This document shows, piece after piece, positions 1-37,161 of a DNA stretch of 37,161 nucleotides. Location: positions 1-37,161 of IMG/VR virus record IMGVR_UViG_3300027486_000001; one strand, 5' to 3'. The stretch is from a virus. The notes beneath the pieces were generated by a model. It was not told where the DNA came from, made no database searches, and was given only the letters and a program-made list of their open reading frames with translations. A program made the translations under genes and the position numbers. Numbering within the stretch: position 1 is the stretch's first letter; each line of letters begins with the position of its first letter.

Positions 1-127
1 CGCTGCGCTGATCCTGAAAACTGGAAAGATGCTTCCGTCTGGATGGTTTGCAATCCGCAAGCCATCTTGCGAATCTCCTATTTGTTGCAACCCTGATCAC
101 TCGTTTGCTGGTGATGGGAAGGCTTAC
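1..127. repeat. Terminal exact duplication (1-127 = 37035-37161), marking a circular or terminally redundant 37034-bp unit
   Basis: The window opens CGCTGCGCTGATCCTGAAAACTGGAAAG. The identical string restarts at 37035 and runs to the final base (...GGTGATGGGAAGGCTTAC). A 127-nt overlap is a typical assembler k-mer size. Confidence 0.9.
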
Positions 128-382
128 GGGCAGTCAATCCGAGAGCAAGAAATCTTCAAGAACTCGCCTAAGCGAATTGCAGCAAATCGCAAGATCGCAA
201 GCCAGAAAACCCGTAAGTTGACAAACCAGCAGGCAAGTGAAATTCGCCAAGATGATCGATCAACTATTGCAATTGCTGCGGAGTATGGCGTCAGCAAGAC
301 GACAGTCAATGACATCAAGCGTGGTTTGCGGTATCGCCAAACGATACGAGGCGCGTCCATTTTCAGCATGGGGGCAGCATGA
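1..382 (+). CDS. 3' portion of the junction-spanning gene (5' part at 36853-37161): degenerate HNH_3-like N-domain plus C-terminal helix-turn-helix
   Basis: ORF 29-382 is in frame with ATG 36853 across the junction (29+37034-36853 = 210), giving 187 aa. The N part has the CWLW...CCNPDH pattern of phage HNH_3-type endonucleases, but without a clear catalytic His. The C part (KLTNQQASEIRQDDRSTIAIAAEYGVSKTTVNDIKRG) looks like an HTH. Confidence 0.7.
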   Translation, partial: AALILKTGKMLPSGWFAIRKPSCESPICCNPDHSFAGDGKAYGQSIREQEIFKNSPKRIAANRKIASQKTRKLTNQQASEIRQDDRSTIAIAAEYGVSKTTVNDIKRGLRYRQTIRGASIFSMGAA

Positions 383-861
383 CTAAACCCCGTAAGAAGT
401 ACAAGCCAAAGCACGTCAACCCTGTGTCTTGGAAAGTAGCCGTCATGGGGCAATGCCTCCTGACTGAAGACGATCAAGCCAACTTTGCCGCACCCGTAAA
501 ACTTGCAGTGGATAACGCTGCAAAGGGTTGCGCCTCTAAGCCTGACTGGCAAGCGATCTTTGACGTCATCAACATGATCGACACGTTTTCGACCATGCCA
601 AAGGTGATGGAAAACGCTACCGATTACGCCAGAGGGATTCAAAACGTGATTGAGCGTCTTCTGAATCGCCAAAAGGCGACAGGCTCCACTTCGCTGTATT
701 CGCATGAGCTGGCAGACCTGCGCGGCTTGGTTGATCTGTGGTGTGAGGTGCTGACGGTCGTCACGATGGCCGAATACCTGCAATGCCAGGAAAAGACGCA
801 CGTTCGGATTGTTCAGGCGCTGCGTTGCAAGACCGGCGCGATTGTTGTGGAGGCTCCATGA
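379..861 (+). CDS. Hypothetical phage protein (160 aa)
   Basis: ATGA start/stop overlap with the upstream gene (379-382). The frame stays open and the stop overlaps the next start. I recognised no motif. Confidence 0.7.
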   Translation: MTKPRKKYKPKHVNPVSWKVAVMGQCLLTEDDQANFAAPVKLAVDNAAKGCASKPDWQAIFDVINMIDTFSTMPKVMENATDYARGIQNVIERLLNRQKATGSTSLYSHELADLRGLVDLWCEVLTVVTMAEYLQCQEKTHVRIVQALRCKTGAIVVEAP

Positions 862-1040
862 AAACAGAAGGAACAGCAAACGACACCCTTGCCAGCCATT
901 TGGAAAACCTCAAGGGCATCAGAGATACGCAGCAAAGGCGCGACTACATCGAGCGTGTGCAGGTCAAAGAAGGCAAGTTCGTGGCTCAGTGGCTCAAAGA
1001 CGAGTTCGCGGCTTGGTGGTGGAAGGAGCAGAAAGCATGA
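858..1040 (+). CDS. Small hypothetical protein (60 aa, Trp-rich C terminus)
   Basis: Internal ATG at 858 in track ORF 783-1040. GGAGG at 849-853 lies 4 nt upstream, and ATGA overlaps the previous stop. Confidence 0.6.
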   Translation: MKTEGTANDTLASHLENLKGIRDTQQRRDYIERVQVKEGKFVAQWLKDEFAAWWWKEQKA

Positions 1041-1138
1041 TCCCAACGACAACCCAAATCCTATTTGCTTCCGGCTGGATCGTTGGAGCCCTGCAAATGC
1101 TCGCTGTGTGCGTGTACTGGTCTAAGAGGGGGCGGTGA
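1037..1138 (+). CDS. Micro-ORF (33 aa) with one predicted transmembrane helix
   Basis: ATG 1037 overlaps stop 1038-1040 (ATGA), and its own stop overlaps the next ATG (TGATG at 1136-1140). Peptide is MIPTTTQILFASGWIVGALQMLAVCVYWSKRGR. GGAAGGAG lies upstream. Confidence 0.45.
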   Translation: MIPTTTQILFASGWIVGALQMLAVCVYWSKRGR

Positions 1139-1545
1139 TGATCGTGACACTTCACAACCCCCAGCAAGGCCACTCCGCATTGATGGCGCTTTGGACTCAA
1201 GCCAAGGCTCATCTGATGGCAGGCCAGCCAATGTGCGTCGAACTCAAAGAGAAGACACGCAGCGTTGAGCAAAACGCCCGCATGTGGGCAATGTTGTCTG
1301 ACGTCTCCAAGCAAGTCGATTGGTACGGCCAAAAGCTGACACCAGACGAATGGAAGGACGTCTTCAGCGCATCCCTTAAGAAGCAAAAGGCTGTGCCCGG
1401 TCTGGATGGAGGATTTGTCATCCTAGGCCAGCGCACATCAAAAATGAGCATCCGAGAAATGGGTGAACTGATGGAACTGATTGAGGCGTTTGGTGCTGAA
1501 AAGGGCGTTCGGTTCTCGGCTCCTGAATATGCGGAGGTGGCATGA
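1138..1545 (+). CDS. ninB: NinB/Orf-family recombination mediator
   Basis: About 135 aa. The core RSVEQNARMWAMLSDVSKQVDWYGQKLTPDEWKDVFSASLKKQ...GFVILGQRTSKMSIREMGELMELIEAFGAEKGV matches the lambda NinB family pattern as I recall it. The track lists a GTG start at 1135, but ATG 1138 is coupled to the upstream stop. Confidence 0.85.
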   Translation: MIVTLHNPQQGHSALMALWTQAKAHLMAGQPMCVELKEKTRSVEQNARMWAMLSDVSKQVDWYGQKLTPDEWKDVFSASLKKQKAVPGLDGGFVILGQRTSKMSIREMGELMELIEAFGAEKGVRFSAPEYAEVA

Positions 1546-2132
1546 GAGTGCTGATTGCCTGCGAATACTCCGGTCGCGTCCGAAATGCTTTTCGCTCTTT
1601 AGGTCATGACGCATGGTCTTGCGATCTTCTTGATGCTGAGGATGACTCAGTGTTTCACCTAAAAGGAAGCTGCCTTGACCATATTGGGGGGGGGTGGGAT
1701 CTGATGGTTGCGCACCCTCCATGCACGCATCTTGCTGTGTCTGGTTCTCGCTGGTTCCCTGAGAAGGTCGCAAGCGGAGAGCAAAAAGAGGCAATCGAAT
1801 TTTTCCTTGAACTAGCTCGCGCACCTATCCCACGGATTGCCATAGAAAACCCGATTTGCATCATGTCGAGCGTGTGGCGTGAGCCCGATCAAATAATTCA
1901 GCCTTGGCAATTTGGGCACGGAGAAACAAAAGCAACTTGCCTTTGGCTTAAGGGCCTTCCTCCGTTGGTGCCAACAAAGGTGGTTAGCGGTCGTGAGCCG
2001 CGAGTTCACCGAATGAGCCCTGGACCTGATCGATGGAAGGAGCGCAGCAGAACCTATGAAGGAATCGCCAGCGCAATGGCTAGCCAGTGGGCCGATTACT
2101 CGGATCTCGTCACGCAAATGGAGGCCGCATGA
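1542..2132 (+). CDS. Short phage-type DNA C5-cytosine methyltransferase-like protein
   Basis: 196 aa. It has a motif IV-like HPPCTHLAVSG (Pro-Cys), a motif VI-like IAIENP, and N-terminal VLIACEYSG in place of FxGxG. The C terminus reads QPWQFGHGETKATCLWLKGLPPL. No cognate endonuclease lies next to it. ATGA overlap at both ends. Confidence 0.72.
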   Translation: MRVLIACEYSGRVRNAFRSLGHDAWSCDLLDAEDDSVFHLKGSCLDHIGGGWDLMVAHPPCTHLAVSGSRWFPEKVASGEQKEAIEFFLELARAPIPRIAIENPICIMSSVWREPDQIIQPWQFGHGETKATCLWLKGLPPLVPTKVVSGREPRVHRMSPGPDRWKERSRTYEGIASAMASQWADYSDLVTQMEAA

Positions 2133-2314
2133 TCCGACAAGGCCGCAAATACCAGCACGGAAACATCGAAGTGATAGCCCTTGAGTCAGCAGACAAAGGG
2201 CACGTCAAGGTAGCCCCAATTCAATGGCCGTTTCTTGGTATGTCCTACCTCACAAAGGTTGACTCGCTCAAGAAACTGCCGCAGAAGTATTTGCAGGGGG
2301 GCTTGCCTGAATGA
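2129..2314 (+). CDS. Small hypothetical protein (61 aa)
   Basis: The in-frame ATG at 2129 overlaps the MTase stop (ATGA), and its stop overlaps the ninG start (ATGA at 2311-2314). Confidence 0.55.
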   Translation: MIRQGRKYQHGNIEVIALESADKGHVKVAPIQWPFLGMSYLTKVDSLKKLPQKYLQGGLPE

Positions 2315-2886
2315 CACCAAAGCAACCAAAGCCAAAGAAGTGCAAAGCCAAAGGCTGTGGAGTCGTGTTTTCTCCTGCGAGGCCCATGCAATGCGTTTGC
2401 TCTCCTGCTTGCGCTCAGTTGCTCGCAAGGGCGAAGACAGAGCAAGCAGAGACAAAGAAGATCAGAGCGCAAAAGAAAGCAGACCGTGAGCGATTGCAGG
2501 AACTCAAGCCAAAGACATATTGGGCAGATCGGGCACAACGCCAGGTCAACCGATACGTGCGGCTTCGTGATCGTGGTCGACCCTGCATATCCTGCCAAAC
2601 GCCTTGGCGGCCAGATTTTCAGGCGGGCCATTGGTTCACAACAAAGGCTCACCCTGAGTTGCGATATGACCTAGACAACATCAACGCACAGTGCATCACA
2701 TGCAACCACCACAAATCAGGAAATGCCGCCGAGTACCGGATAAACCTAGTCGAGCGAATCGGACCTGAGCGAGTTGATGCGCTTGAATCATTCAAGCCGT
2801 CACAGAGATTGACAAGAGAAGACTACCAACGCATTGAAGCGCAGTTCAAGCAATTGGCAGACCAGCTAGAGAAGGAACAAGGATGA
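2311..2886 (+). CDS. ninG: NinG/Rap-family structure-specific endonuclease
   Basis: 191 aa. It has an N-terminal Cys cluster (CKAKGCG...CVCSPAC), a basic coiled segment, and a C-terminal HNH-like block (CISCQ...GHW...H...NINAQCITCNHHKSGN), which is the lambda NinG layout. It sits in a nin-like region upstream of the terminase genes. Confidence 0.85.
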   Translation: MTPKQPKPKKCKAKGCGVVFSPARPMQCVCSPACAQLLARAKTEQAETKKIRAQKKADRERLQELKPKTYWADRAQRQVNRYVRLRDRGRPCISCQTPWRPDFQAGHWFTTKAHPELRYDLDNINAQCITCNHHKSGNAAEYRINLVERIGPERVDALESFKPSQRLTREDYQRIEAQFKQLADQLEKEQG

Positions 2887-3176
2887 GCGAAAACGTCAAA
2901 GTGACGAAAAGTGTCACAAAGAAGATGCCGAAAGGAGGCAGCCGAAAGGGTGTCCCTAACAAAGTAACCAAGGAGCTAAAGGACATGATCCTACAAGCCC
3001 TTGATAACGCTGGCGGGGTCGATTACCTCGCAGAACGCGCATCAGATCCCCGCACTGCTTCGGCGTTCCTGACGCTGGTTGGCAAAACGCTGCCAATGAC
3101 AGTCAAGGGTCCAGGAGAAAACGGGGAGCACATCTTCCAGAAAATCATCGTTGAAGTGGTGAAGGCTGAAAAGTGA
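2883..3176 (+). CDS. Candidate small terminase subunit / DNA-binding protein
   Basis: 97 aa with a basic N terminus (KKMPKGGSRKGVPNKVTKELK) and then a helical region. It lies immediately upstream of terL and is translationally coupled to it. The call rests on position and composition only. Confidence 0.5.
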   Translation: MSENVKVTKSVTKKMPKGGSRKGVPNKVTKELKDMILQALDNAGGVDYLAERASDPRTASAFLTLVGKTLPMTVKGPGENGEHIFQKIIVEVVKAEK

Positions 3177-4396
3177 ACGAACTACGGATTCGTGTGCCTG
3201 AAGCGTACCTTCCGCTAGAGGGCGAGCATCGCTACATTGGCGCTCACGGTGGCCGTGGGTCTGGTAAGTCGCACTACTTTGGCGAGAGGTGGCTGCGCGA
3301 GAACATCGAGGGGAAAATGGATTTCGTGTGTCTGCGCGAAACCTTGAAATCCCTTGAGTTCTCCGTCAAGAAGCTGCTAGAGGGGAAAATTCAGCGATAC
3401 AACGCCGGGTATTACTTCGAGATTCAAGACCGACGGATCACGTCAAAGCATGGCGGCGTGACCATCTTCGAGGGAATGCAGAACCACACAGCGGACTCGA
3501 TCAAGTCTCTGGAAGGCTTTGATCGCGCATGGTTTGAAGAGTCGCAAGCAGCCAGCGACAAGAGCTTGACCCTTCTTCGACCAACTATCCGTAAACCGGG
3601 TAGCCAACTTTGGTTTAGCTGGAATCCCGACAAGGCTAGCGACCCAATCGACACGCTGCTGCGTGGTGATGTGCTGCCACCTGGCGCTGCGGTTGTCGAG
3701 GTGAACTATTGGGACAACCCAGAGTTCCCGGACGAGTTGCGACAAGAAATGGAGTACGACAAGAAGCGCGACCCAGACAAATACGCTCACGTCTGGTGCG
3801 GGAAGTATCGCCAGAACAGCGAGGCACGAGTATTCAAGAATTGGCGCGTCGATGAGTTCGACAACGATCCATCATGGATATTGCGTCAGGGCGCTGACTG
3901 GGGGTTCAGCATTGACCCGTCCGTGTTGGTTCAGTGCTCTATCGTTGGCCGCACGCTGTACATCAGCCACGAAGCGTACAGAGTTGGGTGTGAGGTTGAC
4001 TTCTTGCCGGACCTGTTCCGATCTATCCCAGACGCGGAGAAATGGCCGACGATTGCAGACTCAGCCAGGCCGGAAACCATCAGCTACATGCAGCGACACG
4101 GATTCCCAAAGATGCTGGCCGCAATCAAAGGTGCAAGGAGTCTTGAGGAAGGGATCGAGTTCCTGCGCTCATTTGACATCGTTGTCCATCCTCGTTGCGT
4201 CCACACCATCCAAGAGCTAACAGCGTACAGCTACGAGGTTGACTCCCTGACTGGTTTGATCCTGCCAAAGCTGAAAGACAAGGACAACCACGTCATTGAT
4301 GCGATCAGGTACGCATGCGAGGGTGCAAGACGAGCGGCAAAGGTTGGCAATCAGTACGACTTCACCCAATCAGCAGCCCAAGGGCTTAGCTTATGA
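3173..4396 (+). CDS. terL: Terminase large subunit (PBSX / Terminase_3 type)
   Basis: GTG start at 3173 overlaps the upstream stop. It has Walker A GAHGGRGSGKSH and a Walker B-like FDRAWFEES. RNaseH-like nuclease motifs GADWGFSIDPS and DNHVIDAIRYA follow. 407 aa. Confidence 0.93.
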   Translation: MNELRIRVPEAYLPLEGEHRYIGAHGGRGSGKSHYFGERWLRENIEGKMDFVCLRETLKSLEFSVKKLLEGKIQRYNAGYYFEIQDRRITSKHGGVTIFEGMQNHTADSIKSLEGFDRAWFEESQAASDKSLTLLRPTIRKPGSQLWFSWNPDKASDPIDTLLRGDVLPPGAAVVEVNYWDNPEFPDELRQEMEYDKKRDPDKYAHVWCGKYRQNSEARVFKNWRVDEFDNDPSWILRQGADWGFSIDPSVLVQCSIVGRTLYISHEAYRVGCEVDFLPDLFRSIPDAEKWPTIADSARPETISYMQRHGFPKMLAAIKGARSLEEGIEFLRSFDIVVHPRCVHTIQELTAYSYEVDSLTGLILPKLKDKDNHVIDAIRYACEGARRAAKVGNQYDFTQSAAQGLSL

Positions 4397-4605
4397 AAAA
4401 CGAACAACCCAACCCATGGCAGTTTGCACGGCTCCGCGAGATGCGGCGACTAATGGCCTTTATTGCCGGTCCTGTAGGGCCTCAGCACACCTTTTGGGAT
4501 GACATCAGTGAGATCGACTCAGCTACTGGATTTGGTGGTTCAAGGCGGCTTGATATGAGCATTCCTGACCTGATCGCATATCTAGAACAGCGGCTGAAGG
4601 ACTAG
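4393..4605 (+). CDS. Hypothetical protein (70 aa)
   Basis: ATGA overlap with the terL stop, lying between terminase and portal. No motif recognised. Confidence 0.6.
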   Translation: MKNEQPNPWQFARLREMRRLMAFIAGPVGPQHTFWDDISEIDSATGFGGSRRLDMSIPDLIAYLEQRLKD

Positions 4606-4719
4606 GCATGTATAAAACGCCAGTATTGCGCTGATGCTTTCTATCTGATAAGCTGCGCCCAAATAGCGCAAGTTTAGACTGCGCGACCATTTACTAACGT
4701 CGAGAGACGCCGTAAACCT

Positions 4720-6918
4720 ATGACTGACGCACTCAAAGAGGCGCAGCGTCTCTATCAGGAGGCGCTTGACGCTTCGCGGGATCAGCGTTCCCAGATCGAT
4801 GAGGATCTGCGCTTTTCTGACCCATCCGACCCCCAGCAATGGGACGAGGATGTGAAGCGCCAGCGTGAGCAAGACCCAGGCGGAAAGCGACCTTGCCTTG
4901 TGCTTGACCAGACAGGTCAATACGTGTCGAACGTATCAGGCCAGATTGAGCAGCAGCCGCCAAGCCTCCATGCAATCCCGGAAACTGGCGGTGCTGAGAA
5001 GCAAGCAGCCGAACAACTGGACGGACGATTTCGGCAAATTGAGTACGCATCACGCGCAAGCCAGCATTACGCTCGGGCTTTGACTAGCGCGGCTCGTACT
5101 GGCGTTGGTTATCTGATTGCTCGCCCTGAGTACATCGACCGCGCATTAGGCTATCAAGCCCCTCGGATCAGTTCAGAGCCAGACCCCCTAAAGGTCGTGT
5201 TTGATCCGTGGTCAACCGAAACAGATGGTAGTGATGCCACGTTCGGCTATTTGCTGACTTCGTTCAGCCCGCGAGAGTTTGAGCGCAAATGGCCTGGCAA
5301 AGAGTTGGCCGATTTTGGCGATCCTGAGCAATCGCACCGCAACGACTCGCGCAAGTCTGTATTGATTGCCGAGCAGTGGTATCGCGATGAGGTGACGCGC
5401 AATGTCATTGTTTACATTGACGAAGCAGGGCAAGAAGTTGCCGGTACAGAGGAAGAATACTGGGCGGCGTGTCAAGCGGCTGGCGTTCAATTGCCGTATG
5501 ACCGCACGTACAAGGACAAAAAGGCTGTCGTCAAGTGGCGGCGCATGTCAGGCTGTGACGTGCTTGAGGATGGAGAGTATCCCGCCGACTTTATCGGCAT
5601 CGTGCCTGTTTACGGCTATGTCTCGTTTGTAGATGGCCGCATGAAGTATTGCGGCATCCCTCGCCGCGCCAGAGCCGCCCAGCAAGCCTACAACTATCAC
5701 AAGAGCGAATTGCTCATGCCTGGTGCGCAGTTGATGGCATCGAAGCGGGCTTTGGCTGGCGTTGAAACGATCTGGGACCGTGCTCAAGTTCAGCGTCGCG
5801 CTTTCTTGCCATACAACGATATGGATGAGATGGGCGCTGTTTCGTCGCCTACGCTGATCAAGACCGGCTCGTCATTGATTGATCACATGGCTGGTGCTGA
5901 AGCTGCGCTGCGTGACATTCAAGCGTCTGTGGGCATCTATCAAGCCAACCTTGGCGCGCCATCGAATGAAACCAGCGGCGTAGCCATTGAAAGCCGCAAG
6001 CAGCAAGGCGAGGCAAGCAACGCGCATTTCCCATCGCACCTATCCGCGTCTTTGGCTCACTTGGGCCGGATCGTCATGGATATGGATGCGCGGCTGGCTG
6101 ATACGCGCCGCCAAATGCCAATCATGGGCGTTGACGGTTCTGCTGGGCAGATCAGCGTAGATCCAGAGCAGGCCAAAGCGTTTAGCCGTACACCTGATGG
6201 CGTCACGATCAACCCGCGAGTTGGTAAGTACGGTGTTCGGGTTGTGACAGGTGCCAGCTACAGCACGCAGCGCACACAGACTAATGCAGCATTTGCCGAG
6301 ATCATGCGGGGCAACAAAGAGTTGGCTCCTGTCGTTGCGCCGTTCTGGGCTCAAACGCTGGACTTCCCAGGCTCTGATAAGTTCGCCCAAGCGATGGCAT
6401 CGATGGCCCCTCCTGCTGTCAAGGCAATCCTGACGCCAGAGGGTGGCGACAAAGGCCCAGATCCAGCGGCACTTGCGCAGCAATTGAAGCAATGCCAGGA
6501 CGCTTTGCAGGAGGCCATCCAGCACGCTCGTGAGGCTCAAGACGACGCTGATGAAGCCATGAGCGCAGCAGCAGAAGCCAAGCGATCAGCAGCCGCCAAG
6601 GAGCGGGAACTGGACATCAAGGCCTATCAAGCTGAAACGGACCGTCTGAAGGTCACAGGCGCGAACGTGGATCAGATCGAGGCGATTACCCGCGACTTGA
6701 TCAATCAAATGCTGATGCAGCCCGATCCGCTTCCCGGTGATCCGGTTACGCCAGATGACTCGATGGCGCATGAGCAGGCAGAAACACCGCAGTTTGAGCA
6801 GCAGGAAGGCGAACAGGAGCGCAACAGCATGGGCGAAGCCCCAGAGCTTGAGCAATCCGAAGCGCCATCGGAGCAACCAAATGAAATGCCATTTGCTGGC
6901 GAAGGAGAGCAGCAATGA
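4720..6918 (+). CDS. Portal protein (P22-like)
   Basis: 732 aa, the next large gene after terL. The N terminus (EDLRFSDPSDPQQW...KRPCLVLDQTGQYV) resembles P22-type portals. A long Ala/Glu/Gln-rich helical acidic tail, like the P22 portal barrel, runs from about aa 590 to 732. Confidence 0.85.
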   Translation: MTDALKEAQRLYQEALDASRDQRSQIDEDLRFSDPSDPQQWDEDVKRQREQDPGGKRPCLVLDQTGQYVSNVSGQIEQQPPSLHAIPETGGAEKQAAEQLDGRFRQIEYASRASQHYARALTSAARTGVGYLIARPEYIDRALGYQAPRISSEPDPLKVVFDPWSTETDGSDATFGYLLTSFSPREFERKWPGKELADFGDPEQSHRNDSRKSVLIAEQWYRDEVTRNVIVYIDEAGQEVAGTEEEYWAACQAAGVQLPYDRTYKDKKAVVKWRRMSGCDVLEDGEYPADFIGIVPVYGYVSFVDGRMKYCGIPRRARAAQQAYNYHKSELLMPGAQLMASKRALAGVETIWDRAQVQRRAFLPYNDMDEMGAVSSPTLIKTGSSLIDHMAGAEAALRDIQASVGIYQANLGAPSNETSGVAIESRKQQGEASNAHFPSHLSASLAHLGRIVMDMDARLADTRRQMPIMGVDGSAGQISVDPEQAKAFSRTPDGVTINPRVGKYGVRVVTGASYSTQRTQTNAAFAEIMRGNKELAPVVAPFWAQTLDFPGSDKFAQAMASMAPPAVKAILTPEGGDKGPDPAALAQQLKQCQDALQEAIQHAREAQDDADEAMSAAAEAKRSAAAKERELDIKAYQAETDRLKVTGANVDQIEAITRDLINQMLMQPDPLPGDPVTPDDSMAHEQAETPQFEQQEGEQERNSMGEAPELEQSEAPSEQPNEMPFAGEGEQQ

Positions 6919-9104
6919 CTGCTGTGACGGCTGGAACCACCAAGACATTTACGGCCCAAGTTGATGGGTCTTCGTTCGTTGTTATTGCGCCAGGCGGCGC
7001 AGCAGGCAGCGTTATTGACCAAGACGGTCGAACACAGGCGATTGACCCTAATGGCACGCGCCGAAAGTTTGGGCCACTGCGTGAGTTGCAGTCCATTACC
7101 GTCTCCATGCAAGTCGGTAACGCATCGGTTGAGTTGGATGGCTGGTCAGGCGGAATCCCGATTACTGCTGAGACGAACCCAACCGGCCAGACGGTGCTAG
7201 ACGACGCGAGCGATGCTATCGTCAACCCAGATGAGATTGCATTAAGCCGGTTTCTCTCGGACCTAAGTGGCTCAACAGATCAGCGCTCGAACTTTATCAG
7301 TGCGATGGATAGCGCCATTGCTTCCGGTAAATGGCTGGTTGTTGATAAACCATGCTTCATTAACATTCAGGCCGACTGGACAAAGCCCGTATTCCTCAAG
7401 ACAGGGCTGAGGCTGAAATTCCGAGGTGCAGGTCGCCTGATCGTAAATCAGAGCTTTGTTCCTGCGCTTCTGATCGTGAACCAAAGCGACATCAAGCTGC
7501 ACGACTTGATGGTGCAATACACAGGTCAGATGCCCGCAGTGTTCCCCGGGTGGACGGTTTCGGATAACTTTTTCAAAATCACGCTAAAAAATTGGCTTGT
7601 AGCGAACTGCGGCGTTACGTTCTCAAGTCGAGATCCACTCAACGGCGAGTCCGGAACGGCGGGAACTGCACCAGTGCTGAAGGTGCTTGGCGAAACATCT
7701 GACGTTGAAATCATTGGCCCACGCCTGTATGTGGCTGAAGGGACGCTCCCTTCCCGCTTCATGCCGTGCGCGATCACTTTCGGGGTTGAGTGGAAAAGCA
7801 ATAAGTCCATTGGTGCGGGAACTGTCAGAGATACTAACTCGGTAGCCCAACCAACCAGAATTCGAGTGTCTCGTCTTGCGATTGATGGCGCGTATCACTC
7901 CATCCATGGTTCATTATCTGACTCAGACTTTGAGGACGTTCAAGGGTTCAGATACGGTGATCTGCAAGATGATGGCGGTGGGAACCTAGGCGGGTCAGCC
8001 GAGTGGTATGCGGGCGGGCACATGTTTTATTTAACCGAGCCTTCGTCTGCGGAGGCTGGGACATACTTTTACCCGAACCGCGTAAACATCCGTCGCGTGC
8101 GTGATTTCGGCGTGAAGGTTGGTGCATTGACTACCGTGCGCAATGCCAACTCGCTCAAAATAACAAAGTCTGGTGTGGTTACGGTTGACGATTACGAAAC
8201 TCATCGTCCAGGTGGCTTCGGGGAGATCAATAACAACGATGGTGTGAGCATCCGCCGTCTGCGCGGAACGTATGACTCATCACAGTCAACATTCGGATTC
8301 CGAATTGAGACATATCAAAAAAATCTCGTCCTCGACGATTGGGATTTAACAGACCTGAATCCATCTCCGACATACATCCCGCTCAAAGGGTATGGGTACG
8401 ATGCTACAAGCAAGAATGTGCAGATTACAAATATCCGGATGCGCCTACCTGACTTTACAGGGACGGCTCACCCAGGCTTCTACCTTACCGCCGATGGTGT
8501 GAAGATTGATCTGGCGTTGTATTTGGCTGCGCACACTGCCACACAGCAGTACAGGGGGGTCATGTTGTATGACGGCAGCAACAGGGCCATCAATACGGAT
8601 TACACCGCGACGGTGTACGGCTGGCGCGCAACTGCCTCAAACTTCGACGCGCTAAAGGCTCGGATCATCCTGAATAACCCAGGCTCGTCGAGCGTCATTG
8701 GTCGTTTCGTGGATAAATCTAACGCCTATGAAGCTGAGGTTCGCGGTGGGTTCAAGCGTGAGTACAGGACTATCCATGCCGATGTCGCTATGGTTGCCGG
8801 TGCAACCGTTGCGGCAGGTATAACGATTCCTGCTAACTGGTCAGTGGTTGAGGCGGCGAGCGTGGTTAAGACTGCCCTTGGCACGACAGGCGGCGTGACG
8901 TCTTATCAGGTGGGTGTGTCCGGCACTCCTGCGCTCCTTGGCGCGTCAGACGGTGTGACGGGTGGTAAGCAGTCGATGATCGAGAGCGTCGCGTCAACCG
9001 GCGCTGATCGTGCCGTCATCCTGACCGCCGTTGGCGGCACGTTCGATGCGACCGGCAACATCCGATTGACGATCAGAGTGACGAAGGTGTCGGCATCTGA
9101 GTAA
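6915..9104 (+). CDS. Beta-helix (pectate-lyase-fold-like) protein; candidate second tailspike/depolymerase encoded inside the head module
   Basis: 729 aa with an ATGA overlap with the portal stop. It shows repetitive short beta-strand rungs rich in G/N/V/I/D (e.g. LKFRGAGRLIVNQS, IKLHDLMVQY, VEIIGPRLYV, IRVSRLAIDGAY, VNIRRVRDFGV, VSIRRLRGTY, VQITNIRMRL). The central part is AT-richer: 7561-7620 is 25/60 GC and 8281-8340 is 24/60. Confidence 0.6.
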   Translation: MTAVTAGTTKTFTAQVDGSSFVVIAPGGAAGSVIDQDGRTQAIDPNGTRRKFGPLRELQSITVSMQVGNASVELDGWSGGIPITAETNPTGQTVLDDASDAIVNPDEIALSRFLSDLSGSTDQRSNFISAMDSAIASGKWLVVDKPCFINIQADWTKPVFLKTGLRLKFRGAGRLIVNQSFVPALLIVNQSDIKLHDLMVQYTGQMPAVFPGWTVSDNFFKITLKNWLVANCGVTFSSRDPLNGESGTAGTAPVLKVLGETSDVEIIGPRLYVAEGTLPSRFMPCAITFGVEWKSNKSIGAGTVRDTNSVAQPTRIRVSRLAIDGAYHSIHGSLSDSDFEDVQGFRYGDLQDDGGGNLGGSAEWYAGGHMFYLTEPSSAEAGTYFYPNRVNIRRVRDFGVKVGALTTVRNANSLKITKSGVVTVDDYETHRPGGFGEINNNDGVSIRRLRGTYDSSQSTFGFRIETYQKNLVLDDWDLTDLNPSPTYIPLKGYGYDATSKNVQITNIRMRLPDFTGTAHPGFYLTADGVKIDLALYLAAHTATQQYRGVMLYDGSNRAINTDYTATVYGWRATASNFDALKARIILNNPGSSSVIGRFVDKSNAYEAEVRGGFKREYRTIHADVAMVAGATVAAGITIPANWSVVEAASVVKTALGTTGGVTSYQVGVSGTPALLGASDGVTGGKQSMIESVASTGADRAVILTAVGGTFDATGNIRLTIRVTKVSASE

Positions 9105-9180
9105 GCATGTCCGGCACAACAGCAAGTAACCCGTGCGAAAAAAATACCTCCGATTTGAACAATTGGGGGTATTTCGCCCA

Positions 9181-9288
9181 ATGCCTTTGCCGCAGCAAAT
9201 GCGAGAGCGGATCAGGCAGGAGTCGGAGAGGGCTCGGGCGATGGCTGAAAAGATGCTTAAACCGATGGTCAGCCGGTCAAATAGCTGA
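9181..9288 (+). CDS. Possible micro-ORF (35 aa, charged helical)
   Basis: MPLPQQMRERIRQESERARAMAEKMLKPMVSRSNS. Third-position GC counted by hand is 25/35. That is higher than the overlapping 77-aa frame (about 20/37). The SD is weak (GGGGG, 11 nt upstream). Confidence 0.3.
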   Translation: MPLPQQMRERIRQESERARAMAEKMLKPMVSRSNS

Positions 9289-9329
9289 TCGCTTTGGTGT
9301 CCGCAGTGATGCGCCGCCGGGAGTTTTGA

Positions 9330-10187
9330 ATGAGTACTGAAGAAACCGCACTGCCAGCATCGGGGAATGATTCCCCAGAGGCAAGCGGCCAGCCTAATGC
9401 TGACCAGCTTGCGCAAGCCAATGATGATTCATCTGTGGATGAATCTGGCGCTTCTGACAAGCCAGAAGGCGACGAGGACAAGACCAAGCCAGAAAAAACG
9501 CCTGAAGAACGCGAACGAATCCGCATGCAACGAGGCATCGACCGACGCACTCGCCAGCTTGCAGAAACACGCGCACAAATGCAGCAGCTACAAGAGCAGC
9601 TTGCATCCTTGACAAGCAACCGAATTAAGCCTGACAATCAGGCAACGCATGACGATAGCGAACCTCTATCGCTCACACGCGCACAGATCGATCAGTTGAT
9701 CAAAGCCGAAGCCCAAAAGCTCGCACCGACACTGAAGGATCAAGCGGCGGAAGTTGAGCGACGCCAGGGTGTGATCCAGTCGCTTGCAAAGACGTGGGGA
9801 CAAGAGCGATTCGACGAACTTTCATCAGATCTTGATGACGCGTTTGGCGGGTTGTCAGACAGCAGTGGTCGGCCCAAGCCTGCAATTGAAGCTGTCTTTG
9901 AATCCGACGAACCCGCCAAGGTTATTGAATATCTCGCGGACCCAGACAACGCTGACGAAGCCGAACGCATCGCACGCATGAGCGCTATTCAGGCAGGCAA
10001 AGCAATCGCCCGCCTTGAAGACAAGCTCAAAGAACTTGCGAAGAAAGGTAAGCCGCAGCCGTCAAAACAACCTCCACCGCTCGAAAGCGTGCGCGGCCAA
10101 GGCGGAGCCCCGAAAGGGCCAAGCCCAAGCGACACAAAAGCATGGATCGCGTGGCGTAACGAGCAAGAACGCAAGGGTCTAGCCTGA
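9330..10187 (+). CDS. Scaffolding protein
   Basis: 285 aa with an acidic low-complexity N terminus and long charged helical/coiled segments (RERIRMQRGIDRRTRQLAETRAQMQQLQEQLASL). It lies immediately upstream of the coat gene, with GGGAG 6 nt before the ATG. Confidence 0.7.
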   Translation: MSTEETALPASGNDSPEASGQPNADQLAQANDDSSVDESGASDKPEGDEDKTKPEKTPEERERIRMQRGIDRRTRQLAETRAQMQQLQEQLASLTSNRIKPDNQATHDDSEPLSLTRAQIDQLIKAEAQKLAPTLKDQAAEVERRQGVIQSLAKTWGQERFDELSSDLDDAFGGLSDSSGRPKPAIEAVFESDEPAKVIEYLADPDNADEAERIARMSAIQAGKAIARLEDKLKELAKKGKPQPSKQPPPLESVRGQGGAPKGPSPSDTKAWIAWRNEQERKGLA

Positions 10188-10237
10188 CCCGCAAATTCAT
10201 CACTTTCTAACGCCGCGATGGCGCTGAAGGACACAAA

Positions 10238-11512
10238 ATGGCAAACGCACTGGTTACCTCGACCGTCATCACGAATGAGGTTCTTCGCATCGCTCACAAC
10301 GCTTCTGCGTTTTTGGGCAACGTCAACACCGACTACAAAGAGGCATGGACTGGCGACGTCAAGCCCGGATCTACAGTCAAGGCTCGCGCACCTGTTCAGT
10401 TTACACACCGCGATGGCGAAACCGCCAACGTTCAGGACATCACTGAACGCTCGGTTGATGTGGCTTTGCAGCCTCTGCTGGGTCTGGATTTTGCAGTTGG
10501 CTCGACTGAGTTGACATCCTCCGTTGGCAGCAATGGCAGCGTGGATAAGGCGTTCAAAGAGCGATACCTCAAGCCAGCCGGTTTGAAGTTGGCTGCTCTG
10601 CTGGATTACCGCATCGGCACGCTGATGAAGAACGGTTTCCATCAGATGGTCGGCACACCCGGCACGCCTCCATCGACCTTTGCTGACCTGCTGAACGCTG
10701 GCGTGCCTCTGGATCGCATGAGCGTTCCTCGTGATGGTATGCGCATGGCTGCAATCGAGCCTGGCGCTAACGCTTCTATCGTTGCTGGCCTGTCTGGCCT
10801 GTTCAACAACAAGGAAGTGTTGGGCGAGCAGTACAAAACCGGCGTCATCAAAACCGGCGCGGGCTTGGATCTGGTTATGAGCCAGAACGTACCAAGCCAC
10901 ACGGTTGGCCCATTGGGCGGCACGCCTCTGATCAACGGTGCAAACCAAGGTTTGATTAACTCTGGCGCGACCGATAACCCATACGCTGCGACTACTTCGC
11001 TGGTCACTGATGGATGGACTGCTGCGGCTGCTGCACGCTTGAACCAAGGCGACACATTCACCATCGCTGGCGTGTTCTCTGTCAACCCAGAGACAAAGGC
11101 CAGCACTGGTGTCCTGCAATCGTTCCTGGTGACTGCAAACGTGTCGTCTGACGCTGGCGGTAACGCCACTGTTGTGATCAGCCCCGCGATCATCGCTGGT
11201 GGTGCATATCAGAACGTGACTGCCCGCCCTGCTGACAACGCAGCTATCACCATCACCTCGGGCGCTGCCAACACGACCTACACCAACAACTTGGTTTGGC
11301 ATCGTGATGCTGTGACCTTCGTGTCTCCTAAGCAGGAATTGCCTGGCGGTATGGACATGGCCTATCAAGCATCCTTGGCCGATGAGGGTGGTGTGTCTCT
11401 GCGATTCGTTCGCGGCTTTGACATCACGAACAACAAGTTCGTGAGCCGCTTTGACATCTTGTGGGGTGCTGCGGTGACCTTGCCTAACTTCGGCGTGCGT
11501 CGCACCAACTGA
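10238..11512 (+). CDS. Major capsid (coat) protein, P22 gp5-like
   Basis: 424 aa, following the scaffold, with an AAGGA RBS. The frame contains no TTA/CTA/TCA codons, which is why the codon-aligned antisense strand stays open for 513 aa and implies strong codon bias. The C-terminal half (GDTFTIAGVFSVNPET...VVISPAII...LVWHRDAVTFVS) resembles the P22 coat topology by eye. A hairpin lies downstream. Confidence 0.85.
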   Translation: MANALVTSTVITNEVLRIAHNASAFLGNVNTDYKEAWTGDVKPGSTVKARAPVQFTHRDGETANVQDITERSVDVALQPLLGLDFAVGSTELTSSVGSNGSVDKAFKERYLKPAGLKLAALLDYRIGTLMKNGFHQMVGTPGTPPSTFADLLNAGVPLDRMSVPRDGMRMAAIEPGANASIVAGLSGLFNNKEVLGEQYKTGVIKTGAGLDLVMSQNVPSHTVGPLGGTPLINGANQGLINSGATDNPYAATTSLVTDGWTAAAAARLNQGDTFTIAGVFSVNPETKASTGVLQSFLVTANVSSDAGGNATVVISPAIIAGGAYQNVTARPADNAAITITSGAANTTYTNNLVWHRDAVTFVSPKQELPGGMDMAYQASLADEGGVSLRFVRGFDITNNKFVSRFDILWGAAVTLPNFGVRRTN

Positions 11513-11521
11513 TGACGGGTT

Positions 11522-11550
11522 GCCAGCCATCCGCTCCTATGGCTGGCTTT
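11522..11550 (+). terminator. Hairpin after the coat gene (attenuator/terminator-like)
   Basis: GCCAGCCAT (11522-11530), an 8-nt loop, then ATGGCTGGC (11539-11547) form a perfect 9-bp stem. Only TTT follows. Confidence 0.5.
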
Positions 11551-11595
11551 GGGTGGGGCGCATAACGTGCTCCACCCAATTTTCAGGTGATTTGA

Positions 11596-11820
11596 ATGTA
11601 TCCACTGAACATGCAATTGACGGCCCCCAGTATTGGGTTCGCTGTTGCCAATGACAAGGCCGAACACATCGCATTGACTGCGATTGGCTATGAACCTGGA
11701 TATGTGTCGGATGCGGTCCAGACAAAAGAGTCTGTGATGGCTTTGCTTGATGCCGCTGGCATTGAGTACGACAAGCGTTTAGGTGTTGAAAAGCTGGCTG
11801 CTTTGCTGCCAAAGGATTGA
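11596..11820 (+). CDS. Small virion-associated hypothetical protein (74 aa) with a C-terminal HeH/SAP-like motif
   Basis: The ORF follows the coat hairpin. Its C terminus (ESVMALLDAAGIEYDKRLGVEKLAALL) looks like the helix-extension-helix motifs common in phage head genes. Confidence 0.6.
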   Translation: MYPLNMQLTAPSIGFAVANDKAEHIALTAIGYEPGYVSDAVQTKESVMALLDAAGIEYDKRLGVEKLAALLPKD

Positions 11821-11821
11821 T

Positions 11822-12472
11822 GTGACACGCGCACTTGACATCATCACAGACGCATACGAGCGTTGCAACAGATTGAGCCCCGGCGAAGTGCTGGGCGCAG
11901 ACGATGCCGCCTTTGGCTTGCGTCGCCTCAATATGTTGGTTGATGAGTTGAGCGCGATGTCATTGAGCCTGTTCCGTGACGTTCTGACGAGCGCCGCGCA
12001 GACAGGGAACATTACGTTGGGTGCTGGTTCATGGGCTTCTATCTCGCCTGGATCGCAGATCATCAGCGCAGCATGTGACAACCTGCCATTAGAGCCGATC
12101 ACGGTCCAGCAATACAACGAGAAGTACCGCCCATTCACAACCGGAAGACCGTCTGTTTATGCCCATGATGGGTTTGCAACGATCTACCTGCTTCCATCTC
12201 CAACAGGCCAAACAGTCACGCTGCAAACGCGCAGCACTGTTGCCGAGTTCGCAGATCAAACGACAGACTACACATTGCCGGACGGTTGGGCTAATGCACT
12301 TGGCGCGGCTCTGGCTGTTCGCATTGCTCCTAACATCCTTGGGCAGGTTCCCCAAATTCTACTGAATGCTGAATCAAAGGCTTTGGGCGCTGTTGATAAG
12401 TACGAGCCTGCAATCATTGACGTCCCCAGCTACAGCGGAGCGCGTGCGGTGTACCCGGCGCGGTTGTTCTGA
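11822..12472 (+). CDS. Head-to-tail adaptor candidate (P22 gp4-like position)
   Basis: GTG at 11822 lies 1 nt after the upstream stop, with AAGGA 5 nt upstream (the track start at 11783 is also GTG). 216 aa. It is coupled to the next gene by TGATG at 12470-12474. The call rests on synteny with P22-like head-completion genes. Confidence 0.55.
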   Translation: MTRALDIITDAYERCNRLSPGEVLGADDAAFGLRRLNMLVDELSAMSLSLFRDVLTSAAQTGNITLGAGSWASISPGSQIISAACDNLPLEPITVQQYNEKYRPFTTGRPSVYAHDGFATIYLLPSPTGQTVTLQTRSTVAEFADQTTDYTLPDGWANALGAALAVRIAPNILGQVPQILLNAESKALGAVDKYEPAIIDVPSYSGARAVYPARLF

Positions 12473-13848
12473 TGGCGGGATCTCCATACGTCAAATGCGT
12501 CGGGCCAAGCTATCACTTGGCTGACCGCAAGGCTGCGGTTCAAACGGCTGTAAATTGCTATCCGATGCGGTTGGACGGTGATAACTGGATGCTGGCCGCA
12601 ACGCCTGGTGAAGTCCAGATTGCAGACCTAGGCGCGGAAATTCGCGGATCTCGTGTCGTGAATGGCCGGTGGTTTGTTGTCGCTGGGTCTACCTTGTACG
12701 AGGTCACAGAATCAGGCTCATCTACATCACGCGGGACGATTGGCAGTGCATCTGGCTATGTCGGAATGGCGCACAACAAAACCCAGATGGCGATTGTTGA
12801 TGGCGGGTCGCTATACATCTTTGCGCTTGACACAAACACGCTGACGCCCATTACATCTGAAGGGTGGCGCGGATCGCGTGATGTGCATGAGCTGGACGGG
12901 TATTTCGTCTTTGTTGATCCTGACACCGATCAGTTCTACCTATCCGCAATTGATGACGGTACATCATTGGATGCGCTTGACTTCAGCAGCGCAGATTCAA
13001 GCCCTGATGACATCGTCACACATCATGTAAGCCATCGTCAGTTGTGGCTCTTTGGCGACCTGTCTACCGAAATCTGGATTGACTCTGGGGATCTGGCTTT
13101 CCCATTCGTTCGTTATTCGTCATACACCATCGACGTTGGGATCGTAGGCCCTCGCGCTGTCATTCGTGCTGCTGACACCTTGTTCTGGATCGGCAAGACC
13201 GACAGGGGCGAGGGCCTTGTTTACATGGCGTCAGGTAATCAGCCCCAGCGCGTCAGCACAAAGGCCGTTGAGGAGGCTTTGCGGGCGTCTAGTGACCTAG
13301 CTGGCGCATCGATGTGGACTTACCAGATAGATGGGGCCGAGTTCGTTGGAGTCACTGCGCCAGGCATGTCCAGCACTTGGGTTTTCGACGCTGCATCTCA
13401 GCAATGGCACGAGCGGGCAGAGTGGGCCGATGGGTGGGCCCCGCTTCAGTCTGGGTTCGTGACATCGCTCAACGGCAACCACTACGCAGGCACGAGCGCA
13501 GGCAAGTTGGTGCGCCTTGATGTTGACGCCAATAACCTAAACGGTCGTCCATTGGTTCGTGAGCGTACATGGCCTCACATGACTCATCCAAGCGCAGAGC
13601 CGATCACATATTGTGGCGTTGAGTTGCAAATGAAGACGGGCAGCGGTGGCAATGTCACGCTAGAGATCAGCAACGATGGTGGGGCGACATTTGGACCGCC
13701 TTTGCTTCGCTCGCTTGGTGCAGTTGGTCGGTTTATGCAGCGCGTTCGCTGGCTTGGTCTTGGTACAGCATTCAATCGGGTGTTCCGCATCCGATGCTCA
13801 GATGATGTGCCATTTGCAATCCATTCGGCAACGGTGGACACGCTATGA
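12472..13848 (+). CDS. Tail hub / packaged-DNA stabilisation protein candidate (P22 gp10-like)
   Basis: 458 aa, close to the roughly 470 aa of gp10. The N-terminal pattern (NCYPMRL...PGEVQIADLGAEIRGSRVVNGRWFVVAGSTLYEV) is consistent with that family as I recall it. Synteny agrees. Confidence 0.55.
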   Translation: MAGSPYVKCVGPSYHLADRKAAVQTAVNCYPMRLDGDNWMLAATPGEVQIADLGAEIRGSRVVNGRWFVVAGSTLYEVTESGSSTSRGTIGSASGYVGMAHNKTQMAIVDGGSLYIFALDTNTLTPITSEGWRGSRDVHELDGYFVFVDPDTDQFYLSAIDDGTSLDALDFSSADSSPDDIVTHHVSHRQLWLFGDLSTEIWIDSGDLAFPFVRYSSYTIDVGIVGPRAVIRAADTLFWIGKTDRGEGLVYMASGNQPQRVSTKAVEEALRASSDLAGASMWTYQIDGAEFVGVTAPGMSSTWVFDAASQQWHERAEWADGWAPLQSGFVTSLNGNHYAGTSAGKLVRLDVDANNLNGRPLVRERTWPHMTHPSAEPITYCGVELQMKTGSGGNVTLEISNDGGATFGPPLLRSLGAVGRFMQRVRWLGLGTAFNRVFRIRCSDDVPFAIHSATVDTL

Positions 13849-14411
13849 CCAATGCACTGACATTGCCACAAGCCCGCATCCCATTGGGTTGGGTAAACCT
13901 GCCGGGTCAGCGGTTGCCTGTTTCGATTGACATCGAATGGATGCGTGCACTGATCGGCATGTATCAGCGAATTGGCGGTGTTTCGGCTCCGACCAACAAT
14001 GAGCTTGACAACAATTTGCAATTCGATGTGCGCGAGTCTGAGGCGGCGGAATTGTCCAAGCGTCTGAACGACTTGGAACGACTGTTTCACATCTCGGACA
14101 CCTCGGCGGCAATGGCGCAGGTTTCGGAGTTGCTCAAAAACACTGGCGCATCGATCACAGAAGCCGAGATTGACCTTGGTTCAACCCCTCGCAAGTCATT
14201 CCGCGTGACCGTAACAGACCAGGCTATCAGCCCAGCCTCAAAGGTGATTGTTTCAGCTTCAGGAAATGCGGCAACAGGTCGCGGCCTTGATGACTGGGAA
14301 TGGGATTCGGCTGATTTCTCAGCAAAACCAGCAGCAGGGTCTATGACTCTTTACGCACGCTTTACCGGGCACGTTTCCGGCAAACGCAAGATTAACTACA
14401 TGGTGGCTTAA
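13845..14411 (+). CDS. Tail-associated structural protein, unknown function (188 aa)
   Basis: ATGA overlap upstream and TAATG overlap downstream. It has a short coiled segment (ESEAAELSKRLNDLERLFH). Confidence 0.6.
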   Translation: MTNALTLPQARIPLGWVNLPGQRLPVSIDIEWMRALIGMYQRIGGVSAPTNNELDNNLQFDVRESEAAELSKRLNDLERLFHISDTSAAMAQVSELLKNTGASITEAEIDLGSTPRKSFRVTVTDQAISPASKVIVSASGNAATGRGLDDWEWDSADFSAKPAAGSMTLYARFTGHVSGKRKINYMVA

Positions 14412-15820
14412 TGGCATACGTAGAAGACGGCTCGGCCATTGCAGGCGGTGCAGCGGTTGACTCTAACCACAACCTCAAGGTAACCAACCCGACAAGCTCC
14501 AGCCAGGCTGGCTATGTGGCATTGGCTGGGGTAATTGATGCCAATCGCTCGGTGACTATCCCGATCAGCGCATCTACTCAGGGTCTATTGGGTACTGGTC
14601 AGGCGTCGATTGACTGGGAAGAAGGCTTTTCGGCTTCGGCCATCAGCCCTTCTAAGTGGTCGCAGGTTTTGACGACCATGACAACCAGCGTTTCCAACAA
14701 TGCGGTTGTGCTGAACGCTGGTAGTTCGTTGGCCTCTGGTGCGGTTGCTCGTTTGGTTTCTTGGCGTACTGCTGAAACCCCTCGCGGCGCAGATCGAATC
14801 ATCGGCTGGCGGGCAATGATGCCTAACCTTATTGCTGGCGCGATCACTGAATTGGGCATGTTCACGGCCTCTGGTGTGACGTCCCCAACTGGTGGCGCGT
14901 TCTTCCGGTACGCAGCAGACGGCACATTGCGCGGCGTGATTATCTCGATCTCTGGGTCAGAGAACACAACCGCAGTCATCCCAACCCCCACCCTAGGGGT
15001 GGCCCATGACTATGTGATTCTGATCGGTAAAACGTCGGTCATCTTCCAAATCGATGATGTCGTTGTGGGGATCATCTCGCTGGGCGACACATCCCCAAGC
15101 CCTGTCACTTCTGAATCTGGCCCGTTCTGCGCACGCCTGTACAACTCATCGGCAACAGCTTCGGCTCAGTTGGTCTACTTGTACCGATCTGTTGGCGCGT
15201 ACTACGGCGGCAACTATGGCTACACACGGCCTTTCCTTGCGGCATTGGGTGGTGATGTTGGCTCGCAAGGCGTAGTCGGTGGGTCTACCGGATCACTGGC
15301 TAACTATGCAAACTCGGCTGCACCTGCATCTGCAACCCTTAGCAACACGGCAGCAGGGTACACAACGCTAGGCGGTCAGTTCCAGTTTGCTGCGGTAGCT
15401 GGGGCTGAAACAGACTACGCCCTGTTTGCCTTCCAAGTCCCTGCGCAGACTGCGACAAACCAAGGGCGCACGCTACTGGTCCACGGTGTCACGATTGACA
15501 CGTTCAACACGGTTGCTGCTGTAGCCACTACGGCAACTGTATTGCAATGGGCTGTCGGGTATGACTCATCAGCCGTGTCCCTTGCAACGGCAGACGCAGC
15601 AGCGGCAAAGGCTCGGCGCGTTGTTCCGGTTGGTGTTCAGTCATTCGCAGTTGGTGCTGCGGCTGGCGCTCAGGCAGCAAGTCTGAATGTCAAGTTCGCG
15701 CAGCCATTGCCCATCAACGCTGGCAACTACTTCCATGTGATTTTGAAGATGCCAATTGGCACCGCCACGGCTACGGAAATCTTCCGTGGCCTGGTCGGCA
15801 TTGACGCAACCTGGGAATAA
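14411..15820 (+). CDS. Virion structural protein, unknown function (469 aa, Ala/Gly/Ser/Thr-rich beta-type)
   Basis: Long ORF within the coupled structural operon. Its composition is typical of fibre or jelly-roll structural proteins. Confidence 0.65.
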   Translation: MAYVEDGSAIAGGAAVDSNHNLKVTNPTSSSQAGYVALAGVIDANRSVTIPISASTQGLLGTGQASIDWEEGFSASAISPSKWSQVLTTMTTSVSNNAVVLNAGSSLASGAVARLVSWRTAETPRGADRIIGWRAMMPNLIAGAITELGMFTASGVTSPTGGAFFRYAADGTLRGVIISISGSENTTAVIPTPTLGVAHDYVILIGKTSVIFQIDDVVVGIISLGDTSPSPVTSESGPFCARLYNSSATASAQLVYLYRSVGAYYGGNYGYTRPFLAALGGDVGSQGVVGGSTGSLANYANSAAPASATLSNTAAGYTTLGGQFQFAAVAGAETDYALFAFQVPAQTATNQGRTLLVHGVTIDTFNTVAAVATTATVLQWAVGYDSSAVSLATADAAAAKARRVVPVGVQSFAVGAAAGAQAASLNVKFAQPLPINAGNYFHVILKMPIGTATATEIFRGLVGIDATWE

Positions 15821-15822
15821 GC

Positions 15823-16158
15823 ATGGCACTAAGCATCAAACGGCTAGTCCCCGGATCGATCCTGACTGGATCGGTTGCAACTTACTACACATGCCCGGCT
15901 AACAAGTACGCGATTTTGAAAAGCCTGACGGTTGCCAACTCTACTGGTGCGGCGGTTTCTGTGTCCCTGTATTTGGTGCCTGATGGCGCTACAGCATCGG
16001 CTGCTTATCTGATCCGTCCTCCTCGCTTGATCGATGTGAACGAGTCCTACACATGCCCAGAGGCTGTGAATCAAGCCATTGAAGGCGGTGGCACCTTGCA
16101 GGCTATTGGACCAGGGCTGACGCTGATCGTTTCTGGGGCTGAGGGGGTGAACGCATGA
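15823..16158 (+). CDS. Small structural/assembly protein (111 aa)
   Basis: It starts 2 nt after the upstream stop, and its stop overlaps the next start (ATGA). Confidence 0.6.
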   Translation: MALSIKRLVPGSILTGSVATYYTCPANKYAILKSLTVANSTGAAVSVSLYLVPDGATASAAYLIRPPRLIDVNESYTCPEAVNQAIEGGGTLQAIGPGLTLIVSGAEGVNA

Positions 16159-16616
16159 AGACTGATGTTGCGCGCATAAACATGCACGATCCAATTGACA
16201 GTCTGCAATCCGAATTGGCAAAACTGCCTCAGTACGAGCCAGTTACTACGCACCACTTTCATGGTGGCATTTATTGCCGAGAGGTTTGGCGAGATGCTGG
16301 GGTTCTAGTTATTGGCAAGGTCCACAAAAAAGCGCACTTCTACGAGATCGTTAGCGGTACGGTGCAGGTCACAAACGATGGCGGGAAAGCTGAACAGATG
16401 ACTGGTCCTGTGCTTATCAAATGCAACCCAGGAACAAAAAGGGCCGTCCTTGCATTGACGCCGGTGCTTTGTCGGACATTCCATGCGACCGATGCAGATA
16501 CCGTTGAATCTGCTGAGTCTCAGCTTGTAGAGGAAGACAACTCAAGCATGTATTCGGTTGGAAATTCTGTCATTGACAGATTGGCTAGTCAAAACAAAAT
16601 GGAGGTACTGCCATGA
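16155..16616 (+). CDS. Cupin-like beta-barrel protein (153 aa) within the tail/ejection module
   Basis: HHFHGGIYCREVWRDAGVLVIGKVHKKAHFYEIVSGTVQV resembles a cupin motif 1-type arrangement. Coupled at both ends. Confidence 0.5.
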   Translation: MKTDVARINMHDPIDSLQSELAKLPQYEPVTTHHFHGGIYCREVWRDAGVLVIGKVHKKAHFYEIVSGTVQVTNDGGKAEQMTGPVLIKCNPGTKRAVLALTPVLCRTFHATDADTVESAESQLVEEDNSSMYSVGNSVIDRLASQNKMEVLP

Positions 16617-17302
16617 CATTTTGGGCAGCGGGCGCAATAGTTGGTTCTGCCGTAATTGGCGGAGTTCTGCAATCAAATGCAGCAGGAGATGCCGCAGACG
16701 CGCAGAGAGAAGGCACTGCGGCTAGCGTTGGAGAACAGCGCCGCCAGTTTGACCTAACCCGCGAGGACTATAAGCCATTCCGTGAATCTGGCGTTCGTGC
16801 TCTGGGTCAGCTCGAGACTGACATCAATGCGCCTGTTACATCTGCTGATGTCATGGCAGACCCTGGTTATCAGTTTGGTCTGAAGCAAGGTCAGCTTGGT
16901 CTTGATCGTAAGGCGGCGGCATCTGGTGGGCGAGTATCTGGCGCGGCATTGAAGTCGGCTGCTGAGTATGCGACAAACTATGCATCGACTGGTTACGGCG
17001 CTGCATACCAACGCAGACAAGACCGTTTGAATCGCCTTGCATCATTGGCTGGATTAGGTCAGACGGCAACAGGAGGTAGTGCTGCGGCTGGTCAGAGTTC
17101 GGCCAATGCTATCAGCGGTGCTCTGAGTTCTCAGGGCGATGCAACAGGCGCGGCCCGCATGGCTAAAGGCAACATCTGGGGTAACACTGTCAACCAGTTG
17201 GGCGCGGTTGCGTCGAAGTGGGCTAGTACACCGTCATCTAATCCATTTGGCGCTGACCAGTACGGCAACGCCTTCACAAACGAAGACATCATGTTTAACT
17301 GA
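16613..17302 (+). CDS. Internal virion / DNA-ejection protein candidate (229 aa)
   Basis: N-terminal hydrophobic helix (FWAAGAIVGSAVIGGVLQ) followed by a Gly/Ala/Ser-rich body. It is the first of three consecutive such genes upstream of the tailspike, as in P22-like podoviruses. Confidence 0.6.
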   Translation: MTFWAAGAIVGSAVIGGVLQSNAAGDAADAQREGTAASVGEQRRQFDLTREDYKPFRESGVRALGQLETDINAPVTSADVMADPGYQFGLKQGQLGLDRKAAASGGRVSGAALKSAAEYATNYASTGYGAAYQRRQDRLNRLASLAGLGQTATGGSAAAGQSSANAISGALSSQGDATGAARMAKGNIWGNTVNQLGAVASKWASTPSSNPFGADQYGNAFTNEDIMFN

Positions 17303-17308
17303 GGCACT

Positions 17309-18688
17309 ATGGCAAACGCAAACCTATTCCAGCAGTATTTGCAGCCAGTTCGCTCGGTGACTGACTACGCTGCTGACCTTGACAAAGCAGAAGGCAATCA
17401 GCTTGCTTTGCAAGGCCAGCGCAGGCAAAACGAGTTGTCGGCATTGACAGCAGATCAAGCTCGCCAAAAGATCGCATCGGATACAGAAGATCGCAACGCA
17501 TTGCAGCGCCTTGCAGCAACATGGGGCAGCGACACGACGCTAGATCAGCGCGTTGCATCCTTGCGCAACTCTGGCCGATCCTCACTGATGCAACAGGCTG
17601 ATGCGCTTGAAAAGCAGGGCCTCGAAAAGCAAAGGGTAGGCGCAGAGGTCTCCGAGAAGAAATCAAAGCTGATTGATGATCGGCTGAAGCAGTCCTACGC
17701 ATTGCTGTCGCAAGTTCAAACGCCAGAGCAGTACATTGCATGGCACGAAGGCAACCATGCTGACCATGTAATTGGCCCACTGCTTCAGTCTCGCGGTATC
17801 ACGGCAGATCAGGCAAGGGCAAATATTGCAGATGCCATGAAGCAGCCGGGGGGGCTTGAAAAACTGATCCTCAAGTCTGGCATTGGTCTGGAAAAGTTCG
17901 CAGAGAACCAGCGTCTGCTTGCTGCCCAAAATGAAACTGGCCGTCACAACAAAGCGGTAGAAGCTAATGCAGCCGGGCAATTGTCTGTGGCTCGTGACCG
18001 CCTTGCTTATGACAAGAGCCAGCCAAAGGGGCAGATTGTTCAGGCTGATCAGGGTATGGTTTTGGTTGACCCAAGGACTGGTAAATCAACACCCATAACT
18101 GCGCCAGATGGAACGCCACTGGCTCCAAAGTTGAAAGACCTGCCAACAGCAGCAAGCGCTGCGATTATGAGTAACGCTCAAGGCATCAACAAGGTCCAGC
18201 AGGCTATTGACTTGCTTGATGGAAATGACGTTGGCGCACTAAAGGGAGACTCAAACGCAACAGGATGGAAGGCGTATGCCCCTCAAGCACTTTTGAATCG
18301 TGCTGATCCTGGCGGCGTTGATACGCGGGCAATGATTACAGACATCGGTTCTCTGATCTTGCATGACCGGAGTGGCGCAGCAGTTACGGCCTCTGAAACG
18401 CCGCGCCTTTTGCCGTTCATTCCACTGCCGACAGACGACAGGGAGACTGCCCGCAAGAAGCTAACTCGCTTCAAGCAGATCTATGAGCAAGAGCAGCAAG
18501 CCTATCTTGATACATACAGCAAAGATCAAGGGTACAAGACGCCAAAGGTGCCGCAGCCAGCAACCCCAAAAGCCACAAGCAAAACAGTCCCCAAGTCAAA
18601 TAACAAGGGGTGGACTTTGCACGAAGATGCAAACGGCAACAAGGCCTATGTAAGCCCTGACGGCAAACAATTTGAAGAGGTGAAGTGA
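17309..18688 (+). CDS. Internal virion / DNA-ejection protein candidate (459 aa, coiled-coil rich)
   Basis: Long charged helical N half and a Pro/Lys-rich C terminus. Called from its position in the ejection-protein block. Confidence 0.6.
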   Translation: MANANLFQQYLQPVRSVTDYAADLDKAEGNQLALQGQRRQNELSALTADQARQKIASDTEDRNALQRLAATWGSDTTLDQRVASLRNSGRSSLMQQADALEKQGLEKQRVGAEVSEKKSKLIDDRLKQSYALLSQVQTPEQYIAWHEGNHADHVIGPLLQSRGITADQARANIADAMKQPGGLEKLILKSGIGLEKFAENQRLLAAQNETGRHNKAVEANAAGQLSVARDRLAYDKSQPKGQIVQADQGMVLVDPRTGKSTPITAPDGTPLAPKLKDLPTAASAAIMSNAQGINKVQQAIDLLDGNDVGALKGDSNATGWKAYAPQALLNRADPGGVDTRAMITDIGSLILHDRSGAAVTASETPRLLPFIPLPTDDRETARKKLTRFKQIYEQEQQAYLDTYSKDQGYKTPKVPQPATPKATSKTVPKSNNKGWTLHEDANGNKAYVSPDGKQFEEVK

Positions 18689-20400
18689 TGGCATTTGACT
18701 TATCAAGCGCAAAGCCAGCATCAGCGGGATTTGACCTGTCTTCAGCGAAGCCGGTTGAACAAAAGAAGTCAAGCGTAGTTGACGACATTAAGCAGGGCGT
18801 TGGCAATCTAGTTGCTGGTGGCATTCGTGGAGCTGGCTCAATCGGTGCAACATTGCTGTATCCGATCGATAAGGCCCAAGATCTGTACTACGGTGATCGA
18901 AATGCTGGAGTAACAAGCCTAGTCACAGGAAAGAAGCCATTAAGCCGAAACGAAGAACGCAGACAGCAGATGGATGAAGGGTTGCGCAGTCTGGGCGCTG
19001 ATCCGGAATCATTGCTATACAAGGGTGGGAAACTCGCCGGAGAGGTAGCTGGAACGGCTGGAGTTGGTGGCGCATTGGCTAACGGTGTGCGAATGACTGC
19101 GGCAGTTGGCGGGAGGGCTATTCCGTCGGCAGTTGAGCCGGTTTTGAATGCTATTGCATCGTCAGGAATGTCAACAGGCGGGGCAGTTGCTCAAGGGGGC
19201 AAGGAAGTAACAAAGAACCTTATTACTCGTGCGGCAGGCGGTGCAATTACCGGCGGTGCATCCGCTGGATTGGTTGAGCCTTCTCAGGCAAGCGATGGCG
19301 CAATTGTTGGTGCGGTGCTTCCGCCAGCATTAGCAACGGTAGGGAAAGTTGGCTCCACAATTGGTAAAGGCGTTCGCACAGCAACGAAGAACGCATTGGG
19401 CCTTTCAACTGGTGTTGGTGCTGAACCAATCAGCCAAGCGTTCAAGGCTGGGCAATCGGGGAACCAATCATTTTTGAACAACCTCAAAGGCGATGTTCAA
19501 CTGACTGATGTTCTTGATGAGGCGAAATCTGGATTGCAGGCAATGAACGCAGCCAAAGCTGCTGAGTATCGAAGCGGGATGATCCCAATCAAAGGGGATA
19601 AATCCGTACTAAGCTTAGATGGCATTAGCAAAGCGATTGATGATGCTGGTGCAGTTGCCACATACAAAGGCCAGGTAAAGAACGAGTCAGCAAATGCTGC
19701 GGTTGAAAAAATGCGGGCAATTGTTGATGAGTGGAAATCCCTTGACCCTGCTCAGTTTCACACGCCGGAAGGTTTGGATGCCTTGAAACAAAAGCTGGGA
19801 GGCGTCATTGAGTCAATCCCATTCAATGAAAAGCAAGCCCGTCTAGCCGCAAACAAGGTTTACAACGCCACAAAATCAGAGATTGAATCCCAAGCTCCAA
19901 CCTATGCCAAGGTAATGAAGGGCTACCAAACGGCATCAGATCAAATCTCTGAAATTGAGCGTGCGTTGTCGCTTGGTGATCGTGCGTCAAAAGATACGGC
20001 AATGCGAAAGCTGCAATCTTTGATGCGCAACAACGTTCAAACAAACTACGGAAATCGATTGTCTTTGGCGAAGACGCTGGAAGGTCAAGGCGGCGTCGAG
20101 TTGATGCCAGCGCTATCAGGCCAGGCGCTCAATTCATGGACTCCGCGTAGTTTGTCTGGGCAAATTGGGGCGGGGGCGACAGCGCTCAGTGCGGCAAGTA
20201 ATCCTCTGACATTAGCTGCTCTGCCACTTCAAAGCCCGCGCCTTGTAGGCCAGTTAGCCTATGGAGCGGGTAGGCTATCTGGTGTGGCGTCAAGATCTGC
20301 GTCATTAGGAAAGAACCCGCTGGCTGCGATAGCTAATGATCCATCTCCTATTGCTCAGTTTGGTTATCGTGTTGGCCCCGTGATAACGGCTGACCGGTAA
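18688..20400 (+). CDS. Internal virion / DNA-ejection protein candidate (about 570 aa, Gly/Ala-rich)
   Basis: ATG 18688 overlaps the upstream TGA (TGATG); the track lists GTG 18685. It begins with a tandem motif (FDLSSAKPASAGFDLSSAKP), followed by a Gly/Ala-rich hydrophobic region. Confidence 0.6.
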   Translation: MAFDLSSAKPASAGFDLSSAKPVEQKKSSVVDDIKQGVGNLVAGGIRGAGSIGATLLYPIDKAQDLYYGDRNAGVTSLVTGKKPLSRNEERRQQMDEGLRSLGADPESLLYKGGKLAGEVAGTAGVGGALANGVRMTAAVGGRAIPSAVEPVLNAIASSGMSTGGAVAQGGKEVTKNLITRAAGGAITGGASAGLVEPSQASDGAIVGAVLPPALATVGKVGSTIGKGVRTATKNALGLSTGVGAEPISQAFKAGQSGNQSFLNNLKGDVQLTDVLDEAKSGLQAMNAAKAAEYRSGMIPIKGDKSVLSLDGISKAIDDAGAVATYKGQVKNESANAAVEKMRAIVDEWKSLDPAQFHTPEGLDALKQKLGGVIESIPFNEKQARLAANKVYNATKSEIESQAPTYAKVMKGYQTASDQISEIERALSLGDRASKDTAMRKLQSLMRNNVQTNYGNRLSLAKTLEGQGGVELMPALSGQALNSWTPRSLSGQIGAGATALSAASNPLTLAALPLQSPRLVGQLAYGAGRLSGVASRSASLGKNPLAAIANDPSPIAQFGYRVGPVITADR

Positions 20401-20479
20401 GACCTCGCCATAGGCCCCATCCAAAAGCCAGGACAAGCAGGACAACAGCCTTCCATATCTTGAATTGCAAGTAACTCAT
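20348..20479 (-). CDS. Possible antisense micro-ORF (43 aa) encoding a single-pass membrane peptide
   Basis: Hand translation gives MSYLQFKIWKAVVLLVLAFGWGLWRGLTGQPLSRGQHDNQTEQ. An AGGGGG motif lies 4 nt upstream of the ATG. It overlaps the 3' end of the 18688-20400 gene by 53 nt, convergently. Below the track length cutoff. Confidence 0.25.
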   Translation of the reverse strand: MSYLQFKIWKAVVLLVLAFGWGLWRGLTGQPLSRGQHDNQTEQ

Positions 20480-20560
20480 GCAGCCCCCTAATCCCCGTTG
20501 AGGCGGGATAGACCTTAAAATTCAACAACTCTTAACGCCGAGATGGCGCTGGAGACAGAA

Positions 20561-22468
20561 ATGACAGCAAGCCTGACAGGCGTATTTAGCCTGCAAGAAT
20601 TCACGGACCTTGGCGTGCCAATGGTAGGTGGCCGACTTTACACCTACACCTACGGGACGACAACCCACAAAACGGCGTACACCGACAAAGCGGGAACCAT
20701 CCCGCACACATATACCAGTGATGGTGTTGGCGGTCAGTACATCGCGTTGAATGCTCGCGGCGAATTGCCCGCCCCGTTGTATCTGGCATCGGGTAGCTAC
20801 GACATTGCGCTCAAAACATCGACGGGCGCAACTGTTTGGACGCGTCGGGCTGATCCTGGTGATGATGCTTCTGAAGCGATAAGCGCCGCAATTCGCGCCG
20901 ATCTTGTATCAACGGATAGCGGCAAGGGAAACACGCTAGTTTCCTACGTCAAGACGGCGGCTGAAACAACAGCCGGGGCGGACATCGTCAACGGATTCTA
21001 TCCACCATGCCACCCATACCGCTACGGCACGAACACAACTCCAGGCACAACCGACATGCGGGCAGCGTTCCAGATGTCCATTGCTGTTGCGCAAGCTCAG
21101 GCCCAATCGTCTGGCGCTCAAGTTGATGTTGATTGGCGCGTGTCTGGGGTTCACCTGATCGGTGCGGTAGCCTCGTCTGATAGCTCCAACCTGACGACAG
21201 GCAAATACAACGGGCTGATCGTTCCGTTCACGGCAGATGACATTGATGGCGGAGGCACACCAGGCCGAATTCGTATCTTGTCTAGTCCGTCTCTCAAACT
21301 CAAGGCCGGTGCGGACAGCATGATCGTGCTGCGCTGGTGCGATAGCAAATCGCATCTGATCGGATTCCCTGTTATCGATGGCAACGGGAAAGCCAACGCG
21401 TGGGGCGTGGCAATGGTCCCCGCGTCGATGACTCAAACGACGACTTGCGTGTTCCAGTGCTACAACCACATCGAAGTCGCTACGCAGGGCTGCACTGAAG
21501 GCCTGGTTATGCAACAAGGCCCGACTGTATTGGGCCGTGACTCAGGCTGCTGGTACAACACGATCCACTATTACGGATACAACAACACGCGTCACCGCTG
21601 GCTCAAAGAAGCGGCGCTTGGCAGCAGCGTTGCAACCACTCGAAACACGTTCAATGGACGCTGCGGCGGTGGCAACAGCAACACTGGTGCTCAGTACGAT
21701 TCAGGCGCGGAAAACTACGACTACATCCACGACGAAGGCATCACCTACGGCACAAGCCCGAACGCAACGCCAACGGCACGTAAGATACTAGCAACCCCTC
21801 CGACGCAAGCTGGCACGAACGAGGACAACTACTTTGAGGGTCTGGTCGAAGCGTCTACCCGCTGGTATGACAATGCAGCGCAGAACACGCATATCGTTCG
21901 CAATCCGCTGGATGAATCAAAGTGTCTATTCACTGTCCGGCCCTTGCATATTGAAGGCCGGAAGGTTGGTGGGCTTCAGAGATTAGAGCTGCAAGAACTA
22001 GTCTCTACCGTTCGATCTGCGATGTATGGGCCTGTCGCATTCCAAACAGCGGGCAACGCTGCAAAGGCTGCAACGATCAGTTCTAACTGCGGCGTGAGCA
22101 ACACGTATAACGGGCTCCTTTTTCAAAGCAACACGAAAGAAGACGGTTCGCAAGGAAACGTGGCTTTGCCTTCTTGGGCTATCGATGTTGGCGGTTATGA
22201 CAATGCAACATACCCCGGCACATCTGACAGCGTTTCGATCTTGCGCAAGCCAGCCGGTGGATCTTGGTCTGTTGTCATGAGGGTTGGCAGTTCTGGTCAA
22301 TTGGTGCTTCCAGTCTTCACAGTTGCCAGCCTTCCAAGCGCGGCAACAGCGTACCAAAAAGCATTTGTGTCAGATGCCAACGCAACGACATTCAACAGCA
22401 TCGTTGCAGGAGGAGGGGCCAACAAAGTGCCGGTCTACAGCGATGGCACCAACTGGCGCATTGGCTAA
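20561..22468 (+). CDS. Tailspike / tail fibre with a conserved N-terminal anchor and a beta-helix-like body
   Basis: ATG 20561 has GGAGA 5 nt upstream (the track start is 20543). The N terminus (FTDLGVPMVGGRLYTYTYGTTTHKTAYTDKAGTIPHT...YDIALKTSTGATVWT) is the common proteobacterial phage tail-fibre N-domain pattern. The central region has beta-helix-like repeats. It is the last structural gene and is followed by a terminator. Confidence 0.75.
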   Translation: MTASLTGVFSLQEFTDLGVPMVGGRLYTYTYGTTTHKTAYTDKAGTIPHTYTSDGVGGQYIALNARGELPAPLYLASGSYDIALKTSTGATVWTRRADPGDDASEAISAAIRADLVSTDSGKGNTLVSYVKTAAETTAGADIVNGFYPPCHPYRYGTNTTPGTTDMRAAFQMSIAVAQAQAQSSGAQVDVDWRVSGVHLIGAVASSDSSNLTTGKYNGLIVPFTADDIDGGGTPGRIRILSSPSLKLKAGADSMIVLRWCDSKSHLIGFPVIDGNGKANAWGVAMVPASMTQTTTCVFQCYNHIEVATQGCTEGLVMQQGPTVLGRDSGCWYNTIHYYGYNNTRHRWLKEAALGSSVATTRNTFNGRCGGGNSNTGAQYDSGAENYDYIHDEGITYGTSPNATPTARKILATPPTQAGTNEDNYFEGLVEASTRWYDNAAQNTHIVRNPLDESKCLFTVRPLHIEGRKVGGLQRLELQELVSTVRSAMYGPVAFQTAGNAAKAATISSNCGVSNTYNGLLFQSNTKEDGSQGNVALPSWAIDVGGYDNATYPGTSDSVSILRKPAGGSWSVVMRVGSSGQLVLPVFTVASLPSAATAYQKAFVSDANATTFNSIVAGGGANKVPVYSDGTNWRIG

Positions 22469-22497
22469 CACCCCAATCAGGGCGATTTACTAGAACT

Positions 22498-22535
22498 CCC
22501 GCGCGTCGAGCGGCAGAGGCGCGGGTTCTTTTCTT
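22498..22535 (+). terminator. Rho-independent terminator after the tailspike
   Basis: CCCGCGC (22498-22504), a 14-nt loop, GCGCGGG (22519-22525), then TTCTTTTCTT. Confidence 0.7.
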
Positions 22536-22553
22536 GGCCGTCTACGGATCGTA

Positions 22554-22757
22554 ATGACAGTGCATCAGATGGACGCAGATACACCAACCACACACCCAGA
22601 GATGGCAGTTTTGAAAATGGCGTTGGCTTGGCTTGGTTATGTGATCGGCTCGATCACCTTACAACAGGTGGTTTTGGCTTTGACCGGCCTTTATACGGCT
22701 TTGCAGATTTACCTGTTGATCCGTGATCGGATCATTCGGGACAAGGAGAAGGCATGA
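22554..22757 (+). CDS. Holin candidate (67 aa, two TM segments, charged C terminus)
   Basis: LKMALAWLGYVIGSI and VVLALTGLYTALQIYLLI are followed by RDRIIRDKEKA. Several in-frame Met codons allow dual starts. It is the first gene of the lysis cassette. Confidence 0.6.
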   Translation: MTVHQMDADTPTTHPEMAVLKMALAWLGYVIGSITLQQVVLALTGLYTALQIYLLIRDRIIRDKEKA

Positions 22758-22990
22758 AGCTAATTGACGAATGGCGCACCGCTTGGAAGTTTCTGAGCGT
22801 GCAGGCCAATGTGTTGGGTGGCGCGATGGCTTCGGCTTATGCGACCTTCTACCCGCAACTGAAAGACACGATCAGCCCGTCGGCAATGGGCTACCTGACC
22901 GGCGCGGTGTTCGCTCTTGGTGTGATTGGCCGAGTTATCTCTCAGCAACCGAAAGAGCCGGACGAATCCAAGGCTGAGGTTCATCCATGA
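22754..22990 (+). CDS. Second holin-like / lysis membrane protein (78 aa)
   Basis: ATGA overlap upstream and an AAGGAGAAGG RBS. It has two hydrophobic segments (ANVLGGAMASAYATFY, YLTGAVFALGVIGRVI). Confidence 0.6.
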   Translation: MKLIDEWRTAWKFLSVQANVLGGAMASAYATFYPQLKDTISPSAMGYLTGAVFALGVIGRVISQQPKEPDESKAEVHP

Positions 22991-23391
22991 AACTCGAACT
23001 CAAGCGCACTGAATGTGGGGCCGTCTGCACTATCGGTGAGCTACTGGTCGATGGCGCTCACGAATGCTGGACGCTTGAGGACGTAGTAAGGGCTGATGGC
23101 GTCAAGGTGTATGGCGAGACGGCTATCCCTGCTGGCACTTATCAGGTTGACATTACCTACAGCCCACGATTCAAGCGTGACTTGCCTTTGCTGATCGGGG
23201 TTCAGAACTTCATCGGCATTCGGATTCATCCAGGCAACACGGCGAGCGATACCGAAGGCTGCATTCTGGTAGGGCAGGGTAAGGGCAAAAACGTGATTTT
23301 GGAGAGCCGCGCAGCCTTTGCCATGCTCATGGGCAAACTGTGTGCAGCCAAGAAGCGAGGCGAGCCCATCACCATCGAGGTGGGTGCATGA
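22987..23391 (+). CDS. DUF5675-like (YkuD-like His...Gly-Cys motif) protein; candidate non-canonical endolysin
   Basis: 134 aa. CTIGELLVDG...CWTLED...IPAGTYQV...IRIHPGNTASDTEGCILVGQ matches the DUF5675 pattern as I recall it. It sits between the holins and spanins, where an endolysin is expected. No lysozyme, amidase or transglycosylase motif was seen elsewhere in the window. Confidence 0.55.
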   Translation: MKLELKRTECGAVCTIGELLVDGAHECWTLEDVVRADGVKVYGETAIPAGTYQVDITYSPRFKRDLPLLIGVQNFIGIRIHPGNTASDTEGCILVGQGKGKNVILESRAAFAMLMGKLCAAKKRGEPITIEVGA

Positions 23392-23714
23392 GAGAAATCC
23401 TAGCCATCATCCTTGCCTTGTGCTTGGTAGCTGGTGCTGGTGGATTCGTCGGAAACCGGCTCAAGCAATCCGAGTGGGATCGGTCAATCATCGCAACCAG
23501 CGAGGCTCAAGACAAAGCCCTAGACGCTGCGGCCAAAGCCATCGCACAGATTGACGTCAAGCAGCAAACCATTGTCCAAAGGGTCACCCATGAGACTGTC
23601 GAAAAGCCTGTCTATCGTGATTGCGTCAACGATTCTGGCGTCATGCGCGACATCAATGCCGCCATCCAATCCGCTGATCGTGGCGAATTGCCCACCTCTA
23701 GCCCCAATGACTGA
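23388..23714 (+). CDS. Rz: i-spanin (Rz-like)
   Basis: The in-frame ATG at 23388 overlaps the lysin stop (ATGA). It has an N-terminal TM (ILAIILALCLVAGAGGFV) and then a charged helical periplasmic domain. It contains the start of Rz1 in the +1 frame. Confidence 0.75.
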   Translation: MREILAIILALCLVAGAGGFVGNRLKQSEWDRSIIATSEAQDKALDAAAKAIAQIDVKQQTIVQRVTHETVEKPVYRDCVNDSGVMRDINAAIQSADRGELPTSSPND

Positions 23715-23805
23715 TCCGTCATTTGGTGCGACTGTGCGCAAGCTGGTGGACGTTGCGGGCCAGTACAACAAGTGTCGGGCCGCTGCGCTGGGAATAGCGG
23801 AATAG
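23590..23805 (+). CDS. Rz1: o-spanin lipoprotein (Rz1-like), overlapped architecture
   Basis: MRLSKSLSIVIASTILASC has a lipobox (LASC) followed by a Pro-rich mature region. It starts inside Rz in another frame and extends 91 nt beyond the Rz stop. Confidence 0.75.
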   Translation: MRLSKSLSIVIASTILASCATSMPPSNPLIVANCPPLAPMTDPSFGATVRKLVDVAGQYNKCRAAALGIAE

Positions 23806-23922
23806 GTGAGGGCTCCGCTTGAATGCCGTTGCCCAAGTATGAGTCTTCGGCGGGACGCAGTTACCCTCACGGTTGCTGACTGGTTGGCCCTCTAAACCCG
23901 GTAGCGTCTATGGCTACAGCGC

Positions 23923-23941
23923 AATCAGCATGCGTGAAGGC
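23923..23941. repeat. Direct repeat copy 1: AATCAGCATGCGTGAAGGC
   Basis: Matches 24091-24109 at 17 of 19 positions. Both copies contain the GCATGC palindrome and are followed within about 20 nt by CCGGG. Confidence 0.8.
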
Positions 23942-24090
23942 TGAGAGCGACCGGGAACCCCCAATCCTGCGACTTGCGCTTGACTCTCACGACTGCTCAC
24001 TAGGTCCACCAGAATCACTCTGGTCGCGTTGCTGGCGGTGGAGGTTCAGTCCGGTCGCCACCTTGACTTGAGTTGTACCGTCTCAAATCT

Positions 24091-24109
24091 AATGAGCATG
24101 CGTGAAAGC
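24091..24109. repeat. Direct repeat copy 2: AATGAGCATGCGTGAAAGC
   Basis: Lies 168 nt downstream of copy 1, with 17/19 identity. Confidence 0.8.
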
Positions 24110-24135
24110 CCCGACATTCGCCGGGTGCCTGCATT

Positions 24136-24327
24136 TTAACCATCGCCGGGAGGCGTGGCAAGGCGCACTTCTGCGATTGAGTTTTCATCGGCAATGTAGC
24201 CATCTGGAAACGCGCTGCAAGCGGCGACAGCAACCCACATTTTGCGGGCCTTAGTCACTTCGCCCGCATACCACTGCTCATCGCCATGCAAGCGAACATC
24301 AACGCATTGACCGTCCTGCATATCCAT
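24136..24327 (-). CDS. Moron-like small protein (63 aa)
   Basis: The in-frame ATG at 24327 lies directly after the upstream stop (24330-24332), with GGAGGGG upstream. Peptide is MDMQDGQCVDVRLHGDEQWYAGEVTKARKMW.... The track start at 24375 would overlap the upstream gene. Confidence 0.55.
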   Translation of the reverse strand: MDMQDGQCVDVRLHGDEQWYAGEVTKARKMWVAVAACSAFPDGYIADENSIAEVRLATPPGDG

Positions 24328-24329
24328 CC

Positions 24330-24554
24330 TCACCCCTCCAGCCCGAAGCGGGCGCGGATCTGATCTCCAATGCAATGCGGCACCGGCCCATAGTCGCTAT
24401 CGTCTGCCAGCTTCGCGCACTCACGCGCCACGGCCTGCACTAGCTTTGTGATTTCTTCAGCATAGTCACCGTATTCAGTGATCATTCGTCCATCTTTTGA
24501 GTCTGGATAAATCAGCCCAGCCTCTACCGCCAGTCTCTTGATGTGCTCTTGCAT
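24330..24554 (-). CDS. Moron-like small protein (74 aa), paralogous in pattern to 27360-27596
   Basis: An AAGGA RBS lies 7 nt upstream of ATG 24554. The pattern IKRLAVEAGL...ITKLVQAVARECAKL...C..DQIRA parallels IKKWADEAGF...FTQLVASHKQEQCAKV...QCETAIKA in the early-operon gene. Confidence 0.65.
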   Translation of the reverse strand: MQEHIKRLAVEAGLIYPDSKDGRMITEYGDYAEEITKLVQAVARECAKLADDSDYGPVPHCIGDQIRARFGLEG

Positions 24555-24815
24555 GTCAGTCCTTTGGGTGGGTGGATTCGTTGGTACAAAACGATGCTGT
24601 AAGCTGTTGATTCATAACGTCTTGCATTGTGCTCAATTGTGCCTAAAAACAGTGGGTTTTTTCACAGCATTTTCAAGCCTAAGTCTTTGATTTCTAAGGC
24701 TGAATTTTCTGTACTCTTTGTCTGCATGGGCAACATGCCATGAACGCAGGCAGACCCAATAGATAAAGGCGAAAGTTCACGCGGGTACAAATCGGGATCA
24801 AATCCGGGAACAAAA
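24555..24815. other. Probable attP region (non-coding, adjacent to the 3' end of lambda-type int)
   Basis: It occupies the same position as lambda attP relative to int. It contains the tandem imperfect repeats CAAATCGGGA (24788-24797) and CAAATCCGGGA (24799-24809). The core was not identified. Confidence 0.35.
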
Positions 24816-24826
24816 CTAGGCCCGGA
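24803..24826 (-). terminator. Hairpin spanning the int stop codon (tI/sib-like position)
   Basis: On the minus strand, UCCGGG, a 12-nt loop containing the UAG stop, then CCCGGA, followed by UUUGAUCCCGAUUUG. Confidence 0.35.
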
Positions 24827-25928
24827 CTTCGATCCATTCCGCCCCTCGCGAGTCCATGTAAATGTCGGTAGTGGTGCCCTGCTTGTGGCCTGCCAATGTC
24901 TGCGAAAAATCCCGCCCGCAAGCGTCTCCGTAGATCCTCAGGGCTAAGGATCTGATTTCGTGCAGGGTTGGCGGCAAGCGCCCTTCAGGCCAAGACAAAC
25001 CGGACAGATCACGCGCACGCTGGATGCCCTTTGATGCGCCATTGAGTGCAATCGGGTCTCCAGGGTTTGCGAGTGTCCTCCTGACGTTGTGGTGCAGCAT
25101 GTGGCGAGACAAAACAGAGTCTCTGCACTCCTTGATGGTGTCGCCTAGATTCCATCCGACGCCGGGAAGCGTCAAGGAAACGGGCAGTTTGATCCTTGCG
25201 CCAGTTTTGCCGCGCTCATTCCACAGGAACCCATCGCGCACGTCAGAAAACTCCCACGAAACGAGGCATTCTCTCGGCTGCGCTGATACAAGAGCCAGCT
25301 TCATGCAACGTGCGACCCACTTATCAGGCATGGTTTGTGCTGACTCGTAGACCTGCATGAACGTTTCAAGCGTCCACCGCTCCCGCTTCACTTTTGCCGA
25401 CTTGACGCCTAAGGTTTCGGCGGGGTTGCTGTTCACAATCCCACGCTTTGCCGCCTCTTTCCAAATGTCGATCATGACTGACCGAGTTTGGCCCGCCTGG
25501 CGATCATTTCCTTTCTCACTGATTGGGCCTGTCACTAGGTCGTGCATATCCTTCACGGTGACGCGGCACATGACCATAGACCCAAGACCGGAATCGATGC
25601 GCCTCAAGTTGCTTTGCAGTGTCTTGATCGTGTTGGCCTTTGCCCCTCGATCCTTCACGGCTTCAAGGTAATCGGGAATGAATTCTGAAACGGTGCGCAA
25701 TCCTTCTGTGCTGATTCGGTCTACCAGGCGCACAGCAGCGGCCATTCCAGACAACTTAACGTTCGCCTCGATGGCCTGAATCCTGGCGCGGTTGAAGTCT
25801 GCGCCCAAGCTGTAACGCTTCCCGGTTGCCGGGTGCTGCCAGAAGTAGAAAACCCCAGTTTCACGCTCGCGGCTGTAAAGGTGAGGGGGCCAGCCCTTGC
25901 GGGCCGGTTTGCGCGGTCTTGATGCCAT
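24816..25928 (-). CDS. int: Tyrosine integrase, lambda Int type
   Basis: 370 aa. The N-terminal arm-binding region (PPHLYSRERETGVFYFWQHPATGKRYSLGADFNRARIQAIEANVKL) closely parallels lambda Int as I recall it (PPNLYIRNNGYYCYRDPRTGKEFGLG...AITEAIQANIEL). The C-terminal catalytic motifs LHEIRSL (HxxR) and TTDIYMD (Tyr) are present. Confidence 0.92.
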   Translation of the reverse strand: MASRPRKPARKGWPPHLYSRERETGVFYFWQHPATGKRYSLGADFNRARIQAIEANVKLSGMAAAVRLVDRISTEGLRTVSEFIPDYLEAVKDRGAKANTIKTLQSNLRRIDSGLGSMVMCRVTVKDMHDLVTGPISEKGNDRQAGQTRSVMIDIWKEAAKRGIVNSNPAETLGVKSAKVKRERWTLETFMQVYESAQTMPDKWVARCMKLALVSAQPRECLVSWEFSDVRDGFLWNERGKTGARIKLPVSLTLPGVGWNLGDTIKECRDSVLSRHMLHHNVRRTLANPGDPIALNGASKGIQRARDLSGLSWPEGRLPPTLHEIRSLALRIYGDACGRDFSQTLAGHKQGTTTDIYMDSRGAEWIEVRA

Positions 25929-26146
25929 CAGATCATCTCGGCAAGCGTGGCGGGGTCGTTGGGGTTGATATACCGCGCATCAGATCGAACGGCGTAATCT
26001 CGCCCAATCTTGCGGGGCTGCGGGATGATCTTCCCATCACGCGCCCAACGCCGCAACGTCACATCGTTTTTTGGAGCGAGATCACCCAAGGTGGAGTCTG
26101 CCCACTGTCGCAGCTTCATCAGTTTTGCTTGCATCATCATCTCCAA
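25928..26146 (-). CDS. xis: Excisionase, lambda Xis-like
   Basis: LRQWADSTLGDLAPKNDVTLRRWARDGKIIPQPRKIGRDYAV parallels lambda Xis as I recall it (LQEWNARQRRPRSLETVRRWVRECRIFPPPVKDGREYLF). Its stop overlaps the int ATG by 1 nt. The start is ambiguous among ATGs at 26146-26132. Confidence 0.8.
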   Translation of the reverse strand: MEMMMQAKLMKLRQWADSTLGDLAPKNDVTLRRWARDGKIIPQPRKIGRDYAVRSDARYINPNDPATLAEMI

Positions 26147-26276
26147 ACAAATCGTCGGTATTGGGGCAACGCTCAGGCTCGTCGTACTCTGGAAAGTCCC
26201 CGGCGTGTCGTTCGTCTTGTGGCTCTTGCTCCCAAGGTCGGGCGTTCTGGCGTTCTCGGGCTCTGCGTGAGGTCAT
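26082..26276 (-). CDS. Possible acidic small protein (64 aa) overlapping the xis 5' end
   Basis: The ATG lies 3 nt after the upstream stop, with GGAGGA 7 nt upstream. It is very acidic (EQEPQDERHAGDFPEYDEPERCPNTDDLFGDDDA). The last 55-65 nt or so overlap xis out of frame. Confidence 0.45.
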   Translation of the reverse strand: MTSRRARERQNARPWEQEPQDERHAGDFPEYDEPERCPNTDDLFGDDDASKTDEAATVGRLHLG

Positions 26277-26279
26277 GGG

Positions 26280-26486
26280 TCAATCCTCCAGTGCGGCAAA
26301 AACGCGTTCAATGAATTGCGCTTTTGTCTCGTGATCAGTTGTCACCAATGTGCGAACGTGCGCGCCCTTCGCTTTCCATCCAAGCTCAAAAGCGTCAAGT
26401 AGGCTCATCCTGTCTCCCGCAAGTGCGGCTGGGCCCATGTGCTCAATGACGGCCAATCCAAAGGCCATGCTTTGTTCTTTGCTCAT
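26280..26486 (-). CDS. Hypothetical early protein (68 aa)
   Basis: ATGA overlap with the upstream gene. Confidence 0.6.
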   Translation of the reverse strand: MSKEQSMAFGLAVIEHMGPAALAGDRMSLLDAFELGWKAKGAHVRTLVTTDHETKAQFIERVFAALED

Positions 26487-26686
26487 TCCTGCACCTCTCT
26501 ATTTGCTGCCTCAACGGTTTTCCAGTGCGATTGAATCCAGAGGCGCGGCTCAAGGCTTGCAACGTGTTTTAAGTCAGGGTTAGCCTCTGCGGATTTCGCA
26601 GTGTTGAGGTAGTGGGCTGAAATGTCGCCGGTCTTGCGATGCTCAAAGACAAAGACCGTTGCTGCGATGTTGTTCTGTTCGCTCAT
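26483..26686 (-). CDS. Hypothetical early protein (67 aa)
   Basis: ATGA overlaps at both ends. Confidence 0.6.
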   Translation of the reverse strand: MSEQNNIAATVFVFEHRKTGDISAHYLNTAKSAEANPDLKHVASLEPRLWIQSHWKTVEAANREVQE

Positions 26687-27207
26687 CCCTTCACCCCTTT
26701 CTCCACGATTCCGTAGCGTCGCTCAGTCCATTCAATTGCTGTCGCTGCCACGGTACGCATGCTTTTGCCTGTGCAGATTTGAGCGACTGCACAGATCATG
26801 TCTGCACGCTCGGTTTCCGTCATCGGCACCGGCTTGGTGGTGGCGGTGTAGACCGGGAACGCATCAGTCCAATACGTAGGGTTGCTGGATTTCTCGTTTG
26901 GTTCTGATAATTCAAGTGTTCCGCTTGTCTTGTTTTTGGATAACCACGCAACCACCTCCCCGCCAGCCTGCCCGCCCTTCAGTGCTGCGAGTTCATCGCG
27001 CAAAGCAAGGTTTTCTCTCAATTGGACGTCCGCCGCTTCAGTGAGTGCCAAGACCCGATCACGCAACTGGTCGCGCTCCTGCTCGATGGCTGAGAGGCGG
27101 CGGAGTTCTGATGCGGCGGGCCATGCAACTTTCGCTACGCCTCCCCACTGAGAGGGATCAAGCTCCAGCAGATCAGCCAGCCGCTGCGCGTTGGTTTGGT
27201 GGGTCAT
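26683..27207 (-). CDS. Coiled-coil early protein, Ea22-like pattern (174 aa)
   Basis: A central heptad-like region (LSAIEQERDQLRDRVLALTEAADVQLRENLALRDELAALK) is followed by VAW...FPVYT-type motifs, which are common in lambdoid ead/Ea22-like proteins. Confidence 0.55.
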   Translation of the reverse strand: MTHQTNAQRLADLLELDPSQWGGVAKVAWPAASELRRLSAIEQERDQLRDRVLALTEAADVQLRENLALRDELAALKGGQAGGEVVAWLSKNKTSGTLELSEPNEKSSNPTYWTDAFPVYTATTKPVPMTETERADMICAVAQICTGKSMRTVAATAIEWTERRYGIVEKGVKG

Positions 27208-27217
27208 GGCTTGCCTT

Positions 27218-27358
27218 TCAAAATCTCGTCTTCAAGTTTCTGCACCATCCGGCACAGGTCGTCATGCAGATAGTCCGGGAATCGGCTGCTTGTTGAAAGC
27301 CCCACGATTCCAGTGCAGACAAAAGGCGCATCAATGCGAGTAGGTCTTTTGTTTCCAT
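27218..27358 (-). CDS. Possible micro-ORF (46 aa)
   Basis: ATG 27358 lies 1 nt after the upstream stop (27360-27362), with GGAGGA upstream. Peptide is METKDLLALMRLLSALESWGFQQAADSRTICMTTCAGWCRNLKTRF. Confidence 0.35.
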   Translation of the reverse strand: METKDLLALMRLLSALESWGFQQAADSRTICMTTCAGWCRNLKTRF

Positions 27359-27359
27359 A

Positions 27360-27596
27360 TCAATCCTCCAAGGCTTTGATGGCCGTTTCACACTGCTCGG
27401 CCAAGTCGTTCCCGAACATGTCGTATTGGTCCCCGCCGCTTGCCGCTCTAACTTCGCGGCACACCTTCGCGCACTGCTCTTGCTTGTGGCTGGCAACGAG
27501 TTGGGTGAAGCGGGTAAAAAGCGTTGCGGCTGCTTCAGCGTGTCCGCCACCGAACCCAGCCTCATCTGCCCATTTTTTGATCTGGTCTGGGGTCAT
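27360..27596 (-). CDS. Small early protein (78 aa), paralogous in pattern to 24330-24554
   Basis: ATG 27596 overlaps the stop of the 35-codon ORF upstream (ATGA). The track start at 27611 has no SD. Confidence 0.6.
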   Translation of the reverse strand: MTPDQIKKWADEAGFGGGHAEAAATLFTRFTQLVASHKQEQCAKVCREVRAASGGDQYDMFGNDLAEQCETAIKALED

Positions 27597-27700
27597 GGTG
27601 TTTGGTCCCATTCGGAAAGGTTTGCACGTAGGCAGAATTCAAGGTCAAGCTGCCACGGTAAGTAAAAGATCATGCCGAGGATCATGTAGATGTCTGGCAT
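27593..27700 (-). CDS. Possible micro-ORF (35 aa, hydrophobic N half)
   Basis: Hand translation gives MPDIYMILGMIFYLPWQLDLEFCLRANLSEWDQTP. Its ATG overlaps the upstream TGA (TGATG at 27702-27698) and its TGA overlaps the downstream ATG, so it exactly bridges two genes. It contains the rare TTA and CTA codons. Confidence 0.3.
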   Translation of the reverse strand: MPDIYMILGMIFYLPWQLDLEFCLRANLSEWDQTP

Positions 27701-27927
27701 CACTCCCCCTTCGCAGCGGCGCGGGCTGCATGCTTTACGGGGTATGGCCCAACCTGTGTGCCGTCGATGCACGCCACTGGTCCAGATGCCTCAAGCTGGG
27801 CACCAAAGTTGCGGGATGCTTCGGCCTTACGTTCCGGCGTGCTCATGGCGCATCCAAAGCACACCATTGAGCCACGAGGACCGTATGGCCGCAGGTCGGT
27901 TGTCTTGTCGCAGTAGTGGCACTTCAC
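27700..27927 (-). CDS. Small zinc-ribbon-like protein (75 aa)
   Basis: GTG start overlaps the upstream TGA (GTGA). Two CxxC pairs are present (CHYCDK ... CFGCAM). Confidence 0.6.
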   Translation of the reverse strand: MKCHYCDKTTDLRPYGPRGSMVCFGCAMSTPERKAEASRNFGAQLEASGPVACIDGTQVGPYPVKHAARAAAKGE

Positions 27928-29360
27928 GCTGCGCCCTCCTCGCTATGGGGGGCAGATGACGCCCTTCGATTGAACCAATCAGCGGCCAGTCGCATGATCT
28001 GCGCTGCGGGAAGTTGGCCGCCATTTCCTTTCAATGTTGGGTAACCCATCGACGCCGACAGAGTCGCCTGGGCCATGCTTAGGTCTTCCATCAGCGCGTC
28101 CCGCACCTTGTCCCGCTCATCAGGCACAGCCTGGGCGGATAGGGCTGCTCGGTGGTAGTGCATCAGCGCAGCATAGATTGCAGGCTTTAAGTCGTTCCAG
28201 ATCGGCCCCGGTAATTGGTGGGGCATGGCCTTGGCAAACTCCCAGCAGGCATCGTTGACCACTGCGCTAGCCAACTCAGGCAACTCAGCGCTGGCAGGGG
28301 CGGGCTGTGGGGTGGTGTATCGCTTACGCTCAACGGCTCCGCATTTGTTGCAAATCCAAATGCTGCTCTTTGGGTCTAGTGCAAATTCGTCAGCGCAGGT
28401 AGAATCCGCATTGGATTGAGTGGTTTTCGGCACTCCTTTCAAAGCGAAATCAACGCCTGCGCCAACAGGCCCCACAAGCGCACCTTCGGGTGCGTTTGCT
28501 TTTTGACGTTCGATTTCCACATCAAGATCGCTGTGGTCTTGATTTGTCCAAAGCGCGATTGTTTTGCCGTCCTCAAACTTGACGCGGGCGATACCCCACT
28601 CAAATCCTTCTGCGTCTTTGTTTGGCTTGTGGAGGAAACCCAGCCACCTCTCGTATTTCTGGCAAAGGTCTGCCACGGCTTTCAGCATGTCATCCGATTG
28701 GCGAAGCTCATTCTTTAGGTGATCTACCTCGGTTGGGCGGTCGTATAGAGGGATAGCCCCCTCGTCTGTTTTCGCGCAGTCTGTCCAGCCAAATGGCTCG
28801 GCGCGGAAGTAACCGAACGGCTCCTGCGCTGCGGGCTCGGCCTGCTCCTGGCTGGCGGGTGGGGTGTATGCCTTGAGTCTAGAAATAACGTCTGGGCCTG
28901 TGTGTCCATCAAACTCAAACAATGCTCGCTCAGACTCAGGTACTGCGAATAAATCCCAGTCCTTCGCTTCGTAATGGTTGCTGATCTGACCGTCCGGAAG
29001 AACAGCTACAACAATGAACCACCCGCCCCCAAAGCACAGTTCACCGTCATGGTGTCGCCATGACTTGTGAACATTGCATTTTCCGCTCGACGCCCATTCG
29101 TTGAAGAGCGCGGCGTTGTATGCCTTGCGGAACTCATACAACTCGTTGAATGTGTGATACCCATCAGAGGTGTTGCCATCTATCACCACCTCCCCACTCT
29201 CTACCGGCTCGGCCTGGGTGGGCAGGGAGAGGGTTGACCGCAAAAAGGGAAGTGCTTTCTTAGCCTCTTTAACAGCCTGTCCATCTTCGGCTTCAATAAC
29301 GTCTTCCAGACGCCAAATAGCAGCTTGCAAAGCCTCGCGCAGCTTTTGTTCTGTGGTCAT
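27924..29360 (-). CDS. Large multi-domain early protein of unknown function (478 aa)
   Basis: ATG 29360 overlaps the upstream stop (ATGA), with AAGGA 6 nt upstream. It contains a conserved phage block (DGYHTFNELYEFRKAYNAALF...HKSWRHHDGELCFGGGWFIVVAVLPDGQISNHYEAKDWDLF...FDGHT). An Ea22-like FGW...IPLY motif and a CNKC pair follow. Confidence 0.7.
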   Translation of the reverse strand: MTTEQKLREALQAAIWRLEDVIEAEDGQAVKEAKKALPFLRSTLSLPTQAEPVESGEVVIDGNTSDGYHTFNELYEFRKAYNAALFNEWASSGKCNVHKSWRHHDGELCFGGGWFIVVAVLPDGQISNHYEAKDWDLFAVPESERALFEFDGHTGPDVISRLKAYTPPASQEQAEPAAQEPFGYFRAEPFGWTDCAKTDEGAIPLYDRPTEVDHLKNELRQSDDMLKAVADLCQKYERWLGFLHKPNKDAEGFEWGIARVKFEDGKTIALWTNQDHSDLDVEIERQKANAPEGALVGPVGAGVDFALKGVPKTTQSNADSTCADEFALDPKSSIWICNKCGAVERKRYTTPQPAPASAELPELASAVVNDACWEFAKAMPHQLPGPIWNDLKPAIYAALMHYHRAALSAQAVPDERDKVRDALMEDLSMAQATLSASMGYPTLKGNGGQLPAAQIMRLAADWFNRRASSAPHSEEGAA

Positions 29361-29686
29361 GCTTGTTCCTTTGCAATAGCCCACACGCGGCCATGACCAT
29401 CGTCACAACGCTCACGGCTCATCACCTTGCAGCCAATCAGGGCCTTGAACTTCTTTTGGGTCAGGTTCTTTCGCAAGGCTCCGGCGATCTTTACAACCTC
29501 TGACGGCTCGCACTTGACGCAAGATCCCGGCTTGAGTTGCTTGAACACTGCGTCATACTTGGACTCAACGTTGCTGCGCCACACAGGTGGCTCAACGCCA
29601 TGTTCAACGGCCAACAATGATGGATCAACCTCGATGGCCGGATGCTTTTGGACCGGGAATGGAAACTTGCGTGCTGTCTGTGTCAT
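29357..29686 (-). CDS. Hypothetical early protein (109 aa)
   Basis: The in-frame ATG at 29686 has GGAGAG 5 nt upstream. The track start at 29719 lacks an SD. Confidence 0.6.
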   Translation of the reverse strand: MTQTARKFPFPVQKHPAIEVDPSLLAVEHGVEPPVWRSNVESKYDAVFKQLKPGSCVKCEPSEVVKIAGALRKNLTQKKFKALIGCKVMSRERCDDGHGRVWAIAKEQA

Positions 29687-29765
29687 CTCATCTCTCCAAA
29701 TAGTTGACCCACCCGCCACCTACTAACGGTGCCCTCTACTGCTAAGGCGGGCGGGTCGGAACGGG

Positions 29766-30179
29766 TTAGGCGTCAGATTCAGCAGTCAATGCCGACAACT
29801 GAGATTTCAGATCGTCAAGCTGCTGCTTCAGAAACGAAACTTCATTGCGAAGCCTGCTTGCTTCGTCGTCGCGCTTCTTCATGGCCTTTGTGTTGTCAAG
29901 AAATACTTCAGGTGAGGCCTTGACCCATTCGGCATTGATAACTGCGCCAGATTCGGAAACGACAATGTCGCCTTTGTCGCTTCCTTCTTGCTTGATCGTG
30001 TCGCCTAGACGAATCTCCATTTCAGGATTCACAACCGTACATTCGTCGTAGCCGATGTTCATGAAGGTGGCGTTTTGCTCAAGCATCGCGGCCAACGCTG
30101 GCAACGTTTTTTCTGCACCAGCGTGCGGGATATGAATAGCAATGTGGCTTGCGCCATTTGTCTTGATGAGTGCGAACAT
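29766..30179 (-). CDS. Hypothetical early protein with a C-terminal coiled coil (137 aa)
   Basis: The in-frame ATG at 30179 has AAGGA upstream. The C terminus reads EASRLRNEVSFLKQQLDDLKSQLSAL. It lies next to erf, where anti-RecBCD-type functions sit in P22, but the homology was not recognised. Confidence 0.6.
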   Translation of the reverse strand: MFALIKTNGASHIAIHIPHAGAEKTLPALAAMLEQNATFMNIGYDECTVVNPEMEIRLGDTIKQEGSDKGDIVVSESGAVINAEWVKASPEVFLDNTKAMKKRDDEASRLRNEVSFLKQQLDDLKSQLSALTAESDA

Positions 30180-30199
30180 GGTGAAATTCCTTGGATTGG

Positions 30200-30415
30200 T
30201 TATTTGCCTAGTGAATCGATCTGCTCCAATCGATCCAGGCATTCCCGAATCGTTTGGATTTCGACAGAGTCAAACGAGACACCGTTTTGCAGCCTGACAA
30301 CTGCGTCGCGCATCTCATGCAGTGCATCTAGGCGGGCATTGCGTAATGCGCTAGCCCTTCCTAGCTTTTGCATTGCTTCGCTGTTGTCTATGTCAGGAAG
30401 CGGTCGCAGACTCAT
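30200..30415 (-). CDS. Hypothetical early protein (71 aa)
   Basis: ATG 30415 overlaps the erf stop (ATGA). Confidence 0.55.
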   Translation of the reverse strand: MSLRPLPDIDNSEAMQKLGRASALRNARLDALHEMRDAVVRLQNGVSFDSVEIQTIRECLDRLEQIDSLGK

Positions 30416-30972
30416 GCAGGCCACGCTGCGGTCAATTTGTCTTGAACATCGGCTGGCAGCTTTGCCCAAATCGCGTTCATGGCAGATTCAGACAGGCCAG
30501 CCAGATAAGCGGCGGCACCGCCTGCATCACCAGACTTCACGCCGTTGATAACCTCTTGCGCTGGATCTGGCCGTTGTGCTGGTCGCTGTGCGTTCTTTGC
30601 GCTTGTCGCTGCATTGCCGTCATCGTCTTCAGGCGCAATCCCACATGCAGCCATCAGCGAATAGCGGCGGGCATAAGTCAGGGCCGATCCGTAGCCTTGA
30701 GGGTCTTGCTTTGCAGCAGGAACATGCAATGGGCCGGATGACAGAGATTCGCCTGATTCGTGAATGAACACGGTTTCAACGCACACACCCGATTCCGTTT
30801 CGATGTTTCGTTGAATCAAGGCAATGCCGTTGTCGTTCAAAGCATCAATGACAGCTTCAACGCAAGCCGACAGATCCGCGTAACGGCTCTTGAAGTGGGG
30901 GTTTGTGCTGCTTTTGAGTGCTGGCCCGAATGCCTTCTGTGCCTTGACCATTGCTGCTGATACGTTTTTCAT
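30412..30972 (-). CDS. erf: ERF-family single-strand annealing recombinase
   Basis: NPHFKSRYADLSACVEAV...GIALIQ...VETVFIHESGE...PQGYGSALTYARRYSLMAACGIAPEDDDGNAA is the ERF signature. ATG 30972 has GGAG 7 nt upstream. The alternative ATG at 30987 has none. Confidence 0.88.
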   Translation of the reverse strand: MKNVSAAMVKAQKAFGPALKSSTNPHFKSRYADLSACVEAVIDALNDNGIALIQRNIETESGVCVETVFIHESGESLSSGPLHVPAAKQDPQGYGSALTYARRYSLMAACGIAPEDDDGNAATSAKNAQRPAQRPDPAQEVINGVKSGDAGGAAAYLAGLSESAMNAIWAKLPADVQDKLTAAWPA

Positions 30973-31054
30973 TGAAGTGCTCCACATATTCCGAAAAGGG
31001 TTCTTGCTCTTGGCGCTCTAATTCATCCCAGAGCCAGGATTTCGTCTTGCTCAT
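30857..31054 (-). CDS. Possible small ORF (65 aa) overlapping the erf 5' end out of frame
   Basis: ATG 31054 overlaps the upstream stop (ATGA). The N part (MSKTKSWLWDELERQEQEPFSEYVEHFNE) looks protein-like. The last 116 nt or so overlap erf. Confidence 0.3.
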   Translation of the reverse strand: MSKTKSWLWDELERQEQEPFSEYVEHFNEKRISSNGQGTEGIRASTQKQHKPPLQEPLRGSVGLR

Positions 31055-31281
31055 GACATGGCCCAACCAATGAGCCCGATGACCGTCAGAGCACCAATCA
31101 AGCAGATCAACAAGCCAAGACGCGGGTTCTTGCGTTCGCGCTTGTATCGAGTAATCACCCCCGGCGCAAACTCGCGGTCAAGGTCGTTCATGCGCTTGAT
31201 CGGCAGTACGCGGCGCGGGTTGTTCTTCTGAGCCCATTCCGCTTGCTCGTCCATCGCTGCAAAGGCTGTGCGTTCGTTCAT
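31051..31281 (-). CDS. Small membrane-anchored early protein (76 aa, C-terminal TM)
   Basis: The in-frame ATG at 31281 has GGAGAA 5 nt upstream. The C terminus is LGLLICLIGALTVIGLIGWA. Confidence 0.55.
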   Translation of the reverse strand: MNERTAFAAMDEQAEWAQKNNPRRVLPIKRMNDLDREFAPGVITRYKRERKNPRLGLLICLIGALTVIGLIGWAMS

Positions 31282-31333
31282 GGTTGTTCTCCGTGGGCAC
31301 AAACGGCCCTGATTGCATCCGTAAGGGAGTGAG

Positions 31334-31558
31334 TCACAGCACGACATGAGCAAAACCCGTCAATGCTTTGAACTTCTCTTTTGCCCATTCAATGGCCTGC
31401 TTTGGGCTGGACCATTCGCCGGTAACGTGATGGGCTTGGCCGTCTTGGCCTGCAAATGTGAGGTGGATGCGCATCTCGCTCTCCTTGATAAATCCAGCGG
31501 TCAGGAACACCAGAGCAAAGGCCCCGGCTGCAATGACGATTCGGTCTTGGCGGTCCAT
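31334..31558 (-). CDS. Small membrane-anchored early protein (74 aa, N-terminal TM)
   Basis: ATG 31558 lies 1 nt after the upstream stop, with GGAGG 7 nt upstream. The TM segment is IVIAAGAFALVFLTAGFI. Confidence 0.55.
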   Translation of the reverse strand: MDRQDRIVIAAGAFALVFLTAGFIKESEMRIHLTFAGQDGQAHHVTGEWSSPKQAIEWAKEKFKALTGFAHVVL

Positions 31559-31559
31559 G

Positions 31560-31868
31560 TCAAACCTCCAGTGCAGCGTTCTTGCGCTCATCGACAGCAA
31601 AGTCAGCCAAAGCGCCTAGACGGTCTTGCTCGGTGATTTCTGTCTCGATGCAAAGGTCGCAGCGCATGGCTGCTTGGTCAACCAAATCACCCAATACATC
31701 AAGTCCTTCGATGTTCTGGTTTGCTTGCATGTTGGCAATCTCATCAACAAGACGACCAACGTGGTCGAGTACTGACTTGATTTGATCCAAGCGCCATTCA
31801 TGGCCCGCTGTGTTGCGAACCGAGGCAATCAGCAGGTCAACAAAGTTGAGCTTGTCACTGTTTCCCAT
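31560..31868 (-). CDS. First gene of the leftward early operon, acidic helical protein (102 aa), unknown function
   Basis: ATG 31868 has GGAG 6 nt upstream. No HTH or Arg-rich motif was recognised. Confidence 0.6.
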   Translation of the reverse strand: MGNSDKLNFVDLLIASVRNTAGHEWRLDQIKSVLDHVGRLVDEIANMQANQNIEGLDVLGDLVDQAAMRCDLCIETEITEQDRLGALADFAVDERKNAALEV

Positions 31869-31892
31869 TCCTATCTCCATCTGTGCAGAATT

Positions 31893-31927
31893 TGCTGCGA
31901 TGGGATGAATCATCCCGCACCACAGCA
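31893..31927. promoter_or_regulatory. Palindrome in the divergent early control region (operator or 5'-UTR hairpin candidate)
   Basis: Perfect 7+1+7 palindrome GGGATGA-A-TCATCCC (31902-31916), flanked by TGCTG (31893-31897) and CAGCA (31923-31927). It lies 24 nt upstream of the first leftward ATG. Further small palindromes are ATCGC...GCGAT (31951-31969) and TTGAACAATTCAA (31969-31981). Confidence 0.4.
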
Positions 31928-32017
31928 AATCCGTCTAATTGGTTTTTTCTATCGCAAGCAAAAAGCGATTGAACAATTCAAATTGACCGGAAAAACGATC
32001 AGATGCAAAGTGCAGCC

Positions 32018-32161
32018 ATGAACATCATCAACACCCAAAAGATCAGCGCCAGGATTGAAGGCAATGAGCTTGTTCTGACGCACCGCTCAGGTGGTGAAGT
32101 CAGGATTCCGCTTAAGCGTCTTGAAAACTGGCTTATCAGGCAATTCCGCCAAGAGTTATGA
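32018..32161 (+). CDS. Possible first rightward micro-ORF (47 aa)
   Basis: MNIINTQKISARIEGNELVLTHRSGGEVRIPLKRLENWLIRQFRQEL. There is no SD. A TTGACC (31983-31988) plus 17 nt plus CAAAGT would place a transcription start near the ATG, so it could be leaderless. This is speculative. Confidence 0.35.
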   Translation: MNIINTQKISARIEGNELVLTHRSGGEVRIPLKRLENWLIRQFRQEL

Positions 32162-32167
32162 GGGCAT

Positions 32168-32878
32168 ATGGATCAATCTACAGAAAATGACGGGCAAATG
32201 ATGCTGCCTCTTTGCATCAACAAGGAAGATGTTCTGGCTTGGATCAAGTCAATGCAAGAACTGGAAATTGATGAGCGCGTATCGCTGATCAACGAGTTGC
32301 GAGAAGAGTTGCATGGCGTCTCTCCATTCAATACCGAACCAGTTGATTTTGTTCGTTGGGTAAAAGCCCCGCTAGTTCATGCAAACGACTACAACCCAAA
32401 CAGTGTTGCCCCACCTGAAATGGAGTTGCTTCGGTTGTCAATTGCTGCCGACGGATACACGCAGCCGATTGTGTCCATGCAGCACGATGGCAATTTTGAG
32501 GTGATCGACGGTTTTCACCGACACCGGGTTGGAAAGGAATGCCAAGACATTCAGTCGCGCATTCATGGCTATCTGCCATTGGTTCAGATTCGCTCAAGCC
32601 AAACAGACAAATCAGATCGAATGGCCGCAACGATTCGGCATAACCGCGCTCGCGGAGAGCACCGCGTTGACTCAATGGCTGAAATCGTTTTGGAGTTGAA
32701 GCGCCGGTTCTGGTCCGACGAGAAGATCGCAAAAGAATTAGGCATGGAGCCTGATGAGGTTTTGCGATTGACTCAAGTAACAGGTCTGGCTGGAGTTTTT
32801 GCAGATCATGAGTTTTCCGAGGCTTGGGAGGCTGATACTTTGCGCGAGGTAGAAGGGGATGACGACATCAATCAATGA
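32168..32878 (+). CDS. ibrB: ParB/sulfiredoxin-like nuclease-domain protein, YbdM/IbrB type
   Basis: 236 aa. It has YNPNSVAPPEMELLRLSIAADGYTQPIV...VIDGFHRHRV...ATIRHNRARG (ParB N-domain-like DGxHR and arginine patch) and a C-terminal HTH-like stretch (EKIAKELGMEPDEVLRLTQVTGL). Confidence 0.75.
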   Translation: MDQSTENDGQMMLPLCINKEDVLAWIKSMQELEIDERVSLINELREELHGVSPFNTEPVDFVRWVKAPLVHANDYNPNSVAPPEMELLRLSIAADGYTQPIVSMQHDGNFEVIDGFHRHRVGKECQDIQSRIHGYLPLVQIRSSQTDKSDRMAATIRHNRARGEHRVDSMAEIVLELKRRFWSDEKIAKELGMEPDEVLRLTQVTGLAGVFADHEFSEAWEADTLREVEGDDDINQ

Positions 32879-33266
32879 GTTAGATCCACATCCAGGTGAG
32901 ATTTGGCACCCATGGTGGCTTCTTGAGGAAGTCAAGGCAAACATGTGGGGTAATGTCAGTAATCGGAAAGCATGGATTCAGATAGCGATTGACTTTACTG
33001 GAAATCCAGAGCTATACGGAGAATGGATGAGGCGCGTTGCTGATGTTTGGAAGCATTCATGCGAGCACGCACTCACAAAAAGTGGAGATAAACGAGCATG
33101 GATAGGCCATGCAGCAGTAGCTATGGCGCTCGGTTGTCCTGAAGACATTGTTAGAGAGGCGTGGGGCCACCTGACAGAAGATCAACAAATCAAGGCCAAT
33201 GCAAAAGCAACAGAGGCCATTGAATACTGGAGAGATAAACATGCCAAAGAAAAGCTTAGGACTTGA
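32859..33266 (+). CDS. Unknown protein (135 aa) wedged between the ParB-like and PP-loop genes
   Basis: It overlaps the upstream gene by 20 nt and the downstream gene by 26 nt. It is Trp-rich (WHPWWLLEE..., AWIGHAAVAMALGCPEDIVREAWGHL). No family recognised. Confidence 0.65.
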   Translation: MTTSINELDPHPGEIWHPWWLLEEVKANMWGNVSNRKAWIQIAIDFTGNPELYGEWMRRVADVWKHSCEHALTKSGDKRAWIGHAAVAMALGCPEDIVREAWGHLTEDQQIKANAKATEAIEYWRDKHAKEKLRT

Positions 33267-34467
33267 TGTTCTAACTGCGGCCCGTCAGCGCATTTCATGG
33301 ACGTTTGATGAGTTTGACCGGATCTATTGCAGTTTTAGCGCTGGAAAAGATAGCGGCGTAATGGTGCATCTTGTTTGCGAAGAGGCTAGAAAGCGCGGAA
33401 GGAAAATCGGATTGTTTTTCCTCGATTGGGAGGCGCAATTTTCTCTGACAATTGATTTTGCTCGACGCATTTTTAATGAATACGCTGATTGCGTTGAGCC
33501 ATATTGGATTGCGCTTCCAATAAAGACGTGGAATGCCGTTTCGATGTATGAGCCTGAATGGACGGCATGGGATGAATCCAAAAAGAATCTATGGGTTCGC
33601 CAGCCTGAGCCAATCAGCATCACAAATAAAGAAACGATGCCTTTTTGGTACGAAGGCATTATGTTTGAGGAGTTTGTTCCTACATTTGGTCAGTGGTATG
33701 CGCAAGGTGAAAAATGCGCGTGTTTTGTAGGTATTCGCGCACAAGAAAGCCTAAATCGATTCAGGACATTGGCAAGAGAAAAGCCAATGTATGACGGTAA
33801 GCCATACACAACAAATGTTGTTGAAAATGTCTGGAATGTCTACCCGATCTACGATTGGAGGACAGAAGATATTTGGGTATATCACGGCAAAACAAGAAAG
33901 GATTACAACAAACTGTATGACCGTATGTGGCAGGCGGGCATGACGATCCATCAAATGCGAATTTGTGAGCCGTTTGGTGATGAATCTCGCAAAGGTTTGT
34001 GGCTTTATCAGGTTGTTGAGCCTTCTGTTTGGGCTCGCCTTGTCTTGCGGGTAAATGGAGCGAATACAGGCAAGCTGTACAGCAATGAGCGCGGCAATGT
34101 TATGGGGAATCACACAATCACCCTTCCTGCCGGCCACACTTGGAAGTCATTTGCGATGAGCTTGCTAAAAAGCACGCCACCAAAGACAGCGCAGCACTAC
34201 AAAAACAAGATCGCTGTTTACCTGAACTGGTGGATGAAACGAGGCTATCCAGATGGAATTCCTGATGAGGCCGATCTGAAGCTAGAAAACAACCAGAAGG
34301 CCCCAAGCTGGAGGCGGGTATGCAAGACCCTCTTGCGCAATGATTATTGGTGCAAATACATGGGTTTTAGCCCAACGAAGACAAGTGCATATCAGAAATA
34401 TACAGATTTGATGGCACGCAGACGAAAAGCTTGGAATCTGTTCGCGGAGGATATTAAATCATCGTAA
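33241..34467 (+). CDS. ibrA: PAPS-reductase-like PP-loop ATP pyrophosphatase, YbdN/IbrA type
   Basis: ATG 33241 has GGAGAG 6 nt upstream (the track start is 33199). The PP-loop SFSAGKDSGV lies at aa 26-35. FFLDWEAQF and EPYWIALP blocks follow. A long C-terminal extension is typical of the IbrA/YbdN (DUF3440-containing) type. Confidence 0.78.
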   Translation: MPKKSLGLDVLTAARQRISWTFDEFDRIYCSFSAGKDSGVMVHLVCEEARKRGRKIGLFFLDWEAQFSLTIDFARRIFNEYADCVEPYWIALPIKTWNAVSMYEPEWTAWDESKKNLWVRQPEPISITNKETMPFWYEGIMFEEFVPTFGQWYAQGEKCACFVGIRAQESLNRFRTLAREKPMYDGKPYTTNVVENVWNVYPIYDWRTEDIWVYHGKTRKDYNKLYDRMWQAGMTIHQMRICEPFGDESRKGLWLYQVVEPSVWARLVLRVNGANTGKLYSNERGNVMGNHTITLPAGHTWKSFAMSLLKSTPPKTAQHYKNKIAVYLNWWMKRGYPDGIPDEADLKLENNQKAPSWRRVCKTLLRNDYWCKYMGFSPTKTSAYQKYTDLMARRRKAWNLFAEDIKSS

Positions 34468-34503
34468 AAAGCAATGTCTCCATATTTGCAGAAGGATAAA
34501 ACC

Positions 34504-34686
34504 ATGAACGCGTTCTCCAAAGCTTACACGCCAGTCATAACCCCCAAAGAGATCAAGTCCACATCCAAGCGAGTGACCAAGGTTGACCCGCATGTGGACT
34601 CACACATCTATTTGGGCAAGAAGGAAACCAGCCAGGAGCGCGCAGATAGGCGCAAGAAGCTGGAACGCTCCAACTCTTTTTGTTGA
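34504..34686 (+). CDS. Small basic protein (60 aa)
   Basis: ATG 34504 has AGGA 8 nt upstream. The alternative ATG at 34474 is the track start. Lys/Arg-rich (KRVTK..., ERADRRKKLERS). Confidence 0.5.
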   Translation: MNAFSKAYTPVITPKEIKSTSKRVTKVDPHVDSHIYLGKKETSQERADRRKKLERSNSFC

Positions 34687-34815
34687 GAGTTTGAGGTAAA
34701 ATCAAGCATCCGGCGCAATGCTGGTAACGCGGGGGGCCTAGGCTCATTACCGAAAAGGCGTTTAGTCCACGCTCTGGCCCCGCACACCGCTTGGACCACC
34801 TTTGACTGAGGTTTC

Positions 34816-35511
34816 ATGGCTATCGTTCGATCCCCTCGAAAGCATGGGACTTTTACCGTGCTTTCTAATTCAGTTTTGCTCGATTCACGCCTATCTATGC
34901 GTGCTCTTGGGTTGCTTGTGAGGCTTCTTTCCCGTCCTGACAATTGGCGCACAAACAGCGAAACTCTTGCTCGAGAGTTCAGTTGCGGCAGAGATCAAAT
35001 GCGGACTACTTTAAAAGAGTTGTCCGATTGCGGTTATGTACGTTTAGTCAAGTCAAATGGCGATGATGGTCGAATCGCATCAGAGTGGCATGTCTTTGAT
35101 GATGGCATTGAATCTGACAACGCACCAGGGCCTGAAAAACCGTACGTCGGTGAACCAGCGACTGGAAAACCAGCTTCCGGTAAATCAGGCCCCTTAACAA
35201 AGACTGACTTAACAAAGACTGATAACAAAGACGCTGTGCCTATCGGCTTCTCTGAGTTTTGGTCTACTTGGCCGGTAAGTAATCGAAAAGGCGGGAAAGC
35301 TGAGTGCCTGAAGGTGTGGACATCAAGACATCTTGAGAAGTCTGCTGATGTGATCGTCAATCACGTCAAATACATGACAACAACAAACGATTGGGCAAAG
35401 AACTTTGGCGAGTTTATCCCCGCGCCGGTTGTGTATTTGCGTGGGGCTCGATGGGATGGGGCGAGCGATTCATCCGATCCAATCAAGAATCCATTTGCAG
35501 GAGTTATATGA
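34816..35511 (+). CDS. Replication initiator / replisome organiser with an N-terminal winged-helix domain
   Basis: FTVLSNSVLLDSRLSMRALGLLVRLLSRPDNWRTNSETLAREFSCGRDQMRTTLKELSDCGYV is the typical phage replication-protein wHTH pattern. It has a low-complexity linker carrying tandem DNA repeats, and the helicase gene lies downstream. Confidence 0.75.
   Translation: MAIVRSPRKHGTFTVLSNSVLLDSRLSMRALGLLVRLLSRPDNWRTNSETLAREFSCGRDQMRTTLKELSDCGYVRLVKSNGDDGRIASEWHVFDDGIESDNAPGPEKPYVGEPATGKPASGKSGPLTKTDLTKTDNKDAVPIGFSEFWSTWPVSNRKGGKAECLKVWTSRHLEKSADVIVNHVKYMTTTNDWAKNFGEFIPAPVVYLRGARWDGASDSSDPIKNPFAGVI
35194..35236. repeat. Tandem iteron-like repeats inside the initiator gene (candidate origin)
   Basis: TTAACAAAGACTGAC (35194-35208), TTAACAAAGACTGAT (35209-35223) and AACAAAGACGCTG (35224-35236), encoding LTKTDLTKTDNKD in the linker. 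Confidence 0.6.
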
Positions 35512-35888
35512 TGCTTGGACACGAATACCTCATAAACATGCGTAAACGTGGCTACAAGCCGCGATCAGTGTGGGTTGAATGCCTGCCTATGGGTAGCTTC
35601 GCAAAAAGCCTCATAAGCCCGCAAATCAAAAACGACATGGACATCCATCTTGATGCTCGTGATATCAGTTGCGCGTCAAGGCTTGACCTTCGTTTCTTGA
35701 TGGGCCTGAACGTTTACGTCAATGGGCCTGATGACGAGACAACGCAAGCCGTTGCTGATGCCTGCTTGAAGGCTGGCGCAGTCAAGGTCATTGCCTCGTT
35801 CTTTGACTTGTCAAAGCGTGAACGTGACTGGCTTGTGAAGATGACCACGACAACATCTGAAGGGGTGAAAACAACATGGCCTCAGTGA
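35508..35888 (+). CDS. Hypothetical replication-module protein (126 aa), helicase-loader position
   Basis: ATGATG at 35508 overlaps the initiator stop, with GCAGGAG upstream. It lies between the initiator and the helicase. No motif recognised. Confidence 0.55.
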   Translation: MMLGHEYLINMRKRGYKPRSVWVECLPMGSFAKSLISPQIKNDMDIHLDARDISCASRLDLRFLMGLNVYVNGPDDETTQAVADACLKAGAVKVIASFFDLSKRERDWLVKMTTTTSEGVKTTWPQ

Positions 35889-36841
35889 TTCAACGTGACG
35901 ACATCGACTTCGCCGCATACATCCGCGAGACCGAAGCCAAGCAAAAGGTTCGTTCCGCGTCGGAGTACGTTGGCGAGTTGATTGATTCGATCTTTAACGC
36001 CAAGAAAGACCCTTGCGCCTACCTGCCGTGGGACAAGACACACAGGGAATTTGCGCTTCGTCCAGGCGAGGTGACGCTGTGGGCCGGTATCAATGGGCAC
36101 GGCAAATCCCTTGTTACTGGTCAGGTATCGCTGTCGTTGATGGGCCAAGGCGAGAAGGTTTGCATTGCATCTTTCGAGATGAAGCCGCGCAAAACGCTTG
36201 AACGGATGGCTAGGCAATGGCATGGCGCACCGCCTACAAGTGAGTACGACACGCCGGACATGATCGCGTCGGCAAAGGAAGTTTATCGTCAGTTCGGGGA
36301 TTGGACGAATCGCAAGTTGTGGCTGTACGACCAACAAGGCACCGTCGATGCCGACACCGTTTTAGGTGTTGCTCGCTACTGCGCCAAAGAGTTGGGAATC
36401 ACTCACATCTTCATCGACAGCCTCATGAAGTGCGTCAAAGGCGAGGACGACTACAACGGTCAGAAAGAGTTTGTTGACGAGCTATGCGCCTTGGCCCGCG
36501 ATTGCAACATCCACATCCACCTTGTCCACCACATCAAGAAGCTGTCCAGCGAAGAACAGCAGCCCGGGAAGTTTGACGCCAAGGGATCGGGGTCAATTTC
36601 CGATCAGGTGGACAACTTCATCAGCGTTTGGCGCAACAAGAAAAAGGAGCGTGAAGCGCAAGTCGGAAAGACTCCCGCGATGGACGAACCAGATTGCCTT
36701 TTGATTTGCGACAAGCAGCGCAACGGTGAGTGGGAAGGGCGCATTGGCCTTTTCTTTGACCGTGACTCGCAGCAATTCAAAGGCATGCCCGGTGATCGGG
36801 TTGTGAATTTCGACTCATGGCCTCACCGGCCTTGGCATTGA
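35876..36841 (+). CDS. DnaB-like / RecA-fold replicative helicase domain protein
   Basis: 321 aa. It has Walker A GINGHGKS, a Walker B-like THIFIDSLMK, HLVHHIKK, and a KGSGSISDQVDN motif typical of the DnaB/T7 gp4 helicase C-domain family. No primase domain was seen. Confidence 0.8.
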   Translation: MASVIQRDDIDFAAYIRETEAKQKVRSASEYVGELIDSIFNAKKDPCAYLPWDKTHREFALRPGEVTLWAGINGHGKSLVTGQVSLSLMGQGEKVCIASFEMKPRKTLERMARQWHGAPPTSEYDTPDMIASAKEVYRQFGDWTNRKLWLYDQQGTVDADTVLGVARYCAKELGITHIFIDSLMKCVKGEDDYNGQKEFVDELCALARDCNIHIHLVHHIKKLSSEEQQPGKFDAKGSGSISDQVDNFISVWRNKKKEREAQVGKTPAMDEPDCLLICDKQRNGEWEGRIGLFFDRDSQQFKGMPGDRVVNFDSWPHRPWH

Positions 36842-36852
36842 GGGGATTTGGT

Positions 36853-37161
36853 ATGAGCCATAAACAAGGAACGTACTTGGGTGGTATCAGGTCATTGGAT
36901 GACTTGAAGAAGAGATGCATTGTTGATGAGTTGAGCGGTTGCTGGTTGTGGAGGTTGAGCACTACGCAAGGATTCCCCAACGTGCATATCCCGCACCCTG
37001 TTACAGGGGAGCGGACGAAGATGAAGGGGCGTCGCGCTGCGCTGATCCTGAAAACTGGAAAGATGCTTCCGTCTGGATGGTTTGCAATCCGCAAGCCATC
37101 TTGCGAATCTCCTATTTGTTGCAACCCTGATCACTCGTTTGCTGGTGATGGGAAGGCTTAC
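36853..37161 (+). CDS. 5' portion of the junction-spanning HNH_3-like/HTH gene (continues at 128-382 of the unique sequence)
   Basis: ATG 36853 has GAGGGG 8 nt upstream. The frame stays open to the window end and runs on into ORF 29-382 through the 127-nt duplicated segment. Confidence 0.7.
   Translation, partial: MSHKQGTYLGGIRSLDDLKKRCIVDELSGCWLWRLSTTQGFPNVHIPHPVTGERTKMKGRRAALILKTGKMLPSGWFAIRKPSCESPICCNPDHSFAGDGKAY
37035..37161. repeat. Second copy of the terminal duplication (identical to 1-127)
   Basis: See feature 1-127. Confidence 0.9.

Follow-up and report, generated by a model that had tools for sequence, protein, structure and literature searches.

A third protein, T, accompanies the IbrB/IbrA gene pair in a mobile three-gene module of phages

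Introduction

Of the gene pairs in phage genomes that still lack an explanation, those of a PAPS-reductase-like and a ParB-like protein are some of the most common, and those of the IbrA/IbrB kind are routinely mis-annotated as auxiliary metabolic genes (AMGs) of sulfur metabolism or as partition genes. The only genetic datum on them reportedly comes from Sandt et al. in 2002, with IbrA and IbrB activating prophage eib genes, and as such it points to regulation and not to modification. We know of no phage IbrA/IbrB pair with an established substrate, product or phenotype. An earlier note on the DNA analyzed here had held that no chemistry has been demonstrated for the pair, and in the searchable full-text literature we indeed located neither a biochemical study nor any published chemistry for IbrA/IbrB.

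For related proteins, some functions have been described. On double-stranded DNA, a DNA thymine dioxygenase needs a phage ParB-like protein as its activator, and since mutants in the NTP-binding residues of this system retained activity, the role of ParB as an 'NTP switch' is uncertain even there (PMC13229309). In a Vibrio phage, a fusion of a PAPS-reductase-like domain to Dam, together with a neighboring gene, leads to escape from Dnd (preprint 10.1101/2021.05.05.442762). Aca-regulated operons that are anti-defense candidates also contain PAPS reductases (PMC13551039). Here, we describe a locus in which an IbrB/IbrA pair is joined by a third gene, whose product we call T.

Layout of the Locus

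The window, that is, the whole stretch of 37,161 nt that was analyzed (IMG/VR record IMGVR_UViG_3300027486_000001), carries the three genes as plus-strand ORFs overlapping by 20 and 26 nt (Table 1). The earlier note had described them in this way, in agreement with the ORF list, and the motifs that it named (VIDGFHRHRV, ATIRHNRARG and SFSAGKDS) were each located in the translations. The ORF lister puts the start of IbrA at an earlier ATG (33199); we place it at 33241 because the homologues all begin at a conserved MPK... N-terminus.

Table 1. Positions of the three genes, their motifs and the 3' border of the module in the window
Feature	Position	Strand	Remarks
IbrB-type ParB/Srx-like protein	32168..32878	+	236 aa, acidic, pI 4.8, C-terminal HTH-like tail
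T, Trp-rich, all-helical, undescribed family	32859..33266	+	135 aa
IbrA-type PP-loop protein: PAPS_reduct N-domain and basic DUF3440 C-domain	33241..34467	+	408 aa
DGFHR motif, IbrB residues 114-118	32507..32521	+	ParB box-II / Srx-like phosphate-binding motif
TIRHNRARG motif, IbrB residues 155-163	32630..32656	+	invariant residues in 16 homologues
PP-loop SFSAGKDS, IbrA residues 31-38	33331..33354	+	cross-phylum invariance
IbrA C-terminal module, residues ~330-408, pI 9.7, ...RGYPDGIPDE...PSWRRVCKTLLRNDYWCK...	34228..34464	+	
Mosaic junction, 3' end of the module	34468..34469	no strand	divergence point versus contig L132

The cassette has a GC content of 47.3%, versus 54.2% for the remainder of the window, and is its lowest-GC 2.7-kb stretch (mean 53.8%, sd 2.3%). 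This bears out the low GC claimed earlier. The dip extends into the replication-initiator gene (47.8%).

What had been called a divergent control region was not confirmed as such: it is only a 75-nt strand switch (31929-32002) with no Cro/CI-like protein recognized beside it, and the placement of the cassette at the head of an operon was inferred solely from this switch; in relatives, a Cro-like gene lies ~3.5 kb upstream of the trio. No sigma-70 consensus promoter was found between 31300 and 35000 (3.6 expected). Rfam and tRNA scans gave nothing above threshold, and a search near the cassette for repeats or palindromes that could serve as a parS-like or operator site returned only chance-level two-copy matches. 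The phage encodes an integrase.

Two small flanking ORFs had been attached to the cassette as well. The upstream one is present as stated if begun at the ATG at 32018 (47 codons), but gene callers choose the ATG at 32003 and 52 codons. The downstream basic ORF spans 34474-34686 (70 aa) or 34504-34686 (60 aa, pI 9.9). Neither has a homologue in 127 related loci, and the module ends in a mosaic junction at the stop codon of ibrA; both flankers were therefore rejected as members of the unit.

IbrA and IbrB Belong to Known Families

The assignment of the third ORF to the PAPS-reductase-like PP-loop proteins holds in a Pfam profile search. IbrA matches PAPS_reduct (PF01507; 7e-16, 59.1 bits, cut-off 22.5) followed by DUF3440 (PF11922; 2e-40, 139.2 bits, cut-off 25), as well as phrog_2302 (3e-93), and resembles the annotated IbrA of Escherichia phage PhiR5_2 over nearly its full length (47% identity, 397 aa, E 3e-135). 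Invariance was judged on a cross-phylum alignment of nine sequences. Residues S31, S33, G35, K36, D37 and S38 are identical in phages of Proteobacteria, Actinobacteria, Firmicutes, Fusobacteria and Chlorobi, as are the PAPS-reductase arginine and DW motifs and residues N367 and D368. The same alignment contains no invariant cysteine; C242, C361 and C371 are conserved within the close clade of the window only. The model of the N-terminal domain matches CysH (the best hits), CysD, FMN adenylyltransferase and TtuA in Foldseek (probability 1.0, E 1e-7 to 1e-3), at 13-20% sequence identity to these structures. By motif and modeled fold, IbrA is a member of the PP-loop ATP pyrophosphatase superfamily and a predicted ATP user. 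The overall model has a pLDDT of 74 with several loops below 50, and its DUF3440 part, which is of moderate confidence, has no structural neighbor. This domain is basic in seven of nine homologues, a property that suits a polyanion, DNA and RNA alike.

IbrB was said to be of the ParB/sulfiredoxin type. It matches phrog_2159, 'ParB-like partition protein' (1e-65), and the annotated IbrB of PhiR5_2 (48% identity, 191 aa, E 2e-65), while Pfam ParB_N scores below its cut-off (19.2 versus 26.3 bits). The homologue of Pseudomonas phage Amjad_SA is 67% identical. Across 16 diverse homologues, D114, G115, H117 and R118 are invariant, as are T155, R157, H158, N159, R160, A161, R162 and G163, and the HTH-like C-terminal tail is invariant too. 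All 16 are acidic (pI 4.8-6.6). The protein thus combines a DGxHR N-domain with similarity to annotated IbrB, and its gene adjoins ibrA or T-ibrA in every full locus. No useful PDB entry was found by sequence, whether the query was IbrA, IbrB or a T profile.

T Is a Conserved Third Partner

The ORF wedged between the pair had been described as no part of the classical pair. It is no intruder: among 63 non-redundant IbrA-seeded IMG/VR loci with full flanks, T lies directly upstream of ibrA in 51 (81%), mostly with a gap of -17 to +26 nt. The gene orders are B-T-A (36 loci), T-A-B (11), A-B (11) and a few others. Conversely, ibrA adjoins T in all T-seeded loci with enough flank. The family has more than 500 close homologues and comprises 667 clusters at 50% identity; T itself has no match in Pfam, NCBIfam, PHROG or PADLOC. 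An AF2 model (pLDDT 92) shows seven helices. In the PDB, this model has no fold match (all Foldseek E values 2.9 or above), and in BFVD it finds only T's own homologue. T is a conserved, fast-evolving third partner of a large IbrA/IbrB subfamily.

T is also the most variable of the three. Mean identities to the window proteins are 67% for IbrB, 49% for T and 69% for IbrA, with T the least identical in 58 of 65 loci. Its divergence is incongruent with that of IbrA: one locus (L050) has an IbrA of 81% and a T of 35% identity, another (L038) 56% and 63%, respectively. By these identities, T diverges faster than IbrA and IbrB and has been swapped among them. In T-less loci, its slot is filled by T2, a small protein unrelated to T.

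Further links lead to the C-terminal module of IbrA. It occurs as a free-standing protein directly 3' of T in four lineages (Gaia, XCL1123, L042 and L044), and is fused to T in three cluster representatives (P0126, P0171 and P0166). Most T matches stand alone. The match to P0121, with 50 stretches in 3017 aa, is an artefact of tandem repeats, and the one weak case of a T::GNAT fusion was discarded as below the Pfam cut-off. A TusA-like or AhpD-like cysteine relay was considered for T on account of C68, invariant in the close clade, and a CPED motif. It was rejected, since beyond that clade the family does not keep these cysteines; C68 and C93 are conserved in the close clade of the window, and no cysteine is invariant family-wide.

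A Mobile Module

The same trio is found in the cultured Pseudomonas phage Amjad_SA, Mycobacterium phage Gaia and Pseudoalteromonas phage XCL1123. In GenBank, 224 of 50,697 phage records match the IbrA query, as do more than 8,000 metagenomic clusters, and a GTDB scan gave only four loci, all on short MAG contigs. Neither the cassette nor the first 24 kb had a megablast match in the 50,697 phage records; at the DNA level, the phage thus appears to have no close cultured relative.

Neighboring genes vary by locus and include RNR/dUTPase, NinB/NinG and helicases. One related contig is 95% identical to the window from 31348 to 34469 and then continues with a different replication gene, DUF1376, and the junction coincides exactly with the ibrA stop codon. 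The varied neighbors, this junction and the GC dip bear out the earlier view of a horizontally mobile three-protein unit in the early/replication region. What the sequences show is a three-gene module, self-contained and horizontally mobile, in which the IbrB/IbrA (YbdM/YbdN-like) pair is extended by T.

What the Module May Do

We tentatively favor, at somewhat less than an even chance, a module that acts early and with ATP to modify a nucleic acid (probably DNA) or to counter restriction, T being an exchangeable adaptor. IbrA would cleave ATP with its intact PP-loop and adenylate a site in a nucleic acid (phage DNA most probably) that is held by its basic DUF3440 domain. The activated position could then be substituted, and the resulting covalent modification would shield or mark the phage genome against restriction-type defenses of the host. 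Acidic IbrB would act as a nucleotide-dependent activator or loader of IbrA, much like the ParB-like partners of other DNA-modifying enzymes, while T may dock on the IbrA C-terminal module as an exchangeable adaptor or specificity element. Because no cysteine is conserved family-wide, a non-sulfur substitution or plain adenylyl transfer would be likelier than Dnd-like thiolation.

Several observations are counted in support of this modification: the invariant PP-loop, arginine and DW motifs, nearest folds that handle ATP or adenylates, basic DUF3440 and acidic IbrB, along with the three precedents given in the introduction. Weighing against it are the eib phenotype, which points to regulation, the lack of a ParB-type binding site near the cassette and of a recognized restriction or desulfurase partner among the scanned ORFs, and the moderate confidence of the DUF3440 model. 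The free C-modules after T in four lineages and the T::C-module fusions in three representatives are those listed for a T-IbrA link; lowest identity, incongruence with IbrA and replacement by T2 are those for T as the variable element. Going further, the trio in its B-T-A form and in the T2 variant could be a new class of machinery with which phages modify nucleic acids. Its PP-loop enzyme would adenylate, the ParB/Srx-like protein would activate in an NTP-dependent manner, and T or T2 would dock on the IbrA C-module as an exchangeable small specificity subunit; together they would place an undescribed covalent mark, probably non-sulfur, on phage DNA and so defeat host restriction. We consider this class doubtful.

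An unlikely alternative, and the foremost one, is that the module is a transcriptional co-activator or anti-silencer, in which IbrB binds DNA and turns on phage or host genes together with IbrA and T. This would match the action of IbrAB on eib genes, the family's only reported genetic phenotype, and would resemble the ParB-like regulators VirB and KorB. The family name, the annotation 'co-activator of prophage gene expression', the HTH-like invariant tail of IbrB and the early-operon position all fit. However, it leaves the invariant predicted ATP-pyrophosphatase site of IbrA unexplained, and strong acidity such as that of IbrB is unusual in regulators that bind DNA. The search near the cassette also found no repeats or palindromes resembling operators, and the pair occurs in strictly lytic-looking contexts beside replication genes.

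Ranked behind it, and likewise unlikely, is an anti-defense or takeover enzyme with a target other than phage DNA (host tRNA or RNA, a host protein or an immune signaling nucleotide), which would be adenylated or consumed. The fold relatives of IbrA include tRNA modifiers (TtuA, NcsA) and adenylyltransferases of small molecules (CysD, FMNAT), T is fast-evolving and swapped as host-interacting proteins are, and the module occupies variable early regions. Pairing with a ParB-like protein is nevertheless typical of the DNA-directed DndB, DpdB and 5mYOX-ParB (PMC13229309, PMC12839542), and a basic DUF3440 would fit DNA and RNA equally.

Dnd/Ssp-like phosphorothioation or another thiolation, with sulfur from host IscS, is improbable. 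IbrA has weak similarity to DndC and BrxP models, the ParB-like partner is reminiscent of DndB, and the close-clade cysteines of IbrA and T could be recruited to this cause. Against PADLOC defense models, IbrA gave only marginal matches, to DndC and BrxP. Known sulfur-transferring PP-loop enzymes need catalytic cysteines or cysteine-bound Fe-S clusters. With TIGR03183 (DndC) at 19.1 bits against a cut-off of 290.4 and no invariant cysteine in IbrA, the thiolation idea of the earlier note is weakened; T offers none across its family either. DndC itself requires a three-cysteine 4Fe-4S center and a cysteine dyad (PMC10853773). As the note had said, no cysteine desulfurase, DndD/E or restriction partner, and likewise no SspB/C-like or other partner, was recognized among the scanned ORFs of the window; DndA/D/E or Ssp/BREX partners adjoin the cassette neither here nor in the 127 related loci.

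Very improbable is an auxiliary metabolic gene for a genuine PAPS reductase (CysH) that would enhance sulfate assimilation by the host, as many phage annotations imply. PHROG and GenBank do label the protein 'phosphoadenosine phosphosulfate reductase', and the top structural matches are CysH. Its scores nonetheless fall far below the cut-offs (TIGR02057, 36.4 versus 254.2 bits; TIGR00434, 30.5 versus 165.1; NF002537, 33.7 versus 154), the ECG[LI]H catalytic motif is absent from the translated sequence, and the protein contains DUF3440 and is tied to an obligate ParB-like partner. Moreover, the PP-loop of IbrA is intact and ATP-type, whereas that of CysH is degenerate. A plasmid-prophage partition system with a ParB for segregation, suggested by the 'ParB-like partition protein' annotation, is barely credible given TIGR00180 at 19.8 bits against 58.45, a sub-cut-off ParB_N score, no ParA found, no parS-like repeats near the cassette and the integrase. 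By these scores and motifs, we take IbrA not to be CysH or DndC, and IbrB not to be a partition ParB.

With three results (a fast-evolving third subunit that a large subfamily always carries, its link to the IbrA C-module and T2 in T-less loci), a vague pair takes shape as a system of three parts whose architecture can be tested. Amjad_SA and Gaia are cultured phages suited to testing it. Should the module modify DNA, the anti-restriction chemistry of phages would gain a new class of enzyme.

Comparison with Known Systems

IbrA has its N-terminal fold and PP-loop in common with CysH, CysD, FMN adenylyltransferase and TtuA. It widely misses all of their curated family cut-offs, however, and carries an extra 160-aa basic DUF3440 domain, itself without structural neighbor.

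DndB/DndC (and SspD, BrxP) likewise combine a ParB/Srx-superfamily protein with a PAPS-reductase-like PP-loop ATP pyrophosphatase and a plausible adenylation step. The similarity of IbrA to DndC is weak and local only (PADLOC DndC, E 1e-5, a local 22-bit match), with DUF3440 in place of the DndC C-terminal region and neither the Fe-S cysteine triad nor the cysteine dyad conserved. DndA/D/E, a restriction partner and PglZ were not recognized beside this cassette. The protein of Vibrio crassostreae podovirus p0018 is phage-borne as well, with a PAPS-reductase-like domain experimentally implicated in Dnd escape (10.1101/2021.05.05.442762), but it is fused to a Dam methylase and lacks DUF3440, a ParB-like partner and T.

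In 5mYOX176/ParB176 and DpdA/DpdB, a ParB-like protein stands beside a DNA-modifying enzyme and is needed on double-stranded DNA (PMC13229309, PMC12839542). Such dependence is the functional model that we adopt for IbrB. Their enzymes, an Fe/2OG dioxygenase or a transglycosylase, are unrelated to the PP-loop protein IbrA, and both systems are without a T-like third subunit.

Closest are IbrA/IbrB of E. coli ECOR-9 and their prophage and K-12 paralogues YbdN/YbdM, which belong to the same two families and have the DGxHR and TIRHNRARG motifs in common with our proteins. The genes are adjacent and overlapping in both, and identity to annotated phage copies is 47-48%. In E. coli, however, the order is A-B, and the annotated E. 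coli phage copy has no ORF in the slot of T. No link to eib genes is visible in the window. Here, T is intercalated and the order is B-T-A. The IbrB/IbrA pair is of an already known kind; what is new is T.

IbrB and IbrA Are a Widespread Pair

The window, a contig of 37 kb, resembles a temperate phage: its late genes occupy the + strand to about 23.7 kb, and a leftward and then a rightward block follow (see table). The earlier note had described three overlapping reading frames in the rightward block, and these are present with exactly the overlaps it gave: 20 nt between ibrB, encoding a ParB/sulfiredoxin-like protein, and the gene of the middle protein, here called T, and 26 nt between T and ibrA, encoding a PP-loop enzyme. 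The motifs it quoted are there as well. The ibrA start was chosen because homologues share an MPK... N-terminus.

Its assignment of the outer proteins to the IbrB/IbrA type was right. The annotated IbrB and IbrA of Escherichia phage PhiR5_2 are 48% and 47% identical to the window proteins over nearly their full length, and unannotated genes of Pseudomonas phage Amjad_SA reach 67-68% for both. IbrA matches PAPS_reduct (7e-16) and DUF3440 (2e-40), both above the Pfam cut-offs, and phrog_2302 (3e-93). IbrB falls below the Pfam ParB_N cut-off (19.2 bits vs 26.3) and matches phrog_2159, 'ParB-like partition protein' (1e-65). IbrA misses the curated CysD model by a wide margin (24 bits vs 195). Homologues of IbrA were found by tblastn in 224 phage records (phages of Flavobacterium, Mycobacterium, Streptococcus, Arthrobacter, Bacillus and others), and a metagenome protein search returned at least 8,000 hits. 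Judged by these matches, the pair is of a known and very widespread kind.

Among genome-resolved sequences, the closest homologues of the trio lie in MAGs of Methylotenera, Polaromonas and Spongiibacteraceae, a hint that the host is a proteobacterium and possibly a betaproteobacterium. An ENA metagenome contig of 37,175 bp (ERZ27251682) is the same as the window. Megablast of the window DNA (the cassette and the first 24 kb) against 50,697 GenBank phage records gave no match.

Coordinates of features in the window and in related loci (L numbers)
Feature	Sequence	Coordinates	Strand	Remark
Leftward block	window	after ~23.7 kb	-	contains integrase and ERF recombinase
Integrase	window	24816-25928		leftward block
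ERF recombinase	window	30412-30987		leftward block
Rightward block	window	from about 32.0 kb	+	
ibrB	window	32168-32878	+	
T	window	32859-33266	+	
ibrA	window	33241-34467	+	start 33241
Free C-module ORF	L004	5744-5944		Gaia gp107
Free C-module ORF	L005	5412-5642		
Free C-module ORF	L042	5362-5592		
Free C-module ORF	L044	5342-5599		
T2	L003	571-948		
T2	L100	2108-2500		
T2	L105	4612-5019		
T2	L113	4639-5055		
Ectoine-synthase-annotated domain	L004	4106-5005		Gaia gp104
Ectoine-synthase-annotated domain	L005	4131-4523 + 4525-5061		
Ectoine-synthase-annotated domain	L044	6872-7249		

T Is a Conserved Third Partner

The earlier note had called the middle frame wedged-in and no part of the classical pair; related loci show it to be a conserved third component. 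HMMs built for the three proteins were scanned across 127 fetched loci, and gene order was counted in the 63 non-redundant IMG/VR loci that were found through IbrA and have full flanks. T occurs in 51 of these (81%), immediately upstream of ibrA every time, with a gap mostly of -17 to +26 nt. The prevailing order is ibrB-T-ibrA (36/63), followed by T-ibrA-ibrB and ibrA-ibrB (11/63 each) and other orders (5/63). Conversely, in loci found through T, ibrA adjoins it in all, contig permitting. Three unrelated cultured phages also carry the trio: Amjad_SA in the order of the window, Mycobacterium phage Gaia (gp103-106) and Pseudoalteromonas phage XCL1123 as ibrA-ibrB-T. Phages of Gram-positive hosts and the E. 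coli phage have ibrA-ibrB only.

Neither Pfam nor NCBIfam, PHROGs or PADLOC gave a match to T. More than 500 homologues share 64-100% identity with it, and in an exhaustive profile search the family came to 667 clusters (50% identity level), whose members are almost always stand-alone and 90-200 aa long. The AlphaFold model is confident and has seven helices (pLDDT 92); it has no neighbour among PDB structures (best E 2.9), and its sole BFVD match is its own homologue. The top score in the profile search belonged to P0121 (3017 aa), a tandem-repeat protein with a unit of ~53 aa that weakly matches profile positions 65-98 a total of 50 times; it was rejected as an apparent summed-score artefact. 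Another representative, P0214 (251 aa), ends in a GNAT-acetyltransferase-like extension (Acetyltransf_10, 19.1 bits, under the 23.6 cut-off), perhaps a genuine fusion, perhaps an error of gene calling.

The Trio Moves as a Cassette

For the small frames that the earlier note had described on either side of the trio (47/52 codons upstream, 60/70 codons and basic downstream), none of the 127 loci has a homologue. A related contig, L132, shares 95% identity with window 31348-34469 and diverges exactly past the ibrA stop, where a different replication gene follows. Neighbours of the trio also vary by phage: one has a DEAD helicase, dUTPase and RNR, others have NinB/NinG and a P22 Cro-like gene. 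Because of this pattern, the unit as read from gene context is ibrB, T and ibrA, which travel together as a cassette between early/replication regions.

A low GC content had been proposed for the cassette, and a sliding comparison bears this out, though modestly: the cassette has 47.3% vs 54.2% for the rest and no 2.7-kb stretch of the window is lower. It lies some 3 sd under the mean, and low GC continues into the replication-initiator gene. What had been called a divergent control region amounts to no more than a 75-nt strand switch, beside which no Cro/CI-like gene was recognised, and no sigma-70 consensus promoter was found in window 31300-35000 (3.6 expected). Terminator-like hairpins are in excess over the same span (9 vs 3.3 expected); eight of the nine are on the - strand, within the + strand cassette genes. 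Between the small basic frame and the replication-initiator gene, a sub-threshold Rfam match to int-alpA RNA spans the whole model (34731-34797, +; 24.1 bits vs a gathering score of 35.8, E 0.08). In the leftward operon, a 486-aa protein between integrase and ERF recombinase (27924-29384, -) has a strong WDGH domain (PF25311, 4e-35); its PHROG matches are families of unknown function.

T Is Exchangeable and Linked to the IbrA C-Terminus

Directly after T in Gaia, XCL1123 and two IMG/VR lineages stands a 60-85-aa frame homologous to the C-terminal ~75 residues of IbrA, sharing the motif ...RGYPDGIPDE...PSW+R...LL+ND...; all four lineages also carry full-length IbrA. P0126, P0171 and P0166, each a cluster representative, join T and this C-terminal module in one fused protein. 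Such a Rosetta-stone pattern suggests that T works with, and probably binds, the IbrA C-terminal module.

T is also the fast-evolving, shuffled component of the trio. Mean identity to the window copy is 67% for IbrB, 49% for T and 69% for IbrA, and T is the least identical in 58 of 65 loci. Its similarity does not follow that of IbrA (81% IbrA with 35% T in L050; 56% with 63% in L038). In almost all loci that lack T, its place is taken by T2, an unrelated family of 120-140 aa whose gene overlaps the start of ibrA (N-terminus MKA.L.LE.IGD...); T2 has no Pfam match, and its sole PHROG match is phrog_26647, of unknown function. Besides the four loci tabulated it occurs in eight further IMG/VR loci; Chlorobiaceae phage CV-1-33 is an example of a carrier. 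Where the enzyme is conserved and its small partner can be exchanged, one would expect the partner to be a subunit for specificity or an adaptor, or else to present a surface that meets the host in an arms race.

In Gaia/XCL1123-type systems, a domain annotated as 'ectoine synthase' travels with the module, as an N-terminal fusion to the ParB-like protein or split from it, and in L044 possibly as its own gene after ibrA, as read by eye. From the record annotation alone it is taken to be cupin-like.

Likely Chemistry

In phages from five bacterial phyla, the invariant features of IbrA are its PP-loop (S31, S33, G35, K36, D37, S38), D62/E64, an R166-E-S-L-x-R173 loop, a YPxYDW motif and N367-D368. 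An intact PP-loop implies that a substrate is adenylated by attack on the ATP alpha-phosphate, with PPi released. The N-domain model has structural matches at 13-20% identity in CysH, CysD, FMN adenylyltransferase, TtuA and LarE; DUF3440 has none. This domain is basic (pI 9.4-10.1 in 7/9 homologues) and IbrB is acidic in 16/16 homologues examined, so a polyanion-binding surface is more likely to lie on IbrA than on the ParB-like protein. The invariant IbrB motifs (DG.HR, TIRHNRARG.H, ANDYNPN..APPE) fit a conserved nucleotide-binding or catalytic pocket of ParB/Srx type.

Taken together, the most likely function, which we put forward tentatively, is an ATP-dependent covalent modification of nucleic acid, probably of phage DNA, as early counter-defence. 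A regulatory role of the module is less likely, and a target other than DNA slightly less likely still. Dnd-like thiolation, among the ideas of the earlier note, is improbable. The sulfur-inserting PP-loop enzymes TtuA, MnmA, ThiI and LarE need catalytic cysteines or cysteine-held Fe-S clusters, and DndC likewise requires catalytic cysteines and an Fe-S cluster held by cysteines (PMC10853773). No IbrA cysteine is invariant across the five phyla (the best kept, C371, is Met in a Clostridium phage), which argues against thiolation as the family-wide reaction, although the local clade of the window keeps three; the curated DndC model is also missed (19 bits vs 290). CysH-type metabolism and partition are disfavoured by their curated models (36 bits vs 254 for CysH, 20 vs 58 for partition ParB).

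Comparison With Known Systems

Full-text literature searches turned up no biochemical work on IbrA/IbrB, the pair goes unmentioned in a 2025 survey of the ParB-CTPase fold, and phage 'PAPS reductases' are still interpreted as sulfur AMGs. PAPS reductases in Aca-regulated operons have been proposed as anti-defence (PMC13551039), and a Vibrio phage PAPS-domain::Dam fusion with its adjacent gene provides escape from Dnd (preprint 10.1101/2021.05.05.442762). Two ParB-like proteins, DpdB and DndB, partner enzymes that modify DNA (PMC12839542), and on dsDNA a DNA thymine dioxygenase requires a phage ParB-like protein as a cognate-specific activator (PMC13229309). IbrA/IbrB is a kind already known; what is added here is a three-component mobile module with an undescribed, exchangeable T.
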